A stretch of 64,000 nucleotides of DNA, taken from Flavobacteriales bacterium. GTDB lineage: Bacteria > Bacteroidota > Bacteroidia > Flavobacteriales_D > Crocinitomicaceae. This document shows, piece after piece, positions 1 to 64,000 of this stretch (the first letter of the stretch is position 1; the number at the start of each line of letters is the position of its first letter). A model generated the notes under the pieces. It did no database searches, was not told where the DNA came from, and saw nothing but the letters and a program-made list of their open reading frames with translations. The DNA lies in NCBI GenBank assembly GCA_018883325.1, contig VEQH01000008.1:12783-76782 (forward strand), given 5' to 3'. A program made the position numbers and the translations under genes.

Positions 1-181
1 TACTTCCTCCAGTATAGCCAGATTCTGCATAATCTACACCTTTTACTGTCTCAAAAATAGCTTCCACACACCAAAAACAACCTGATGCAAAATAAGCATC
101 TTTATATTTTGATTTGCCTTTCTGAGCAAATGATGAACAAGTCACTAGAAAAATTGAGAAGAATAGCGTTTGTTTTAACAT
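1..181 (-). CDS. msrA: peptide-methionine (S)-S-oxide reductase MsrA, N-terminal part; the gene runs off the left edge
   Basis: Not in the ORF track because no stop lies in the window. The reverse complement of 1..181 reads [59 protein letters not shown]. That is a signal peptide followed by the GCFWC...GYTGG MsrA signature. Confidence 0.75.
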
Positions 182-211
182 AGTTTTAAAACACGCTCAA
201 AGAGAAATTGT

Positions 212-328
212 TTAATGTTCTCTCATTTGACGTTCGATAATGATTGTGATCAATACCCCCGTAAGAACTGCGCCTCCGACGATTGCGAAGCCAACGATTC
301 CTTTGATTGCTAATATTGCTAAACACAT
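212..328 (-). CDS. possible 38-aa single-helix membrane peptide
   Basis: Manual read of the minus strand: ATG at 326-328, TAA at 212-214, giving MCLAILAIKGIVGFAIVGGAVLTGVLITIIIERQMREH. It is below the ORF-track cutoff and has no homology support. Confidence 0.2.
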   Translation of the reverse strand: MCLAILAIKGIVGFAIVGGAVLTGVLITIIIERQMREH

Positions 329-468
329 AATTGAAATATTTATAGTAAATGTAAACCCTAAATAATTGATATTCAACGCCAAATATATATTATCTGTGAA
401 ATTTCGAGCAAAACAACGTTTTCATCGAATATTAACAATAATTTGAAAATCAATTAATTATAAGAATT

Positions 469-487
469 TTTAATGATAACCATTAAA
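469..487. promoter_or_regulatory. Fur-box-like palindrome upstream of the DUF4856/imelysin operon
   Basis: TTTAATG-ATAAC-CATTAAA has perfect 7-bp inverted arms. By eye it matches 14/19 positions of the classical Fur box GATAATGATAATCATTATC. It lies about 160 bp upstream of the ATG at 645. Confidence 0.3.
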
Positions 488-644
488 GCAAATGTGGGTT
501 ATAAACAAACATTGATTTCATTAAAAAAAGAGCATAAAGCATTAATCTTAGCACTTTATTATTTAGAACCATTCTAATATACCTTTTTTGTGGTATTGTA
601 ACATCCCGAGCTGGTAACGAATTTTGTACCTAAAATAAACTAAT

Positions 645-1793
645 ATGAAAAAAACCAATATAAAAATCTTTGTTGTTGCATTTTTAGCACTAACATCAAT
701 TACAAGTTGTAAGAAAAAAGGATGTACAGATCCTGAAGCGTATAATTATTCTGAAGACGCAAAAAAAGATGATGGTTCTTGTAGTTACGATGCACCCTAC
801 ACAATTCCAACTACTTACTTATTTAACGACGCTAATGGAAACAACACCGTAAACTACAGCGGACAAACAGAACGTTTGAATCAATTGCGTGAAATGGTTG
901 TGTTAATGAAATCGGCAACAACAACTGCAATCTCAGCAGATGATTTGAAAGCAATGTTCGCAAACACAGGTGGAGACGGTAATGGAAATTTTAGTTTTTC
1001 CTCAACAAAGCAACTAAAAGATAAATGCTTTCCAGTTGACCAAACATTATTTGAAACTTGGATGGACAAATTGGCACTTGCAAGTAATTCATTCACTTCA
1101 CAAGCTACTGATGGACAAGCGGGTGTCTTAACTTCTGGAACTTCAACCTATTTATTTGATGAAAACGGAAAGGAATATTTACAACTAATTGAAAAAGGAT
1201 TAATGGGAGCAGTTTTCATGCATCAAGCTTTGAATGTGTATTTCAGTTCTTCTAAAATGGATGTCGATAACACAAGTGCTGTTGATGCTACAAATGGTTT
1301 GTATTATACAACCATGGAACATCATTTTGATGAAGCATTTGGCTATTTCGGAGTTGGTATTGATTTCCCTACAACTATTCCTGCTGATTTCTGGGGTAAA
1401 TATTGCAACAATCAAAACGCAACATTGAACTCAAATGCAGATATGATTACAAATTTCAGAAAAGGTCGTGCTGCAATTTCAAATAAATACTTGTCAGACA
1501 GAGACAAAGCAATCAAAGCGATTTCTAAAGAATGGGAAGAAATTTCAGCATTTCAAGCGAAAAAATATTTACAAGATGCTATCGGATTCTTCGGAACTGA
1601 TAATGCTAAATATTTACACGCTTTATCAGAAGCTTATGCTTTTTCGTGGAATTTACGTTACGCTCCTGAAGCAACTAGAAGATTTTCACCTGCTTCACAC
1701 ACAACATTGATGAATTTATACAAATCAAATTTCTGGGAAATGACAATTGCCGATATGAATGCAATTATCTCAGAATTAGATGCTAAATATTAA
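645..1793 (+). CDS. DUF4856-like lipoprotein (iron/metal-uptake-associated family)
   Basis: Lipoprotein signal (LALTSITSC). The sequence (TYLFNDANGNNTVNYSGQTERLNQL...) resembles the DUF4856 proteins that precede imelysin genes in Bacteroidota. The next ORF starts 18 nt downstream. Confidence 0.6.
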   Translation: MKKTNIKIFVVAFLALTSITSCKKKGCTDPEAYNYSEDAKKDDGSCSYDAPYTIPTTYLFNDANGNNTVNYSGQTERLNQLREMVVLMKSATTTAISADDLKAMFANTGGDGNGNFSFSSTKQLKDKCFPVDQTLFETWMDKLALASNSFTSQATDGQAGVLTSGTSTYLFDENGKEYLQLIEKGLMGAVFMHQALNVYFSSSKMDVDNTSAVDATNGLYYTTMEHHFDEAFGYFGVGIDFPTTIPADFWGKYCNNQNATLNSNADMITNFRKGRAAISNKYLSDRDKAIKAISKEWEEISAFQAKKYLQDAIGFFGTDNAKYLHALSEAYAFSWNLRYAPEATRRFSPASHTTLMNLYKSNFWEMTIADMNAIISELDAKY

Positions 1794-1811
1794 ATCTAAA
1801 CACTAAATAAG

Positions 1812-2870
1812 ATGAATCGTATCATTTTTGGATTTTTGGTAAGTTGCTTTTTTTTCATAACAGCTTGTGATAAAGACAACAAGAAAGATGAATTTGATAA
1901 AGCTGCATTGCTTCAAAATTTTGCAGACAACATCATTCTTCCAAGGTATGCCGATTTTAAAACCAAAATTGATAGTTTAGAAAGCTTATTCATTGCTTTT
2001 CAATCAAATCCAACGGAAGCGAAATTTGAAGACATTAAAATGCACTTGAAAGCTTGCTATTTAAGTTTTCAAGCTGTTAAAACTTTTGATTTCGGTCCAG
2101 CAATGAACACCGGATTTAAAAGCACAATTGGTAGATTTCCTTCTGATACAGTTCAAATTTCATCCAATATCAATACAGGAACGTACAATTTATCAACGGT
2201 CACAAATGCGGGTGCAATCGGTTTGTCTGCCTTGGATTACTTGTTCTTTCAAACAGACGCTTATTTGAAATTGACAACTATTGCATCTTACAACCAATAT
2301 TGCTTAGCGATTATTCAAAAAATGAAAACAGAAACAGATGCTGTTGTCAGTGCTTGGTCAACGTTTAAATCTACTTTTATTGCTTCCACAGGAAACGAAT
2401 CAACCTCAATGTTTTCGATGTTGGTCAACGATTTTTGCCAAGATTGGGAAGAAGCAAAAGCAGCTAAATTGGGTATTCCACTTGGAAAATATAGCTTAGG
2501 AATTCAACGTCCAGAATACTTGGAGGCACGATATTCAGGTTATTCTTTGGAAATATTAGAAGCAAGCTTGAAAAATATCGCTGAAATTTATTCAGGTATT
2601 GGAACAAATGGTGTTGATGGTATTGGGTTTGACGATTACTTAGTTGCCTTGAAAAAAGAAAATTTAAACTCAACTATTAAAACAAATTTTCAAGCGATTA
2701 ATAATTCCTTCTCTCAATTTAATTCCACATTTGAAACCGAATTGACACAAAACCCTACTGCTTTAGAAAACTTATTTAATACCATTTCTGAACAAGTCGT
2801 TTTCGTCAAAACAGATATGACGGCATCCTTTGGAATTTTAATTACTTATCAAGATAACGACGGTGATTGA
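1812..2870 (+). CDS. imelysin-family (peptidase M75-like) lipoprotein
   Basis: Signal plus lipobox (FFFITAC). Size and sequence character match imelysin-like proteins, and it is sandwiched between DUF4856 and HTTM genes as in other Bacteroidota loci (from memory). Confidence 0.6.
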   Translation: MNRIIFGFLVSCFFFITACDKDNKKDEFDKAALLQNFADNIILPRYADFKTKIDSLESLFIAFQSNPTEAKFEDIKMHLKACYLSFQAVKTFDFGPAMNTGFKSTIGRFPSDTVQISSNINTGTYNLSTVTNAGAIGLSALDYLFFQTDAYLKLTTIASYNQYCLAIIQKMKTETDAVVSAWSTFKSTFIASTGNESTSMFSMLVNDFCQDWEEAKAAKLGIPLGKYSLGIQRPEYLEARYSGYSLEILEASLKNIAEIYSGIGTNGVDGIGFDDYLVALKKENLNSTIKTNFQAINNSFSQFNSTFETELTQNPTALENLFNTISEQVVFVKTDMTASFGILITYQDNDGD

Positions 2871-4236
2871 TACAGCGAAAATTCGCCAATTTTTTAACCC
2901 TTTCCTAACGGTTAGCATTGCTCCATTAATTGTTTTTAGAATAATTTTTGGAGCTTTGATGATTATTGGCACTTCTCGTTTTATTTTAAATGGTTGGGTG
3001 CAAAAATTATACATTGAGCCAACATTTTTCTTTCCATTTCTCGGTTTTGAATGGGTGAAACCACTTCCTGGAAATTGGATGTTCTTGCCTTTCATTTTGC
3101 TTTTTGTGAGCGCTTTGTTTTTTATGCTTGGCTTTTTTTATCGTATTGCTTCAATCGTATTGTTTGTGAGTTTCACCTACATCGAACTGCTCGACAAAAC
3201 GAACTACCTCAACCACTATTATTTCGTGAGCTTGATTGCTTTTTTAATGCTGTTTTTACCTGCAAATCGCTATTGCTCGCTCGATTCAAGGTTGAACATT
3301 GTACAAAAACAATACTTTGTACCAAAATGGAACATCGGAATTTTAAAGTTTCAGTTAGGAATCGTTTATGTTTTTGCAGGAATTGCCAAACTCAACTCCG
3401 ATTGGTTGTTGGACGCAAATCCATTGAAAATATGGTTGCAAGCACATCATCATTTGCCTTTAGTTGGAAAATTATTGCAACAGGAATGGGTAGCTTATGC
3501 TTTCAGTTGGACAGGTTGCGTTTATGATTTGTTCATCGTATTTTTTCTATTAAACAAATTCACTCGCCCGTTTGCATATATTTTTGTGATTATTTTTCAC
3601 CTTGTTACTTGGTATTTGTTTCCAATAGGTGTTTTTCCTTGGGTTATGATTTTTTCGACGCTCATATTCTTTTCACCGAATTTCCACGTACGCTTACTTC
3701 AAATTATTACAAAGGAAAAAATGCAATCGTTTTCCGAAAAAATGCGCCTTACCTTCAATAAAAAAATCGTTTCTTCGGCTTTGATTCTATTTGTTGCTTT
3801 TCAAATTTTAGTGCCTTTTCGATACCTCGCTTATGATGGAGATTTGTTTTGGCACGAGCAAGGTTTTCGTTTTTCTTGGCGCGTTATGCTTATGCACAAA
3901 GAAGGCTATGGACGATTTTTTGTCGTGGATAGTAAAACAAAACGCGAGATGGAATTACCTCAACAGCAATTTTTAACTCCTATTCAACTCGATCAAATGT
4001 TGACTCAGCCAGATATGATTTTGCAATATGCCCAAATATTGTACAAGGAGTATAATGGTAAAACTTTTTATGTTGCTGGTTTACCATTAAAAATTAATAA
4101 ACCTGAAATTCACGCAGAAATTTACGTCACTTTGAACGGAAGACCATCTCAGTTGTTCGTTAGAAAAGGAAAGAACTTAGTTACAATAAAAAACGATTTG
4201 AAAAATAGAACTTGGTTGGAGGAATTTAAAAAATGA
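2863..4236 (+). CDS. HTTM-domain integral membrane protein (vitamin-K-dependent gamma-carboxylase-like family)
   Basis: A 457-aa multi-pass membrane protein with an N-terminal region typical of HTTM proteins (FNPFLTVSIAPLIVFRIIFGALM...GWV...). It overlaps the upstream ORF by 8 nt and the downstream ORF by 4 nt. Confidence 0.65.
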   Translation: MIDTAKIRQFFNPFLTVSIAPLIVFRIIFGALMIIGTSRFILNGWVQKLYIEPTFFFPFLGFEWVKPLPGNWMFLPFILLFVSALFFMLGFFYRIASIVLFVSFTYIELLDKTNYLNHYYFVSLIAFLMLFLPANRYCSLDSRLNIVQKQYFVPKWNIGILKFQLGIVYVFAGIAKLNSDWLLDANPLKIWLQAHHHLPLVGKLLQQEWVAYAFSWTGCVYDLFIVFFLLNKFTRPFAYIFVIIFHLVTWYLFPIGVFPWVMIFSTLIFFSPNFHVRLLQIITKEKMQSFSEKMRLTFNKKIVSSALILFVAFQILVPFRYLAYDGDLFWHEQGFRFSWRVMLMHKEGYGRFFVVDSKTKREMELPQQQFLTPIQLDQMLTQPDMILQYAQILYKEYNGKTFYVAGLPLKINKPEIHAEIYVTLNGRPSQLFVRKGKNLVTIKNDLKNRTWLEEFKK

Positions 4237-6653
4237 GAGGAGTTTTTGCTTTTTTATTGGTGATGATTTGTGGTCAATTTTGGGCGCAACGAACATTTGT
4301 TTCAGGTAAAATAACCGATGAATCACAAACAGAAATTCCGGGTGTTCGCATCAAAAATTTGACCACCAATAAAAATGCTTCATCAGACGGAAGTGGAAAT
4401 TTTGGAATTCAAGTAGAAAATGGTGACCAATTGCAATTTACATTACAGGGTTACGATACCTTAAACTTGCTTATTTCAAAAGAAGCAACAAGTGAAAAAC
4501 AGCTTAAAATTTCGATGCGTTCGCGAATTGTTGAAATCAATGAAGTTAACATCGTGCGCAAGCGAATGGAAGGTTTTGACGTGGGTTATTTACCTGCGTT
4601 AAAAGGAGTTCAAATCAACACAGGAACAAACGCTGTTATTGAATTGAGTGATTTGAGTGGCGCAAAATCAACAGCAAATCCTCGTGAAATTTTTGCAAAA
4701 GTTCCCGGACTAAATATTTGGGAAAGTGATGGCGCAGGAATTCAAGTTGGAATTGGCGGGAGAGGTTTAAGTCCAGACAGAGCTGCAAATTTCAACACGC
4801 GTCAAAACGGTTACGACATCAGTGCTGATGCTTTGGGTTACCCAGAAAGTTATTACACACCTCCAATTGAAGCGTTGAAATCCATCGAAATCATTCGAGG
4901 TTCCGCTTCTTTGCAGTTTGGTACGCAATTCGGTGGCTTGTTGAATTTTGTAATCAAAGATCCTGAAACCTCAACACCTTTTCACCTCACAAGTCGCTTG
5001 ACAGGTGGAACTTATGGTTATTTAGGTACATTTAATCGCATTTCGGGAACAAAAAATAAATTCGCTTACCAAGTTTACCACCAATTTAAACGAGGCGACG
5101 GCTACCGTCAAAACGCTGGGTTTTACCAGCATCAATTTTTTGGACAAATGGCATTTCAACTTACTGAAAAACAGCTACTAAAACTTGAATATACCCAAAT
5201 GAATTACCTCACTCAACAGCCTGGTGGTTTAACTGATTTACAATTTGAAAATGATATCCGTCAAAGTTTTAGAAACAGAAATTGGTTTGCTGTGGATTGG
5301 AAAATGTTGGCACTCCATTATGATTTTCAAGTTACAAAATCTGCGCTAATAAACGTTCGCGCTTTTGGGATGTTATCCGACCGCAAAAGTTTAGGTTTCT
5401 TAGAAAAAATTACCAAAGAAGATGTTGGCGGACCACGCACAATGATTTTAGGTGAATTTAAAAATGTCGGTGCAGAAACACGTTATTTACAACGCTATGA
5501 ATTAAACGCAAAAACAAAAGGTGCATTTCTTGTCGGTGCAAGATATTACAGAGGATTTACAACTGCTAAACAAGGCAACGCTTCAGCGGATTCAACTGCC
5601 GATTTTTCATTTTCAAACCCTTCCGATTTAGAAAATTCATCTTACCAATTTCCATCAGAAAATATTGCTGGTTTTATTGAAAACATTCTCTTCTTGAATG
5701 ACGATTGGCGATTCAATTTCGGAATGCGTTATGAATACATCACAAGTTCGTCAGAGGGATTTTACAAGCAATATGTAATTCACCCTGTAAACTTAGATAC
5801 AATTGCAACTTACCGCAATGAAAGCGAACGATTTGTGAAACGAAGTTTACCTTTATTTGGCTTTGGACTTTCAAAAAAAATCCTGAAAAACGGAACAGTT
5901 TACGCCAACGCAACTCAAAATTACAGAGCGATTAACTTCACAGATATACGCGTTACGAATCCCAATTTCATTGTCGATACGTTGATGAAAGACGAATACG
6001 GTGTTACAGTAGAATTGGGAACAAGAGGATTACTTTCCAACTTTTTAATCTATGATGTAGCCTTGTATTATTTGTATTATGGCGACAAAATTGGCTTAGC
6101 ACCAAAACTAGGAACGATTTACAAAGAGCGAACAAACATTGGCGACGCACGCAATATGGGAATTGAAATTTTCGCAGAAATAGATTTCCTCAAAATGCAC
6201 AATGAAAAAGCAAAAAATGGTCTTTCTTGGTTCGTAAACGCTGCCTACACAAATGCAATTTATATTCGCTCAAGAGAAACATCTTATGTTGGAAAACAAG
6301 TGGAATATGTAAGTCCATTTATTGTAAAATCGGGATTAAAATTCAAAACAGCTAAACTCACATTACAAGTTCAAGGCTCGTTTAATAGTGCACAATTTAC
6401 CGATGCAACCAATTCAGTTGAACCTTCAGGCGATGCTGTTATTGGACAAATTCCAGCATATTTTGTGGGCGATTTTTCAGGAAGATACGATGTGAGCGAA
6501 CTATTCAAAATTGAACTTGGAGTGAATAATTTCACCAACTCAAAATACTACACCCGTCGCGCTGTTTCTTATCCAGGTCCAGGAATTCTGCCATCGGATG
6601 GTATCAATGCCTACATTACATTGCAGTTTCAGTTGAAAGCTGGCAAAAAGTAA
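4233..6653 (+). CDS. TonB-dependent receptor with carboxypeptidase-regulatory-like N-domain
   Basis: 806 aa. After the signal peptide comes VSGKITDESQTEIPGVRIKN (CarbopepD_reg-like), then a plug region (IEIIRGSASLQFGTQFGGLLNF), then a long beta-barrel region. Confidence 0.85.
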   Translation: MRGVFAFLLVMICGQFWAQRTFVSGKITDESQTEIPGVRIKNLTTNKNASSDGSGNFGIQVENGDQLQFTLQGYDTLNLLISKEATSEKQLKISMRSRIVEINEVNIVRKRMEGFDVGYLPALKGVQINTGTNAVIELSDLSGAKSTANPREIFAKVPGLNIWESDGAGIQVGIGGRGLSPDRAANFNTRQNGYDISADALGYPESYYTPPIEALKSIEIIRGSASLQFGTQFGGLLNFVIKDPETSTPFHLTSRLTGGTYGYLGTFNRISGTKNKFAYQVYHQFKRGDGYRQNAGFYQHQFFGQMAFQLTEKQLLKLEYTQMNYLTQQPGGLTDLQFENDIRQSFRNRNWFAVDWKMLALHYDFQVTKSALINVRAFGMLSDRKSLGFLEKITKEDVGGPRTMILGEFKNVGAETRYLQRYELNAKTKGAFLVGARYYRGFTTAKQGNASADSTADFSFSNPSDLENSSYQFPSENIAGFIENILFLNDDWRFNFGMRYEYITSSSEGFYKQYVIHPVNLDTIATYRNESERFVKRSLPLFGFGLSKKILKNGTVYANATQNYRAINFTDIRVTNPNFIVDTLMKDEYGVTVELGTRGLLSNFLIYDVALYYLYYGDKIGLAPKLGTIYKERTNIGDARNMGIEIFAEIDFLKMHNEKAKNGLSWFVNAAYTNAIYIRSRETSYVGKQVEYVSPFIVKSGLKFKTAKLTLQVQGSFNSAQFTDATNSVEPSGDAVIGQIPAYFVGDFSGRYDVSELFKIELGVNNFTNSKYYTRRAVSYPGPGILPSDGINAYITLQFQLKAGKK

Positions 6654-6729
6654 AGTAAAGTAGTGTGTAAGTAACTATAGTTACATCCAATTCAAAACAA
6701 AATTCTTTCTTTTGGGAAAAATTTTCAAA

Positions 6730-8343
6730 ATGCTAAAGCAATCCATTTTCACCCTTCTACTTTTCCAAGGTTTATTTAACTTTTTATTTTCACAACAAAA
6801 CACCTTTCCTTACGAAGTAAAATTAGTTCCAAAAACTATAAATGGATTTAACGGTTTACATTCTTATGCTTTTGCTCAATCGGGCGATAAAGTTTTATTA
6901 ATTGGTGGAAGAAAAGACGGATTACACGCACGACAACCCTTCAATGCCTTTCCGCAAAATCAAAATAATACCGACATCTATATTTTAGATATCAACACCA
7001 ATCAATCTTGGACCGCAAGTATTAATGCCTTAGACGTTTCGATAAAAGAGCAATTGCAATCAACGAATATGAATTTTTATCAAGATGAAGACACTTTGTA
7101 TTTCATAGGTGGTTATGCTTTTAGTCCAACAGCAAATGACCATATCACATTCCCAAAGATGATTTCAATTCAAGTGAGTGGATTAATCAACGCAATCATT
7201 AACGACCAAGTAATTGACGGTTTTTTCAAACAAATGAGCGATGAAAATTTTGCTGTTACAGGTGGACATTTAGGGAAAATTGGAGATACATTTTATTTAG
7301 TTGGAGGACATCGTTTTGATGGTCGCTACAACCCAATGGGAAATCCAACTTATACGCAAACCTATACAAGTGCAATTCGTAAGTTTAAAATCAATAATTC
7401 AGGTGCGCAATTATCAATTTCAAATTATTCATCAATCGTGGATGAAGTGAATCTTCACCGTCGTGACTACAATTTGGTGCCGCAGGTTTTTCCAAATAAT
7501 GAACTTGGTTACACAATATCCTCAGGCGTTTTTCAAATAAATGCTGATTTACCTTTTCTGTATCCTGTTGATGTAAAAGCTTCTGGACACACACCAATAA
7601 CTTCTTTCAACCAATATTTAAGTAATTATCACTCTGCCAATGTTGGTTTATACGATGCTGACTTGGAAAAAATGTACTCTATTTTCTTTGGTGGAATTAG
7701 TCAATATTACCTTTCCAACGGACAATTGGTAAACGACCAAACAGTTCCTTTTGTGAAAACAATCAGTTTGGTTGTTCGCGATTCTAACGGTAGCTTACAA
7801 GAGTTTGTTTTTGGAACAGAAATGCCAAATTTGATCGGAACAAGTTCAGAGTTTATTCCCAATAAATCACTAGAACACCATAGCAATGACGTATTGAAAA
7901 TGGAAACATTTACAGGCGATTCAGTTCTAATTGGGTATGTTTTGGGAGGGATTTACTCCACCGACAAAAGTGCATTTACCAACAACAACACCGGAGCAAC
8001 GAGCGCCAGCGATGTCGTTTATGAAGTTTGGTTGCTGAAGGATTCTACCAACTCGATTACTACCATTGACGGCATAAATCCATTTAGTGCTAAAGTTTTC
8101 CCCAATCCAAGTGATGGCGACGTGAAAATTCAATTTCAAGTGCCAACACAAGGAAATATTGAGCTTTTCATTACTGATCAAAGTGGAAAAATCGTTTATG
8201 AACGTTATTTTGAAAAGGTCAAAGTTGGAAATAAAGCTTTTGAACTTCCTAAAAAAGCAAACCTTTCAGCAGGAACTTACTATTTCAATTTTCTTTTTGA
8301 AGAGAAGTTCAGCAGTTTTCAAAAGGTGATTGTCGTGAAATAA
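6730..8343 (+). CDS. Kelch-like beta-propeller protein with T9SS C-terminal sorting domain
   Basis: The track ORF starts at a TTG (6712). I prefer the ATG at 6730 (MLKQSIFTLLLF, a signal peptide). It has repeated GG-x-hydrophobic blades (IGGRKDG, IGGYAF, VGGHRFDG, FGGISQ, LGGIYS). The C-terminus (VFPNPSDGDVKIQF...GTYYFNF) is a typical T9SS CTD. Confidence 0.65.
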   Translation: MLKQSIFTLLLFQGLFNFLFSQQNTFPYEVKLVPKTINGFNGLHSYAFAQSGDKVLLIGGRKDGLHARQPFNAFPQNQNNTDIYILDINTNQSWTASINALDVSIKEQLQSTNMNFYQDEDTLYFIGGYAFSPTANDHITFPKMISIQVSGLINAIINDQVIDGFFKQMSDENFAVTGGHLGKIGDTFYLVGGHRFDGRYNPMGNPTYTQTYTSAIRKFKINNSGAQLSISNYSSIVDEVNLHRRDYNLVPQVFPNNELGYTISSGVFQINADLPFLYPVDVKASGHTPITSFNQYLSNYHSANVGLYDADLEKMYSIFFGGISQYYLSNGQLVNDQTVPFVKTISLVVRDSNGSLQEFVFGTEMPNLIGTSSEFIPNKSLEHHSNDVLKMETFTGDSVLIGYVLGGIYSTDKSAFTNNNTGATSASDVVYEVWLLKDSTNSITTIDGINPFSAKVFPNPSDGDVKIQFQVPTQGNIELFITDQSGKIVYERYFEKVKVGNKAFELPKKANLSAGTYYFNFLFEEKFSSFQKVIVVK

Positions 8344-8619
8344 TGACTTAAAATCTTATCAACCTCAACGTTCGATTTTAAAATCGAAATTACCGCGTTG
8401 CTACTTATAAGTTAGGTTTTGAACCTATGTTTCCGTGTTAAAAATCACTACCTTCGACAAACTGAAAATTTCGGCTTTTTTAAGCTACGTTTTTATTATT
8501 TTTATGAAAAAATAAGAACTGCAAACAACATTTGCTAAGAAAAAACGGGAAAAGCATAAGGCAGATAAAAGCTGTCTTTTTTGGTTTAGAAGGTTAAGTG
8601 CATTGACAAACAGAATAGC

Positions 8620-9066
8620 ATGATTAAGAAACTTACATTTATTATTTTTATTTCTTGCTGTTTAAATGTAACTGCACAAAATTTAACATTCAAAATTGAC
8701 AGCATTAAGGTTTATCATTTGCCGTTGACAATGAAAACTTTTTTAGCACTAACTGATTACGATGTAAGACATTGGAATCAAAAAGTAATGAATAAAGAAA
8801 TACTCAAAGTTCATACAATTAAAGATTCTCTTAAAATTTGTCACTTTTCGGAAATTACATTTATGGACACTTCAAATAATACCTCATTTCAACATTCAAT
8901 TGATGCGAGAATTGTAATTGATATTTTTATGGAGAAAGGTGTTTTGCTCTCAATTTTTATGGATGATAAAGGTTATTACATCTTAGGAAATGAAACAACT
9001 CAAAGGTCAAGAAATAAAAAATTAATTGATTGGTTAAAAAAAAATATTTCTGATTTTAAAAGTTGA
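8620..9066 (+). CDS. hypothetical secreted protein (AT-rich orphan)
   Basis: 148-aa ORF with an N-terminal signal-like segment (LTFIIFISCCLNVTAQ) and no recognisable motif. A 60-nt line counted by hand gave about 22% GC. Confidence 0.45.
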   Translation: MIKKLTFIIFISCCLNVTAQNLTFKIDSIKVYHLPLTMKTFLALTDYDVRHWNQKVMNKEILKVHTIKDSLKICHFSEITFMDTSNNTSFQHSIDARIVIDIFMEKGVLLSIFMDDKGYYILGNETTQRSRNKKLIDWLKKNISDFKS

Positions 9067-9205
9067 ACTTTTTAACATACATCTGGCCCAGGACCCGGAA
9101 TCTTGGATTGCAAAATAAATTAACTTTAAAGATCGTCTCCTTTCATAGACGTGGGAACGTTGTGCTTCTGTAAAGAAGTACTCGGTTTAAAAAATTATCG
9201 CTATA

Positions 9206-9232
9206 AAATTGTTTCCTAAAAGGGAAATTTTT
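9206..9232. promoter_or_regulatory. imperfect palindrome upstream of toxin-antitoxin module 1 (possible operator)
   Basis: AAATTGTTTCC-TAAAAG-GGAAATTT lies about 25 nt upstream of the ATG at 9253. It shares a GTTTCYTAA half-site with the clearer palindrome upstream of module 2. Confidence 0.3.
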
Positions 9233-9252
9233 AATTTTACAAAAAAGTGTAA

Positions 9253-9600
9253 ATGAAATCGAACTTTGAAGTTGAATTATTACCAGAAGTTATCGAATTT
9301 TTAGATAATCTTGACGATAAAGCGAGAGAAAAAATTTATTACAATCTTCGGAAATCACAAATTGTTAGTGACAAAGAACTTTTCAAAAAGCTTAATGATT
9401 TAATTTGGGAATTTAGGACTTTGTATAATGGAAAATCTTATCGACTATTTTCTTTTTGGGACAATACAGAAAAGGAGAGTACCTTAGTTGTGTCAACCCA
9501 TGGAATAATCAAAAAGACACAAAAAACTCCAGTAAAGGAAATTAAAAAAGCGGAGGAAATTAGACGACAATATTTTGAATATAAAACTAAAAATAAATAA
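9253..9600 (+). CDS. RelE/ParE-superfamily toxin, HigB / Gp49-like
   Basis: 115 aa. The motif pattern LFKKLNDLIWEFRTLY...YRLFSFWD...VVSTHGIIKKTQKTPVKEIKKAEEIRRQYF is typical of Gp49/HigB-like toxins. An XRE gene follows 3 nt later (toxin-first order). Confidence 0.8.
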   Translation: MKSNFEVELLPEVIEFLDNLDDKAREKIYYNLRKSQIVSDKELFKKLNDLIWEFRTLYNGKSYRLFSFWDNTEKESTLVVSTHGIIKKTQKTPVKEIKKAEEIRRQYFEYKTKNK

Positions 9601-9602
9601 CC

Positions 9603-9926
9603 ATGGAAAATAATAAATTCAAAACAGTACCGCTAAACAAAATGATTGACAAACACATTGGAAAGAGTGGGACTGAAAAAAGAGAGGCATTCGAAAATGA
9701 ATTAAGAATTGATCTTTTAGGACAAGCAATTAAACAAGCTCGACAAGAACTTAATTTGACGCAAGAGCAACTTGGAGAACTTGTAGGAGTTCAAAAAGCA
9801 CAAATTTCAAAAATAGAAAACAGTGTTAAAAATGCAAGATTTGAAACTATTATGAAAGTTTTTGAAGCTTTGGGGGCTAAAGTGAATTTTAACGTCGAAA
9901 TGAATAACAAGAAACTGGCCTACTAA
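9603..9926 (+). CDS. XRE-family HTH antitoxin (HigA-like)
   Basis: 107 aa with the HTH LTQEQLGELVGVQKAQISKIENS. It is immediately adjacent to the toxin. Confidence 0.8.
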   Translation: MENNKFKTVPLNKMIDKHIGKSGTEKREAFENELRIDLLGQAIKQARQELNLTQEQLGELVGVQKAQISKIENSVKNARFETIMKVFEALGAKVNFNVEMNNKKLAY

Positions 9927-10100
9927 AATTAATACAGAATACATAACAAACGCTTAGCTCCAATTTTTTTTGCCGCGGGCGCAACTCAAAAAAACGGGTC
10001 CAGTGTCAGAAATATTGCAATTTAAAAAACCGCAAGGAATCCAAAGAAATCCATTGACAATTTAAAACAAGAAAAAAAACGACCTTAGCAAAAATAGATA

Positions 10101-11138
10101 ATGGAAAACTTTGATGAATATTTAAGACAAGGTGAGCCTAACAAAGCGGAGAAAGCAAAGGTTTGGAAAACGGCTATTGGCTTACAACAAGTGGATGGCT
10201 TAAAACCGTCTGAATATCTCATTGAAACCGCCAAACAAAATATTGAAGGCGACATTACCATTGATGAAGTTAAAAATCGCATTGAAACTTACTACCAACA
10301 ACACCCAAGCAAAACAGACGAAGACAGAACCGAAGAAGCCGACAAAGTTTCGGCACGAATAGCTGAAATGTTGAGTGAGCAAACCTTTACATTTTCACCA
10401 GCAGAATACTTGACAATTCATCGAAGGTTATTTACAGGTATTTACAATTTCGCAGGAAAAATTCGTGATTACAACATAACAAAAAAAGAATGGGTATTGA
10501 ACGGAGAAACTGTCCTTTATGCAAGTGCTGACAGTTTGATAGCAACTTTAGAATACGACTTTGAGCTGGAAAGAAAATTTAGTTACAAAGGACTTAGCGA
10601 ACATGAAATTATAGAACACATAGCTCACTTTATTTCAAACTTGTGGCAAATCCACATTTTTGGCGAAGGTAACACACGAACAACCGCTATCTTTTTAATC
10701 AAGTATTTGCGAAGATTAGGATTCAAAAACGTTAACAATGACATGTTTGCCGACTACTCGTGGTATTTCAGAAATGCTTTGGTAAGAGCCAACTACGAAG
10801 ACTTGTCAAATGGAATTTATAGGACAGAAAAGTTTTTAATCCGCTTTCTTTCAAACTTAGTGCTCAAAGGTGATTTTTCACTCAAAAATCGCGAAATACA
10901 CATTCTTGCTGACACTCTAAATGACACTGTAAAACCACAAAATGACACTGTAAATGACACTGTATTTTCATTAATTGAGCAAGACAACATAATAACAGCT
11001 AAGGAAATTAGCGAACGCTTAAAAATTAGTTTAAGTACCGTAAGAAGAAAAATTAAAGAACTGAAAGACAGCGGAAAAATAGAACGAATTGGTAGCGACA
11101 AAACAGGATATTGGAAAGTAATTAAATATAAGCATTGA
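10101..11138 (+). CDS. Fic-family protein with C-terminal winged-helix domain
   Basis: The Fic core motif is present in the variant form HIFGEGNTRTTA (canonical HxFx[D/E]GNGRxxR). The C-terminal ITAKEISERLKISLSTVRRKIKELKDSGKIERIG is HTH-like. Confidence 0.85.
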   Translation: MENFDEYLRQGEPNKAEKAKVWKTAIGLQQVDGLKPSEYLIETAKQNIEGDITIDEVKNRIETYYQQHPSKTDEDRTEEADKVSARIAEMLSEQTFTFSPAEYLTIHRRLFTGIYNFAGKIRDYNITKKEWVLNGETVLYASADSLIATLEYDFELERKFSYKGLSEHEIIEHIAHFISNLWQIHIFGEGNTRTTAIFLIKYLRRLGFKNVNNDMFADYSWYFRNALVRANYEDLSNGIYRTEKFLIRFLSNLVLKGDFSLKNREIHILADTLNDTVKPQNDTVNDTVFSLIEQDNIITAKEISERLKISLSTVRRKIKELKDSGKIERIGSDKTGYWKVIKYKH

Positions 11139-11204
11139 CAAGTGAACGGAAAATAGCTTGACATAAATAAAAAAAAACCGCCAACATAAAAATACTATTC
11201 GCCT

Positions 11205-11243
11205 CGGCTGACGAAGTGAAGTGTACAGTAACTTCGTCAGCCG
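11205..11243. terminator. bidirectional stem-loop between convergent genes
   Basis: CGGCTGACGAAGT-(13 nt)-ACTTCGTCAGCCG is a perfect 13-bp stem. A T-rich run follows at 11250-11270. It sits between the Fic gene (+) and the HMA gene (-). Confidence 0.6.
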
Positions 11244-11335
11244 TGACTAATTAGTTTGTTGTTTTTTTATTTAAATTACAGATAATCAATTCATTAACAA
11301 TATAATTCAGGTTAATAAACTTTGAAGATTTAATA

Positions 11336-11680
11336 TTACTGCTTCATTCCGCCTGGCTGACAACATAACGGTAATTTTTGAACAGCTTCCTTTGGTGCTT
11401 TTACCTCGTCTGCATCATATCCCAAAGCAGCAATTAACTGTTTGATTTCCGCTTCCGTAATTTTTGAGCTTACAAATTTCACCGTTAACTTTTTGCTTTC
11501 GAGGTCCAATTCTGCAAATTTGATTCCGATTGTGTAGTTTAATTTTCCTTCTAAACGTTTTTTACAATCACCACATTCTGCGGATGTTTGAATGCTAATC
11601 GTTTTGAATTTTTCTGCTTTTTGCGAAAAGCCAAAAGTTCCGATTAGCATAAAAAGGACTAAAAAAAGTGTGTTTTTCAT
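11336..11680 (-). CDS. heavy-metal-associated (HMA) domain secreted protein
   Basis: I use the internal ATG at 11680 (MKNTLFLVLFMLIGTFGFSQ, a signal peptide), because the longer track ORF overlaps the upstream receptor gene. It has the CxxC metal site SAECGDCKKR in a ferredoxin-like HMA layout, and a C-terminal LCCQPGGM. Confidence 0.75.
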   Translation of the reverse strand: MKNTLFLVLFMLIGTFGFSQKAEKFKTISIQTSAECGDCKKRLEGKLNYTIGIKFAELDLESKKLTVKFVSSKITEAEIKQLIAALGYDADEVKAPKEAVQKLPLCCQPGGMKQ

Positions 11681-11690
11681 GTTTTTAATT

Positions 11691-13973
11691 TTAATGGTTG
11701 TGATTTTCGTGATCATTTGAATGTTCTTTGTGTTTCGGTTTTTTGTCTTTCGGTTGAGCAATAGCAAAACGAAGTCCTGCATAAACATTTATTCCCATAA
11801 TTGGACCCCAACTATTGGTTGCATCAAACGTATTACTGAACGGGTTTTGCGCGTCAATAATTGGATTTTTCTGTTTAAAGTTTGTCAAGTTTTCACCTCC
11901 CAAATAGAAGTTCCATTTCTTGTAAACGTAAGTTATTTGCCCATTTACCATCGGATAAACTTGCCCTTTAGTATTGAATAAAATCAACGTTGTATCCGCA
12001 CTATTTGTTTGAACAGGTAAACGAGAAGCTCCAAAAACAGAGCAAGTCAAATCAAATTCCCAGCGTTTATTTCTCGTTTTGTAAGCTAAATTCATAAAAC
12101 CACGATTTCTAGGAATCATCACTTGTTGACGCATTTCTCCACCATATTCTGCTTTCACATCTAAGAATTTGTATGCCAAACGAACGTCGAAATTTTTAAA
12201 CGGTGTCAAACTTATTTCTGTTTGAAAACTATTTGAATATGAGGCATTTTCTAAATTACTGAAAACAATTGCATTAACGCTTTCATCTCGGTCAACAACT
12301 AATTGATTGGTAAATCGTGTGTAATAATAATCGATACTAATGGATGCTTTTTGTCCACTAAATTTAAATTCATGAACAATAGAAGTTCCTGCATTCCAAG
12401 AGATTTCTGGTTTTGTTTCAGTCGGTGCAATCCATTGTTTGGCATTGGCAAGCAAAGAAATGTTGTCAATGATATAATTCGGCACACGCCAACCTTTTCC
12501 TGCTGTGAAACGAATATCTGTAAACTCAGAAGCGCTGTATTTGGTGTGAATTCTTGGTGATAATTGGCTTCCATACAAAGAGTGATAATCGTATCGAGCA
12601 CCAAAAACACCTGTAAATCGCGAACCAGTAAATGTATATTCACCAAAAATACCTGGAACAATTTCTGTTCGATTTTGACTCAAAGAATCTGCTTTTTGAG
12701 TAATTGCAAGTGCCACAAGACTTCCTCCAACTTTTATTTTATGGTCGCTTGTTCCAATAATATCATCATAAATTGCATTGATATAAGCCCGTTTTTCAGT
12801 TCCATCAAATTGGCGCGATCCAAACTGACCATCCATCGTTTGATACTTCAAATTGTAAAGAATTCCGAAGGAGCGCATTGGTTTTTTACCAAAAAATCCT
12901 GTTTTAGCAAATACGTCGATGTGTCTCGAATTCAGTAAAACACCATAATTCGCTGTTGGGTTAACAATTGCAGGTTTACCTCTGTAAAAACCTGTTTGTC
13001 CTCCCACTTTTCGATCTTGATAAGCATTGAATCCAAATTGTATTTCTTTGTTTTTACCATCAAAATCCCATCGGTTCATGAATGCAATATTATCACCCAT
13101 CGGTAAATCTCGAAAACCGTCGTTGTTGTGGTCTATATTACCATAAACAGTTGATGCGTGCGCCAACCAACCTGTGCTCCATTTTTCGTTTAATTTATAA
13201 CCTCCATTAAGGTTTAACTCAGAGCGACCAAAAATATTTTGATAGATATTGGCATAAAAACGTTCCATCTCTTTTGGTTTTTTCAATTCCAAATTAACCA
13301 AACCCGCCATTGATTCGTAGCCATTTACAACGTTTCCTGTGCCTTTTGTTATTTGAATGGATTCTATCCAAGTTCCTGAAATTGATTGAAGTCCAAACGA
13401 ACTTTCTAATCCACGTAAATACGGAATATTTTCTAATTGAATTTGGGTATAAACACCATCTAAACCCATCATTTGGATTTTCTTCGCACCAGAAACTGCA
13501 TCCGTAATATTGACATCAACCGAGGCATTTGTTTCAAAGGATTCCGAAAGATTGCAACAAGCAGCTTTTCGCAATTCCGCAGACGTTAATTCTTCGACGT
13601 GTAAGGTTTTCAGTTTAGAAATACCGTGCGAATTTCGTTTGAAACTCACGATCACTTCCTCTAATAATTTCTCTGAATAGAGTGTTACGTTAAGCGAAAT
13701 GAAGCGATCTTTTTTATCGAGAATGATTGTGTCCGCGTAGTAACCAATCGCTGAAATCACCAATGTATCAGGCAATAATTTTGGTAAAACGAGTTCAAAA
13801 GTTCCCTCTTCTGTTGTAACCACACCTGTTTTGGCATGAAGTAATTTGACTTTTGCTCCATAAATTGGTTTTTTTGAAATAGAATCGGCGCCTTGCACCA
13901 ACCCCTTTATTTGTGCGTTTGAAGCAGAGTAAAAACCTAAACTCAGTAAAACGCTTAAAAAGACATGTTTCAT
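11691..13973 (-). CDS. TonB-dependent receptor (CarbopepD_reg N-domain) with His-rich C-terminal tail
   Basis: 760 aa: signal, then IKGLVQG...GAKVKLL...GTFEL, then plug (AACCNLSESFETNASVDV), then barrel. The barrel-terminal ...GLRF is followed by the extra tail AIAQPKDKKPKHKEHSNDHENHNH. Confidence 0.85.
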   Translation of the reverse strand: MKHVFLSVLLSLGFYSASNAQIKGLVQGADSISKKPIYGAKVKLLHAKTGVVTTEEGTFELVLPKLLPDTLVISAIGYYADTIILDKKDRFISLNVTLYSEKLLEEVIVSFKRNSHGISKLKTLHVEELTSAELRKAACCNLSESFETNASVDVNITDAVSGAKKIQMMGLDGVYTQIQLENIPYLRGLESSFGLQSISGTWIESIQITKGTGNVVNGYESMAGLVNLELKKPKEMERFYANIYQNIFGRSELNLNGGYKLNEKWSTGWLAHASTVYGNIDHNNDGFRDLPMGDNIAFMNRWDFDGKNKEIQFGFNAYQDRKVGGQTGFYRGKPAIVNPTANYGVLLNSRHIDVFAKTGFFGKKPMRSFGILYNLKYQTMDGQFGSRQFDGTEKRAYINAIYDDIIGTSDHKIKVGGSLVALAITQKADSLSQNRTEIVPGIFGEYTFTGSRFTGVFGARYDYHSLYGSQLSPRIHTKYSASEFTDIRFTAGKGWRVPNYIIDNISLLANAKQWIAPTETKPEISWNAGTSIVHEFKFSGQKASISIDYYYTRFTNQLVVDRDESVNAIVFSNLENASYSNSFQTEISLTPFKNFDVRLAYKFLDVKAEYGGEMRQQVMIPRNRGFMNLAYKTRNKRWEFDLTCSVFGASRLPVQTNSADTTLILFNTKGQVYPMVNGQITYVYKKWNFYLGGENLTNFKQKNPIIDAQNPFSNTFDATNSWGPIMGINVYAGLRFAIAQPKDKKPKHKEHSNDHENHNH

Positions 13974-14017
13974 ATTAAAATTTAAAAGATTAAGACATTA
14001 GTTTCCTGTCTAATCTT

Positions 14018-14437
14018 CTAAATTCTAAATACTTGTTGCTCGATAAGTAATGTTTTTCCCCAAGACTTGGGAGGAGGATCTTTTCCTTTATTAGTAGTGA
14101 AAACTGTTTCTAACAGTGAAAAATCATTCGCATAAACTGCTTTAATTTCAGCAACTTGATAATAAAAGTTATCTAGTTGAAATTGATTCCAAGTTAAAGA
14201 ATAATCAAGTTTTAATTGAATTATATCCGTTTCGTCGTGGCAACAATCGTCTTTTTCATCCTCTTCTGATTCGCAGCAAGGAGGCAAACTTGATTGTTCA
14301 TTTTCACAATGATTTTCTGTGTTTATGAAATAAGAACGAAAGATTCCATCTTCTTCACAAGCATGCGTAAAAACAGGAATTCCAATGTTACCTGTGAATA
14401 GAATTAATGTAAAGAAGAAAACGAAAGAAGCCTTCAT
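14018..14437 (-). CDS. small Cys-rich membrane-anchored protein (HYC_CC_PP-like)
   Basis: I prefer the ATG at 14437 (MKASFVFFFTLILF). Motifs are THAC, PPCCESEEDEKDDCCHDE and DPPP. They resemble the HYC_CC_PP family named in NCBI annotations (from memory). It is the first gene of the receptor/HMA cluster. Confidence 0.5.
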   Translation of the reverse strand: MKASFVFFFTLILFTGNIGIPVFTHACEEDGIFRSYFINTENHCENEQSSLPPCCESEEDEKDDCCHDETDIIQLKLDYSLTWNQFQLDNFYYQVAEIKAVYANDFSLLETVFTTNKGKDPPPKSWGKTLLIEQQVFRI

Positions 14438-14444
14438 GTATTTG

Positions 14445-14452
14445 CAAAGGTA
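14445..14452 (-). promoter_or_regulatory. Bacteroidota -7 promoter box TAnnTTTG
   Basis: The minus strand reads TACCTTTG-caaatac-ATG(14437). The box lies between the IS target duplication and the start codon. Confidence 0.4.
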
Positions 14453-14479
14453 TGAAAGAAATTTTACAAACAAAAAAAG

Positions 14480-15646
14480 GGGTTAATTTTATTTTGAGGT
14501 GCTGGGATTAAATTACCATGATCAATCTAAAGTGAAAAAAGTCTAAATCTCTGGAACCTTTATTTTTTCTAATAGCGTCCTTTATCTTTGCATTTACACT
14601 TTCTGCAATAGCATTTGTTTTGTTTCCATGTCGATGGAAATTCATTATTCTTTGTTCGTGATTGATTATAAGATGTCTAAAGTTCTTCATTTCATGAGTT
14701 TCATTGTTTTCAACCTAGTCAATCCAATTCCCTAGTGTTCTTTCATTTTCAAATGGTTCATATTCAATTGATTTAGATTTGTACCAGTTTCTAAAACAAT
14801 TTATTTCATCAACTGCTTTTTTTAGTTCTGGAAAATGCTCGAACAATAATGAAGCTCCTTTAACTTGATGTTCATTCCATTTATGGGGCTCTATAACCAT
14901 TAGATAGCGACTTCTCGAAAGTAGTTCTGGTGTAGTTTCACCATTTGGTAGTTTTTTCGGGTAGTACGTTTTAGATATTTGCATTTTTGGTCCAACAAGC
15001 CTCGTGTCCTTGCTTTCTTTATATTTTATTTCATGCACGATTTGCTCTTCTCTTTGGTTCTTTAGTTCCTGTTGTTTTAATCGTATTCGAATGGCTTGAA
15101 GGTATTCTATCCCGTTTTTAATTACATGAAATTTATCCGCTATTTGAATGGCTTTTGGAAAGTTTTCATTCACAACTTTCTCAAAAGTAGGAGATAAATC
15201 AAGGGTAACAAATTCAACTTTATCAAGGGGTTTTAAATCAAATTTTGCTAAACAAATCTTTAGTTCTGAGGCTTTAATTGTTGAGCATAATAAAACTACT
15301 TTTCCACTTGTAGCATTGGTTAGAACAGTATAAAACTCACCGTTAATATGCTTTTCATCAATGGCCATGTGACTATCAAAATGTTCAGGTCTAAATAGGG
15401 TCTGCTGAAAAACACAAAACCTTTATTTTATCTTGTGTTTAGGTGATTCATATTCTTTTAGATGCAAAGTTTTTGAGTTGTTTTAAAACATTTCCTTGCA
15501 TCAAAATTGATATTATTTTGTTAGTCAGAAATAAACTGTACAAATATGATTGAATTGACGCTTGATCTTCGCTCTTTTTTTCCATAAATCCAAATTAGAA
15601 AAAAAATCGAATTAAAACCTCTAGCACCTCAAAATAAGTTTTACCC
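14480..15646 (-). mobile_element. decayed ISL3-family insertion sequence (1167 bp)
   Basis: The terminal inverted repeats are GGGTTAATTTTATTTTGAGGTGCTGG (14480..14505) and the reverse complement of 15621..15646, GGGTAAAACTTATTTTGAGGTGCTAG; 22/26 positions are identical. They are flanked by an identical 8-bp direct repeat AAAAAAAG (14472..14479 and 15647..15654). The transposase inside is broken. Confidence 0.8.
14508..15368 (-). pseudogene. ISL3-like transposase, N-terminally truncated with one in-frame TAG
   Basis: The two track ORFs (14715..15368 and 14508..14690) are in the same frame, separated by a TAG at 14715..14717. The upstream frame closes 18 codons before the ATG. MAIDEKH...FHVIKN... 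and NAIAESVNAKIKDAIRKNKGSRDLDFFHFRL resemble ISL3 DDE transposases. The remaining 250 bp up to the right IR has no ORF. Confidence 0.7.
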
Positions 15647-15696
15647 AAAAAAAGGGATTCCGAAACGAAACCCCTTTAATTTGAGATAGTTGTATT

Positions 15697-16713
15697 TTAT
15701 TTCTTAACGAATTTTTTTACTTGAACACCTTTCGCGTTTTGTAATTTCACGAAGTAAATTCCTGCGCTGAATGAAGAAATATCAAGTGTTTTTGCATTTG
15801 CGTTGTTAACTAAAACTTCTCCATTTACATTTGAAACTGAATAGTTAAAATCACCTTCAGAATTAATATTCAAAACTTGATCTGCTGGATTTGGATATAA
15901 ATCGAAAGTTCCGATGTTGTTCTCGTTCAATCCAATATATGCATTTGGCATATCTTTAGACAAAACTAAAGTGCTTTGATTATTAAGTAAAGCAGAAGTT
16001 AATTTAATTGAAACAACCACAAAAATTGGAAGATTTGAAGTTGGGTAATGGTAATATTCGTACCACTCACGCACCAAATTAATTGGTTGTTCACCAAAAA
16101 TTGAATTGTAAATAACCGTATTTAAAGTGTCTGTGATGTAATATCTGATTACGTTTGTGTAGTCATTTTGTTGTAACTTCAAAGTACCAACTCCATCAAC
16201 TGTAGAATAAGAACCACCGTCAGCAACAGTATCAATTGGAACAAGTGGATTTGCACTAATAATTCCACCATCAACAGCATCGTATAATTCGTCGTTTACT
16301 ACGAATGGATAATTATTTAATTTTTGATTGTCTACACTCCAATTTACAAATACTTCACCTAAACTTGGTTCTGAGAAAATATTTCCTTGCGAAACGCGCT
16401 CAGTTGCTGATGTATTGTAATAAGTCGTTAACAAATTATCAATACTGTATTTTTTTGTTGCTCCAACAAAAATAGAATCAACAGTTAATGGGTCAACTGC
16501 AGCAACGGTTAAAGTCTTTGTCAATTCTTGAACCCCCAATAAATTACTGTAATCCCAAGTAACGCCAGTTCCCGTAACATTTTCATAACGAACGGTGTTT
16601 GAGTCACATAAATAAAGTGTGGCAGTTGTTCCAATTGCCGGATCGTTTGCTTCTGTCATTTGAGCAAAAGAAAACAATGGTAAAAAACTTAATGCAAGTA
16701 AAGATTTTTTCAT
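15697..16713 (-). CDS. T9SS-sorted secreted protein, function unknown
   Basis: It has a signal peptide and the C-terminal LYPNPADQVLNI...GIYFVKLQNAKGVQVKKFVKK T9SS CTD. Confidence 0.65.
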   Translation of the reverse strand: MKKSLLALSFLPLFSFAQMTEANDPAIGTTATLYLCDSNTVRYENVTGTGVTWDYSNLLGVQELTKTLTVAAVDPLTVDSIFVGATKKYSIDNLLTTYYNTSATERVSQGNIFSEPSLGEVFVNWSVDNQKLNNYPFVVNDELYDAVDGGIISANPLVPIDTVADGGSYSTVDGVGTLKLQQNDYTNVIRYYITDTLNTVIYNSIFGEQPINLVREWYEYYHYPTSNLPIFVVVSIKLTSALLNNQSTLVLSKDMPNAYIGLNENNIGTFDLYPNPADQVLNINSEGDFNYSVSNVNGEVLVNNANAKTLDISSFSAGIYFVKLQNAKGVQVKKFVKK

Positions 16714-16869
16714 AGAATGATGTTTTAATTGATGAATTAAACTGAATTTAAGTTATTCAGCAGGCTAAAATTACTAAAATAATATTTTCAACAGTGTTAA
16801 AAGCGCTGTTCGATTATTAAAAGTTGGATTCAGACCGCTCAAAAACGTCAATTTTAAAAACCCAAATTC

Positions 16870-18585
16870 TTAAGCAATAGGTATTCGAATAAAAGCTGTC
16901 GTTCCTTTTTGCTCGCTTGAGTCAATTTCTAGATTTCCATTTAAAAAGGCAATACGCGAATTCAAACTTTCTAAACCAATACCTTTTTTGGCACTTGAAA
17001 GATCAAATCCTTTTCCATTATCTTCAAAAATAAAAGTCAATTGTGAATCTGTTTTGCGCAACATTACACTCACGCGACTTGCTCCAGCGTGTTTCAAAAC
17101 GTTGTTCAATAATTCTTGACAGATGCGGTAAACACACACTTCGATTTTGTCTGAAAGTCGCTCTTCGTAGTTAAAATGTTCAAACTCGAAAGCTATTCCG
17201 TTTTTGGACAAACTGCGGTGAAGCAATTCTTCAAGTGCCGAAATTAATCCCAATTCTCGTAAAGTAACCGGCATCATTTGGTAGGATAATTCACGTACTT
17301 CCTTGGTGATTTTATCCAGTTTAATCGTTGCTAATGGCGCTAGATTTTGGTTTACCATTTCCATTTTCAAAAGGGTCAAATCTTGAACAATTCCGTCGTG
17401 CAATTCTTTCGCAATTCGCGCACGTTCTTGTTCCTGACCTTCAATAATTGAAGCTAATCTTTCTTCCTGAAAACGCAATTTAATAGCTGCGTTTTTTTTT
17501 GTATTTCGCAAATATAAAACAAGAAATGCGATTAAAACTAAAGAAACCAGTAAAATGAGTAAAATCAAATAATTCTCTTTTTGTCGTTTTTCAGCCAAAG
17601 ATTTAGCGTCAGATAACTTTTTTTGTTCTTCAATTTCTTTCGTTTTGAATTTCGTTTCCAACTCGTTTATCTGCACTTGATTTTCCGCTTTATAGCTTTC
17701 TTGAAAAAGCGAAAATGTTCGAACGTGTGCTTCATATGCTTCTTTATATCGACCTGCATTCGCCAACATACTTGAATGAAAAATCAAAGTAGTCATCAAG
17801 CTGTTTTTATCACCATAAGGTTCGATCAAACGAAGGGCTTCTTCGGTTTTTTTAAGTGCTTCATTTATCTTTTTGTTTTCATATAAGAACTGTGCATGAA
17901 AAACTAAATTGGAACAAATCAAATTTGTGTCTTGCAACTCGTAAGCTGCTTTTTGTACTTTTTCGTAAATTGGTGCTGCCTCTTTTCTTCTGTTTGTTCG
18001 CGTGTATAAAGTTGCCAATAAACGGTTACTTAACAGCTTGTTTCGCAAACTCCATTTTCCATTTTTTTCAGACAATTCAATGGAAAGCAACAAGTATTTT
18101 TCGGCTTCTTTAAATTGCTTTAAATCTATTAATGTACCACCAATATTGTTGTAATTCGTTGCCTCGATATAGGGTTGATTTGCCTTTTTAGCAATTTGAG
18201 CGCTTTTTTTCCACGACAAAATTCCCGCCTCTGGCTTTTTAGAATACACTTGAGAAATTCCAAGAAACTTATAGAAATAAGCTTGAAGTGAGTCTTTTTG
18301 AAGTTGGCGAGACAATTCAATTCCTTGAATGGAAAACTTAGAAAGTAGTTTATAATCGTTTATTTCAAGACTTCGTTGCGTTAATTTTTGAAGTAAAACT
18401 AATTTTACTTTTGGTGTCAATTTCGCTGTTTTTCGAATGGAATCTAAATGATTGTAAGCTTTTTGTCCATCAAATAATTCATCGGTTTTTTCAATTGCTT
18501 TCAACAGTTGAGCTTGCGAAAAAACTTCAGCATTTAGTCCAAAGAAAAAGATGAGAATGATGAGTATAATTTGATACTTTTTCAC
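16870..18585 (-). CDS. TPR-containing sensor histidine kinase (HisKA_3 / NarL-type)
   Basis: An N-terminal TPR-like region is followed by one TM segment (LILLILLVSLVLIAFLVLYL). It has the H-box ELHDGIVQDL, the N-box LLNNVLKHAGAS, and G-boxes DNGKGF and GIGLESL. Confidence 0.85.
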   Translation of the reverse strand: MKKYQIILIILIFFFGLNAEVFSQAQLLKAIEKTDELFDGQKAYNHLDSIRKTAKLTPKVKLVLLQKLTQRSLEINDYKLLSKFSIQGIELSRQLQKDSLQAYFYKFLGISQVYSKKPEAGILSWKKSAQIAKKANQPYIEATNYNNIGGTLIDLKQFKEAEKYLLLSIELSEKNGKWSLRNKLLSNRLLATLYTRTNRRKEAAPIYEKVQKAAYELQDTNLICSNLVFHAQFLYENKKINEALKKTEEALRLIEPYGDKNSLMTTLIFHSSMLANAGRYKEAYEAHVRTFSLFQESYKAENQVQINELETKFKTKEIEEQKKLSDAKSLAEKRQKENYLILLILLVSLVLIAFLVLYLRNTKKNAAIKLRFQEERLASIIEGQEQERARIAKELHDGIVQDLTLLKMEMVNQNLAPLATIKLDKITKEVRELSYQMMPVTLRELGLISALEELLHRSLSKNGIAFEFEHFNYEERLSDKIEVCVYRICQELLNNVLKHAGASRVSVMLRKTDSQLTFIFEDNGKGFDLSSAKKGIGLESLNSRIAFLNGNLEIDSSEQKGTTAFIRIPIA

Positions 18586-18586
18586 C

Positions 18587-19231
18587 TTATACTAATTTAT
18601 TTTTCAAAGCAACAGAAATCAATTTTGAAACGGAACTCACTTCCATTTTTTGCATAATATTGTCTTTGTGTTTTTCAACTGTACGCGGACTCAAAAACAA
18701 TTTTTCAGCTATTTCTTTTGGGCTTAATCCATCACAAAGTAAACGAAGCACATCCAATTCTCGTTCTGTAAATTCTAAATTTGAAAACTTATTTTGTTCA
18801 GAATTGACAGTGATTTCACTCAGTGCTTTTAAAACTTCTCGTGAATAAAAGACAGTCCCAGTCAGCGCACATTCAATGGCCATTTTGAACTCTTCCAAGC
18901 TACAATCTTTATTTAAAAACCCAATTGCACCATGAGAAATACAAGATTGAATAATCGCTTTCTCATTTAACATGGAAAGCATTAAAACAGGCAATTTTGG
19001 AAATTTTCTCTTTAATTCAATTAAGGTTGTTTTCCCATCCCATACGGGCATTTCATAGTCCAGAAAAACCAAATTTGGAACATCATTTTCAACCGCTTGA
19101 AATAATAACTCTCCATTTTTGAAGGTACTCACAATCGCATTTGGAAAGCAATTCCTAATAATGGAAGCAATCCCTGTAACCACCAATTCGTGGTCATCGG
19201 CTATAAAAATTGTAGTAGTTTCAGGATTCAA
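18587..19231 (-). CDS. LuxR/NarL-family response regulator
   Basis: A receiver domain (IFIADDH...FLDYEMP) is followed by the LuxR HTH LSPKEIAEKLFLSPRTVEKHKDNIMQKM. It starts 1 nt after the kinase stop. Confidence 0.9.
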   Translation of the reverse strand: MNPETTTIFIADDHELVVTGIASIIRNCFPNAIVSTFKNGELLFQAVENDVPNLVFLDYEMPVWDGKTTLIELKRKFPKLPVLMLSMLNEKAIIQSCISHGAIGFLNKDCSLEEFKMAIECALTGTVFYSREVLKALSEITVNSEQNKFSNLEFTERELDVLRLLCDGLSPKEIAEKLFLSPRTVEKHKDNIMQKMEVSSVSKLISVALKNKLV

Positions 19232-19242
19232 GTTGACTGTTT

Positions 19243-19653
19243 TTATATCAAAAGCACACCTTTTCGTTTAAACAACTCCAAATATTTAAAATTTTCTTCG
19301 ATTAAAGATTCTGCAGGAAAGACAAAACGCTTGTCATAAAGCACGTCTTCTACCCAAAAACTCACCCAATATTCATTTGATAATCCAAAAACTTCAGGCA
19401 TTATTGGTTCAATTTTGGCAATTTCATTAGGAAGTAATACTTCAATTCCATGACGTAAAGTGGACGTTTTTATCTTTTCACCTGTTGCTGTGTTTTCACC
19501 ATAACCAGTGCTTGCAACGATGATTCCTTCCATAATATCTTCTCTTAAATTTATCAAGTAAACGGTATATTCTTTTTCCTTTTCTTCGTTTACACTTTGA
19601 ATGACAGCCACTCCAACACCTTCCACTTTTGGACCCAATAAACCTTCTTTCAT
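19243..19653 (-). CDS. hypothetical protein
   Basis: A 136-aa ORF abutting the upstream hydrolase gene (stop at 19654, start at 19653). No motif recognised. Confidence 0.5.
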   Translation of the reverse strand: MKEGLLGPKVEGVGVAVIQSVNEEKEKEYTVYLINLREDIMEGIIVASTGYGENTATGEKIKTSTLRHGIEVLLPNEIAKIEPIMPEVFGLSNEYWVSFWVEDVLYDKRFVFPAESLIEENFKYLELFKRKGVLLI

Positions 19654-20889
19654 TTATTTTTTAATTTTATTTGCTATTCGTTCTCCCATCGCAAGATAAT
19701 AGAAAATATCCCAAGAGTGCCCAACTTTTTGATTGTTTATTTTACAATATTCTTTGTCGTTCTCTTTGTTTTTTGGAATGAGGTAATTCGTTGTTTTTCT
19801 ATGACCTAAACGCACAACCATTCTTCCTGTTTTTGGCATCACCATGATATATTGTCCTCCTAAACCTCTGTAATAATGAACAGTATTTCCGAAATTTGGG
19901 TAAACCCACGTCTGAAATCCGTAGCGTGTGTTTACAATTCCTTCTTCTGTTTGAATCGGTGGCGTTTTTACCATTTCTTGCATGTACCATTCAGGCACAA
20001 TTTGTTTCGAACCGATTTTCCCTTGATTCAACATCAGGAATCCAAGCAATGCAAAATCCCTTGGTGAAGCATACAAACAACAATACGCTTTCTCATCGCC
20101 ATTTTCTTTATCCAAACTCCAATAAGCTGTTTGTCCAGCCCCCATTGGTTTCCACAACCATTCTTCAGTTAATTCCGCTATCGTTTTTCCGGTTGCTTTC
20201 TTTAAAACAAAAGCTAAAACTTGCGTATCTCCACTTTGATAATTGAAAATCGTTCCTGGTTTTACAACCACTTTTTGGCGCGTTACTAAACCATAAAGAT
20301 CGTCTGTATAGTAAGCCTCTGCTGTTTCAGATAAGGGATTCACTCCACTTTCTTCCCAATCAAAACCAGCTGCCATCAACAATAAATGACGAATAGTAAC
20401 TTTGTCTCTTCCGTTTTCTTTAAACTCAGGAATATAATTTCCAACAGGTTCTTCAACGCTTTTTACATAACCTTTATCAATCGCAATTCCAATTAATAAA
20501 CTAATGACTGTTTTTCCTGCGGAGAAAGAATTTGATACCGTTTCACGTGTGTGTGTATTCCAATATTTTTCAAATAGAAGCGTATCATTTTGAAACACTA
20601 AAAAAGCTTGAGTTTTCCATTTTTTGTGGAATTTTTCCTCGTTTGCAGTAAAAGATGCTTGATTGAATCGTGCGTGTTCTTTCCACTGAAATGATTTGCC
20701 AGAGGTTTCAATTGTTGCTTTTGGAAAAACTTCTAAATCGTAAATTGTTGGACCTGTTTTACCTATCAAATAGGTTTTAGAAATTCCACTGTATAAATAA
20801 TAGCGACCTGATAAAACGATGAATAAATTTCCTCCAACAAGCACTACTAAAATGAAGTAAAGCAGGTAACGCAACAATTTTTTAAGCAT
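19654..20889 (-). CDS. serine hydrolase, beta-lactamase/transpeptidase-like
   Basis: An N-terminal TM anchor and the SxxK motif in NSFSAGKTVISLLIG, typical of class-C beta-lactamase-like hydrolases. Confidence 0.7.
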   Translation of the reverse strand: MLKKLLRYLLYFILVVLVGGNLFIVLSGRYYLYSGISKTYLIGKTGPTIYDLEVFPKATIETSGKSFQWKEHARFNQASFTANEEKFHKKWKTQAFLVFQNDTLLFEKYWNTHTRETVSNSFSAGKTVISLLIGIAIDKGYVKSVEEPVGNYIPEFKENGRDKVTIRHLLLMAAGFDWEESGVNPLSETAEAYYTDDLYGLVTRQKVVVKPGTIFNYQSGDTQVLAFVLKKATGKTIAELTEEWLWKPMGAGQTAYWSLDKENGDEKAYCCLYASPRDFALLGFLMLNQGKIGSKQIVPEWYMQEMVKTPPIQTEEGIVNTRYGFQTWVYPNFGNTVHYYRGLGGQYIMVMPKTGRMVVRLGHRKTTNYLIPKNKENDKEYCKINNQKVGHSWDIFYYLAMGERIANKIKK

Positions 20890-20892
20890 ACA

Positions 20893-21591
20893 TTAAAGTT
20901 TAAATTCAAACAAATCTGAAAGGTGATTCAAGAGTTTTTTGCTGACTTCTTCTATGTCAATTTCATACCCTAACTCTTGCTGCATTGAAGTTACTGCTTT
21001 ATCATCAATCCCGCAAGGAATAATATTGGAAAAATAATTTAAATTTGTATTTACGTTAAAACCAATGCCATGCATCGTGACCCAACGCGAGCATTTAACG
21101 CCCATTGCGCAGATTTTTCGAGCGCGTTCTGTTGTTCCTTCAATCCAAACACCAGTAAGCCCTTCTACTCTTCCGCTTTCAATTCCGAAATCAGCCAATG
21201 TACGAATGACAGCTTCCTCCAAAAAACGCATGTATTTATGAATATCTGTAAAAAATTGCTCTAAGTCGAAAATGGGATAAACAACCAATTGACCAGGCCC
21301 GTGATAAGTAATGTCGCCTCCCCTATTGATTTTATAATAACTTGCCTCTTTTTCAGCTAATTGTTCTTTATTAAGCAATAAATGTTCAGGCTTTCCACTT
21401 TTTCCGAGTGTATAAACGTGCGGATGCTGGCAAAAAAGTAAATAGTTATGGGGAATTTCGATCGTTTGACCATTTCTAAAAGCAATTTTTAAGTCGATTG
21501 CTTCTTTTAATAATTTTTCTTGGTAATCCCAGGCCTCTTTGTAATCAATGAGACCTAGGAATTCACAAGTAACTTTTTTATTTGTATTCAT
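20893..21591 (-). CDS. lipB: octanoyltransferase LipB
   Basis: RGGDITYHGPGQLVVYP and the KICAMGV lysine/cysteine region are classic LipB motifs. 232 aa. Confidence 0.9.
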   Translation of the reverse strand: MNTNKKVTCEFLGLIDYKEAWDYQEKLLKEAIDLKIAFRNGQTIEIPHNYLLFCQHPHVYTLGKSGKPEHLLLNKEQLAEKEASYYKINRGGDITYHGPGQLVVYPIFDLEQFFTDIHKYMRFLEEAVIRTLADFGIESGRVEGLTGVWIEGTTERARKICAMGVKCSRWVTMHGIGFNVNTNLNYFSNIIPCGIDDKAVTSMQQELGYEIDIEEVSKKLLNHLSDLFEFKL

Positions 21592-22575
21592 TTAAAACTT
21601 TGCCATTTCACCTTTTAAGTAATCAATGATTGCGATGTCGATAATATCCGCACCATTCAAATTACATAAATAGTATGAAGCCCAATCTACAACGTTAATC
21701 AAGTATAGCGAACGCTCGATGAATGAATCACCTTTTGCTTCCAATTTGTAAATTTTGCCACAGATTTTTTCAACGTGTGCCATTGTAATTTCCAAACGTT
21801 TTTGGTTACGTGGGTGTAAATCTCCTGTGCAGAAAAACAAAGGCGCAAAACGTGCATCGCCACCTGTCCAACCAACTAATTCGTTGTGGTTCATTTCAGG
21901 AATCGTGTGGTGCCATCCTAAGTATTTTGAATTTTCATCGAATTGTTGACGCGCACGAACGATTACTCCTTCGTATTTTGTTTCAGCGTAGTAAACACCA
22001 ACTTTGCCGTAAAGGAAGTCTGCAATTTCTTTTGCTTTAGCGTGGATTTCAGCATTTTCTGCATTCAATAAATCAACAGCGCTACGCATTTTATCAACGT
22101 TTGTAGGCGATGTCAATCCTAGTTTTGCTAAAATATCAAGTAATTGAACCACTGAAAAAGCCAATGCACTTCTTGGTGGGTTTCCACCAGGAACGATAAC
22201 GTAATCGTAACCGTTTTCTTCACAGAATGATGCTAACTGACCACCGCTACAAATTCCAATAATGTGACAGCCAACTTTGTGAGCCTCAGCAATACTCATT
22301 GTTGTTTCTTCTGTATTTCCAGAATAAGAAGATCCAATTACCAACGTATTTTCGTCAACAAAAGCAGGTAATGAATATTCGTTGCTGATAATGATTGGAA
22401 CTTTAATTTCGTCTTGAACCCAGTTAGATACAATTTTAGCTCCGATTCCAGATCCACCCAATCCGCAGATTAAGATGTTTTTAATTTCGTTTTTTGGTTG
22501 TTTGTAGGTTTTACCATTTCCAATTGTAATTGCATCGATGATGTTTTGCGGGAAAGCTTCGATAAGATGTTTCAT
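21592..22575 (-). CDS. SIS-domain bifunctional phosphoglucose/phosphomannose isomerase-like protein
   Basis: SIS motifs (CGLGGSGIGAKIV, GSSYSGNTEET). Size and layout match PGI/PMI-family proteins. Confidence 0.6.
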   Translation of the reverse strand: MKHLIEAFPQNIIDAITIGNGKTYKQPKNEIKNILICGLGGSGIGAKIVSNWVQDEIKVPIIISNEYSLPAFVDENTLVIGSSYSGNTEETTMSIAEAHKVGCHIIGICSGGQLASFCEENGYDYVIVPGGNPPRSALAFSVVQLLDILAKLGLTSPTNVDKMRSAVDLLNAENAEIHAKAKEIADFLYGKVGVYYAETKYEGVIVRARQQFDENSKYLGWHHTIPEMNHNELVGWTGGDARFAPLFFCTGDLHPRNQKRLEITMAHVEKICGKIYKLEAKGDSFIERSLYLINVVDWASYYLCNLNGADIIDIAIIDYLKGEMAKF

Positions 22576-22594
22576 ATTTTTTTATTTTGATTTT

Positions 22595-22890
22595 GGATAT
22601 TAGGATTTTAAGATTTTAGGAGTGAAGGATTTTAGGAGTGAAGGACTTTAGGAGTGAATGAGTGAAGGACATCAGGATATTAGGACTTTAAGAGTGAAGG
22701 ACTTTAGGAGAGAATGAGAGAAAGACAAACGAGAGAAGGATTTTAGGAGTGAACAAGGTAAAGATGATGTAATTATTTAATTGTCACCCTCCTTAATCCT
22801 TTCCGTCAGTTGACGGCTGAATTCGTTTTTCACTCTTAACTCTTAACTCTTCGTTTTTCACTTTTCAGTTTCATCCTACATTTTTCATTC
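22595..22890. repeat. intergenic array of degenerate 16-nt purine-rich repeats followed by inverted pyrimidine-rich copies
   Basis: GGAYTTTAGGAGTGAA-type units occur at 22612, 22627, 22643, 22683, 22699 and 22738. Complementary units (TCACCCTCCTTAATCC, TTCACTCTTAACTCTTAACTCTT, TTTTTCACTTTTCAG) lie at 22784..22880. A palindromic core CCGTCAGTTGACGG is at 22803..22816. Confidence 0.7.
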
Positions 22891-22894
22891 TACA

Positions 22895-24436
22895 TTACAA
22901 AGGTATATTTCCATGTTTTTTCATTGGTAAAGTTTCTGCTTTTTTCTCCAGCATTTTGAAGCCAGCAATCAATTTGGCTCTTGTTTCTTCGGGAAGAATA
23001 ACGTCGTCCACGATTCCACGTTCGGCAGCACGATAAGGATTTGCGAACATTTCAGCGTATTCAGCTTCCTTCTCCAACCATTTTGCTTGTGGGTCTTCTG
23101 CTGTTGCAATTTCTCTTTTAAAAATAATTTCCGCAGCACCTTTTGCTCCCATTACAGCGATTTCAGCTGTTGGCCATGCAAAATTTAAGTCAGCGCCAAT
23201 GCTTTTAGAGTTCATCACATCAAATGCTCCACCGTAAGCTTTTCTAGTAATTACCGTAATTCTAGGAACGGTAGCTTCTGAAAAGGCGTACAATAATTTT
23301 GCACCATGTGTGATAATTCCTCGCCATTCTTGATCTGTTCCAGGTAAGAAACCAGGTACATCTTCAAATACTAAAAGTGGAATATTGAATGAATCGCAAA
23401 AACGAACGAACCGCGCTCCTTTTCTTGACGCATCGATATCTAAAACACCCGCCATTGCAGACGGTTGATTGGCAACCACGCCAATTGTTCTTCCTTCGAT
23501 ACGTGCGAATCCAACGACAATGTTTTTAGCATAATCGGCTTGAACTTCACGGAAACTATTATCATCAATTACGCAATCCACCACTTTGCGGATGTCGTAA
23601 GGAATATTTGTGTTATCAGGCAGAATTTTTCCAATCTGCTCTAATTTTGCTTTATTAAATGAGTAAATACTCGGTTGAGGCGCTTGCTCATACGCGTTTT
23701 GCGGGAAATAAGTCACCAAATCACGCACTTGCTTCAAACATTCAACGTCGTTTCCAGCCGTAAAATGATTCACTCCCGATTTTTCAGCGTGCGCTTTTGC
23801 TCCACCTAAATCTTCTGAAGTTACTTCTTCGTGTGTCACTGTTTTCACAACGTTTGGACCTGTCACAAACATGTAAGAAGTTTCCTCCACCATGAAAATG
23901 AAATCCGTCAATGCAGGTGAATAAACTGCTCCACCAGCACAAGGCCCCATGATTACTGAAATTTGTGGAATCACCCCAGAAGCACGTGTATTTCTGTAAA
24001 AAATATCAGCATAACCTGCCAATGAAACAACACCTTCTTGAATACGAGCACCACCCGAATCATTCAATCCTATAACCGGTGCACCGTTTTTCATTGCTAA
24101 ATCCATAATTCTACAGATTTTCGCAGCGTGTGTTTCAGAAAGAGAACCACCCAAAACAGTAAAATCTTGAGAAAAAACATAAACAAGTCTTCCGTGGATT
24201 GTTCCATAACCAGTGATTACTCCATCGCCAGGAAATCGGGTTTTATCCAATCCAAATGCATTGGAACGATGTTCAACAAATGCGCCAATTTCTTGAAAAG
24301 AATCTTCATCCAAAAGAACAGTAACACGCTCTCTTGCTGATAATTTTCCTTGTTGGTGTTGCTTATTGATGCGCTCAATTCCTCCTCCGAGTTTGGCGTC
24401 TTCTCTTCTATTGAGTAAATCTTGGTTTCTATCCAT
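22895..24436 (-). CDS. acyl-CoA carboxylase carboxyltransferase (beta) subunit (propionyl-/methylmalonyl-CoA type)
   Basis: Strong family character ([56 protein letters not shown]). I prefer the ATG at 24436 because the TTG at 24454 lies inside the -7 box. Confidence 0.9.
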
Positions 24437-24451
24437 AATTAATGTGCTTGA

Positions 24452-24459
24452 CAAAAATA
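24452..24459 (-). promoter_or_regulatory. -7 promoter box TAnnTTTG
   Basis: The minus strand reads TATTTTTG 15 nt upstream of the ATG at 24436. Confidence 0.35.
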
Positions 24460-24555
24460 AGGATTATTGCGAAAGGAGTTAAGCTCAAAAAATAATGAAA
24501 TCAATAAATTGAAAAAAAAACAATCTAAATGAGAGTAAATGCTATAAAATTATTC

Positions 24556-25218
24556 CTATTGATTTGCTTTTTCAATTAAAGTTTGAACCCAGTTTTTGAA
24601 TCTTAAGCATCTAGTTAACAAAACTTCTATTTCATTTATTTCTGCAATTAAAGGTCCATGAAAAGTTTTACGATATCCTGGAATGAGTTGTTCAAGTCTT
24701 TTTGAAGGAACAGTCAATTCACCATCATTCAATTCTTCGGGGTTTTCTTTTTCATTTACTGCTAATAATAAACTTTTTAAGCTTGCTTGTTTTATGTCAG
24801 GTAAAAATTCAAAACCATCTTTTGAAGCAAACAATAGGCCTTCAAATTCATGTAATTGAATATAAGGAACAAATCTTGGGTGATTTATTGCTATTGTTAA
24901 TGCATTTTCTAAAAAATCAACTCTTTGAATTTTATTTTGAATAGCTTTTGCTTCTCCAAATTTTGGAAAATCATTAACTAGCCTAAAAAAATCGATGAAT
25001 GTAGATACTAAAATATCTGTTTCTCTCTTTAGTAACTTATCAATGTTGTGTTTTAGTCTATCGTATTTCACATCTCCTCCTTTTTGTCCTTTGCTAGTAT
25101 TCATCAATATTGGACGCACATCAAAAATATGATTATTATAAAAAAAGGGTCTTAGAAGTTTATTTACAAATTCTTCCTCTGTGGGACCTTCGCAAATTAT
25201 GTAGATCGCTCTTATCAT
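24556..25218 (-). CDS. DUF4276 / RloB-like (Toprim-like) protein, putative nuclease partner of the upstream ATPase
   Basis: 220 aa. The N-terminal strand IYIICEGPTEEEFVNKLL has a conserved Glu, and there is a later acidic patch YIQLHEFEGLLFAS. Its start overlaps the ATPase stop by 4 nt (25215..25218). Confidence 0.6.
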   Translation of the reverse strand: MIRAIYIICEGPTEEEFVNKLLRPFFYNNHIFDVRPILMNTSKGQKGGDVKYDRLKHNIDKLLKRETDILVSTFIDFFRLVNDFPKFGEAKAIQNKIQRVDFLENALTIAINHPRFVPYIQLHEFEGLLFASKDGFEFLPDIKQASLKSLLLAVNEKENPEELNDGELTVPSKRLEQLIPGYRKTFHGPLIAEINEIEVLLTRCLRFKNWVQTLIEKANQ

Positions 25219-26324
25219 AATCTACCACCTATTACATTTTTCTCCCACAATTCACCTATTGAATAGTCTTCTAACCAAGATTGAAGTGACTCTTCAGATT
25301 GTCTTTTAAATACTGTTTGATTATCTTCTCTGTCGGCTACAATAATATCAGAAGCAGAAAATTCATTTATTAGATTTACAGATTGTGTGGCAATAATAAT
25401 CTGAGAATGAACCGCAGCTCTTTTTATCATTCCAGCTAATTTTGTAATTGCAAAGGGATGTAATCCTAATTCAGGTTCATCTAAAATAATTGTATTAGGA
25501 AGAATTGGTTGAAGAAGTAAGGTAGAAAGTGCAATAAATCGTAAAGTACCATCCGATAAATGATGTGCATTAAAATAATCATCAGAGCCTTTTTCTAACC
25601 AATTCAAAAAAATCACATCAGGATTTCTATCATCAGGTGATAAATCAAATTTTTCAAAGAATGGAGCAACTGATGATATGGTGTACTCAATCATTTTAAA
25701 ATGCTTAGGATGTGTGTCTTTTATTTTATAAAGAAAAGCAGCTAAATTACTTCCATCTGATTTTAAATATTTGTAATCTAACGTTTTACTTGGTTGTTTC
25801 AAGGATGAACTAGAACTTGTGTCGTGAAAATGAAAGACATTGAAACTGTTAAAGAAATTTCTTAAAAAATCAGCTCGCTGAAGACTGTTTTCTGCAATTC
25901 CGCTTTCTTCTTTTCCCTTGCCACCCAAATCTTCATAAATCCAAGATTCTTCAAATCCATTTGAATTAGTATTAAAACCTCCCTCATCTTTTTCAAAATA
26001 AAATCCAGAAGCTTGTTTTTTTGGTACTATTTTAAAGTCATAGCGATTATTGGTGTTTCTGCCTTCTGGTTTGAACACAATACTTCCCTCTATTGAATTT
26101 GATTTTTTCCTCCCAAAATATAACAAACTGTTTTCATAACCGTTTTCGGCAACAAAAAAACTTAATCTATTTTTTGAAATACTATTTAGCATTTTAAAAA
26201 ATGAAATGAAGTTACTTTTACCAACCCCATTTGCTCCAATCAATATATTAATAGACTGTAAATAAATGTTGCCAGAGTCTTTAATAGACTTAAAATTTTT
26301 GATGCTAATTCTATCAATTGGCAT
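25215..26324 (-). CDS. ABC-type (AAA_15/AAA_21, OLD/AriA/AbiLi-like) ATPase
   Basis: 369 aa. Walker A is IGANGVGKSN. After a long insert come LSDGTLRFIAL (signature-like), Walker B TIILDEPELGLHP, and IIATQS. Confidence 0.8.
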   Translation of the reverse strand: MPIDRISIKNFKSIKDSGNIYLQSINILIGANGVGKSNFISFFKMLNSISKNRLSFFVAENGYENSLLYFGRKKSNSIEGSIVFKPEGRNTNNRYDFKIVPKKQASGFYFEKDEGGFNTNSNGFEESWIYEDLGGKGKEESGIAENSLQRADFLRNFFNSFNVFHFHDTSSSSSLKQPSKTLDYKYLKSDGSNLAAFLYKIKDTHPKHFKMIEYTISSVAPFFEKFDLSPDDRNPDVIFLNWLEKGSDDYFNAHHLSDGTLRFIALSTLLLQPILPNTIILDEPELGLHPFAITKLAGMIKRAAVHSQIIIATQSVNLINEFSASDIIVADREDNQTVFKRQSEESLQSWLEDYSIGELWEKNVIGGRL

Positions 26325-26568
26325 TTTTGTTGTTTTAGATTTATGAACTATTTATGTTTTAAATTATTCTAATAATTATTGTTTAGTTTTAAAAATTAAA
26401 TGTCATTTTGAGAGTTAATTTTTAATAAGTTAACTAATTCGATTATCATTTTTCTGAATTATTTTAATTGATCTTTCAAAGTTAACTTTATTCTTATTTC
26501 ATAATCTTCTAAGTTATTCTGAATTTATAGCTTCTTTTAAAATTTGAATTCGAAGAATTTTTCACTTT

Positions 26569-27330
26569 TTAGTTTTTCATCTTGTAAAGATTTTTTGAAT
26601 TATACATGATTTTTTCTCCTCCAAAATCAACGAGGCTCATTCTTTTGTTCATTGCAATAACCTGACCTTCTAGTGTTGTTCCTGAAGTATAGGACTGTTG
26701 AAATTCTCTGGAAACAGAATCTCCAACAGTAAACCCTACAGCTTTCGTTAATTCTTCAGTTGGTTGAAAAGTGTAAAGTTCATTAACTTTTTTCTTTGTA
26801 ATGTTTATGGTTCCATTTTCTGCATAATCAAACAAAACAGCTTTGTCTTTATAAAAACCAACCACTAAATAGTTTTTAATAGTTAGATCTCCACTTATTA
26901 CTAAAGCCTTCTCATTAAGTTTCAAATGTGCTTTTGTTTTAGGATTGCGAGTAATTAATAGTTGTTTGTAATTATCGCTATAAGTAATCGTTCCATTTGT
27001 TTCTTTTTGAACAACATCTGCAATTGCAATAACCTCAACACGCTGAAAAACGCCAAAAAAAGTTGTTTTAACATCCACCGAAATATTTTCAAAACTTTGA
27101 TTTGGCCCTAATTCATAATTTGCCATCAGGCTTCGTTTAGCTTCGTTCAAAAATGCATCTTGTTTTCTACCTCCCATGCCAGCAAAATAACCTACTTTAT
27201 TGTAGCCAATCGCAATGTCAACATATTCTGTATTTCCACTTGAAGACATTGATGCATTGGATAAAATTCCGTGATGGTAAACGCACGAACTTAAAATCAA
27301 ACTCGTGCAAAGTGTAAAAAGTAATTTCAT
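26569..27330 (-). CDS. hypothetical lipoprotein
   Basis: Signal plus lipobox (LILSSC). 253 aa, no motif recognised. Confidence 0.5.
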   Translation of the reverse strand: MKLLFTLCTSLILSSCVYHHGILSNASMSSSGNTEYVDIAIGYNKVGYFAGMGGRKQDAFLNEAKRSLMANYELGPNQSFENISVDVKTTFFGVFQRVEVIAIADVVQKETNGTITYSDNYKQLLITRNPKTKAHLKLNEKALVISGDLTIKNYLVVGFYKDKAVLFDYAENGTINITKKKVNELYTFQPTEELTKAVGFTVGDSVSREFQQSYTSGTTLEGQVIAMNKRMSLVDFGGEKIMYNSKNLYKMKN

Positions 27331-27457
27331 TTATCTCGATAATATTTAATTAAATGTAAGGATAATTGTAACATTTCAACTTGATTTTTTAAACTTCTGG
27401 CAAAATTCTTTCACTTCTAAATTCTTTTTTAGTTCTTTTACAATTCAAAATCAGACT

Positions 27458-28297
27458 ATGAAATCACCTTTTTCGATTCAAACAAAAGACGGACTAACTT
27501 TAAATGGTTTTTCGCTCGTTCCAGAAGTTTCTTGTAAAGCTGTAATTGCTTTAATTCACGGAATGGGGGAACATGGACATCGTTATCTTCATGTTGCTGA
27601 ATACTTTGCGAAAAAAGGGATTGCTACAATGGCTATCGATCTTCGCGGTCACGGAAATTCGGAAGGAAAAAGAGGTCACACTCCAAATTATGAGGCTTTA
27701 ATGTCGGATATAGATTTGTTTTTAGAAAAGGTAAAATCGAGTTTTCCTAATCTACCAATTGTTTTGTATGGTCACAGTATGGGAGGAAATCTTTCTTTGA
27801 ATTACTTGATTCGAAGACAGCCAACAATCAATGCAGCCATCGTCACCTCTCCGTACCTTCGTCTTGCTTTTGAGCCACCAAAATGGAAAGTTGTTTTAGG
27901 GAAATTAAGTGCGGGACTCGTTCCAACTTTAACACAACCAACGGGTCTGGAAACGGCAGCAATTTCAAGAGATACAGCAGTTGTAAAAGCGTATGAAGCT
28001 GATAAATTAGTGCACGATAAAATTACATCTGCATTTTTTGTAAATGTTCATTTTGCTGGACCTTATGCGATTGAGCATGCAGCAAAAATTAAAACTCCTC
28101 TTTTAATAATGCATGGTTTAGAAGATCGTTTGACTTCTCCTGAAGGAACTAAAGAATTTATTCAGAATGTAAAGGCAAATGTTACAGTTAAATATTGGCC
28201 GGGACTTTTCCACGAAATTCATAACGAACCTGAGCAACAAGAAGTTTTTCAAACAGAATTTGATTGGTTGATTGAAAATAAAATTATTGAAGCATAG
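27458..28297 (+). CDS. alpha/beta hydrolase (lysophospholipase / monoacylglycerol-lipase-like)
   Basis: HGMGEH oxyanion region, nucleophile elbow GHSMGG, C-terminal HGLEDR...FHEIHNE. Confidence 0.8.
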   Translation: MKSPFSIQTKDGLTLNGFSLVPEVSCKAVIALIHGMGEHGHRYLHVAEYFAKKGIATMAIDLRGHGNSEGKRGHTPNYEALMSDIDLFLEKVKSSFPNLPIVLYGHSMGGNLSLNYLIRRQPTINAAIVTSPYLRLAFEPPKWKVVLGKLSAGLVPTLTQPTGLETAAISRDTAVVKAYEADKLVHDKITSAFFVNVHFAGPYAIEHAAKIKTPLLIMHGLEDRLTSPEGTKEFIQNVKANVTVKYWPGLFHEIHNEPEQQEVFQTEFDWLIENKIIEA

Positions 28298-28400
28298 TAG
28301 TTCTCACTTCGGTTAAAATCTTGAATTTCAAAACAAAGTATTTTGTATTGGTAAGATTGCGGATACCCAAAAAACATAATTTAACATTGTAAAAAACAAA

Positions 28401-28438
28401 AAAGGCTACTTCTTTCGAGGCAGCCTTTCTTATTTTTT
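28401..28438. terminator. bidirectional terminator hairpin
   Basis: AAAGGCTAC-ttctttcgag-GCAGCCTTT is followed by TCTTATTTTTT. It lies between convergent genes. Confidence 0.5.
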
Positions 28439-28449
28439 GAAGAAATGGT

Positions 28450-29931
28450 TTATTTGATAACAACTGATTTAGTTGATGTCATACCATTTGAAGTAATTGA
28501 AACTACATAACTTCCTTTAGCAACATTTGAAGTTGGGATAGAAATTACTTGAGTTCCGTTTAAGTTTGATAAGTTTTGGATAGCAATTACACGACCTTGT
28601 AAGTCAACTAATTTTACAGTGTAGTCAGCGTTGCTCGCTTCAAAAGAAACATTTACCTCTGTTGAAGCAGGGTTAGGATAAACATTCATAGCAACTTGAG
28701 CTAATTCGTTGATTCCTAAAACACCTGTTTTGAATAATTTAACATCAGAACTTGTAAATTCTCCTCCTGAAACAATTACTGCACCAGTAGCATCTTTAAT
28801 CTCATATCCACCGTTACCGTAGTTACAACACATTCCGTCGTCGTAAGAATCTAAAACTTCAAATTTGTAACACTCACTCGGGTTCAATTCAGCATAAACA
28901 ACTGGTTGAACAGCTGTTGTGTTAGATGATAAATTGGTGTAAGGACCACCCGATTGAACTGTTTGACCAGCTGCATTTTTTAATCTCCATGTTGTTTCTG
29001 AACCATATCTATCTGTTGTAATGTGGATTGAAACAAATTGTGATGCTGCTGCTTGAGCGCCAGCAACTGCAATGTTCAATGTGTTATTAGACGCTGCTGC
29101 ATCACCTGTTGTAGAAACTGTAACGTTCAATGTTCCTCCTGTAAAGTTTGGAATGTCTGAACATGTTACTGTTGCAACACCATAAGTTGCCAAATTTCCT
29201 GTGTAAGTTCCAGTTGAAACAACATTTCCACCTTGTGTAATAGAAATTGTTGCACTTGTTAAAGCATCAGTTCCATTATTTTGGATTTGAACTTTTGGAG
29301 TATAGATTCCTTCACAATGAGCTGTTTCACCTTTATTAGCTAAAACGGCAACATCAGCAGGTTGAGAAGCTGGTGCAGGACAACCACCAACATAACTATT
29401 CAATAAAGCCAAAGTTCCAATTCCTCCAGCAACACCAGATTTGTAAACTGTTCTGTTAGGACAAATTACATACATTACTGGAAAATAAGCGATGTCTAAA
29501 CCTGTGTTTTCAAAAGACGCTTGGGTTGTTAAATTGATGATTGGCATGTCTTCTCCTGTAACCCAGTCACCTTGAGAATTGTTTCCATTATTTGGGTCAA
29601 TACATCCAGCATCACCTGATAAACATTCAACGCTAGTTTGTGTATCTCCTTCAATGAAGAAAACCATCGCTTCGTTTGTCCCGTTTGGACCTTTAGCATT
29701 GTAAAAGTCATTTAATGCGCCTGTGTTATGATAACTCCAACATGGTCCACACCAAGTTGCAGACACGTCAATAACCACCATTTTTCCTGCGTCTAAATAG
29801 TCAAATAATGTGTGTGTGTTACCATTTATATCTGTCAAGGTAAAATTCCCAACCACCGTTCCAACTGGAGTTTGAGCGTTTACCGAAGAAATTCCAGCGA
29901 AAATCGCCAGGCTAAGTAAAAGTTTTTTCAT
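28450..29931 (-). CDS. T9SS-sorted protein with N-terminal thioredoxin-fold domain
   Basis: Signal peptide, a redox-type active site SATWCGPCW, a CARDB-like module, a YGSETTW...DSYDDG module, and the C-terminal VYPNPASTEVNV...GSYVVSI T9SS CTD. Confidence 0.7.
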   Translation of the reverse strand: MKKLLLSLAIFAGISSVNAQTPVGTVVGNFTLTDINGNTHTLFDYLDAGKMVVIDVSATWCGPCWSYHNTGALNDFYNAKGPNGTNEAMVFFIEGDTQTSVECLSGDAGCIDPNNGNNSQGDWVTGEDMPIINLTTQASFENTGLDIAYFPVMYVICPNRTVYKSGVAGGIGTLALLNSYVGGCPAPASQPADVAVLANKGETAHCEGIYTPKVQIQNNGTDALTSATISITQGGNVVSTGTYTGNLATYGVATVTCSDIPNFTGGTLNVTVSTTGDAAASNNTLNIAVAGAQAAASQFVSIHITTDRYGSETTWRLKNAAGQTVQSGGPYTNLSSNTTAVQPVVYAELNPSECYKFEVLDSYDDGMCCNYGNGGYEIKDATGAVIVSGGEFTSSDVKLFKTGVLGINELAQVAMNVYPNPASTEVNVSFEASNADYTVKLVDLQGRVIAIQNLSNLNGTQVISIPTSNVAKGSYVVSITSNGMTSTKSVVIK

Positions 29932-29979
29932 GATTAAAAATTTAGTATATTAGTGTAAATTTAACAATAAGTTTATCTT

Positions 29980-30672
29980 ATGAAAAAAAAATTGGTTGTT
30001 TTTTCAGGTGCGGGTATGAGCGCAGAAAGTGGAATTGGAACTTTCAGAGATGCAGGTGGTCTTTGGGAACAATATAACATTGAGGATGTTGCGACGCCAG
30101 AAGCATGGAAAAAAAATCCTGATTTAGTGACCGATTTCTACAATCAACGCCGAAAACAAGTGATTGAAGCCGTACCAAATTCAGCGCATTTATTAATAGC
30201 TTCTTTAGAGAAATATTTTGTGGTTCATGTTGTTACACAAAACATCGACGATTTACATGAACGAGCTGGTTCTAGTTCCGTTTTACATCTTCATGGAAAT
30301 ATTCGTTTAGCAAAATCGTCTGGACCGAATCAAGAAGATCGGTATTATCCTATTGAAGGTTGGGAACTGACAGCAAATGATAAATGTCCTGACGGTTTTC
30401 CTTTGCGACCGCATGTCGTTTGGTTTGGAGAACAAGTTCCAGCATTAAATGACGCCGCAAAAATTATTCAAGAAGCTGATATTCTTGTTGTTGTTGGAAC
30501 TTCGCTTCAAGTTTACCCTGCGGCAGGTTTGGTTCATTTAGCTCCTGGAAATTGCAAATGCTATGTTATTGATCCAAATAGTGATGAATTTGAAGTTCCA
30601 TCGAATTTTATAAAAATCAAGGCAAACGCAAGTGAAGGAATGCGTGAATTGATACAGCGAATAACAGACTAA
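29980..30672 (+). CDS. cobB: Sir2-family NAD-dependent protein deacylase
   Basis: GAGMSAESGIGTFRD, QNIDDLHERAG, HLHGN and RPHVVWFGE are canonical sirtuin motifs. Confidence 0.85.
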   Translation: MKKKLVVFSGAGMSAESGIGTFRDAGGLWEQYNIEDVATPEAWKKNPDLVTDFYNQRRKQVIEAVPNSAHLLIASLEKYFVVHVVTQNIDDLHERAGSSSVLHLHGNIRLAKSSGPNQEDRYYPIEGWELTANDKCPDGFPLRPHVVWFGEQVPALNDAAKIIQEADILVVVGTSLQVYPAAGLVHLAPGNCKCYVIDPNSDEFEVPSNFIKIKANASEGMRELIQRITD

Positions 30673-30682
30673 ACTATTTTAA

Positions 30683-30799
30683 GACCGTTTCAAAAGTCGA
30701 TAATTTAGGCTTTCTAAAAATTTAAACCCGGAGTTTACCCTTGTAAATGAGGATTTTAAATTTTTAGAGTAACGACAAGTAGCGAGTTTTGCAACAGTC
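30683..30799. repeat. nested inverted-repeat element between convergent genes
   Basis: The outer arms are GACCGTTTCAAAAGTCG (30683..30699) and CGAGTTTTGCAACAGTC (30783..30799), complementary at 14/17. The inner arms TCTAAAAATTTAAA (30713..30726) and TTTAAATTTTTAGA (30755..30768) are perfect. Confidence 0.55.
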
Positions 30800-31549
30800 T
30801 TATTTTTTCTTTAATTGTTCCTTTATAAACAATTCAATTGCGCCAACCATTGAAGGTGCTTTTGGATGAGGAGCGTGAACGTCAAGTCTCAAATTGTGTT
30901 TAACAACTGCACTTGCTGTAGTTGGTCCGAAAGCTGCAATTACGGTATCGTTTTGTTTAAAGTCTGGAAAGTTTTTGAATAAAGATTCAATTCCTCCAGG
31001 ACTGAAAAACACCAACATATCGTAATAAACATCTTCTAAATCAGACAAATCAGAAGCAACTGTACGGTATAAAACAACTTTAGTAAATGTCATTCCTTGT
31101 TGCTCCAAAGTAATAGGAATATTATCGCGTAAAATGTCAGTACAAGGCAGCAGAAACTTTTCAGATTTGTGTTTTTTCATCACGTCTGCCAAATCGTTGA
31201 TTGTTTGTTTTCCGAAGAAAATTTTACGTTTACGGTAAGCAACATATTTTTGTAAGTACAAAGCAACTGCTTCAGAAATACAGAAATATTTCATTGATTC
31301 TGGAACCTCAAAGCGAATTTCCTCGGCAATTCTAAAAAAGTGATCAACAGCAACTTTAGAGGTTAAAATTACAGCTGTGTGTTCTGAAATATTTACTTTT
31401 TGAGCACGAAACTCTTTTCCATCTATTCCTTCCACTTTAATAAATGGTCGAAAATCGATTTTTAATTTGTACTTTTCAGCCAAATCATAGTAAGGGGACT
31501 TTTCTCCTTCGGGTTTAGGTTGAGAGACCAGTATAGTTTTTATAGCCAA
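30800..31549 (-). CDS. hemD: uroporphyrinogen-III synthase
   Basis: 249 aa with HemD-like two-lobe sequence character (ILVSQPKP...VILTSK...FFSPGGIESL). The downstream DUF4271 gene is its usual neighbour in Bacteroidota (from memory). Confidence 0.7.
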   Translation of the reverse strand: MAIKTILVSQPKPEGEKSPYYDLAEKYKLKIDFRPFIKVEGIDGKEFRAQKVNISEHTAVILTSKVAVDHFFRIAEEIRFEVPESMKYFCISEAVALYLQKYVAYRKRKIFFGKQTINDLADVMKKHKSEKFLLPCTDILRDNIPITLEQQGMTFTKVVLYRTVASDLSDLEDVYYDMLVFFSPGGIESLFKNFPDFKQNDTVIAAFGPTTASAVVKHNLRLDVHAPHPKAPSMVGAIELFIKEQLKKK

Positions 31550-31578
31550 TTTTAGACGATTTTAATATAATTCAACCA

Positions 31579-32271
31579 TCACATTTCCCATTGAAAAAAA
31601 CCTAGAGCCAGTTTTATAAAAACAAAGGCAGGTAAAATTTCAAGCGTGCAAAGATACAAAATAAAATAATACCATCGTATTCTCTTTTTAAGCGATAAAA
31701 TCAACCCTTTTATAACCCTTAAAAGCAGCATTAAAATCAATAAAACAATAAAAACTATTGTAAAAATCGTGTTCTGATTCAAGTTTAATGTCCAAACGGT
31801 TGCTAGAATCAGCAATATAATTCCTCCAAATTGCCAAACATTTCGATTTACACTTACAATTGCATCTGTAATATCGCTTATTCCTGTCAAAAAAGCGACG
31901 AAACGAAAACCGAATTGCTGTAAAAGTAAAAAGAGAAATGAAGAAACTACAGCCAATAAACTTGCATTCAAGGTTGTTAGGTAGTTTTGAAAAACTAAGA
32001 ACACACAAAGCGAAAGCGAGAGAAAAAAGTTGATCGTTAAAAGTAAATTTGTACCCAAACTGATTTTTAAAGTCTCTTTAAATTCCTTTTCCTTCGTAGA
32101 AAGTTTGAAAAAGTTTTTCACTAAAAGACTTAAAAATCCATTTATCCGCATTCCACCCCAACCGATGAAAAAAAAACAAAGTAGTACTATCAACAACAAT
32201 AATGTACTTAATTGTGTTTCTCTTTCAAGCAATTTAAATTCAGGGGAAAGGGCAAGAAAAATTGGAATCAT
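31579..32271 (-). CDS. DUF4271-like multi-pass membrane protein
   Basis: 230 aa with about 6 hydrophobic helices. It is adjacent to hemD. Confidence 0.55.
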   Translation of the reverse strand: MIPIFLALSPEFKLLERETQLSTLLLLIVLLCFFFIGWGGMRINGFLSLLVKNFFKLSTKEKEFKETLKISLGTNLLLTINFFLSLSLCVFLVFQNYLTTLNASLLAVVSSFLFLLLQQFGFRFVAFLTGISDITDAIVSVNRNVWQFGGIILLILATVWTLNLNQNTIFTIVFIVLLILMLLLRVIKGLILSLKKRIRWYYFILYLCTLEILPAFVFIKLALGFFQWEM

Positions 32272-32277
32272 CGGTCA

Positions 32278-32285
32278 CAAAATTA
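32278..32285 (-). promoter_or_regulatory. -7 promoter box TAnnTTTG
   Basis: The minus strand reads TAATTTTG-tgaccg-ATG(32271). Confidence 0.4.
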
Positions 32286-32321
32286 ATTAGAATTAGATTG
32301 CTTTGTCATAAATACAATACT

Positions 32322-32329
32322 TACTTTTG
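32322..32329 (+). promoter_or_regulatory. -7 promoter box TAnnTTTG
   Basis: TACTTTTG lies 22 nt upstream of the ATG at 32352. Confidence 0.4.
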
Positions 32330-32351
32330 CACCACTTAAAAATAATTTAGC

Positions 32352-33542
32352 ATGAAAACAGATTTGTACACACACCCAGATCATTATGCAATGGACGATT
32401 TATTGTCTGACGAGCACAAATTAGTGCGCGATGCAGCGAGAGCTTGGGTGAAAAAAGAAGTTTCTCCAATCATTGATGAACATTTTGAAAATGCAACGTT
32501 TCCAAAACATTTACTTAAAGGTTTAGGAGAAATCGGAGCTTTTGGCCCTTATATTCCTGAAGAATATGGTGGTCCAGGTTTAGATCAAATTTCTTACGGT
32601 CTAATCATGCAAGAATTAGAAAGATGTGATTCAGGTTTGCGTTCAACGGCTTCTGTTCAGTCTTCTTTGGTGATGTATCCAATTTGGAAATATGGTACGG
32701 AAGAACAAAAAATGAAGTACTTACCAAAATTAGCTACTGGCGAAATGATGGGATGTTTTGGATTAACTGAGCCTGATCACGGTTCAAATCCAAGCGGAAT
32801 GACAACTAATTTCAAAGATGCTGGTGACCATGTGATTTTAAATGGTGCTAAAATGTGGATTTCAAATGCTCCTTTCGCTGATATCGCAGTAGTTTGGGCA
32901 AAAGATGAAACAGGCCGTATTCATGGTTTAGTTGTTGAAAGAGGAATGGAAGGTTTTTCTACACCAGAAATGCACGGAAAACTTTCTTTGAGAGCTTCTG
33001 CAACAGGCGAGTTGATTTTCGTAAATGTGAAAGTTCCTAAAGCAAATATTTTACCTGGTAGATCTGGACTTGGAGCGCCATTAAGCTGTTTGGATTCTGC
33101 ACGTTTTGGTATTGCTTGGGGTGCGTTAGGTGCTGCTATGGATTGTTATGATCAAGCGCTTCGCTACTCAAAAGAAAGAACTCAATTCAATGTTCCGATT
33201 GGTGCATTTCAATTGGTTCAGAAAAAATTAGCTGAAATGATTACTGAAATCACGAAAGCACAATTGTTGACATTGCGTTTAGGTCAATTGAGAAATGAAG
33301 GTAAAGCAACCTCAGCTCAAATTTCTATGGCGAAAAGAAACAATGTTGAAATCGCTTTAAATATTGCACGTGAAGCTCGCCAAATTCATGGTGGAATGGG
33401 TATCACAAGTGAATATTCTATGATGCGTCACATGGCAAACTTAGAATCGGTTGTAACTTACGAAGGTACACACGATATTCACTTATTGATTACGGGAATG
33501 GATATTACTGGAATTCCTGCTTTCACAAGAGAAATGCCATAA
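32352..33542 (+). CDS. gcdH: acyl-CoA dehydrogenase, glutaryl-CoA dehydrogenase-like
   Basis: ACAD motifs (GCFGLTEPDHGSNPSGM, KMWISNAPFADI, YEGTHDIH). The N-terminal DDLLSDEHKLVRDAARAW is typical of GCDH. Confidence 0.75.
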   Translation: MKTDLYTHPDHYAMDDLLSDEHKLVRDAARAWVKKEVSPIIDEHFENATFPKHLLKGLGEIGAFGPYIPEEYGGPGLDQISYGLIMQELERCDSGLRSTASVQSSLVMYPIWKYGTEEQKMKYLPKLATGEMMGCFGLTEPDHGSNPSGMTTNFKDAGDHVILNGAKMWISNAPFADIAVVWAKDETGRIHGLVVERGMEGFSTPEMHGKLSLRASATGELIFVNVKVPKANILPGRSGLGAPLSCLDSARFGIAWGALGAAMDCYDQALRYSKERTQFNVPIGAFQLVQKKLAEMITEITKAQLLTLRLGQLRNEGKATSAQISMAKRNNVEIALNIAREARQIHGGMGITSEYSMMRHMANLESVVTYEGTHDIHLLITGMDITGIPAFTREMP

Positions 33543-33559
33543 AAACATAAACATAAAAA

Positions 33560-33601
33560 GCAAAAAGTAAGGGGCAATGATTATTGCCCCTTACTTTTTG
33601 C
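33560..33601. terminator. bidirectional terminator with a perfect 19-bp stem
   Basis: GCAAAAAGTAAGGGGCAAT-gatt-ATTGCCCCTTACTTTTTGC, flanked by A/T runs, between convergent genes. Confidence 0.8.
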
Positions 33602-33603
33602 TT

Positions 33604-35442
33604 TTATAATTCATCATCCTCTCCTTCGATATTCTTATCTCCACGCAATACACGTATGCGTTTACGTGCCTCGGCTGAAAACAAGCTTCCTTTGTAATCA
33701 ATTGCCAAACGACGGTACAATTCCAAGGCTTTTTCTTTGTTTATCAAAACATTGTCATTGATGTCTGCCATTCTGAAAAGCGCATCATCTGCAAGTATAT
33801 CTTGTCCGTGAAATTTCAATAAATCTTCATAGTAATCTAAGGCTTTTTGCCAATTTCCTTGCATTTCGTTTGCTTTTGCTTTGCGGAACAAAATTTCATC
33901 TGCTAAAGAATGAAATGGATAATTCAACTGAATACTGTCAAACAATTGAAAAGCTTCTGCATATTTATGTTGTTCAATTAACAATTCAGCATTTGCAAAC
34001 CAAGTCATAACGGTATAATTGCTATCCAAACCAAAATTATCTGTTATGAAAACAGACAACTGCATTGCGTCATTTGCTATCAATCTGGAGGTTGCTTCTT
34101 TCAATACGTTCAATTGTCCTTGCGCGAAATCAAATTCTCCGTCGAAGTAAAAAACCCGAGCATTTTTAAACTTGGCTTCTTCTCCAATTGACTCAAATTT
34201 AAAATCTGTGTCAATTTGCATATACAATAATGAAGCTTCCCAAATATCGCCACCTAAAACGTGAACATCTGCAAGTTGCATTTTTAATTGTGCTTTTTGA
34301 ATGTCTGTTAAGCCCGGCGTTTGCATTAAATTCGTTAAAATCTCAATTGCTTTTTCAGCCTTGTTTGCATAAAAAGCGAGAATGTGGGCATATTCCAAAA
34401 TGATAGAAACACTTTGTCTGCTTTTACCCGTTTTGGCAATTGCGTTTTCGTAGTCCAATAGAGTAGCATCGATTTCTGTTTGCGAAAATGCGCGATTCGT
34501 TGTTAATTCCAAGTACCTTGTGTTCAATAGTGATTTTAAAGCTTCAAAGAAAATTGGGCCATTTTCTCCCAATGCCATCACATAATTGAAACATTTCCTA
34601 GCTGAAGCATAATCTTTGTTTTCAAGGCAAATCATTCCTAAATCTTGCACCCGATACCCGTCGTTTGTCGTGCGTTTATCCAATGCGACAACTTGCGTGA
34701 AAGCTCCACCAAAGTTTTTACTTTGCACAAAAAGCCAAACAATCATTTCTGAAAACACAAGGTTTGAATTCAGTTTCTGAGCTCGCTGTAACAAGGCTTC
34801 TTTTAACAATAAAAAATCGGCTTCTTCGCTATTGGATAATTTCATGCGTTGATTCATTGCCAATTGGATGGATTCATACATTGTAGGCTGCGTTTCAACG
34901 TAATCTAAGTACTCGCGCACCATTTCCGTTTTATTTCCTGTTAATGCATAATAATCAGCATATTGAAAATTGAAAGGATAATAATTCGCCACTTTTCGAC
35001 CTTTATCCAAGGTTAATTTTGCATAATCAAATTTTCCTTTTGCGGCAAAAGCTTGGTAGGTCTGAATAATTATAGAAGGATTGTTACCAACATTCTCAAC
35101 GATGTCTTCGTAAGCTTTTTTCGCTTTTGCGGGTTCGTTGGTGTCGTCATAAAATTGACCTAAAATCACTTTTAATTCTAAGTCGTTTTTGTTGCTTGCA
35201 ATTTGTTTTTTGATTGTTTTTTCAGCCGTTTTAAAATCCTTGATTTGCATCAAACATTCTAAATAGCGGTTGAAATAAACCTTAGTTGGTGTTGCGTTGT
35301 AAATTTTCTCATAATAGCCCGTTGCTTTATCAAATTCACCATTGGAATAATAATGTTGAGCTAATTGGATGTCTGTTTCTGTTTGCGAAAATGCAGAAAA
35401 TGAGCCAAGAATAAACAGTAAAACAAATCCTAATTGTTTCAT
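33604..35442 (-). CDS. TPR-repeat protein
   Basis: 612 aa with a signal peptide and repeated TPR-like helices (YYSNGEFDKATGYYEKI, etc.). Its start overlaps the upstream ORF by 4 nt. Confidence 0.7.
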   Translation of the reverse strand: MKQLGFVLLFILGSFSAFSQTETDIQLAQHYYSNGEFDKATGYYEKIYNATPTKVYFNRYLECLMQIKDFKTAEKTIKKQIASNKNDLELKVILGQFYDDTNEPAKAKKAYEDIVENVGNNPSIIIQTYQAFAAKGKFDYAKLTLDKGRKVANYYPFNFQYADYYALTGNKTEMVREYLDYVETQPTMYESIQLAMNQRMKLSNSEEADFLLLKEALLQRAQKLNSNLVFSEMIVWLFVQSKNFGGAFTQVVALDKRTTNDGYRVQDLGMICLENKDYASARKCFNYVMALGENGPIFFEALKSLLNTRYLELTTNRAFSQTEIDATLLDYENAIAKTGKSRQSVSIILEYAHILAFYANKAEKAIEILTNLMQTPGLTDIQKAQLKMQLADVHVLGGDIWEASLLYMQIDTDFKFESIGEEAKFKNARVFYFDGEFDFAQGQLNVLKEATSRLIANDAMQLSVFITDNFGLDSNYTVMTWFANAELLIEQHKYAEAFQLFDSIQLNYPFHSLADEILFRKAKANEMQGNWQKALDYYEDLLKFHGQDILADDALFRMADINDNVLINKEKALELYRRLAIDYKGSLFSAEARKRIRVLRGDKNIEGEDDEL

Positions 35443-35993
35443 TTTGATGTTTTATTTTTCTTCTCCAACAAACTCATTGAAAAGGAGTAAAGTTCTGCGT
35501 GAAGTTCCGTGTAAGTTTTGAAAATCACTTCTTTTTGTTCTTTATAATCGTTTAATAAAACAGCGATTTTGTTGATTTTATCTGCTTCAAATGCTAAATA
35601 TTCTTCGTATTTCTCGCGCTCACCGTGTCCGTTTACAATGTCTGAACGAAGATTTTTTAATGCTAAACGCTCTTCTTTGATGCTGTTTTTAACTTTTTTG
35701 AAAGCTTCTCCTAAGGGATTGAATGCTCTGCGCATGCGTTTGTAGGCATCCATTTTTTTTCCTAATTCAACATCAACTTTGTCAAGAATTAAATTGTTTT
35801 TAATGCGCAATTCAACAGTACTAGTTGAAAGTTTCAATTCTGTTAAGGTATCGATTTTGTGTACTTTCAATTCTTTTTCTAAAGAATCTACACGTTGATT
35901 CATTGTGTCAATTGTTGCTAACTGTTCCTTTTTTTGAAGGTCTGCACATGAACCAAGCAAACCAATTAAAATGACGAATAAAAATAATCTCAT
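35439..35993 (-). CDS. hypothetical coiled-coil lipoprotein
   Basis: Lipobox LLGSC and a charged helical sequence. It is coupled (ATGA overlap) to the TPR gene. Confidence 0.5.
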   Translation of the reverse strand: MRLFLFVILIGLLGSCADLQKKEQLATIDTMNQRVDSLEKELKVHKIDTLTELKLSTSTVELRIKNNLILDKVDVELGKKMDAYKRMRRAFNPLGEAFKKVKNSIKEERLALKNLRSDIVNGHGEREKYEEYLAFEADKINKIAVLLNDYKEQKEVIFKTYTELHAELYSFSMSLLEKKNKTSK

Positions 35994-36113
35994 GGTTTAA
36001 AATTATGAATTTACAATCGGAAATAAATCTTCCTTTTTCTTATTTAACATTTATTTGTCCATCCGTAAAGAAGAACGAGCAAATGTAGTGAAAACCACGA
36101 TTGATGAGGGTAA

Positions 36114-36470
36114 TTACCTCTTTGAGATTTTATTTTGAGTAATGTTGCGTTGTAGATTACATTTGAAGCGATCTATTTCTGGGTTGCGTGATTTAGCATG
36201 CTTGGTTTTGCAATTCTCTACCCGTTCGCGCCACAATTTATAACTTGAAAACTTCAACTCTTTTTTCATCAATTTTTTGACTTCCGCTTCCGACAAACCA
36301 AATTGTGCTTTGATTGCATCAAAAGGAGTACGGTCTTCCCATGCCATTTCAATGATTCGGTCAATGTCGCCGTCACTCAAACTCGTTTCGGTTTGCTTTT
36401 CCTCTTTGATGTTCATGTAAGCCATTGGAGAAGGTAAGTCGCTGTAATGGCAATATTCTTCGTTTGTCAT
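36114..36470 (-). CDS. TIGR03643 / DUF2805-family protein
   Basis: IIEMAWEDRTPFDAIKAQFGLSEAEVKKLMKKELKFSSYKLWRERV matches my memory of this small conserved family. Confidence 0.6.
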   Translation of the reverse strand: MTNEEYCHYSDLPSPMAYMNIKEEKQTETSLSDGDIDRIIEMAWEDRTPFDAIKAQFGLSEAEVKKLMKKELKFSSYKLWRERVENCKTKHAKSRNPEIDRFKCNLQRNITQNKISKR

Positions 36471-36584
36471 AATTCATAAAACAGCTGATTTGTTTAAATT
36501 GTTTATTTGTAGAATTTGATTTTTTGCAAGAAAGGACCAAATCATAAATTGTTAACTTAAAGTCCTTCACGCTATTTTTTGGAT

Positions 36585-36592
36585 TAATTTTG
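36585..36592 (+). promoter_or_regulatory. -7 promoter box TAnnTTTG
   Basis: TAATTTTG-caac-ATG(36597). Confidence 0.4.
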
Positions 36593-36596
36593 CAAC

Positions 36597-37955
36597 ATGT
36601 CTCAAAACAACGACACTATTTGTGCTTTAGCAACCCCAAACGCCATTGGTGCTATCGCCATTATACGTGTTTCTGGAATGGATGCGAAGCGAAAAACAGA
36701 ACAATTTTTTAGCAAAAAACTTTCCGATAAAGCTTCTCACACAGTGCATTTTGGAATTTTTAAATCACGTGCTGGTGAAACCATTGACGAAGTTTTAATT
36801 AGCGTTTTTGACACTGGAAAAAGTTTCACTGGAGAGGAAAGCGTTGAGATTTCTTGTCATGCTTCTCCTTACATTCAGCAACAAATTATTCAAACATTAG
36901 TGAGTGCAGACTGTCGTTTGGCTGAGCCGGGTGAGTTTACAAAACGTGCATTTATGAACGGAAAATTAGACTTGTCGCAAGCGGAAGCGGTGGCAGATTT
37001 AATTGCTTCTCAATCCAAACAAGCGCACCAAATTGCACTTCGTCAGTTGCGGGGAAACTTCTCACACGAGCTTCACGACCTACGTGAAAAATTGATTCAT
37101 TTCGCTTCTTTGATTGAACTCGAATTAGACTTCGCTGAAGAAGATGTTGAGTTTGCCGACCGAACACAATTGAAAGCTTTGGTGGCTGAAGTGTTGCAAA
37201 TTGTGAAACGTTTGGCGCAATCTTTTGCACTTGGAAACGCACTTAAAAATGGAGTCCCTGTTGCAATTGTCGGAGCACCAAACACAGGAAAAAGTACTTT
37301 ATTAAATCAATTATTAGGCGAAGACCGCGCAATTGTATCAAATATTGCGGGAACAACAAGAGATGTCATCGAGGAAACTTTAAATATTGATGGGATATTA
37401 TTCCGATTAATTGACACCGCAGGAATCCGAGAAACGACCGAAACAATCGAAGCTTTAGGGATTGAACGTTCTCAACAAAAAATCGAACAAGCGAGTATTG
37501 TTTTGTGCATGGCAGACGCTAGCAAGCCAGAAAATGTTTCTGAAGTTCAAGCTTGGCAAACAGATTTAATGCAACTTCATCCCGACAAACAAGTTTTATT
37601 GGTGCTGAATAAAGTTGACATCAACAGCATCGAAATTGAAAACAGCATTGCGATAAGTGCAAAAAAAGGATTGGGAATTGACCGTTTGAAAAGCAAATTA
37701 GTTGAGCTTATCATTGGGACTTTTGATTTACAAAACGAAACAATTGTTGCAAACGCACGTCACCACGAAGCATTATTGAAAACAGCAAACGCACTCGAAA
37801 AAGCGCAATACGATTTAGACAACGGAACCACAGGTGATTTCATCGCAATGGACATTCGAGAGGCAATGCGCCAACTCGGAAATATCACTGGAGAAATCCA
37901 AATTGATAAAGATTTGCTTGGAAATATCTTTAGTAAGTTTTGTATAGGAAAGTAG
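36597..37955 (+). CDS. mnmE: tRNA modification GTPase MnmE
   Basis: DTICALATP...GAIAIIRVSG N-domain, G-domain GAPNTGKSTLLN / DTAGIR / NKVD, and the C-terminal CIGK. Confidence 0.95.
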   Translation: MSQNNDTICALATPNAIGAIAIIRVSGMDAKRKTEQFFSKKLSDKASHTVHFGIFKSRAGETIDEVLISVFDTGKSFTGEESVEISCHASPYIQQQIIQTLVSADCRLAEPGEFTKRAFMNGKLDLSQAEAVADLIASQSKQAHQIALRQLRGNFSHELHDLREKLIHFASLIELELDFAEEDVEFADRTQLKALVAEVLQIVKRLAQSFALGNALKNGVPVAIVGAPNTGKSTLLNQLLGEDRAIVSNIAGTTRDVIEETLNIDGILFRLIDTAGIRETTETIEALGIERSQQKIEQASIVLCMADASKPENVSEVQAWQTDLMQLHPDKQVLLVLNKVDINSIEIENSIAISAKKGLGIDRLKSKLVELIIGTFDLQNETIVANARHHEALLKTANALEKAQYDLDNGTTGDFIAMDIREAMRQLGNITGEIQIDKDLLGNIFSKFCIGK

Positions 37956-38156
37956 AGTGAAAAAGTAAATTTTGATTTACAAAACACATTAAATTTTAAA
38001 ATTCAACTAGTTTAAAGATTACCATCGCTAAATGAATGCATCGCCTCAAATTGATACTATTCAATGTCCATATTTGAAGCTAATTTCCCAAACTCCAATT
38101 TTCATTCGCCTTTCTCCTTTCGTGATTTCAGCAACTTTTCACTAACTTCGCCCACG

Positions 38157-39056
38157 ATGTCAATAGAGGTAAAAAATTTATTCAAATATTACGGAGAACA
38201 AGCCGCTGTGCGCGATGTGAGTTTTTCTGTGAAAAAAGGCGAAATCGTTGGATTCCTTGGTCCAAATGGCGCTGGAAAATCAACCACCATGAAAATCATT
38301 ACAGGCTACATTCCTTCGTCTTCGGGTGAAGTGTATGTTTCAGGTATGAAAGTTGACGTTGAAAATTTAAAAACACGTCAAATTATTGGATACTTGCCGG
38401 AAAACAATCCGCTTTACACCGATATGTACGTGAAGGAATACCTCGAATTTGTGGGTGGAATTTACAGAATTAAAAACCTGAAATCGCGCGTTGCTGAAAT
38501 GATTGATGCGGTTGGTTTGGAAGTAGAACAAAACAAAAAAATTGGTGCGCTTTCAAAAGGATATCGTCAGCGTGTGGGATTGGCGCAAGCTATTATTCAC
38601 GATCCAGAAGTCTTGATTTTAGATGAACCAACAACAGGTTTAGATCCCAATCAATTAGTGGAAATTCGCGAGTTGATTAAAAACATCGGAAAAGAAAAAA
38701 CAGTCATGCTTTCCACGCACATCATGCAAGAAGTGGAAGCGATTTGCGATAGAATCGTGATTATTTCCAAAGGTCAAATTGTTGCCGACGACAAAGCAGC
38801 TTCTTTACAAAAAGAAAACGATCACCAAACGGTTTATGTGGAATTTGACAAGCAAGTATCGAAAGCACAATTATCAAAAATTCCTGCGGTTCGAAAAGTG
38901 CAAGCCGTTCAAAATGGTTGGTTGCTAGAAACAATCGAAGAAGTGGACTTGCGAAAAGAGGTTGCACAATTTGCACAAAAAGAAAATTGGTTGATTTTGA
39001 CCTTAAAAATCGAGCAAAAAACATTAGAAGAAGTATTCAAAGAATTAACAAAATAA
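38157..39056 (+). CDS. gldA: gliding-motility-associated ABC transporter ATP-binding subunit GldA-like
   Basis: I prefer the ATG at 38157 ([13 protein letters not shown]). It has Walker [10 protein letters not shown], signature LSKGYRQR and Walker [12 protein letters not shown]. About 300 aa, as for GldA. Confidence 0.75.
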
Positions 39057-39057
39057 A

Positions 39058-40335
39058 ATGCCAACAAACTTTATTGAAGAATTGAAATGGAGAGGGATGA
39101 TTCACGACATCATGCCTGGGACGGAAGAAGCGCTGATGAAAAAAAGTTCGAGTGGCTACATCGGATTTGACCCCACAGCTGATTCCTTACACGTTGGTCA
39201 CTTGGTGCAAATCATGACTTTGGTTCATTTTCAACGCGCGGGACACAAACCGTTTGCCTTGGTCGGTGGAGCAACAGGAATGGTGGGCGATCCATCTGGA
39301 AAATCACAAGAGCGAAATCTTTTGGATGCAGAAACCTTGAATCACAATGTGGCTTGTGTAAAATCTCAATTGGAGAAATTCTTAGACTTTTCTGGGGAAA
39401 ATGCAGCGGAAATGGTCAACAATTACGACTGGTTTCAGAACATGAGTTTCTTGGATTTCATTCGCGACGTTGGAAAACACATCACTGTAAACTACATGTT
39501 ATCAAAAGATTCCGTTAAAAAACGCTTGGAAACAGGAATGTCTTTTACGGAATTTTCATACCAATTGGTGCAAGGTTACGATTTCTATCACTTGAATTTA
39601 CACCACGGCTGCATCATTCAGTTGGGTGGTTCAGACCAGTGGGGAAATATTGTGACAGGAACGGAATTAATTCGCCGTAAATCAGGTGGAGAAGCGTATG
39701 CCGTTACAACTCCGTTAATCAAAAAAGCAGACGGAACGAAATTCGGAAAAACAGAAGGCGGAAGTGTTTGGCTCGATGCTGAAAAAACAAGTCCGTACCA
39801 ATTTTACCAATTTTGGTTGAATTCTAGCGATGCCGATTCTGTGAACTATATCCGAATTTTCACCTTGCGTTCGAAAGAAGAAATTGAAGCATTGGAAGCA
39901 GCACACAACGAAGCGCCTCATTTACGCATTTTACAAAAAGCAATTGCGGAAGACATCACAACGCGTGTTCACGGCGCAGAAGCTTTACAAGCAGCAATTG
40001 CGGCAAGTAATATTTTATTTGGAAAATCTACTTCAGACGATTTAAAATCGTTGAGCGAAAAGGATTTTTTCAGTGTGTTTGAAGGCGTTCCACAAGCAAC
40101 AATTTCTCGAGAAGAATTCGGTGAAGGCATCAGTATAGTTGAAGCTTTAGCTGCAAAAACAGGTTTCTTGCCTTCCAACGGAGAAGCCCGCCGCGAACTG
40201 AAAGCAAACGCCATTTCTGTCAACAAAGAAAAAGTGACGGAAGGGTTCATAATCACCTCTGAACACCTCATCAACAACAAATACGTTCTACTCGGAAAAG
40301 GCAAAAAGAACAATTACATTTTGGTGGTGGAGTGA
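39058..40335 (+). CDS. tyrS: tyrosine--tRNA ligase
   Basis: HIGH-type motif HVGHL, KMSKS-type motif KFGKT, and a C-terminal S4-like domain. Confidence 0.95.
40278..40335 (+). repeat. direct repeat copy 1 (functional 3' end of tyrS)
   Basis: CAAATACGTTCTACTCGGAAAAGGCAAAAAGAACAATTACATTTTGGTGGTGGAGTGA is identical at 54/58 positions to 41158..41215. Confidence 0.9.
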
Positions 40336-40399
40336 GGGTTAGGTAAAATTTCACTTAAGTGAGTAAGGAGTCTAACTGTTTCAATAGAAAAACTCAAAT

Positions 40400-40423
40400 A
40401 AAGTTTCTAATTTTAGAAACTTT
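40400..40423. promoter_or_regulatory. perfect palindrome, probable antitoxin operator of TA module 2
   Basis: AAAGTTTCTAA-tt-TTAGAAACTTT has 11-bp perfect arms. It ends 3 nt before a TATTTTTG -7 box and 35 nt before the ATG at 40459. Confidence 0.5.
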
Positions 40424-40426
40424 TGT

Positions 40427-40434
40427 TATTTTTG
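40427..40434 (+). promoter_or_regulatory. -7 promoter box TAnnTTTG
   Basis: TATTTTTG lies 24 nt upstream of the ATG at 40459. Confidence 0.4.
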
Positions 40435-40458
40435 TTTTGTCAAAGAAGTCATAATTGA

Positions 40459-40791
40459 ATGAGATATTTTGAAACAAAATTTTTAGAGGAAGCAGACGAA
40501 TTCATTTCAGGACTTGACAGAAAGACCATCAAAAAAATATTTTACAACATTGATCTTGCCGAGCAAACCAATGACCCCAAACTTTTTAAAAAACTAGAAC
40601 GTGATATTTGGGAGTTTCGGACAAAATACGCAGGACTTCAAATCAGACTTCTTGCGTTTTGGGACAAGACTGAAAATAAAGAAACTCTGGTTTTGGCAAC
40701 TCACGGTTTCGTAAAAAAAGTAGACAAAATTCCAAAAAATGAAATTGATAGGGCTGTAAGAATTAAAGAAAAGTATTTTGAAAACAAATAA
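40459..40791 (+). CDS. RelE/ParE-superfamily toxin, HigB / Gp49-like (paralogue of 9253..9600)
   Basis: LFKKLERDIWEFRTKY...IRLLAFWD...LATHGFVKKVDKIPKNEIDRAVRIKEKYF aligns colinearly with the first toxin. Confidence 0.8.
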   Translation: MRYFETKFLEEADEFISGLDRKTIKKIFYNIDLAEQTNDPKLFKKLERDIWEFRTKYAGLQIRLLAFWDKTENKETLVLATHGFVKKVDKIPKNEIDRAVRIKEKYFENK

Positions 40792-40804
40792 AACAAGTAA
40801 AAAA

Positions 40805-41131
40805 ATGGCAACTAAAGAACTTAAGTCGTACTCGCTTGAAGAAATGAAAGACAAGTATATTGGCAAAGTTGGAACATCAGAAAGAGACGAATATGAATAT
40901 GAACTTCGAATGGACGTTTTGGGAAAAATGATAAAAACTGTCAGACAAGAACGCCATTTGACACAAGAAGAACTTGGTAAACTGATTGGGGTTCAGAAAG
41001 CTCAAATCTCCAAACTTGAAAACAGTGCAAATAGTGCAACAATTGACACCATCCTAAAAGTATTTAAAGCATTAAAAGCAGAAATAAATTTCAATATTAA
41101 ACTTGAAGACAACATTGTTAAACTCGCTTAA
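40805..41131 (+). CDS. XRE-family HTH antitoxin (paralogue of 9603..9926)
   Basis: I prefer the ATG at 40805. From there, MATKELKSYSLEEMKDKYIG aligns residue-for-residue with MENNKFKTVPLNKMIDKHIG of the first antitoxin. The HTH is LTQEELGKLIGVQKAQISKLENS. Confidence 0.8.
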   Translation: MATKELKSYSLEEMKDKYIGKVGTSERDEYEYELRMDVLGKMIKTVRQERHLTQEELGKLIGVQKAQISKLENSANSATIDTILKVFKALKAEINFNIKLEDNIVKLA

Positions 41132-41157
41132 TTATAAACCTCTCAATGAAATAATAT

Positions 41158-41215
41158 CAAATACGTTCTACTCGGCAAAGGCAAAAAGAACAAATATATT
41201 TTGGTGGTGGAGTAA
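41158..41215 (+). repeat. direct repeat copy 2 (displaced tyrS 3' end fragment)
   Basis: CAAATACGTTCTACTCGGCAAAGGCAAAAAGAACAAATATATTTTGGTGGTGGAGTAA still reads [18 protein letters not shown]-stop in the tyrS frame. Confidence 0.9.
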
Positions 41216-41677
41216 ACGATTATTCAATTCCCAATATCCACTGCCAAGAAGGAACTACTTTGATTACTCCTTCTTTCACTTCAATTTCTTTGGTTATGTA
41301 AATTGTTATGGTACATACTTACTCACATTTTAAAAATAATTCAACGAGAACTTGACTATTCGTATAAAAAACTCATCGAAGATAAAAACGACTTGGACAA
41401 AAAATTGTGGTTTCTCAAAACGTTGTTATCAAGCACATTGAGGCAAAGGATTTGTGAGTGTTTCATTTGCTGCTGGAGTTAATTCGTTTTTTTCTTATTC
41501 CGATTATCTAGGTGTTTAATAGCCAAAAACAAAAGCGATTATGTCTATATAAACAACCCGTTTTGAGATAAGTAATAATCATATCTATAACTTTTGTGTT
41601 TTTTGTAAGAAAATTAAAAACACAACAATAACAATGCGAGCGGCTATTGATTACATTTAATTTGTTTGATCCTTCAT

Positions 41678-42022
41678 TCAACAAATAATAAACCCTCCTT
41701 TATTACCTTGATTATAATCAATCAAAGCAAGCTTAATTTCTTCAGCGTTTATTTTCTTTATGCAACATATTTTTGATGTATTGCCCATAGATCTTATCTC
41801 TATGTCAGCTCCAAATATATGTTGTTTGATTTCAATTCTTTTAATTAACCTAAAAGCATGAATATATTCATTAACTCCGATTAAATACCAATTTTTCTTT
41901 TTAATTGTAATAATTTCTTTTTGAAAATCAATGTTAATTATCCATGGGGTTAATATGTCCTCAATTTTTCCATTTAAAAAAAGAAAAAGTTTATTTGAAG
42001 AATATAACAGACTATTTTCCAT
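41678..42022 (-). CDS. hypothetical protein, bacterial PH-domain-like
   Basis: 114 aa. The pattern ...ITIKKKNWYLIGVNEYIHAFRLIKRIEIKQHIFGADIEIRSMG... resembles bPH domains (weak, by eye). It is the last gene of a tightly packed operon. Confidence 0.4.
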   Translation of the reverse strand: MENSLLYSSNKLFLFLNGKIEDILTPWIINIDFQKEIITIKKKNWYLIGVNEYIHAFRLIKRIEIKQHIFGADIEIRSMGNTSKICCIKKINAEEIKLALIDYNQGNKGGFIIC

Positions 42023-42027
42023 GTTTA

Positions 42028-42549
42028 TTAATTAAAAAGATTAATTATTCCACCTATAAGTCCAAAAAAAGCAGATATAATAAATGCATAAATAGCTAAT
42101 TTAAAATATTGCCATGAACTCAACTGTTCTTCTTTGTACCCATTTTTATATCTTGCATCAGGTTTTCTCAAACGATATGAAATAATACAAAAACCAATAA
42201 AAAAAATTAAAGCAAAACAAGACCCAAAAACGTCCACAAAACCAGCCACAAAACCATTTTTATGAACATTTCCAATATTTACTTCTTCTCTATAACTAAT
42301 GGTAGTTAAGAACTCATTAGAAACACTACCGTATTTTTGATTATACTTAACGAAGGCCCAACCTTCATTTACATAATATACTTTAACTGTGTCGCCTTTA
42401 TTTATCGTAGTTATTGTTTCTGAGTTTGTTGAGGCGGACTTCCTTAAATTTAAGCTCACAGTTGATACAGCATAATAAGCTTCTTCGCTTGCAAATGAGT
42501 TAATTGAAAGAAATAAACTCCAAATTAATATAAGACTTCTTATTTTCAT
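42028..42549 (-). CDS. SH3b-domain protein with C-terminal TM helices
   Basis: Signal peptide, an SH3_3-like region (VSTVSLNLRKSASTNSETITTINKGDTVKVYYVNEGWAFVKY), and two C-terminal hydrophobic helices. Confidence 0.55.
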   Translation of the reverse strand: MKIRSLILIWSLFLSINSFASEEAYYAVSTVSLNLRKSASTNSETITTINKGDTVKVYYVNEGWAFVKYNQKYGSVSNEFLTTISYREEVNIGNVHKNGFVAGFVDVFGSCFALIFFIGFCIISYRLRKPDARYKNGYKEEQLSSWQYFKLAIYAFIISAFFGLIGGIINLFN

Positions 42550-42559
42550 TCTAGTGAAT

Positions 42560-43276
42560 TTATTGATTTTTAGACCACCGACTTACTATTTCAATAATAT
42601 CATTTATATAAGCGTCGCGTGTAACAATGCGTTGAGAAGGGTGATATGCAGAAATATATAATCTGCCGTCTTTTTCAATAAACTTGGAACTACCATGAGT
42701 TTGAAATTTACTAAAATCCAAATCAAATATTTTTTTGTAAAGTCCAATTGTGTTTCCAAAAATGAAAACACTCGGGTTTAATAAATCAATTTGTTTTTTT
42801 AGTAAATCAGAATGTTTTTCTATAGACTCCCACAAATCTTCAAAATCAGTATTTGTGAAACCTTTGGATGGTAATTTTTGAGCATTTATAAAAGCAACAT
42901 GCCTTACAACATCGCACATACTGTGGTCTTCTCTAATGTATTTCATGTCTTCCCATTTAGGAAAGTTATTGTGAATACTGTAAGAAATATAAATCATCGG
43001 ATGCCATGTTGATTTATGCCCATGACGAAACTGCTCAAGGTATAAATCCTTTCCTTCGGGGAACATATCAAAATAGCTCCACCCTCCTCCTGTTCCATCT
43101 TCTGAATCATACGGCTCTTTTAACATCCAAGCCAAACGAATTGATTTAGAAAAGTAAACATCTGGTTTCATTACGCCATCATCAATGATGAACCTTTGAT
43201 TTTCAGGCTCGTTCATTCTTGCTTCCATCTCTTTATTTAAAGCAATTATTTCTTGTTCAATGTTCTTGTAATTCAT
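42560..43276 (-). CDS. hypothetical protein with uracil-DNA-glycosylase-superfamily-like motif order
   Basis: 238 aa with IRLAWMLKEPY (46-56), VAFINAQK (127-134), SVFIFGNT (169-176) and LYISAYHPSQR (206-216). This is the same order as the UDG motifs GQDPY / LLLN / LLWG / HPSP. By eye only. Confidence 0.45.
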   Translation of the reverse strand: MNYKNIEQEIIALNKEMEARMNEPENQRFIIDDGVMKPDVYFSKSIRLAWMLKEPYDSEDGTGGGWSYFDMFPEGKDLYLEQFRHGHKSTWHPMIYISYSIHNNFPKWEDMKYIREDHSMCDVVRHVAFINAQKLPSKGFTNTDFEDLWESIEKHSDLLKKQIDLLNPSVFIFGNTIGLYKKIFDLDFSKFQTHGSSKFIEKDGRLYISAYHPSQRIVTRDAYINDIIEIVSRWSKNQ

Positions 43277-43286
43277 TTTAGTAGGT

Positions 43287-44060
43287 TTATTGTTTTACAA
43301 AGCTTTTCGATTCTGACTCAATTCCATTTGAAACGATGTTATATCGATACAAACCATTAGAATAATTCGATACATCTAAAATTAAATCACTAAAATTTGA
43401 ATCTACTTGAAACGACTCAACTAAAACACCTATTGAATTATAAACATTTAACTGACCACTTGTTTGACCATTAGCTAATTGATAAGGTATTGAGATGGTT
43501 TCTGATGTTGGATTAGGAAATGAAATACCAGACAATTCGCTCATTGGATTATTTGGAACGCCTAAATTACTTGATGTTCCCGGTAAAGAATAAACTTCTC
43601 GTATCGTATTACCATCAGTCACAATTAATTTATAAACATTTGCACCTGCGCTTTGAATCGTGTATACACTACGATTTGGAAAGTCCTTTAACAGGGAGCC
43701 GTCCTCATTAAGGATTTTCATATTATAAACCGATGGTGATTGTGTTGTATAATATGTTACCAATATTTCTACTTGATTATCCAAATCAAATAAATTTTCC
43801 GAAACTCCACCAAAGTAAGAATTACTACCTGATACTATTGGCCATGATATCGTTTTCCACAAGCTATGATTCAAATTGTACAATTTAACTTGATTTATTC
43901 CTGATTCATATAAGCTATATTTATATCCCGACACAGAAAGTTGGGTAATTAGAATAGACCCCGATGATCCATTAACCGTGTAGGAGTGTTCTAAGTTAAT
44001 TTGTGAATTCAATCGAAAGATTGTAAAAAACAAAATGAAGGGTAGGGTTACTTTTTTCAT
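43287..44060 (-). CDS. T9SS-sorted secreted protein, function unknown
   Basis: Signal peptide and the C-terminal ISFPNPTSETISI...GLYRYNIV...KSFVKQ CTD. Confidence 0.6.
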   Translation of the reverse strand: MKKVTLPFILFFTIFRLNSQINLEHSYTVNGSSGSILITQLSVSGYKYSLYESGINQVKLYNLNHSLWKTISWPIVSGSNSYFGGVSENLFDLDNQVEILVTYYTTQSPSVYNMKILNEDGSLLKDFPNRSVYTIQSAGANVYKLIVTDGNTIREVYSLPGTSSNLGVPNNPMSELSGISFPNPTSETISIPYQLANGQTSGQLNVYNSIGVLVESFQVDSNFSDLILDVSNYSNGLYRYNIVSNGIESESKSFVKQ

Positions 44061-44237
44061 ATTAGCTTAATTATTTATTGGTTAAATTTTTCAGTAAAAG
44101 TCAATATTCACTTCGCCAAAACCTTTCGTTTAAATTATTTTTAAGGTGTTTCTGAAGCTTCTCCAAAAATATTTATTCAATTCCCCAATCTATTCAAAAT
44201 ATATTTCTAACTTAGGCTCAATAAAACTATTTTAGGC

Positions 44238-44591
44238 ATGACAAATCAAGAGCTAGGAGAAAATGTTAGAAAAGTAAGAGAACTCAAAGGCTTTTCACAG
44301 CAAAATCTTGCAGATGAAATCAAAGTAGATCAAAAGACAATTAGTAGAATTGAAAAAGGCGATTTATCTCCTAAATTTGAAACATTAGTGGCTATTTCAA
44401 AAGCCTTGTCAATAAACCTAAGTCAACTATTATCTTTTAATGAAAGCTTGATTTTCAATAATTATATTCAAGAACAAAATGGCGGACAATTTGTCGCTTA
44501 CAATAACACTGAAATAGAAAAAGTAGAAGAATTGTACAAACAATTATTGAAAGAAAAAGACGAGATGATTGCTTTATTGAAGGCGAGATAA
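44238..44591 (+). CDS. XRE-family HTH transcriptional regulator
   Basis: The HTH is FSQQNLADEIKVDQKTISRIEKG, and the C-terminus is coiled-coil-like. It is divergent from the 41678..44060 operon. Confidence 0.75.
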   Translation: MTNQELGENVRKVRELKGFSQQNLADEIKVDQKTISRIEKGDLSPKFETLVAISKALSINLSQLLSFNESLIFNNYIQEQNGGQFVAYNNTEIEKVEELYKQLLKEKDEMIALLKAR

Positions 44592-44748
44592 CTAGTTTTC
44601 ATCTCTGAAACGATTTCCAAACTCCCCCACGCCCCGACGAAAAAGGAAAGCTTTGCGAAATTCAAAACACAGCCTTACAAGATACAAAAGCGACCGAGAA
44701 ATAAAGTTGAAATTTTATACTTTCACAAGTAACCCCTCACAACAAACC

Positions 44749-45567
44749 TCACTTTTGCTTTTGCAACAATTTCAAAGCTTCACTGATGCTTTGGTGTAAA
44801 ATTGAAGCGTGGGTTTCGTTTCGTAATTCAAGAAAATCCAAGTTGGAAATTTTGTGACTTGATTTAAGAATCTTGTACGCCTTTTTGGCATCTTTTCGCA
44901 TCACAGGATGCTCCTTCCCTCCTACTGATACATAAACGTAAGGAACAACAGTCGTTTGGTTTTCAAGCAGTGTTGTGGCTTGTTTCAGTAAGCTTTGATT
45001 ATCCCACCACAAACTCGGACTAACGATTAAGTAGTGTGTGAACAAATGTGGTTTTTTGAGTAAAATCTCAGTTGCCAACAAACCTCCAAGCGATTGACCA
45101 ATCAAATAATTTACTCCTGAAGTCTTGAAGTTTTGTTCCACGTACATTTTGACTTCTGTTTCCAAAAACTGAATGAATTTTTCAGATCCTCCCGAGGTTG
45201 GAATTTCCTTTTTCAAGGTTGAATCCTTCGTTGGAAAGGTAAAATCGCGCTTTCTATCCACGTTTTCAATTCCTACAATTATAAAATCAAGTTGCTGAAA
45301 TTGAAGCTTGTAAAATTGAAACAACCCAACAATATGTAAAAAATCTTCCTCCAAAGACCCATCTAATAAATACAATACAGGATATGTTTTTGTCGTTTCG
45401 TAATTTGGTGGAAGATAAATGTTTAATTGTCGAAGCTCCTTCAAAATTGAAGAATTTATGACGTGCGTTTCTCCAATACAATAAGGCGTGCTAGTGACTT
45501 GCGCTTGATTGCTACTCCAAACAAAAAAAGCAAATACAAAGCCTAAAACAATTCTTTTCATACTCAA
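44749..45567 (-). CDS. alpha/beta-hydrolase esterase (siderophore-esterase-like fold)
   Basis: YPVLYLLDG and the nucleophile elbow GQSLGG, with an N-terminal signal peptide. Confidence 0.65.
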   Translation of the reverse strand: MSMKRIVLGFVFAFFVWSSNQAQVTSTPYCIGETHVINSSILKELRQLNIYLPPNYETTKTYPVLYLLDGSLEEDFLHIVGLFQFYKLQFQQLDFIIVGIENVDRKRDFTFPTKDSTLKKEIPTSGGSEKFIQFLETEVKMYVEQNFKTSGVNYLIGQSLGGLLATEILLKKPHLFTHYLIVSPSLWWDNQSLLKQATTLLENQTTVVPYVYVSVGGKEHPVMRKDAKKAYKILKSSHKISNLDFLELRNETHASILHQSISEALKLLQKQK

Positions 45568-45587
45568 AATTTATTCGTTCGCAGAAC

Positions 45588-46574
45588 TTAATTCAATCGC
45601 TTCAAATAACTCGTATCTGTAAGCGCTTTTAAAAATAAGGTCAATTGCTTTTGCTCTTTGGCTGTCAATTCAAAAGGCACAATTCGTTTATCTTGCAAGG
45701 GATGTTTTTTTCCTCCTTGTGAATAATGTGCTATTACTTTTTCCAAATTTTCCATGCTTCCATCGTGCATGTATGGAAAGGTCAACTCGCTATTTCGCAA
45801 GGAAGGAATTTTAAATTTCCCAATATCAGAAGAATCTAAATTGATTCGAAAGCGACCTTTGTCTTTTCCATAATCTAAATAAAGTCCATTGTTTGCCGCT
45901 TCAAAAGTTGTAAAATAAGGCGCAGGATGACATTGAGTACAGTACAATTTTTCAGAAAACAGTTTCCAACCTGCTTGTTCATCTTTACTCAGTGCTTTTT
46001 TATTTCCCGCTTGAAATTGGTCAAATCGACTATTCATGGAAACTAAAGTTCTTTGAAAAGCACTTATTGATCGTGTTAATACGTAAGCATCAAAATCGCG
46101 TTTGAAAATTCGTTGTGCTGCTTCTTGATACTCAGCAATCGCGCGTAACTGAGGAATGAGTTTTTTCATATTATGACCCATTTCTGTTGGTTCTTGCAGC
46201 GGAACAATTACCTGTAATTCCAATGTTTTTAAGTGCGCATCAAACATCACTGTTTTGAGGAATCCAGCATTTAAAATACTTGGAGCATTTCTTTCAGTTG
46301 TTTGTCCTTTGATTCCAATACTGGTTTTCAATTGATCGGTAAAGGCTTTGTGGGGGTCGTGACAAGTTGCACAAGCTACTGTTCCATCTATTGAAAGACG
46401 TTTGTCAAAAAATAATTTTCTACCGAGTTCGGCTTTCTCTACGGTTGTTGGGTTATCTTCGGGTGCAGGCACAAAAATAAGCTGGTTTGGGTCTGAAGTC
46501 GCCTTTTCGCATTTTGAAATACTTGTCAGAATAAAGAAGGAACAAAAACCAAAAAACAGCCAAGTGCGCGCCAT
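45588..46574 (-). CDS. di-haem cytochrome c peroxidase family protein (MbnH-like)
   Basis: It has two CxxCH haem motifs (CATCHD, CTQCHP) and PSLRN..TFPYMHDGS typical of CCP/MauG/MbnH enzymes. Confidence 0.85.
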   Translation of the reverse strand: MARTWLFFGFCSFFILTSISKCEKATSDPNQLIFVPAPEDNPTTVEKAELGRKLFFDKRLSIDGTVACATCHDPHKAFTDQLKTSIGIKGQTTERNAPSILNAGFLKTVMFDAHLKTLELQVIVPLQEPTEMGHNMKKLIPQLRAIAEYQEAAQRIFKRDFDAYVLTRSISAFQRTLVSMNSRFDQFQAGNKKALSKDEQAGWKLFSEKLYCTQCHPAPYFTTFEAANNGLYLDYGKDKGRFRINLDSSDIGKFKIPSLRNSELTFPYMHDGSMENLEKVIAHYSQGGKKHPLQDKRIVPFELTAKEQKQLTLFLKALTDTSYLKRLN

Positions 46575-46577
46575 TTT

Positions 46578-47555
46578 TTAAGGAATAATTGTTTTTTTGG
46601 TGTGCAAAAGTTGACCGTTTTTATCTTCTAATTGAAGAAGGTAGAAACCTGATTTTAAGTTTTTAAAACTTATCGTTCCCGTTGCGTTAAAGATTATCTG
46701 CGTTTGAATTAACTTTCCTTGTTGGTCAATTAATTTGCATTCACTTCCTTCGCTTAAGGCTTCCCATTTCAGGAATAGGTTTTGATTTTCAGTCCAAGTG
46801 GTGATTTTTGAATTTTCAATTTCTGACAATGAAGCAGTAAGTGCTTGTGTGAAAACAGGTTCCGTTTGAACATTGTCGAGAATTGTTTTATTAATCCCAA
46901 CTTCATCGTGAATAACACCCACGCTTGCCAAAGGAATATTTTTAATCCATTGTTCGATGTTGCAATCAACGTAAATATCAATTTGATTTGCTGAAGTATT
47001 TGTTTGAGTGATTGACAAACTCACAGACTCTTGATTATTGCTTCCTAAATTGTGTAGTTCGAAATACGCATCTGGATCTCCGTCAGAATGTGAATCGGAA
47101 TATCCCCCAATAATCATGTGCATATAACCTGCTTGCCAACCCCAATACATTGAAGGATCTTGAAAACTCAAAGGATGCGTTTCTGGATAGAGAGAAATAT
47201 CTTGTGATGCTGCACCCGATTGCGTATTCCATTTTTTAGGAACGCCAACCGTAAAATTCAATTGATCGATTTGGTTGACATCAAAAAATCCCAGTAAAAA
47301 CTTGTGATTATCGGGTTCAACGAGAAAAATCGCATCGTCTAAAATTATTTCTTGTCCAGCGTCGTGGCTTAGTAAAATTTCAGATAAATAATAATCGAAA
47401 TGGTCGAGTTTAAAAGCTTTGCCGTCTAAGGCTGTGTAATTCGTGTTTAAAGACATCGCAACACCATTAACTTTTGGGTTTAGGTGTAAATAAACCGCTT
47501 TTTGAGCAATTGAAATACTTGAAAACAAGCAAATAAAAACAATAATTAGACGCAT
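46578..47555 (-). CDS. MbnP-like protein with T9SS-CTD-like C-terminus
   Basis: LDHFDYYLSEILL, HPLSFQDPSMYWGWQAGYMHMIIGG and its position directly upstream of a di-haem peroxidase match my memory of MbnP-family proteins. The C-terminal ...SGFYLLQLEDKNGQLLHTKKTIIP resembles a T9SS sorting domain. Confidence 0.5.
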   Translation of the reverse strand: MRLIIVFICLFSSISIAQKAVYLHLNPKVNGVAMSLNTNYTALDGKAFKLDHFDYYLSEILLSHDAGQEIILDDAIFLVEPDNHKFLLGFFDVNQIDQLNFTVGVPKKWNTQSGAASQDISLYPETHPLSFQDPSMYWGWQAGYMHMIIGGYSDSHSDGDPDAYFELHNLGSNNQESVSLSITQTNTSANQIDIYVDCNIEQWIKNIPLASVGVIHDEVGINKTILDNVQTEPVFTQALTASLSEIENSKITTWTENQNLFLKWEALSEGSECKLIDQQGKLIQTQIIFNATGTISFKNLKSGFYLLQLEDKNGQLLHTKKTIIP

Positions 47556-47558
47556 AAA

Positions 47559-48329
47559 TTATTTTCGTGCAATGTACAACAATTCGTCTTTCATTAATCG
47601 GTATTTGGCAATAACTGCTGGATCAAATTTTTGTTTCGTGTCGTAAACAGCAACTTTAAATCCTGCTTTTTCAAGCCATTGTGGATAATCTCTACCAAAC
47701 AAGCGCACGTGGTCTTTTTGCCAAAAATGCTTTTCTCGTTCAGCGGGAGAAGTGATACTTGGATCTTCGTAAGTTGTTTCCCTCGACATATCTTGCGGCA
47801 CTTGCATAATTGCCCATCCACCAGGTTTCATCACACGGAAAATTTCTTTCATGCACTGAATCGGGTCGTCCACATGTTCCATAACGTGATTACAAAAAAC
47901 AACATCAAAACGATTTTCTTCCAATGGAATTTGGTGTAAATCAAAATGAATATCCGCGATTGGTGATTCCAAATCTCCGGTTAGATAGTTCAAGTTTTGT
48001 TGCTTTTTAAACAGGTGAATAAAGCATTGTTCGGGTGCGATGTGTAAAACGTTTAATTGCTTTGCTGTAAAGAAATCGCTTTCATTTTTAAGATATAACC
48101 ACATCAAGCGGTGACGTTCCAAGGTTAAATCATAAGGACACAAGACGTTTTCACGATGCGCAACATCAGAACCGTAAGAAAGAAATTTAGAAAAAGATTT
48201 TTCGCACACAGGGCATTCTACCTTGTTTCCTTTGTAAAGAATTGGCGCGAAAATTTTGAAAACGTAGCTCAATCGAATTAATAAAGGACGAGGAAGCTTA
48301 TTGAGAAGGTATTTATAAAGTTTTTTCAC
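47559..48329 (-). CDS. class I SAM-dependent methyltransferase
   Basis: VLHIAPE (motif I-like) and FDVVFCNHVMEHVDDP...MKPGGWAIM (Methyltransf_11-like), with an N-terminal CPVC...C..D Zn-ribbon-like segment. Confidence 0.7.
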   Translation of the reverse strand: MKKLYKYLLNKLPRPLLIRLSYVFKIFAPILYKGNKVECPVCEKSFSKFLSYGSDVAHRENVLCPYDLTLERHRLMWLYLKNESDFFTAKQLNVLHIAPEQCFIHLFKKQQNLNYLTGDLESPIADIHFDLHQIPLEENRFDVVFCNHVMEHVDDPIQCMKEIFRVMKPGGWAIMQVPQDMSRETTYEDPSITSPAEREKHFWQKDHVRLFGRDYPQWLEKAGFKVAVYDTKQKFDPAVIAKYRLMKDELLYIARK

Positions 48330-48393
48330 TAGACAAAGATAAGTTTAAATTCAAAATCGGATTAGGATTCTGAAAAACAAGGGTAAAGATTAA

Positions 48394-48969
48394 TTATTTC
48401 TTCGTTATTAAAAGTTGTTTGAGGACCTCTGGAAAATAATTCATTTCCAATTCGTGAATTTTTGCGGCTAAACTTTCAGGTGTTTCGTTTGGTGAAAGAT
48501 CGGTTTCAAACTGAGCAATGATTTTTCCTTTATCAAATTCTTCATTTACAAAGTGGATGCTGATTCCAGATTTTTGTTCTTTCGCTTCCAAAACAGCCTT
48601 GTGAACATGCATTCCATACATTCCTTTTCCGCCAAATTTAGGAAGCAAAGAAGGATGTAAATTAACGATTTTATTGGGGAATTTCTGAACTAATTCTACT
48701 GGAATTTTTTTTAAAAACCCAGCTAAAATTATCCAATCAGTTTTATTTTTATCGCAAAAATTGATTAATTCAAGCGTTTCTATTGGTTTTTGAGCAAATG
48801 ATTCGTAATTAATTCCCTCCGTTTTACAAAGGCTTTCTACGCTTTCATTTTCTTTTGTTGACAACACTGCGGCAATTTCAACTTCTGAAGATTTTTTGAA
48901 ATAATGAATAAGATTAATTGCGTTCGAACCTTTTCCAGAAATGAAAATGCTTAATCGTTGTTTTGTCAT
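48394..48969 (-). CDS. purN: phosphoribosylglycinamide formyltransferase
   Basis: I prefer the ATG at 48969 (MTKQRLSIFISGKGSNA). NLHPSLLPKFGG and the ...IHFV.EE.D.G.II motifs are classic PurN. Confidence 0.9.
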   Translation of the reverse strand: MTKQRLSIFISGKGSNAINLIHYFKKSSEVEIAAVLSTKENESVESLCKTEGINYESFAQKPIETLELINFCDKNKTDWIILAGFLKKIPVELVQKFPNKIVNLHPSLLPKFGGKGMYGMHVHKAVLEAKEQKSGISIHFVNEEFDKGKIIAQFETDLSPNETPESLAAKIHELEMNYFPEVLKQLLITKK

Positions 48970-48973
48970 TTTG

Positions 48974-48981
48974 CAAAGATA
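48974..48981 (-). promoter_or_regulatory. -7 promoter box TAnnTTTG
   Basis: The minus strand reads TATCTTTG-caaa-ATG(48969). Confidence 0.4.
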
Positions 48982-49091
48982 ATTCAAATTGAAACCTTCG
49001 CAATTTTTGATGGAAATCTATTAAAACGAAAAGGCTTATGCTTGATTCTTGTGAAATTCAAGTATCTTTCCGACCTCTAATTTGAAATTTC

Positions 49092-49307
49092 ATGCAAGAA
49101 TATACAGAATACATCGGTTACGTAGCATCAGGACTCGTTTTGATTTCCTTCATAATGAAAAAAATAACTTATTTGCGCGTTATCAATAGCTTTGGTTGTG
49201 CGTTTTTCATCGTTTACGGAACACTTTTATCCTCTGTCCCGATTGTGATTACCAATGCAGCGATTGTTATGATTAACATTTACTATTTGACCAGAAAGAC
49301 AGCCTAA
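49092..49307 (+). CDS. small two/three-helix membrane protein (YgjV-like)
   Basis: 71 aa, strongly hydrophobic (GYVASGLVLISFIM..., AFFIVYGTLLSSVPIVITNAAIVMINIYYL). Confidence 0.45.
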   Translation: MQEYTEYIGYVASGLVLISFIMKKITYLRVINSFGCAFFIVYGTLLSSVPIVITNAAIVMINIYYLTRKTA

Positions 49308-49328
49308 CTATTTCAAGCAATTATTTTC

Positions 49329-50084
49329 TCAAATCTTCAGTGAAAAACCAAGCAAAAGCGTTCCGTAGTGAGTACGTTTTTTTGAATGATTGGCAATGTA
49401 GGAAACATCAATTTGGTATTTGTTTTTTAAGGCATAAATAAGACCAAAATCATAGCTTGCTTCAAAGAAATTAGTGTTTACATTCCAATAGTTGAAGTTC
49501 TCAACAAAAGCTCCAATTTCGTCGGTTAAATTAAAATTCAAACAAGTTGACTCGTTGAGATAGCTTGATTTTTGGCCAAGAAAACTAATAAATCCAAAGT
49601 TGTAGTTAATGCTGAAAAATTTAGATAAATTGTTTTGAAAAAGAAATCCAGTCTCGTAACCAAAGGCGTTAATTATCTTACTTTTTTTCGTAAAACACAA
49701 GCCCGAATAGGTATTAACTAAAATCGCTGTTTCGGGTATAAATTTCTTTTCTTTTATCAACTTTTGTTTAATACCAACGGAAGTAAAATTTCCATCATAA
49801 GCTCTTGTTTTCGTTATAAAATCCTGAGATTGAGGGGTTGTATTGACGGCTATTCTCAACTCCGCTTTGGAGCAAATAGCTCTTCTTAACATACAACTTG
49901 GCACCAACAAATCCGGCCATTTACTTGTGCTTGTCAGCCCATATCCTGCCTCGAAATACCATTTCTTGGGCATTGTTAAATATGGGCTGTCAGCAACACC
50001 TGGACGGTCGAAAACCAAAACTGAATCTTGTGCAAAGACGTAAGGAAGCATTACGCATGCAACAATCACAATCCAATATTTCAT
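49329..50084 (-). CDS. outer-membrane beta-barrel protein (MetA-pathway/transporter-like)
   Basis: Signal peptide, DRPGVADSPY...WYFEAGYG N-terminal pattern, alternating beta-strand character, and a C-terminal ...LLGFSLKI. Confidence 0.45.
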   Translation of the reverse strand: MKYWIVIVACVMLPYVFAQDSVLVFDRPGVADSPYLTMPKKWYFEAGYGLTSTSKWPDLLVPSCMLRRAICSKAELRIAVNTTPQSQDFITKTRAYDGNFTSVGIKQKLIKEKKFIPETAILVNTYSGLCFTKKSKIINAFGYETGFLFQNNLSKFFSINYNFGFISFLGQKSSYLNESTCLNFNLTDEIGAFVENFNYWNVNTNFFEASYDFGLIYALKNKYQIDVSYIANHSKKRTHYGTLLLGFSLKI

Positions 50085-50093
50085 AAGTCCTTT

Positions 50094-50792
50094 TTAAAAT
50101 AAAAACGTGAGTTTTATTCCAAGTAAAATGTTCTTATTTGAGCGCACATTGTTTGATGGATTTAGGTAAATACCTTTGAATCCGTAGTCGAAAATAAAGT
50201 TCGTTTTAAAAATATTTCCACCAGCCACATCAAAGTCACAACCCAACGAAAATCGCAAAGGAAAATCAAACGTGTTGTAGTTTTCTTTTAAACTAACGGG
50301 TCGGTGAAATCCGTCGTCAATGCTTTTCCAAATACGTTCCGCTTTGAAAATGTACATTGGTACGATTCCAAAACCTAAGGAAAGTCTGGTATTTCTAAAA
50401 ACATCCTTGTTGTGGCGATAAACAATTAACAGAGGCATTTCGATTGTTGAGACCTTGTATCTTAATCGGCCTGTAGAATCAGGATTCCCAATGGATTGAT
50501 CTAAGTCGGGAGTGTAAATTCCCATTCCGCGTTGTTGCAAACCAAAATCAGCCGAAATCCCCAAACCTTTGTAGATATAATATTCCGAGCTTAAATGAAT
50601 TCCCAAACTCGGACGGTAGAAAGAAGAGTCGCGTAAATCTCTAAAATTTGCCCAGGAGTTGTTAACCGAAAAACCTATCAAGAAATTTTTATTGAACTTT
50701 TGGTATTTATCAAAATAATTCGTTTTCTCGGGTTGTTGCGAATACGCAAACAATGCAACGAAAAGTGTCAGTGAAAAAAATAATTGTTTCAT
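50094..50792 (-). CDS. outer-membrane beta-barrel (porin-family) protein
   Basis: I prefer the ATG at 50792 (MKQLFFSLTLFVALFAYSQQ), 1 nt after the TolC-like stop. It has alternating hydrophobic strands and a terminal ...LGIKLTFLF. Confidence 0.5.
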   Translation of the reverse strand: MKQLFFSLTLFVALFAYSQQPEKTNYFDKYQKFNKNFLIGFSVNNSWANFRDLRDSSFYRPSLGIHLSSEYYIYKGLGISADFGLQQRGMGIYTPDLDQSIGNPDSTGRLRYKVSTIEMPLLIVYRHNKDVFRNTRLSLGFGIVPMYIFKAERIWKSIDDGFHRPVSLKENYNTFDFPLRFSLGCDFDVAGGNIFKTNFIFDYGFKGIYLNPSNNVRSNKNILLGIKLTFLF

Positions 50793-50793
50793 T

Positions 50794-52044
50794 TTAAAGT
50801 TTTTTAATGTCAGCGCCAATGGCAAAATTCAATTGATTAATAGCATCATAATAGTTTCTAGTTGCTTGAATTAGGTTCATTTTGTATTCTAAGTAACTAC
50901 GTTGATAATCAATGTATTCATAAAGATTAATGTTCTTTTTCTCAAAATTTACACGTGCATTTTCAGAGAGTTTTTCCATATCACTTGTAATTTCGGAATT
51001 GAAAGATGCTCTTAATTCGATGGCTTTTTGTAAAGTTTGATATGCTGTGTTCACTTCACTTTTAATCTCATCGGTTTTGTATTCCAACAATAATTTATTT
51101 TGATCAATTTTGATTTTTGCAGCTGCAATATCACCTTGATTTCTATTAAAAATTGGAATTCCCATTTCAAAAACCATCCCTGAATACGGTCGAACAAAGT
51201 TGGATCCTCCATCTAAAGGTTGATAACCTAATTTTACATTTGGAACCGCTTTCGATTTTTGCTTTTTGAGATTTGCTTTATAAAATTCAATGTTTGTTTT
51301 TGCAATCATAAAATCGGGACGATTCGCAATAGACAATTCTGCTAACTGTTCTTCTTTTAAATTTGGAATAAGCGGATTGGGGTCTGTGGTCACTTCAAGC
51401 GATACTGTCAATGGCAAATGCATCAACATTTTTAACTTGTGTTCGCTTTCCAAAGCACTTCTCAAATTGGAATTAATTTCATTTAAAATAGACTGACGCT
51501 CAGACTTTAAGCGGATTAATTCACTTTCTGAATTGATACCCAATTCTTTTCCTTTCGCGCAACGTTCAATCAATTTATCGTATTGTCCAAGGGATTGATT
51601 CAACAGGTTATTTGTTTCCATCAGGCTTGCAAAATCGTAGTAAGCAATACTGTAATCGAGAACCAAACTTCGAATAACATCTGATAAAGCGTGTGTTGCG
51701 AGTTCTTTGCCGATTTTTGCTTCCCTAATCGTATTTATTTTAACTCCAGAAACAGAGAAAACATACTCTAATTGAATCAGCTTTTGGTTTGCAAACCTGA
51801 AATAGCTATTTTGGGCAATACTGTACATTTCAGCATTCCAGACAAAAGTTGGATTATCCCAAAGTTTTGCCTGAATAAGCTCAGCTTCCGAAATGTCAAC
51901 GTTGTAATATTCAGCCATCAACGCAATATTTTCTTTCAGCATTTTTGCTTTTCCTTGCTCAAAATCAATTTTAAGCTTTTCATTCGTTTGTGCCCAGTTA
52001 TTCAATGAGAAAAACAAGAGCAACATAAGTGTTATAGATTTCAT
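50794..52044 (-). CDS. TolC-family outer membrane efflux protein
   Basis: 416 aa with a signal peptide and two-repeat OEP-like helical/beta character. Its start overlaps the RND gene stop by 4 nt. Confidence 0.75.
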   Translation of the reverse strand: MKSITLMLLLFFSLNNWAQTNEKLKIDFEQGKAKMLKENIALMAEYYNVDISEAELIQAKLWDNPTFVWNAEMYSIAQNSYFRFANQKLIQLEYVFSVSGVKINTIREAKIGKELATHALSDVIRSLVLDYSIAYYDFASLMETNNLLNQSLGQYDKLIERCAKGKELGINSESELIRLKSERQSILNEINSNLRSALESEHKLKMLMHLPLTVSLEVTTDPNPLIPNLKEEQLAELSIANRPDFMIAKTNIEFYKANLKKQKSKAVPNVKLGYQPLDGGSNFVRPYSGMVFEMGIPIFNRNQGDIAAAKIKIDQNKLLLEYKTDEIKSEVNTAYQTLQKAIELRASFNSEITSDMEKLSENARVNFEKKNINLYEYIDYQRSYLEYKMNLIQATRNYYDAINQLNFAIGADIKKL

Positions 52045-55000
52045 TCTTCGATAGCTTTTTGTTTATTAATTTTTTTATTGTAGCTTTTTAAATTTGCCCA
52101 ATAGAAGATTACAGGGAAAGTAAGTAGCGTTAAAATAGTTGCTGTTATTAGTCCTCCAATGATTACAATGGCTAAAGGTTTCTGACTTTCAGAACCAATT
52201 CCCGTTGACAATGCAGCAGGCAATAATCCAATCGCAGCCATCAATGCCGTCATCACAACTGGACGAATTCTGCTTTTAACACCTTCAATTATTGCATCGG
52301 TTAAAGCCATTTTTGCTTTCATGTTTTTGGTGAAAACAGAAATAAGAATTACTCCATTTTGGACACAAATTCCAAACAAAGCAATAAATCCAACACCTGC
52401 AGAAATTCCAAAATTCATCCCTGTCAAATGGAGCGCGAAAATCCCACCAATTAAAGCAAAGGGAACATTCAACAATACTAAGCCAGCGTCTTTGGAATTC
52501 CCAAACAAAATAAGTAGCAAAATAAAAATTCCAATAAGCGAAAGCGGCACTACTTTCACTAAAGTATCCGTTGCACGCACTTGATTTTCAAATTCTCCAG
52601 TCCAAACGATTTCGTATTCCTTTGGAAGCTTAACAGCCATTTCTACTTTTTTCTGAGCATCTGCAATTGTACTTCCTAAGTCGCGTTCGCGCACCGAAAA
52701 TTTCACTCCAATAAATCGTTTATTGTTGTCTCTATAAACGAATGCTGGACCTGTAACTTTTTTAATCTGAGCTATTTCATTCAATGGAATTATGGATGCG
52801 TTTTCTGTTGGAATCATCAATTTGAGAATTTTTTCTTCGCTATCTCTAAATGTTTGTGGGTAACGAATTCGAATATTGAAGCGCGATTCTCCTTCGTATT
52901 TTTCAGAAATTGTTTTACCCCCAATTGCCATTTCAATTATATCTTGTGCGTTTTTAAGTTTCACACCATACACCGCCATTTTTTGCTTATCCAAATGGAT
53001 TTGCATTTCAGGTTGACCAATGTTTCGAAGAATACCTGCATCTTTCACTCCCTCAACATTTTTCATTGCGTTGAGAACGAGCGTTGACAAACTATCTAAA
53101 ACGCGTAAATCTGGACCGAAAATTTTAATTGCATTGTTGGCATTCATTCCGGCAACCGCCTCCGCAACGTTGTCAATAATTGGTTGCGAATAATTAAAGT
53201 TGATACCTGGATGCTTTTTCATTTCTTGATCCATTTCAGCAATCAAATCATCGACAGATAAACCTTTTCGCCATTCGTCTTTAGGTTTTAGGTTCACTTG
53301 CATTTGCACGTAGAAAAATCCACTTGGATCGGTTCCGTCGTTGGAGCGTCCTGTTTGGGAAAGAACACCATTCACTTCAGGAAACTTATTGAGTTCTTTT
53401 CTTAAAATTCGAACCTGTTTTGTCGTTTCATCAAGTGACATACTCATTGGCATTTTTGCTTCAACCCAAAGTGCTCCCTCGTTTAAGGTTGGTAAAAATT
53501 CTGTTCCTAACCATTTGGTTGAAAACAAGCTGAAAACAAGAATCGATACAGAAATAAGGAATATTTTCGTCTTGTTCTTGAACGACCATTCAACGCCTCG
53601 TCCAAATTGATTATCGAAAAAGCGAACAAAGAAATTGTGTTTTTCACGTACATTTTTCTTCAATAAAATAGAGGATAAAACGGGAACTAAAGTCAAGGTA
53701 AACAACAAGGCACCAAGCAGTGCAAAACCAAGAGTGAAAGCCAACGGAGAGAACATTTTACCTTCCACTTTTTGAAAAGCAAAGATTGGTAACAAGGCAG
53801 TGATGATAATCAATTTTGAAAAGAAAACCGCTTTACCCATCTCTACACCAGTGCTTTTAATCAAGCCCATTTTCGACATTTTGTTGAAGCGCTCCATTCC
53901 AACTTTCTTTGCTTGGTGGTCAAGCACCACGAAAATTCCTTCCACCATTACGACGGCTCCGTCGATGATGATTCCAAAATCTACTGCTCCTAATGACAAT
54001 AAATTCGCACTCATACCCTTCAAGTAGAGCATAAAAAAGGAGAACAACAACGACAATGGAATAATGATTGAAACGATAACTGTTGTTCGCCAATCAGCCA
54101 TAAACAAAAACACTATTACTGTTACAAAAATGATTCCTTCCACTAAATTTTTTGAAACTGTTTTCGTACAATAAGCCATCAAATTATCACGGTCGTAAAA
54201 GGTTTCCATTTTTACATCGCTCGGCAATACGTTTTCATTCAAATGCTCGATTTTTTCTTTAACGCGTCCTAAAACTTCACTAGGATTTTCGCCTTTACGC
54301 ATAACAATAATTCCTTCAACAACATCGTCTTTATCGTCTAAGCCAACCTTACCAACTCGCTGAGAACCTGTAATTTCAACGTTTGCACAATGTTTTATCA
54401 AGAGTGGTGTTCCGTTGTAGTTTTTAACTATTGTGTTTTCAATATCTGAAACGTCGTTTATCAAACCAAGTCCGCGAACCACAAACGCTTGCTCGTTGGT
54501 ATTGATAACATCGCCTCCAACATTGAGGTTACTGTTATTGATTGCTTCTTGTAGTTCAAAAACAGTTATTCCATATTTTGCCAACTGCAAAGGATCGGGT
54601 TGAATTTCATAGATTTTTTCTTGTCCCCCAAAAGCCACAATATCAGCAACTCCAGGCACAGCGCGCAATTGTCTGTCGATTACCCAATTTTGAATGGTCA
54701 ATAAATCAATGGAAGAGCGATTTGTTCCTTTCAAAACATAGCGAAAAATCTCACCCGTTGGACCATAAGGCGGTTGTACATTGGGTTCAACACCATCTGG
54801 AAGTTTTACATTTCGCAACAAATTGTTTACTTGTTGGCGCGCAAAAAAGTCTTCTACATCGTCTTCAAAAATAATTTTGATTATTGAAAGACCAAACATT
54901 GTAATAGAACGAACATTTGTTTTTTTCTGCACTGAATTCATTGCTACTTCAATCGGAATAGAAACAAAACGTTCAACCTCTTCCGCACTTCTTCCTTTCC

Positions 55001-55166
55001 AATCAGTTACAATAATAATTTGCGTATTGGTGACATCTGGAAATGCTTCAAGTGGTGTGTTTAAAAAGCTGAAAATACCGGCAACAGATAAAATTCCAAC
55101 TAAAATGAAAGTGAGGGCTTTGTTTTTCAAAGAAAAACCAATAATGCCCTTAATGAACTTATTCAT
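52041..55166 (-). CDS. CzcA/CusA-family heavy-metal efflux RND permease
   Basis: 1041 aa. The N-terminus ...LNTPLEAFPDVTNTQIIIVTDWKGRSAEEVERFVSIPIE is characteristic of HME-RND pumps. It has 12-TM architecture. Confidence 0.9.
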   Translation of the reverse strand: MNKFIKGIIGFSLKNKALTFILVGILSVAGIFSFLNTPLEAFPDVTNTQIIIVTDWKGRSAEEVERFVSIPIEVAMNSVQKKTNVRSITMFGLSIIKIIFEDDVEDFFARQQVNNLLRNVKLPDGVEPNVQPPYGPTGEIFRYVLKGTNRSSIDLLTIQNWVIDRQLRAVPGVADIVAFGGQEKIYEIQPDPLQLAKYGITVFELQEAINNSNLNVGGDVINTNEQAFVVRGLGLINDVSDIENTIVKNYNGTPLLIKHCANVEITGSQRVGKVGLDDKDDVVEGIIVMRKGENPSEVLGRVKEKIEHLNENVLPSDVKMETFYDRDNLMAYCTKTVSKNLVEGIIFVTVIVFLFMADWRTTVIVSIIIPLSLLFSFFMLYLKGMSANLLSLGAVDFGIIIDGAVVMVEGIFVVLDHQAKKVGMERFNKMSKMGLIKSTGVEMGKAVFFSKLIIITALLPIFAFQKVEGKMFSPLAFTLGFALLGALLFTLTLVPVLSSILLKKNVREKHNFFVRFFDNQFGRGVEWSFKNKTKIFLISVSILVFSLFSTKWLGTEFLPTLNEGALWVEAKMPMSMSLDETTKQVRILRKELNKFPEVNGVLSQTGRSNDGTDPSGFFYVQMQVNLKPKDEWRKGLSVDDLIAEMDQEMKKHPGINFNYSQPIIDNVAEAVAGMNANNAIKIFGPDLRVLDSLSTLVLNAMKNVEGVKDAGILRNIGQPEMQIHLDKQKMAVYGVKLKNAQDIIEMAIGGKTISEKYEGESRFNIRIRYPQTFRDSEEKILKLMIPTENASIIPLNEIAQIKKVTGPAFVYRDNNKRFIGVKFSVRERDLGSTIADAQKKVEMAVKLPKEYEIVWTGEFENQVRATDTLVKVVPLSLIGIFILLLILFGNSKDAGLVLLNVPFALIGGIFALHLTGMNFGISAGVGFIALFGICVQNGVILISVFTKNMKAKMALTDAIIEGVKSRIRPVVMTALMAAIGLLPAALSTGIGSESQKPLAIVIIGGLITATILTLLTFPVIFYWANLKSYNKKINKQKAIEE

Positions 55167-55201
55167 AAGATTTATAAGAAATTAATAAGTAAAAAATGAA
55201 C

Positions 55202-56281
55202 TTAATCGTTCAAGGCATCATATACATAAAGCTGATTTTTAGTAATCAACTTTTCTCCAGCAGCAAGTCCACTTGAAATAAAGGCAACCTTATCCGTTTG
55301 CGTGTAAACTTCAACTTCGCGGGTTTCTATGTTTTTCTTTGAATGAAAAACCATCACAAAATATTTGTTCTTGTCAAAGATGATTGCGTTTTTATCAATT
55401 GCAATCATTTGTCCATTCTCTTTAAAATTCAATTTTCCAGAACAGAACATTTCAGGTTTTAGTTTATAACCGTCGTTTTTCAATAAAACGCGGGCTTTAA
55501 TTGTTTTTGTTACGGGATCTATCAAATTTTCAATTCTTGAAATTGTTCCTCTAATAACTGAGTCAGAAGCTATTGTTTGAATTTTAACTTGTTGTCCAAG
55601 TTTAATTTTCGGAATGTCTTTCTCATAAATATCAAACGCAACATAGACCTCATCTAAGCGAGCAACAGAAAAAAGATAATCCGAAGCATCTGAACGAATT
55701 TGCATATTTGGACCTACTTTTTTCTCAAGAATAAATCCTGCAACTGGCGATTTTACTACATATTTTCCACCATCAGTTATGGAATAAACTTCATAAACTT
55801 CTTTCAAACGATCTAACTCAGCTTTAGCTAATTGCAAATCCTTTTTGGCATAAGCTAATTCTCGTTCAGTACTAAAACTCGTTTTGAATAAATCTTGTTG
55901 AATTTGGTAGTTCTTTTTTGCAATTTGATATTCATCTTCGGCAGCTAAAAGTTCTTTTTCGAATTCACGAGCCTCACCAGAATTGAGTGTTACCAATGCT
56001 TTGCGTGTGTCAACTAAGTCACCAATTTCAAAATTTACGCTAATGACTTTTCCACCAATCATTGGAAAAACATTCACTAGGTTATTTTCGTCTGGAATAA
56101 CTTTTCCATTTAAAGTTATTTCTCCTTCCAATTGCTGTAATTCAGCTATATCAAAGTGCAAAGCACTAATTTGTTTGTCTGTTAATTGTTTTGGTTTGTT
56201 TTCGTCTGCAACAATTTTTTCTGAACAGGCCGCAGTTACGAACAACACAAGTAATACACTTGTGAAAAATGTCTTTTTCAT
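55202..56281 (-). CDS. RND efflux periplasmic adaptor (HlyD/CzcB-like)
   Basis: Lipobox VTAAC, a coiled-coil hairpin segment (AEDEYQIAKKNYQIQQDLF...AKAELDRLKEVYE), and barrel-sandwich motifs. Confidence 0.85.
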   Translation of the reverse strand: MKKTFFTSVLLVLFVTAACSEKIVADENKPKQLTDKQISALHFDIAELQQLEGEITLNGKVIPDENNLVNVFPMIGGKVISVNFEIGDLVDTRKALVTLNSGEAREFEKELLAAEDEYQIAKKNYQIQQDLFKTSFSTERELAYAKKDLQLAKAELDRLKEVYEVYSITDGGKYVVKSPVAGFILEKKVGPNMQIRSDASDYLFSVARLDEVYVAFDIYEKDIPKIKLGQQVKIQTIASDSVIRGTISRIENLIDPVTKTIKARVLLKNDGYKLKPEMFCSGKLNFKENGQMIAIDKNAIIFDKNKYFVMVFHSKKNIETREVEVYTQTDKVAFISSGLAAGEKLITKNQLYVYDALND

Positions 56282-56616
56282 TTCAATTGATTTTTTTGTA
56301 ATTAAGAATTTTGTTGATCCTAAAATCTGGGCGCTTAGTCGGAAGTTGAACGCTTATAAGACCGTTGCAAACCAAAACGGAAGAATTTCTCTAGCACAAT
56401 AACATTCACTTAAATAATTGACCGTTTAAAAAACAGCTTTTTAAAAATGTCATAATTAAATTAAAACACTGTTTTACAATTATTTATTAAAAAACAGCTG
56501 AGTAATTTTAATTCAAAACCTAGAAAATTGTTCAGATTACACTAAATGGGACGCTAAACCACACTTTCAATTGATTTTAACCTCCAAATTTTAGGATAAA
56601 GGGGGAATTGATTATT

Positions 56617-56994
56617 CTATAATCTGTAATTACAAAAAACGACGTAGAATCGTTGGTTTTCTTTCTTGCGCTTGTTATGCTCAAGCAAAATGACATTGGA
56701 GTCATTGAAATCAAAAAACTTGAAGTGGCTTTTAAAATAATTTTCAACAACTTTAAATTCAATTTTTAAAACAGTTGGATTCGTTGAACCTAAGGCTACA
56801 ATAGAATGTCCAACAAAAGATACTTTGGGTTGATTTTCTTGTTCGTCCTGACCGATATCATTTGCCTCAGCAAAAAAGCCAATTAGATGAGAAAGATTTT
56901 CTTGGTAATCGAATTCTTTTTTCTCAGTACTTGTTGTAGCACCAAAAAATTGAAAACAAATTACTATAAAAAATAAGCTTATTATTTTCTTCAT
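56617..56994 (-). CDS. hypothetical secreted protein
   Basis: 125 aa with a signal peptide and no motif. Confidence 0.4.
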   Translation of the reverse strand: MKKIISLFFIVICFQFFGATTSTEKKEFDYQENLSHLIGFFAEANDIGQDEQENQPKVSFVGHSIVALGSTNPTVLKIEFKVVENYFKSHFKFFDFNDSNVILLEHNKRKKENQRFYVVFCNYRL

Positions 56995-57299
56995 CAGTGT
57001 GCGAAATTAAACACAATTGATTAAATGTAGTTTGTTTGCCTAAAAATTAATCTGAAATTCTTCTTTTCTGCTAAAATGTACTGAAAATAAAGTCATTCTA
57101 TTGCGTGGTTTTTCAGTTACGACAAACTAAATCTCAATTAAAAACATACTTCCGAATAGTTATCTATTTTGTGTGAAAAGCAGAATCTAATCAACAATCC
57201 TTCAATGGTCTATTCATCGCGCAATTTCAAAAATCAATTCCCATATTCATACTCCTTCAAAGAAAACCTCGTTCCAGACTCTTTAGTGCAGACCAAGAA

Positions 57300-58421
57300 T
57301 TAAACTCTAAAAAACGAACTGGCTATTCCATCTGCGCGTAATTTTCCGGCATCGGTGAGGATGAAATTTGTAACTGTTTCAATCATGCTGCCATCAGTAA
57401 TATAGTGTTGAAGCAAGTCCTTTTCTGATTTTGAAAATGAATTTAATCCATCAATTACTGTTTTTGAAACCCCCCATTTCGTGCGCAAACCGGTAAGAAA
57501 TAATTCATTCCATTGCTCGTTCTCACTCAATTCTTCGATTACAAACCAACTGCTGTTTACGCCAACATTTTTGTAGTAAACTGAATTATTGGAAATATTC
57601 CATCGGCGCTGTTTTCCGTTAAATGAATGAGCAGAAGGACCAATTCCAATATAATGAACGCCTTGCCAATAAGCAGAATTGTGTTTTGAATACTGTTCAT
57701 TCTTGGCGAAGTTAGAAATTTCATATTGCTCAAATCCTTTTGCCTTCAAAAATTCAATCATCAATTCAAACTGCTCACTTTGCGTTTCTTCATCGGGTGT
57801 AACCAATTGATTGTGTTTAACTTGATGATGAAGTGCTGTTTTTGGTTCAACCGTCAAACAATAAGCTGAAATGTGTGAAATACCCAAGGAGGTAACTAAT
57901 TCTAAGTGATTTTTCCACTCAGCTTGTGTTAGTTGAGGCAAACCATAAATTAAATCAACGGTGATGTTTTCAAATCCGAATTGTTGCGCTAAACGAACAG
58001 CTTTTTCGCCATCGCTTGCTAAGTGTGCACGGTTCATCCATTGCATATCACTTTCCTTAAAAGACTGTAAACCAATACTCAATCGATTAACGCCTTCCTT
58101 TTTCCAATGTGATAGTTTTTCTTCACATACATCTTCAGGATTCGCTTCCAAGGAAAGTTCAAGTGTTTCTGAAATGCTGTAATTTGCCCGAATTGTTGCA
58201 AGGATTAAACTCAACTCTTCGTTTTCTAATAAACTCGGTGTTCCTCCACCAAAGTAAATTGTTTGGATTTCCGTTTGAATTTCGGCTTTGCGAAGTTCGA
58301 GTTCTCGGCACAAAGCAGCAATCAATTCTTTTCTATACGAACCAAAATTCGTTGAAAAATGAAAATCGCAATAAGTACAACGTTGCTTACAAAAAGGAAT
58401 GTGCAGATAAATCCCAGCCAT
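57300..58421 (-). CDS. hemW: radical SAM haem chaperone HemW (HemN-like, oxygen-independent coproporphyrinogen oxidase family)
   Basis: LHIPFCKQRCTYCDF (CxxxCxxC), GGGTPS, and a HemN_C-like tail. Confidence 0.85.
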   Translation of the reverse strand: MAGIYLHIPFCKQRCTYCDFHFSTNFGSYRKELIAALCRELELRKAEIQTEIQTIYFGGGTPSLLENEELSLILATIRANYSISETLELSLEANPEDVCEEKLSHWKKEGVNRLSIGLQSFKESDMQWMNRAHLASDGEKAVRLAQQFGFENITVDLIYGLPQLTQAEWKNHLELVTSLGISHISAYCLTVEPKTALHHQVKHNQLVTPDEETQSEQFELMIEFLKAKGFEQYEISNFAKNEQYSKHNSAYWQGVHYIGIGPSAHSFNGKQRRWNISNNSVYYKNVGVNSSWFVIEELSENEQWNELFLTGLRTKWGVSKTVIDGLNSFSKSEKDLLQHYITDGSMIETVTNFILTDAGKLRADGIASSFFRV

Positions 58422-58431
58422 TCCTTAGTAA

Positions 58432-60705
58432 TTATTCAATGATAATTTTCTTTACCAAAACTTGTCCTTCAAGATTGAATTGTAAGAAATAAGTTCCTGC
58501 ACTTAACTGATCAACAGCAAGTTGAGTTTGTGTACTTGTAATTTCTTTGCTGAAAATTAGTTTTCCTGAAATGTCTGTGAAGTTTACTGTTCCTTTCAAA
58601 CTCGTTCCCAACTGAATAGTCAAGAAGTTTTTAGCTGGGTTTGGATAAACTGATAGCGTATTTTCACTTAAATTTTCTAAACCTACACCGTTTTCATCAA
58701 AACAGAAATCAATGTTTTTTTGTGAACCAAAATTTGGACTTGTTGAAGGAATACTTCCTAGGCTTATTGAGTTATAAACGATGTCCAAACTTCCATCTTC
58801 TTGACAAAATACGCCACCATCAAAACCATCGCCGTAAGAATCAGCAATCACCAAAGAATAACAGCCGTAAGGCAAACACCAAGGGTCAATTGCTACCAAA
58901 CCTGGTTGATCGTCAGAATATCCACTGCCAGCATACAAAGCTGTACCTGTTGCATCTTGCAATTCCCAACTTGTTTCAGAACCATAACAATCCAAAGACA
59001 AGTTTAATTGAACTGATTGACCACCAATTACAACCGTAAAAGTTGAACTTGTTGAATTGTTATTTGCATTTTCGTCAACACTTGCATTTGGGTTGTTCAC
59101 ACTTGCTGTAAACGTATGGTTTCCAGAAGTTAAGTTTGCCGCAGGAAGGTTTACAATTGTTGATTGCCATTGTGGAAGCGAACCTGTCCAATTGTAAGTT
59201 TGAGGACTTCCGCCGTCAAAAGAGTAAATGATATCAACTGCTGTTAATGTACTTGTTCCTGAGTTTGAAATTTTTACGCTTGGCGAAATTTCAGCTCCAC
59301 AAAAAGTTCCAGAAACCCCTTGCGGTGAAGAAATACCAGCATCAACAAGCACTGGATTTGCGTTCGATGGATCATAACCATCAATAAATTCTGCTCCAGA
59401 ATCGAGCGGGTCTAACCAGTATTTTAATTGATTCGTAGTGTTACTACCATCTGGTTCCCACGATTTAAAAAGTCTTCCGTAATAATCAGCTGAATTCAAA
59501 TTAGAACATGAAGCACCTCCACCCCATAATTGTCCGATAATGCGTCGATTTTGGTCAAATAATGGAGAACCTGAAGAACCACCTTCAGTTGTTGTGTTTC
59601 TATCCCATTGAACCGACCAAGAACTTGCAGCTTCAGTTGAGCTCATTGCTTGCACAGCAGTAGCTGGATCGTCGTCGAATGATATTTTTTTAATGTCTCC
59701 AGATGGGTGATGGATTGATACTGTTGAAGTTGGTGGTGTATCTGAATGATTCCAACCTGAAAAATAAGGTTGAAAAGCGAGAGGAACAGTATTTCCTTCT
59801 AAACCTCCTGTGATTTCAACTAGGCAAAAGTCTGAAGGTGTTCTTCTTGAGCGTAAAACAGCTCCACTCAAGGATTGAAAAGAAGGAGAACTTGCAGGAT
59901 TTGCACAATCACTTGCTTGCCAATTGAATCTAAAAATCCAACCTGTTGGGTCAGAATAACAGTGATTTGCTGTTAAAACATAAGGTTTTCCGTCGTTTGC
60001 TGTGTTGTTAATCAAAGCTCCTGAACAAAATCCATTGCTTCCAGAAACGAGCATAACCGCACTGTTTCTTTGTGGAATCCAAGTTGATCCATCTGGACAA
60101 TTTACATTCATATTACAAGCACCTGAACCTCCAAAAGCTTTAACTTGAAATTCATTTGCTGTGCGGTAACCGTGAGTTACGGTAGAAACATTTACACTTC
60201 CAAGTTCGTTCCCTTTTTTAACGTAGTATTCTAAAATCGCTGTATTTCCAGGGATTAATTCCGTTCCTAAAACGCCATTGTAAATGTGATTTTGCTCAAA
60301 CTTCCCTAGGATAAAATCTTTTGATGGGTTATAAACATACAGTTCGTTTCCCGCTGGAATTTTTGTATTTGAAAATGTAAGATTTACACTCAAAGCATGC
60401 TCACATTTTACAAGTAACTGCCAAATTTTATCTCCATTCGGAAGTTCTACCCAAGTTCCCGCGTTTTCTAGAGAAAGAGAAGTGTAGTTGTTAAACCCAA
60501 AACGCCAAGGGGCAGTTCCTGTATCGTCTGTTAGTTCGTCTTCCGCGCGCAATGCAGCAACATCGGGTTCAGCAAAAAAGCGGGCATCAATGTTTTTAAA
60601 GTCGCTAACTAACTTATAACTTTTAGGTTTACCACCATTTCCTTGGTATTGTGCCATAGCACCAACTGCAAGAAATAGGGAGATTGATATCAGGAGTGTT
60701 TTCAT
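58432..60705 (-). CDS. T9SS-sorted trypsin-like serine endopeptidase
   Basis: It has LTANHC (His) and EGGSSGSPLF (Ser). The protease domain is followed by a CARDB-like module, a YGSETSW...DSYGDG module, and the C-terminal VYPNPAKNFLTI...GTYFLQF CTD. Confidence 0.75.
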   Translation of the reverse strand: MKTLLISISLFLAVGAMAQYQGNGGKPKSYKLVSDFKNIDARFFAEPDVAALRAEDELTDDTGTAPWRFGFNNYTSLSLENAGTWVELPNGDKIWQLLVKCEHALSVNLTFSNTKIPAGNELYVYNPSKDFILGKFEQNHIYNGVLGTELIPGNTAILEYYVKKGNELGSVNVSTVTHGYRTANEFQVKAFGGSGACNMNVNCPDGSTWIPQRNSAVMLVSGSNGFCSGALINNTANDGKPYVLTANHCYSDPTGWIFRFNWQASDCANPASSPSFQSLSGAVLRSRRTPSDFCLVEITGGLEGNTVPLAFQPYFSGWNHSDTPPTSTVSIHHPSGDIKKISFDDDPATAVQAMSSTEAASSWSVQWDRNTTTEGGSSGSPLFDQNRRIIGQLWGGGASCSNLNSADYYGRLFKSWEPDGSNTTNQLKYWLDPLDSGAEFIDGYDPSNANPVLVDAGISSPQGVSGTFCGAEISPSVKISNSGTSTLTAVDIIYSFDGGSPQTYNWTGSLPQWQSTIVNLPAANLTSGNHTFTASVNNPNASVDENANNNSTSSTFTVVIGGQSVQLNLSLDCYGSETSWELQDATGTALYAGSGYSDDQPGLVAIDPWCLPYGCYSLVIADSYGDGFDGGVFCQEDGSLDIVYNSISLGSIPSTSPNFGSQKNIDFCFDENGVGLENLSENTLSVYPNPAKNFLTIQLGTSLKGTVNFTDISGKLIFSKEITSTQTQLAVDQLSAGTYFLQFNLEGQVLVKKIIIE

Positions 60706-60790
60706 TTGTTTTTATTTTAAACTGTTGACATCGAAAACCTTAATCAACAATTTCATTTACACATACAATTTTTATAAAATTGAGGTTATC

Positions 60791-60843
60791 AAATGTAATC
60801 TGAGGCTCTCGAAGATTACATTTTACAACCTCAGATTACATTT
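60791..60843 (-). terminator. hairpin terminator downstream of the redoxin gene
   Basis: AAATGTAATCTGAGG-(23 nt)-CCTCAGATTACATTT is a perfect 15-bp stem that includes the stop codon at 60836..60838. T-run on the plus strand at 60841-60846, which is an A-run upstream of the stem on the minus-strand transcript; the minus strand reads gataacctcaatttt after the stem. Confidence 0.55.
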
Positions 60844-61447
60844 TTCTTTTAATACTACAACCTTTTGCTGCGGTATTTGCTGGTTTAATTTTTTTACCTT
60901 CCGCAAGTGCTTGAATTGCATTTTTCAAATAAGCTTCATCGCTTTTTCTTTTGCTATCCCAAATATTATCGATTGATCCAACGTAAACCAATTCCATGTT
61001 GGCATTGAACATATAAATGTGTGGTGTCGTAACTGCTTTCAACGCATTAGCCAATTGTGAGTTTAAATCCACCAAATAAGGCATTGTATATTGTTTTTCT
61101 TTCGCATGTTCAACCATTGCGTCAAATGAATCTGCACCTTCACGTTTCGCCTCGTTGGAATTTACCAACACAAAACCAATGTTGTTTTTTGTTGCGAGTT
61201 CATTCAATTCGTTGTATTGACTTTCCCAACCTGGAAAATCAGGAGTTCCAACAACAAATGGACAGGTATTACAGCTGAAAACAACGATTAAACCTTTTTC
61301 TTTTTTAGCATCATTTAATGATAATTCACCACCTTGTACATTCTTCATTTTAACGTCTGTCAAAGGTGCTTTTTCTTTTAATTTAACTTGACCAAAAGCC
61401 AAGCTTGAGACAATAAAAAGACTTAAAAAACCAACTATTTTTTTCAT
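60836..61447 (-). CDS. thioredoxin-fold (redoxin / TlpA-like) protein
   Basis: Signal peptide and VVFSCNTCPFV active-site-type CxxC in a redoxin context. Confidence 0.7.
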   Translation of the reverse strand: MKKIVGFLSLFIVSSLAFGQVKLKEKAPLTDVKMKNVQGGELSLNDAKKEKGLIVVFSCNTCPFVVGTPDFPGWESQYNELNELATKNNIGFVLVNSNEAKREGADSFDAMVEHAKEKQYTMPYLVDLNSQLANALKAVTTPHIYMFNANMELVYVGSIDNIWDSKRKSDEAYLKNAIQALAEGKKIKPANTAAKGCSIKRKM

Positions 61448-61565
61448 GTTTAGAGTTTTAGAGAGATTAAAGATATAAATTTTTACTTTAAACGATTTGA
61501 TGATTCTGATTGTTTAAAATTTCAACGCGAAGGATTAGATTTACTTTTGTGACTAATTTTTCCAT

Positions 61566-61573
61566 TATATTTG
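61566..61573 (+). promoter_or_regulatory. -7 promoter box TAnnTTTG
   Basis: TATATTTG-tcac-ATG(61578). Confidence 0.4.
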
Positions 61574-61577
61574 TCAC

Positions 61578-62048
61578 ATGCAGTCAGATTCTCGTTGGTT
61601 ATTAGATGGTCAAGAAGTACAATCAAGCGATGGTGCTTTTATAAAATGGTATGATCACACTTATTTTTTGTTGCTTCACAAAGGCAAAAAGTTTCATGGT
61701 GAAATCGTAAAAGATGATTCTGAAAATAATCAATTGACCATAAAAATTAACCACCGTGTTTTTCAAGTTAAAAAACGTGGCGAATTAGATGAATTGATTG
61801 CCTCTTTAGGATTAGATGTTCCAAAAATCAAAAAACTTAAAGAATTAGCAGCGCCAATGCCTGGACGCGTATTGAAGATTTTTGTCAAAGAAGGTGATGA
61901 AATCCAAATTGGCGACAATGTGCTTTCGCTTGAAGCAATGAAAATGGAAAACATTCTTAAAGCTGAAGGAATCGGAACAGTGAGCAAAATTTGTATAGCT
62001 GAAGGCGACGTTGTAGATAAAGGAGCCGTTTTAATCGAGTTTGCATAA
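61578..62048 (+). CDS. biotin carboxyl carrier-type biotin/lipoyl domain protein
   Basis: The C-terminal lipoyl-like domain has the biotinylation motif LEAMKMEN. Confidence 0.8.
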   Translation: MQSDSRWLLDGQEVQSSDGAFIKWYDHTYFLLLHKGKKFHGEIVKDDSENNQLTIKINHRVFQVKKRGELDELIASLGLDVPKIKKLKELAAPMPGRVLKIFVKEGDEIQIGDNVLSLEAMKMENILKAEGIGTVSKICIAEGDVVDKGAVLIEFA

Positions 62049-62148
62049 ATCGTTGTCCTTTATTCTACTTTAGCGTTGTGAACTTCTTCACAAAAATTTA
62101 ATATGCCTTTGTTTATTTGGTAATTTACTTTTTGGCATCTTTGTCATA

Positions 62149-64000
62149 ATGGAAATAATTAACCGTGAATTAAGTTGGCTTTCTTTCAATGACCGTGTTT
62201 TACAGGAAGCGTTAGACGACCAAGTACCTGTGGTTGAGCGTATGCGATTTTTAGGGATTTACTCCAACAACATGGATGAATTTTACCGTGTTCGCGTGGC
62301 AAATATTCGCCGTTCGATAGCGCTAAAAAAACAAAGAGCAGATGGTTTCAATGGTACTCCAGCTGAACTTTACCAAGAAATTCGCGAAGTTGTAATTGAA
62401 CAGCAACAAAAGTTTGAACTTGCTTATCGAAAAATTCTTCGTGCTCTGGTAAAAGAACGCATTCACCACACGGACGAAAAACGAATTACCCTTGCTCATA
62501 AAAAAGAATTGAGCATCTATTTCCACGAACAGTTGAAACATGCGATTTTCCCAATCATTTTAGATAAGAAAAATCCTTTTCCAAAGTTGCGCGACTATGC
62601 CATTTACTTGGCTGTTAAAATCGTGGAAAAAAAGAATAAAACTCGTTACGCATTGATTCAAATTCCAACAGATTTCTCGCGTTTTTACCAATTGAAAAAA
62701 GGAGATGACATCCGAATTATTCTCATCGACGATATTATTCGCCTTTATTTAAAAGAAATTTTCTCCATCTTTGAACCTGTTGAAATTGATGCCTACACCT
62801 TCAAGTTTACGCGCGATGCCGAGTTGGACTTAGACGATGATTTGACACTTTCTTTTATTGAAAAAATTGAAAAAAGCTTAAAACAACGCAAAAAAGGAAT
62901 TCCTGTGCGCTTCGTTTACGATGAAAAAATGCCTGATGATTTGTTGAATTATCTCTTACATTCCTTGAATTTAAAAGCAGGTATCAACACGATTCCAGGT
63001 GGGCGTTACCACAATTTCAAGGACTTCATTTCTTTTCCGGATTTTGGGCGACCTGAATTCGTTTACCCAAAGCAAGCACCGTGTAAAGTTCCTGAATTTG
63101 AAGGAGAAAAAGGTATTATCGAAACGATTTTAAAAGAAGATGTGCTCTTGCATTTTCCGTATCAACGCTTTAGTTACATTGTTGATTTACTGCGAGAAGC
63201 GGCAATTGACCCAAAAGTAAAAGATATAAAAATCAATATTTACAGAGTTGCGAGTAAATCAGAAATCATGAATGCCTTGATGGCAGCTGTTTTCAATGGA
63301 AAGCAAGTGACGGTAATTTTTGAATTGCAAGCGCGTTTCGACGAGGAAAACAACTTGTATTGGAGTGAGCGTTTAAAAGAATTTGGAGCAAAAGTAATTT
63401 ATGGTTTTCCTAATTTAAAAGTGCATTCTAAACTGTTGCAAATCAAACGTATAAAAGACAATAAAGAACAATTTATCACCTATATCGGAACGGGAAATTT
63501 CAACGAAAAATCAGCGCGCATTTACAGTGATTTTGCCTATTTAACCTCTCGAACAGAAGTTTCCAATGAAGTTCGAAAAGTGTTTAGAATACTGGAAAAT
63601 CACATTGAACCGATTGCTTTCCGTAAATTATTAGTCTCACCTTTTAATGCCAAACGCCGACTGATTGCCTTAATTGAAAGGGAAATAGCGGCTGCTAAAA
63701 AAGGTAAAAAAGCAGGAATTAAAATCAAGCTTAATAATTTGACAGATCAAACGATGATTAACAAATTATATCAAGCAAGCCAAGCTGGTGTTAAGATTGA
63801 CATGATTATTCGAGGAATTTGTTGTTTAATTCCAGGAAAAAAAGGCTTGAGTGATAACATCAAAGTTATCAGCATCGTCGATCGGTATTTGGAACACGCA
63901 CGCTTTTTGAAGTTTGAAAACAACGGCAAACCCGAATATTTCATCACGAGTGCTGATTTCATGGAACGCAACCTCGACAAACGCATCGAAGTTGGTGTAT
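62149..64000 (+). CDS. ppk1: polyphosphate kinase 1, N-terminal ~617 aa (runs off the right edge)
   Basis: Not in the ORF track because no stop lies in the window. From the ATG at 62149 it reads MEIINRELSWLSFNDRVLQEALDDQVPVVERMRFLGIYSNNMDEFYRVRVAN, the canonical PPK1 N-terminus. The frame stays open to 64000. Confidence 0.9.
   Translation, partial: MEIINRELSWLSFNDRVLQEALDDQVPVVERMRFLGIYSNNMDEFYRVRVANIRRSIALKKQRADGFNGTPAELYQEIREVVIEQQQKFELAYRKILRALVKERIHHTDEKRITLAHKKELSIYFHEQLKHAIFPIILDKKNPFPKLRDYAIYLAVKIVEKKNKTRYALIQIPTDFSRFYQLKKGDDIRIILIDDIIRLYLKEIFSIFEPVEIDAYTFKFTRDAELDLDDDLTLSFIEKIEKSLKQRKKGIPVRFVYDEKMPDDLLNYLLHSLNLKAGINTIPGGRYHNFKDFISFPDFGRPEFVYPKQAPCKVPEFEGEKGIIETILKEDVLLHFPYQRFSYIVDLLREAAIDPKVKDIKINIYRVASKSEIMNALMAAVFNGKQVTVIFELQARFDEENNLYWSERLKEFGAKVIYGFPNLKVHSKLLQIKRIKDNKEQFITYIGTGNFNEKSARIYSDFAYLTSRTEVSNEVRKVFRILENHIEPIAFRKLLVSPFNAKRRLIALIEREIAAAKKGKKAGIKIKLNNLTDQTMINKLYQASQAGVKIDMIIRGICCLIPGKKGLSDNIKVISIVDRYLEHARFLKFENNGKPEYFITSADFMERNLDKRIEVGV

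Follow-up and report, generated by a model that had tools for sequence, protein, structure and literature searches.

A solo copy of the PADLOC candidate system HEC-01 is encoded on the minus strand of the window, i.e. the whole 64-kb stretch of DNA analysed here, and one Crocinitomicaceae-like Flavobacteriales lineage obtained this cassette by horizontal transfer. Indeed, both PADLOC HMMs match full-length, on adjacent genes of the same strand, and the families of the two genes and their order are those of HEC-01 (Hma-embedded candidate 01, PADLOC-DB v2), in whose description an ABC ATPase is paired with a TOPRIM protein whose metal site resembles that of OLD (Payne et al. 2024; bioRxiv 10.1101/2024.01.29.577857). 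Since PADLOC already catalogues HEC-01, the cassette exemplifies a known, mechanistically unstudied kind and not, as first proposed, an uncharacterised system. The original prediction further held that no experimental work on the DUF4276 version of such systems was known, which is outdated: HEC-01 has been tested twice, and MADS defence becomes weaker once mad3 or mad4 is deleted (Maestri et al.; bioRxiv 10.1101/2023.03.30.534895).

HEC-01 is abundant, being one of the 12 system types found most often in cold-seep genomes, and its two published phage tests disagree. Payne et al. [quoted passage not shown] Another HEC-01 shielded E. coli B from one or more of T7, T5 and T4 (2026; spot assay of one representative, with no fold-change in the text). 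The locus described here is a clean, minimal and naturally solo HEC-01 whose insertion boundary is defined and which can be compared with an empty site. It adds no new category, and its value is that of a test case for infection sensing by ABC ATPase–Toprim modules and for the question whether they depend on the restriction-modification (R-M) systems usually found around them. For the window copy itself, defence is a candidate function, and as a whole explanation of the locus we consider it fairly probable that a solo, horizontally acquired HEC-01 acts as an ATPase-controlled split-OLD defence.

Gene organization and insertion site

The cassette comprises two intact minus-strand ORFs, namely (i) the HEC-01A gene (25215..26324), coding for a 369-aa ATPase, and (ii) the HEC-01B gene (24556..25218), coding for a 220-aa DUF4276 protein. 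The TGA stop codon of the former and the ATG start codon of the latter share the 4-nt overlap ATGA (25215..25218, minus strand), and the two genes form a translationally coupled operon. The original prediction had placed both ORFs and their overlap exactly at these positions, and all the motifs that it quoted were found, including GANGVGKSN, LSDGTLRF, IILDEPELGLHP and IIATQS in the ATPase, and IYIICEGPTEEEF and HEFEGLLF in its partner.

The cassette had also been described as poor in GC relative to the adjacent carboxyltransferase gene. Its GC content is modestly low: the window has a mean of 34.7% and its ORFs a mean of 35.0% (sd 2.9), while the DUF4276 and ATPase genes, at 29.3% (z -2.0) and 30.3% (z -1.65), are the second and third lowest among 47 ORFs, with GC3 values of 16.7% and 19.2%, respectively, against a mean of 27.9%. 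The contrast itself was overstated, the comparator carboxyltransferase gene lying at the GC-rich end (40-43%).

Upstream of the ATPase gene, the reported AT-rich leader of 244 nt is present (26325..26568, minus strand; GC about 0.21-0.25) and is specific to the lineage. It carries a Bacteroidetes-type -7 motif TAnnTTTG (TAACTTTG), which starts at 26484, 160 nt before the ATG, and could serve as a promoter, as well as a 17-nt AT-rich inverted repeat (26389-26425); a scan for sigma-70 promoters is uninformative in Bacteroidota. No Rfam match was obtained for the leader at E <=1, and its folding was not better than that of shuffled sequences (z -0.52). It shares no homology with the leaders or flanks of relatives, nucleotide homology to other HEC-01 loci beginning only 17 nt before the ATPase ATG, and no leader is common to the solo copies. 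Downstream of the DUF4276 stop codon, a lineage-specific trailer (24478..24555, minus strand) was delimited by alignment to the empty site of locus L087. Homology to cassette-free relatives resumes at 24477, with the same breakpoint in L087 and L095, and the promoter box TATTTTTG (24452-24459) of the carboxyltransferase gene follows shortly after this point. No intrinsic terminator was predicted after the cassette.

The cassette is flanked by a DUF6567 gene and by the gene for the propionyl-CoA carboxylase beta-subunit (carboxyltransferase), and these neighbours are, as expected, housekeeping genes that are syntenic in relatives. The same site is empty in two close relatives, L087 and L095, and in other relatives the cassette is missing beside the same gene. 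A metagenome scan with the DUF6567 neighbour yielded one locus only, and the sample of empty sites was therefore extended via carboxyltransferase homologues. The anticipated patchy distribution is thus observed among close relatives, in which the cassette is not core at this site. Neither target-site duplication nor terminal inverted repeats were found at the insertion, the repeats detected being short AT-rich chance matches.

The two proteins and related defence systems

HEC-01A is, judging from its sequence, a compact SMC/Rad50-type ABC ATPase in which all nucleotide-binding motifs are intact. It matches Pfam AAA_21 (E 3e-33, 1-304 of 304), AAA_15 and SMC_N (E 3e-12), as well as the PADLOC HEC-01A model PDLC04175 (E 1.4e-138, 460 bits, profile positions 5-361 of 363), and no NCBIfam equivalog scored above its cut-off. 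The AF2 model of the 369-aa protein (pLDDT 89.5, pTM 0.87) has the SMC head 4i99, Rad50 3qku and PtuA 8sux as top Foldseek matches (E 1e-13 to 4e-15), and the SMC-like AAA_15/AAA_21 layout that had been proposed agrees with both the Pfam match and this predicted fold. Within the Walker A motif or P-loop GANGVGKS(N) (residues 30-37(38); 26214..26237, minus strand), G30, N32, G33, G35 and K36 do not vary in any of 78 diverged homologues. The conserved region from the ABC signature to the H-loop (25380..25559, minus strand) includes the signature LSDGTLRF (residues 256-263; 25536-25559), the Walker B motif and D-loop IILDEPELGLHP (residues 279-290; 25455-25493) and, at the H-loop position, T313-Q314-S315 (25380-25388), with Gln instead of the usual His. 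Residues S257, D258, G259, R262, D282, E283, E285, H289, T313, Q314 and S315 are each present in 78/78 homologues; Q314 is the putative H-loop residue, by its position after the strand 308-313 of the model.

A beta-rich insert (residues 46-188; 25761..26189, minus strand) that follows the Walker A helix is the variable part of the ATPase. Indeed, in a second ATPase subtype (loci L006, L010, L011, L014 and L019) this insert is only 27-30% identical to that of the window protein, against 60% for residues 1-45 and 70-74% for residues 189-369, while the DUF4276 partner is still about 76% identical. Exchange of the insert with conservation of the nuclease suggests a sensor-like modularity, and the insert is a candidate trigger-sensing module.

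HEC-01B matches Pfam DUF4276 (E 1.6e-49, 1-191 of 192) and the PADLOC HEC-01B model PDLC04188 (E 2.6e-73, profile positions 13-226 of 230), and NCBIfam holds no family for it. DUF4276 has been classed as Toprim, with Mad4 called a DUF4276 homologue, and RloB and DUF4276 have both been described as Toprim members used as effectors. This link is not demonstrable by sequence, as the DUF4276 profile, searched against every PDB chain, gave nothing better than E 0.19, all matches being spurious; nor did the protein match the Pfam Toprim or OLD families at E <=1. The AF2 model (pLDDT 84.5, pTM 0.83), in turn, matched the C-terminal regions of class 2 OLD proteins, 6njv (E 5e-4) and 6nk8 (E 2e-3), with a probability of 1.0, a moderate TM of 0.45-0.53 over about 230 columns and an rmsd of 7-8 Å, and these were the only Foldseek PDB matches below E 0.02. 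A Foldseek search of viral models (BFVD) returned nothing significant, a phage RloB-like protein appearing at rank 30 (E 0.24). HEC-01B is thus predicted to adopt the Toprim plus helical nuclease fold of OLD proteins.

Conservation was assessed among 83 diverged homologues, with identities down to 35%. The residues concerned are (i) E10 and E14 in CEGPTEEE, at the end of strand beta1 (25177..25191), predicted to be the metal-A/metal-B glutamates, E10, G11 and E14 being present in 83/83; (ii) D76 (24991-24993), the single Asp at the DxD position (81/83); (iii) H123-E124-F125-E126, directly after strand beta4 (24841..24852), predicted metal-B ligands (H123 and E124 in 82/83, E126 in 83/83); and (iv) S172-K173-R174 (24697-24705), a candidate equivalent of the OLD catalytic Lys K562 (K173 in 75/83, R174 in 83/83); all coordinates are on the minus strand. 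The second DxD position is aromatic (F or Y) in 83/83, the window motif being D-F-F without the canonical second Asp. The active site of Bp OLD is formed by E400, E404, D455, T506/E508 and K562 (PMC6755086). By order, spacing and fold match, the candidate metal ligands and the Lys are predicted to be colinear with these residues, E10/E14 with E400/E404 and the H123-E126 motif with T506/E508, and the invariant acidic residues and the Lys/Arg would be placed where OLD binds two metals. The proposal of a Toprim-like small partner, originally drawn from its acidic motifs, is consequently in line with the family match, the predicted fold and the invariant acidic residues.

These folds are common to RecF/RecN/SMC proteins and to Toprim proteins, and the SMC_N match and the SMC/Rad50 heads among the top structural matches might point to a housekeeping DNA-repair pair like RecF (an SMC-like ABC ATPase) and RecR (Toprim). 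This reading, already disfavoured, is scarcely credible: the NCBIfam recF model (TIGR00611) scored 23 bits against a cut-off of 172, only OLD nucleases and not RecR matched the small protein structurally, the site is empty in close relatives of a patchy, horizontally transferred cassette, and related pairs are embedded in R-M operons.

Among known systems, an ABC ATPase goes together with a Toprim plus helical nuclease in OLD too. However, OLD proteins (class 1 P2 Old and Ts OLD; class 2 Bp and Xcc OLD, 6nk8 and 6njv) are single polypeptides, whereas the cassette has two ORFs, a compact ATPase modelled with a beta-rich insert and no long helical arm, a DxD motif reduced to D-F/Y-F/Y and a Gln at the H-loop position. 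Class 2 OLD and Gabija furthermore have a UvrD-like helicase partner, which the cassette lacks; Gabija, with its fused ATPase-Toprim protein GajA and helicase GajB, was rejected, as the GajA model matched residues 248-337 only (E 7e-15) and no helicase gene is adjacent.

PARIS follows the same two-gene logic, an AAA_15/21-type ABC ATPase with a separate Toprim effector, and DUF4276 is among the domains annotated on the tree of AAA15/21 ATPase defence proteins in the PARIS paper. As had been proposed, the effector family differs from those of PARIS and AbiL: the PARIS effector AriB is a DUF4435 protein, and the small protein of the cassette hits only DUF4276 (Pfam, E <=1) and HEC-01B (PADLOC), with no DUF4435, RloB or AbiLii match, so that both identities were rejected. 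Regarding the ATPase, the AriA model PDLC02980 (304 positions, AAA_21-equivalent) matched at E 4.6e-31 and PDLC02979 over residues 1-51 only, HEC-01A scoring far higher. The likeness to AbiL (AbiLi/AbiLii) and RloA-RloB is likewise partial for the ATPase (AbiLi model, E 7e-23, profile positions 51-263 of 326) and the partner family is different, while for Menshen the NsnB ATPase model matches (E 1e-19) and the partner matches no NsnC model. PARIS is often encoded in viral genomes (PARIS paper), whereas no DUF4276 relatives were found on phage records (50,697 genomes), which sets the cassette apart from PARIS-like satellite-borne systems but has no bearing on its function.

Mad3 and Mad4 of MADS are likewise an ABC ATPase and a DUF4276-type protein, and the PADLOC mad3 model matches full-length (E 3e-28). 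The relationship is distant, NCBIfam MAD3 scoring 94 bits against a cut-off of 420 and the small protein matching only HEC-01B in PADLOC. Moreover, Mad3 and Mad4 are accessory parts of an eight-gene methylation-based system, in the published model of which MAD6-8 are mandatory (bioRxiv 10.1101/2023.03.30.534895), and the cassette has no other mad genes. With MAD3 below its cut-off and housekeeping genes as neighbours, MADS membership was rejected. The MANTIS preprint proved irrelevant, as it contains no TOPRIM or ABC ATPase.

Distribution and restriction-modification context

The two genes are, as anticipated, co-conserved as neighbours: they are adjacent, at most 27 nt apart, in about 78 of 82 loci, and one protein (P0169, 592 aa) is a natural in-frame ATPase-DUF4276 fusion. 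The DUF4276 partner represents about 2,900 clusters at 50% identity, and members that are 70-80% identical carry names from different Bacteroidota orders. Distant relatives are present on 13 plasmids of 72,556. A selfish addiction or stability module, in which a nuclease toxin would be restrained by the ATPase and the genes would persist because their loss harms, could account for a tightly coupled two-gene unit that moves together, is found on plasmids beside vapBC and has no recognisable mobility genes of its own; the label 'putative AbiEii toxin, Type IV TA system' that Pfam gives to AAA_21 also points this way, though weakly and by name only. We consider this quite improbable, as the pairing of an ABC ATPase with a Toprim protein is the architecture of the OLD, Gabija and PARIS defence systems, relatives are rare on plasmids and preferentially embedded within R-M operons, and one positive anti-phage assay on HEC-01 has been published.

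Whether the pair falls in defence islands elsewhere was a test suggested with the original prediction, and a defence context was observed for part of the loci: 25 of the 66 assessable loci are linked to Type III R-M, and locus L013 sits between McrBC and AbiE genes. In the window clade (DUF4276 >=70% identical), 13 of 15 loci carry mod immediately 5' of the pair, res on its 3' side, or the two together, and these neighbours of the close relatives are canonical MTase_III and REase_III according to PADLOC, on which ground an Hma context was rejected for them. The contexts surveyed by Payne et al. (2024) were Hma, BREX, DISARM and Type I, without Type III R-M, and HEC-01 was found inside Hma, whereas in the uncultured Flavobacteriales lineage of the window it stands alone, with housekeeping genes on either side. 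Unlike its embedded close relatives, the window copy has no mod upstream and no res downstream.

The pair could be an R-M accessory that works only with Type III R-M and was orphaned here, the solo copy being a remnant that is inert or acts in trans with an R-M system encoded elsewhere in the genome; variants of this reading are a guard firing when restriction is blocked and an auxiliary nuclease for unmethylated DNA. Besides the canonical mod and res neighbours in the window clade, it is favoured by the homology to embedded copies, which reaches 17 nt 5' of the ATPase ATG, corresponding there to the 3' end of mod, and which suggests that the solo copy derives from an embedded one. The MADS mad5 methyltransferase can, furthermore, be deleted only if mad2 or mad3 is also deleted (bioRxiv 10.1101/2023.03.30.534895), which ties the ATPase to methylation-dependent toxicity, and a same-species E10K allele (see below) could mark orphan decay. 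Nevertheless, at 40 of the 66 assessable loci neither a Type III mod nor a res gene is present in flanks of up to 10 kb, including L018, which sits between housekeeping genes, and a relative on a 10.9-kb plasmid without an R-M system; HEC-01 frequently occurs apart from host systems, which is why Payne et al. (2024) chose it; nothing resembling mod or res was found in the 64-kb window (best E >1); and the window genes are intact, with every invariant residue, and were kept at the same site in at least seven samples. An orphaned accessory is therefore rather unlikely.

Proposed mode of action and allelic variation

In the split-OLD defence that we favour, HEC-01A and HEC-01B would form a complex, a "split OLD", in which the ATPase would keep the nuclease inactive and detect an infection cue via its variable insert. 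A protein of the phage would be the likeliest cue, and it might be an anti-restriction protein. The Toprim nuclease would then be licensed to cut nucleic acid, either DNA, the target of OLD and GajA, or tRNA, the target of AriB, by the binding of ATP or by its slow hydrolysis, the latter being proposed because Gln is invariant at the H-loop position. Cleavage would halt phage or plasmid propagation, possibly at a cost to the cell. Between mod and res, the pair would serve as a second layer behind restriction; the window copy, if working, would act alone.

Two details are new here, the swapped ATPase insert and a same-species allele that differs by a mosaic tract and by E10K. This substitution (nucleotide difference at 25191) was seen in four samples, so that an inactive nuclease may be tolerated, or be preferred, in at least part of the population. 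The mosaic tract of the DUF4276 gene, identified by allele comparison (24938..25064, minus strand; 127 nt, residues 52-94), covers helix 2, strand beta3 and D76 and differs by ~35% from the same-species allele. It contains 44 of the 47 differences in the DUF4276 gene between the window and L088/L089, while the ATPase gene and flanks are 98-100% identical. The window tract shares 93-95% protein identity with P0034/P0008, which are only 76-78% identical overall.

A more elaborate version of the split-OLD reading can be put forward tentatively, as a less probable one. HEC-01 would be an autonomous split OLD of three exchangeable pieces, namely a conserved Toprim nuclease, a conserved ATPase core and a recombining insert (46-188) that would determine which phage or anti-restriction triggers are recognised. 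When embedded in a Type III R-M operon, between mod and res, HEC-01 would guard restriction against anti-restriction proteins; as a solo copy it would be an abortive system, the cost of which would be visible as the polymorphism of active E10 versus dead K10 together with the gene-conversion tract. Experimental handles are available in the two insert variants with near-identical nucleases, the E10K allele, the fusion protein and the Type III R-M embedding.

Finally, the genes could have been acquired and now be idle in this lineage as non-functional or decaying passenger DNA, a reading that would be compatible with E10K in four samples at an otherwise 83/83 position, with the frameshifted copies in other genomes (L034, L068, L070) and with the HEC-01 representative that showed no phenotype. 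It is very improbable, since the window allele retains every invariant residue of both proteins, the ATPase is 99.5-100% identical between alleles and both ORFs are intact in all same-species contigs.

Identity and predicted folds of the cassette

The cassette consists of two minus-strand ORFs, found at the coordinates of the original prediction: an ATPase gene (HEC-01A; 25215..26324, 369 aa) and a DUF4276 gene (HEC-01B; 24556..25218, 220 aa). In the sequence, the ATPase stop and the DUF4276 start overlap as ATGA, and every motif quoted beforehand was found in the two proteins. Both proteins are recognised by PADLOC-DB v2, namely the ATPase by the HEC-01A model (E 1.4e-138, profile positions 5-361/363) and the 220-aa protein by the HEC-01B model (E 2.6e-73, profile positions 13-226/230), the latter protein matching HEC-01B models only. 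Payne et al. [quoted passage not shown] The one representative tested by these authors gave no protection against a BASEL subset and classic coliphages; a HEC-01 from a cold-seep genome reportedly gave E. coli B protection from one or more of T7, T5 and T4 (2026 Nat Commun; spot assays, magnitude not given). The cassette is a further example of this catalogued candidate, for which validation is limited and conflicting: it stands as a defence candidate, as proposed, but not as an uncharacterised system. Its interest lies in its mechanism and in experimental handles, not in a novel category of system.

The effector family was expected to differ from those of PARIS and AbiL, and it does: Pfam and PADLOC searches of the 220-aa protein match neither DUF4435, the PARIS effector, nor RloB, the AbiL partner. 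DUF4276 has independently been assigned to the Toprim superfamily and tied to Mad4 of MADS (PMC12065111). In MADS, defence is weaker after deletion of mad3 or mad4. The window proteins are distant relatives of Mad3 and Mad4, the ATPase scoring 94 bits with NCBIfam MAD3 against a cut-off of 420.

In the ATPase, Pfam AAA_21 spans the full model (E 3e-33), with weaker matches to AAA_15 and SMC_N. Its confident AlphaFold model (pLDDT 89.5, pTM 0.87) is best matched by SMC, cohesin and Rad50 heads, with PtuA ATPases from Septu and retron systems next (E 1e-13 to 4e-15, TM 0.5-0.7), so that the 369-aa protein is, judged by its model, an ABC-type and not an AAA+ ATPase. Among 78 homologues (identity down to 41%), no variation occurs in Walker A, the LSDG signature, Walker B or the D-loop, nor at Q314. 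The H-loop of ABC ATPases normally carries a His; Q314 appears to occupy this position, with Gln where His is usual.

For the 220-aa protein, Pfam DUF4276 spans the full model (E 1.6e-49) and no relative of solved structure is detectable by sequence. Its predicted structure (pLDDT 84.5, pTM 0.83) has only two PDB matches at E <0.02, both of OLD type, each with probability 1.0 over ~230 columns. The OLD active site comprises E400, E404, D455/D457, T506/E508 and K562 (PMC6755086), for which the candidate counterparts in DUF4276 are E10, E14, D76, E124/E126 and K173/R174, in the same order and with similar spacing. This correspondence is proposed on the strength of the fold match together with secondary structure and the order of the residues. 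E10, E14, D76, E124, E126 and R174 are kept in 81-83 of 83 homologues (35-100% identical), K173 is kept in 75/83, and the position of the second Asp of the DxD motif is always aromatic in the 83. The structural reading of the original prediction, an SMC-like AAA_15/AAA_21 layout beside a Toprim-like partner, was right as a whole, and the finding is real.

Co-inheritance and horizontal acquisition

Conservation of the two genes as neighbours was examined in 82 loci, 80 drawn from more than 570 relatives in a scan of species-representative genomes and two looked up. It was borne out: an ATPase homologue lies directly upstream of the DUF4276 gene, at 27 nt or less, in ~78/82. Exceptions are a contig end (L042), apparent frameshifts (L034, L068, L070) and L080, in which a lone DUF4276 gene lies 195 nt 3' of a 1315-aa helicase-methylase restriction enzyme. 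L080 (2853-7645) is the only locus with a DUF4276 gene lacking the ATPase, and its enzyme combines a ResIII helicase with an Eco57I-type methylase and matches Type IIG models. A metagenomic protein of 592 aa (P0169, on a Logan contig of 5,480 nt) is an apparent in-frame ATPase-DUF4276 fusion, its ATPase part 72% identical to that of the window; this apparently natural fusion re-creates an OLD-like single polypeptide.

In at least seven samples, contigs of the same species have the cassette at this site. It is absent at this site from a close relative (L095; protein identity 98% for the carboxyltransferase and 95-96% for pgi, lipB and the beta-lactamase-family protein) and from a more distant one (L087; 97% and 82-89%), in which the order hydrolase - DUF6567 - carboxyltransferase - pgi - lipB is kept. 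In both, homology to the window restarts exactly at 24477, immediately 5' of the promoter box that precedes the carboxyltransferase gene. Three more relatives (carboxyltransferase 90% identical) keep the downstream synteny and lack the cassette. The pair is patchily distributed; it was acquired, horizontally, and is not core. A RecF/RecR-like repair pair is disfavoured by this patchy distribution and by the NCBIfam scores.

The window-specific segment (24478-26568, 2.09 kb) shows no target duplication and no terminal repeats. At nucleotide level, other HEC-01 loci align with the window over the two genes only, starting 17 nt ahead of the ATPase ATG and ending ~7 nt short of the DUF4276 stop, which makes leader and trailer local. 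The 244-nt leader (26325-26568; ~21-25% GC) has the highest AT content in the neighbourhood. The low GC attributed to the cassette holds for both genes, but the contrast was overstated, the carboxyltransferase used as comparator being at the GC-rich extreme. Among the window's 47 large ORFs, whose mean GC is 35.0% (sd 2.9), the DUF4276 gene (29.3%, z -2.0) and the ATPase gene (30.3%, z -1.65) rank second and third lowest in GC, and the two rank lowest and third-lowest in GC3. The lowest GC in the window (28.7%, GC3 18.4%) belongs to the ORF at 42028-42549; its 173-aa product carries a bacterial SH3_3 domain. The ORF at 29980-30672 (230 aa) resembles by eye a Sir2/CobB-type NAD-dependent deacylase (GAGMSAESGIGTFRD...) and is probably housekeeping.

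Family members at 70-80% identity bear names of Flavobacteriales, Cytophagales, Bacteroidales, Chitinophagales and even of non-Bacteroidota bins, a spread over several orders that is consistent with recent horizontal transfer. Distant relatives (29-39% identical) occur on 13 of 72,556 plasmids, and none of 50,697 phage records carries a relative. One plasmid (L094; Acinetobacter sp. TR11 pTR11_2, 10,958 bp, MOBQ mobilizable) has at 4883-6639, between vapBC and tetR/tet(39), an AAA ATPase paired with DUF4276 that is distantly related (38% identity).

The carboxyltransferase ORF is given with a TTG start at 24454, but its homologues are 513 aa in 120/120 matches listed, which places the true start at the ATG at 24436. 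That TTG is part of a -7 promoter box of Bacteroidetes type (TATTTTTG, 24452-24459) that is kept in the cassette-free relatives. The DNA 5' of this promoter differs among three related lineages from one breakpoint, window 24477: the cassette in the window, an unrelated spacer of ~350 nt in L087 (8281-8631) and, in L095 (1-472), unrelated sequence of at least 472 nt that includes a 76-aa ORF without a Pfam match. The site may be a small variable hotspot.

Exchanged inserts, a second allele and the proposed mechanism

Two ATPase subtypes (L006, L007, L010-L012, L014, L015, L019) pair with DUF4276 partners ~76% identical to that of the window. Compared with the window's ATPase, the second subtype is 60% identical over residues 1-45, 27-30% over residues 46-188 and 70-74% over residues 189-369, with a nucleotide-level recombination breakpoint near residue 188. 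The subtypes differ mainly in residues 46-188 (25761-26189), following the Walker A helix; the insert has thus been exchanged, and core and nuclease kept. A specificity or sensor module would be expected to show such a pattern.

A second same-species allele was found in four samples (L088-L091), with the ATPase and flanks 98-100% identical to the window and DUF4276 93%. Of the 47 differences in DUF4276, 44 lie in a ~35% divergent mosaic tract of 127 nt (24938-25064, residues 52-94), which points to gene conversion with another HEC-01B as its source. The allele further has E10K (window 25191) at the predicted catalytic Glu, otherwise invariant in 83/83 homologues, and its nuclease is possibly inactivated. 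E10 is retained in the window allele; decay of the cassette is a rival reading. Of the samples with one or the other allele, SRR35566623 and SRR35566619 stand against ERR15663834 and SRR12487006. Both the insert subtypes and this allele go beyond the HEC-01 literature consulted.

Established for the cassette are its operon structure, the integrity of its motifs, the folds, the joint inheritance of its genes and their horizontal acquisition. By analogy with OLD, Gabija and PARIS, the ATPase would bind and restrain the Toprim nuclease; its insert, given its variability, would recognise an infection cue, and nucleotide binding would then license cleavage of DNA or RNA. Payne et al. proposed that ATPase inserts sense triggers, e.g. 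anti-defence proteins. A toxin-antitoxin-like addiction module is a rival to such a cue-licensed nuclease.

Type III restriction-modification context

In a Pfam tally of immediate neighbours, N6_N4_Mtase was found upstream in 19/76 loci and ResIII, with RE_endonuc, downstream in 19/72; the other neighbours are heterogeneous and often housekeeping. Classified locus by locus, with R-M genes searched up to 10 kb, 79 loci comprised 18 embedded between mod and res, seven with mod or res on one side only, one with an R-M gene within 10 kb and not adjoining, 40 without mod or res up to 10 kb, and 13 with flanks too short for judgement. By PADLOC, the mod and res neighbours are a canonical Type III MTase (627 bits) and a canonical Type III REase (1005 bits), and not Hma; the operon of Salegentibacter Hel_I_6 (L004) is one example of a Type III-embedded relative. 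Type III R-M was not included in the survey of embedding contexts by Payne et al. (2024), who proposed that embedding gives backup defence; embedded copies would serve as a backup to Type III restriction.

Of the 15 loci in the clade to which the window belongs (DUF4276 at least 70% identical), 13 are R-M-linked, and the solo window copy is exceptional among them; the 17 nt of shared upstream sequence suggests that it descends from an R-M-embedded ancestor. The most serious rival to an autonomous defence pair is that an R-M partner is required and the window copy is orphaned. This clade context favours it, as do the deletion genetics of MADS, in which the methyltransferase gene mad5 is deletable only along with mad2 or mad3. 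Among other solo copies, L013 lies in a defence island (McrBC upstream, DUF6088/AbiEii downstream) and L018 has housekeeping genes on either side.

Type III R-M operons with HEC-01 may also hold further embedded genes: two small ORFs along with an entire Type IIG enzyme (1170 bits) in L006 (10677-14736), a YhcG/DUF1016 PD-(D/E)xK nuclease between mod and HEC-01A in L010 (5922-6929), and a 338-aa ORF placed like the latter in L012 (3294-4310).
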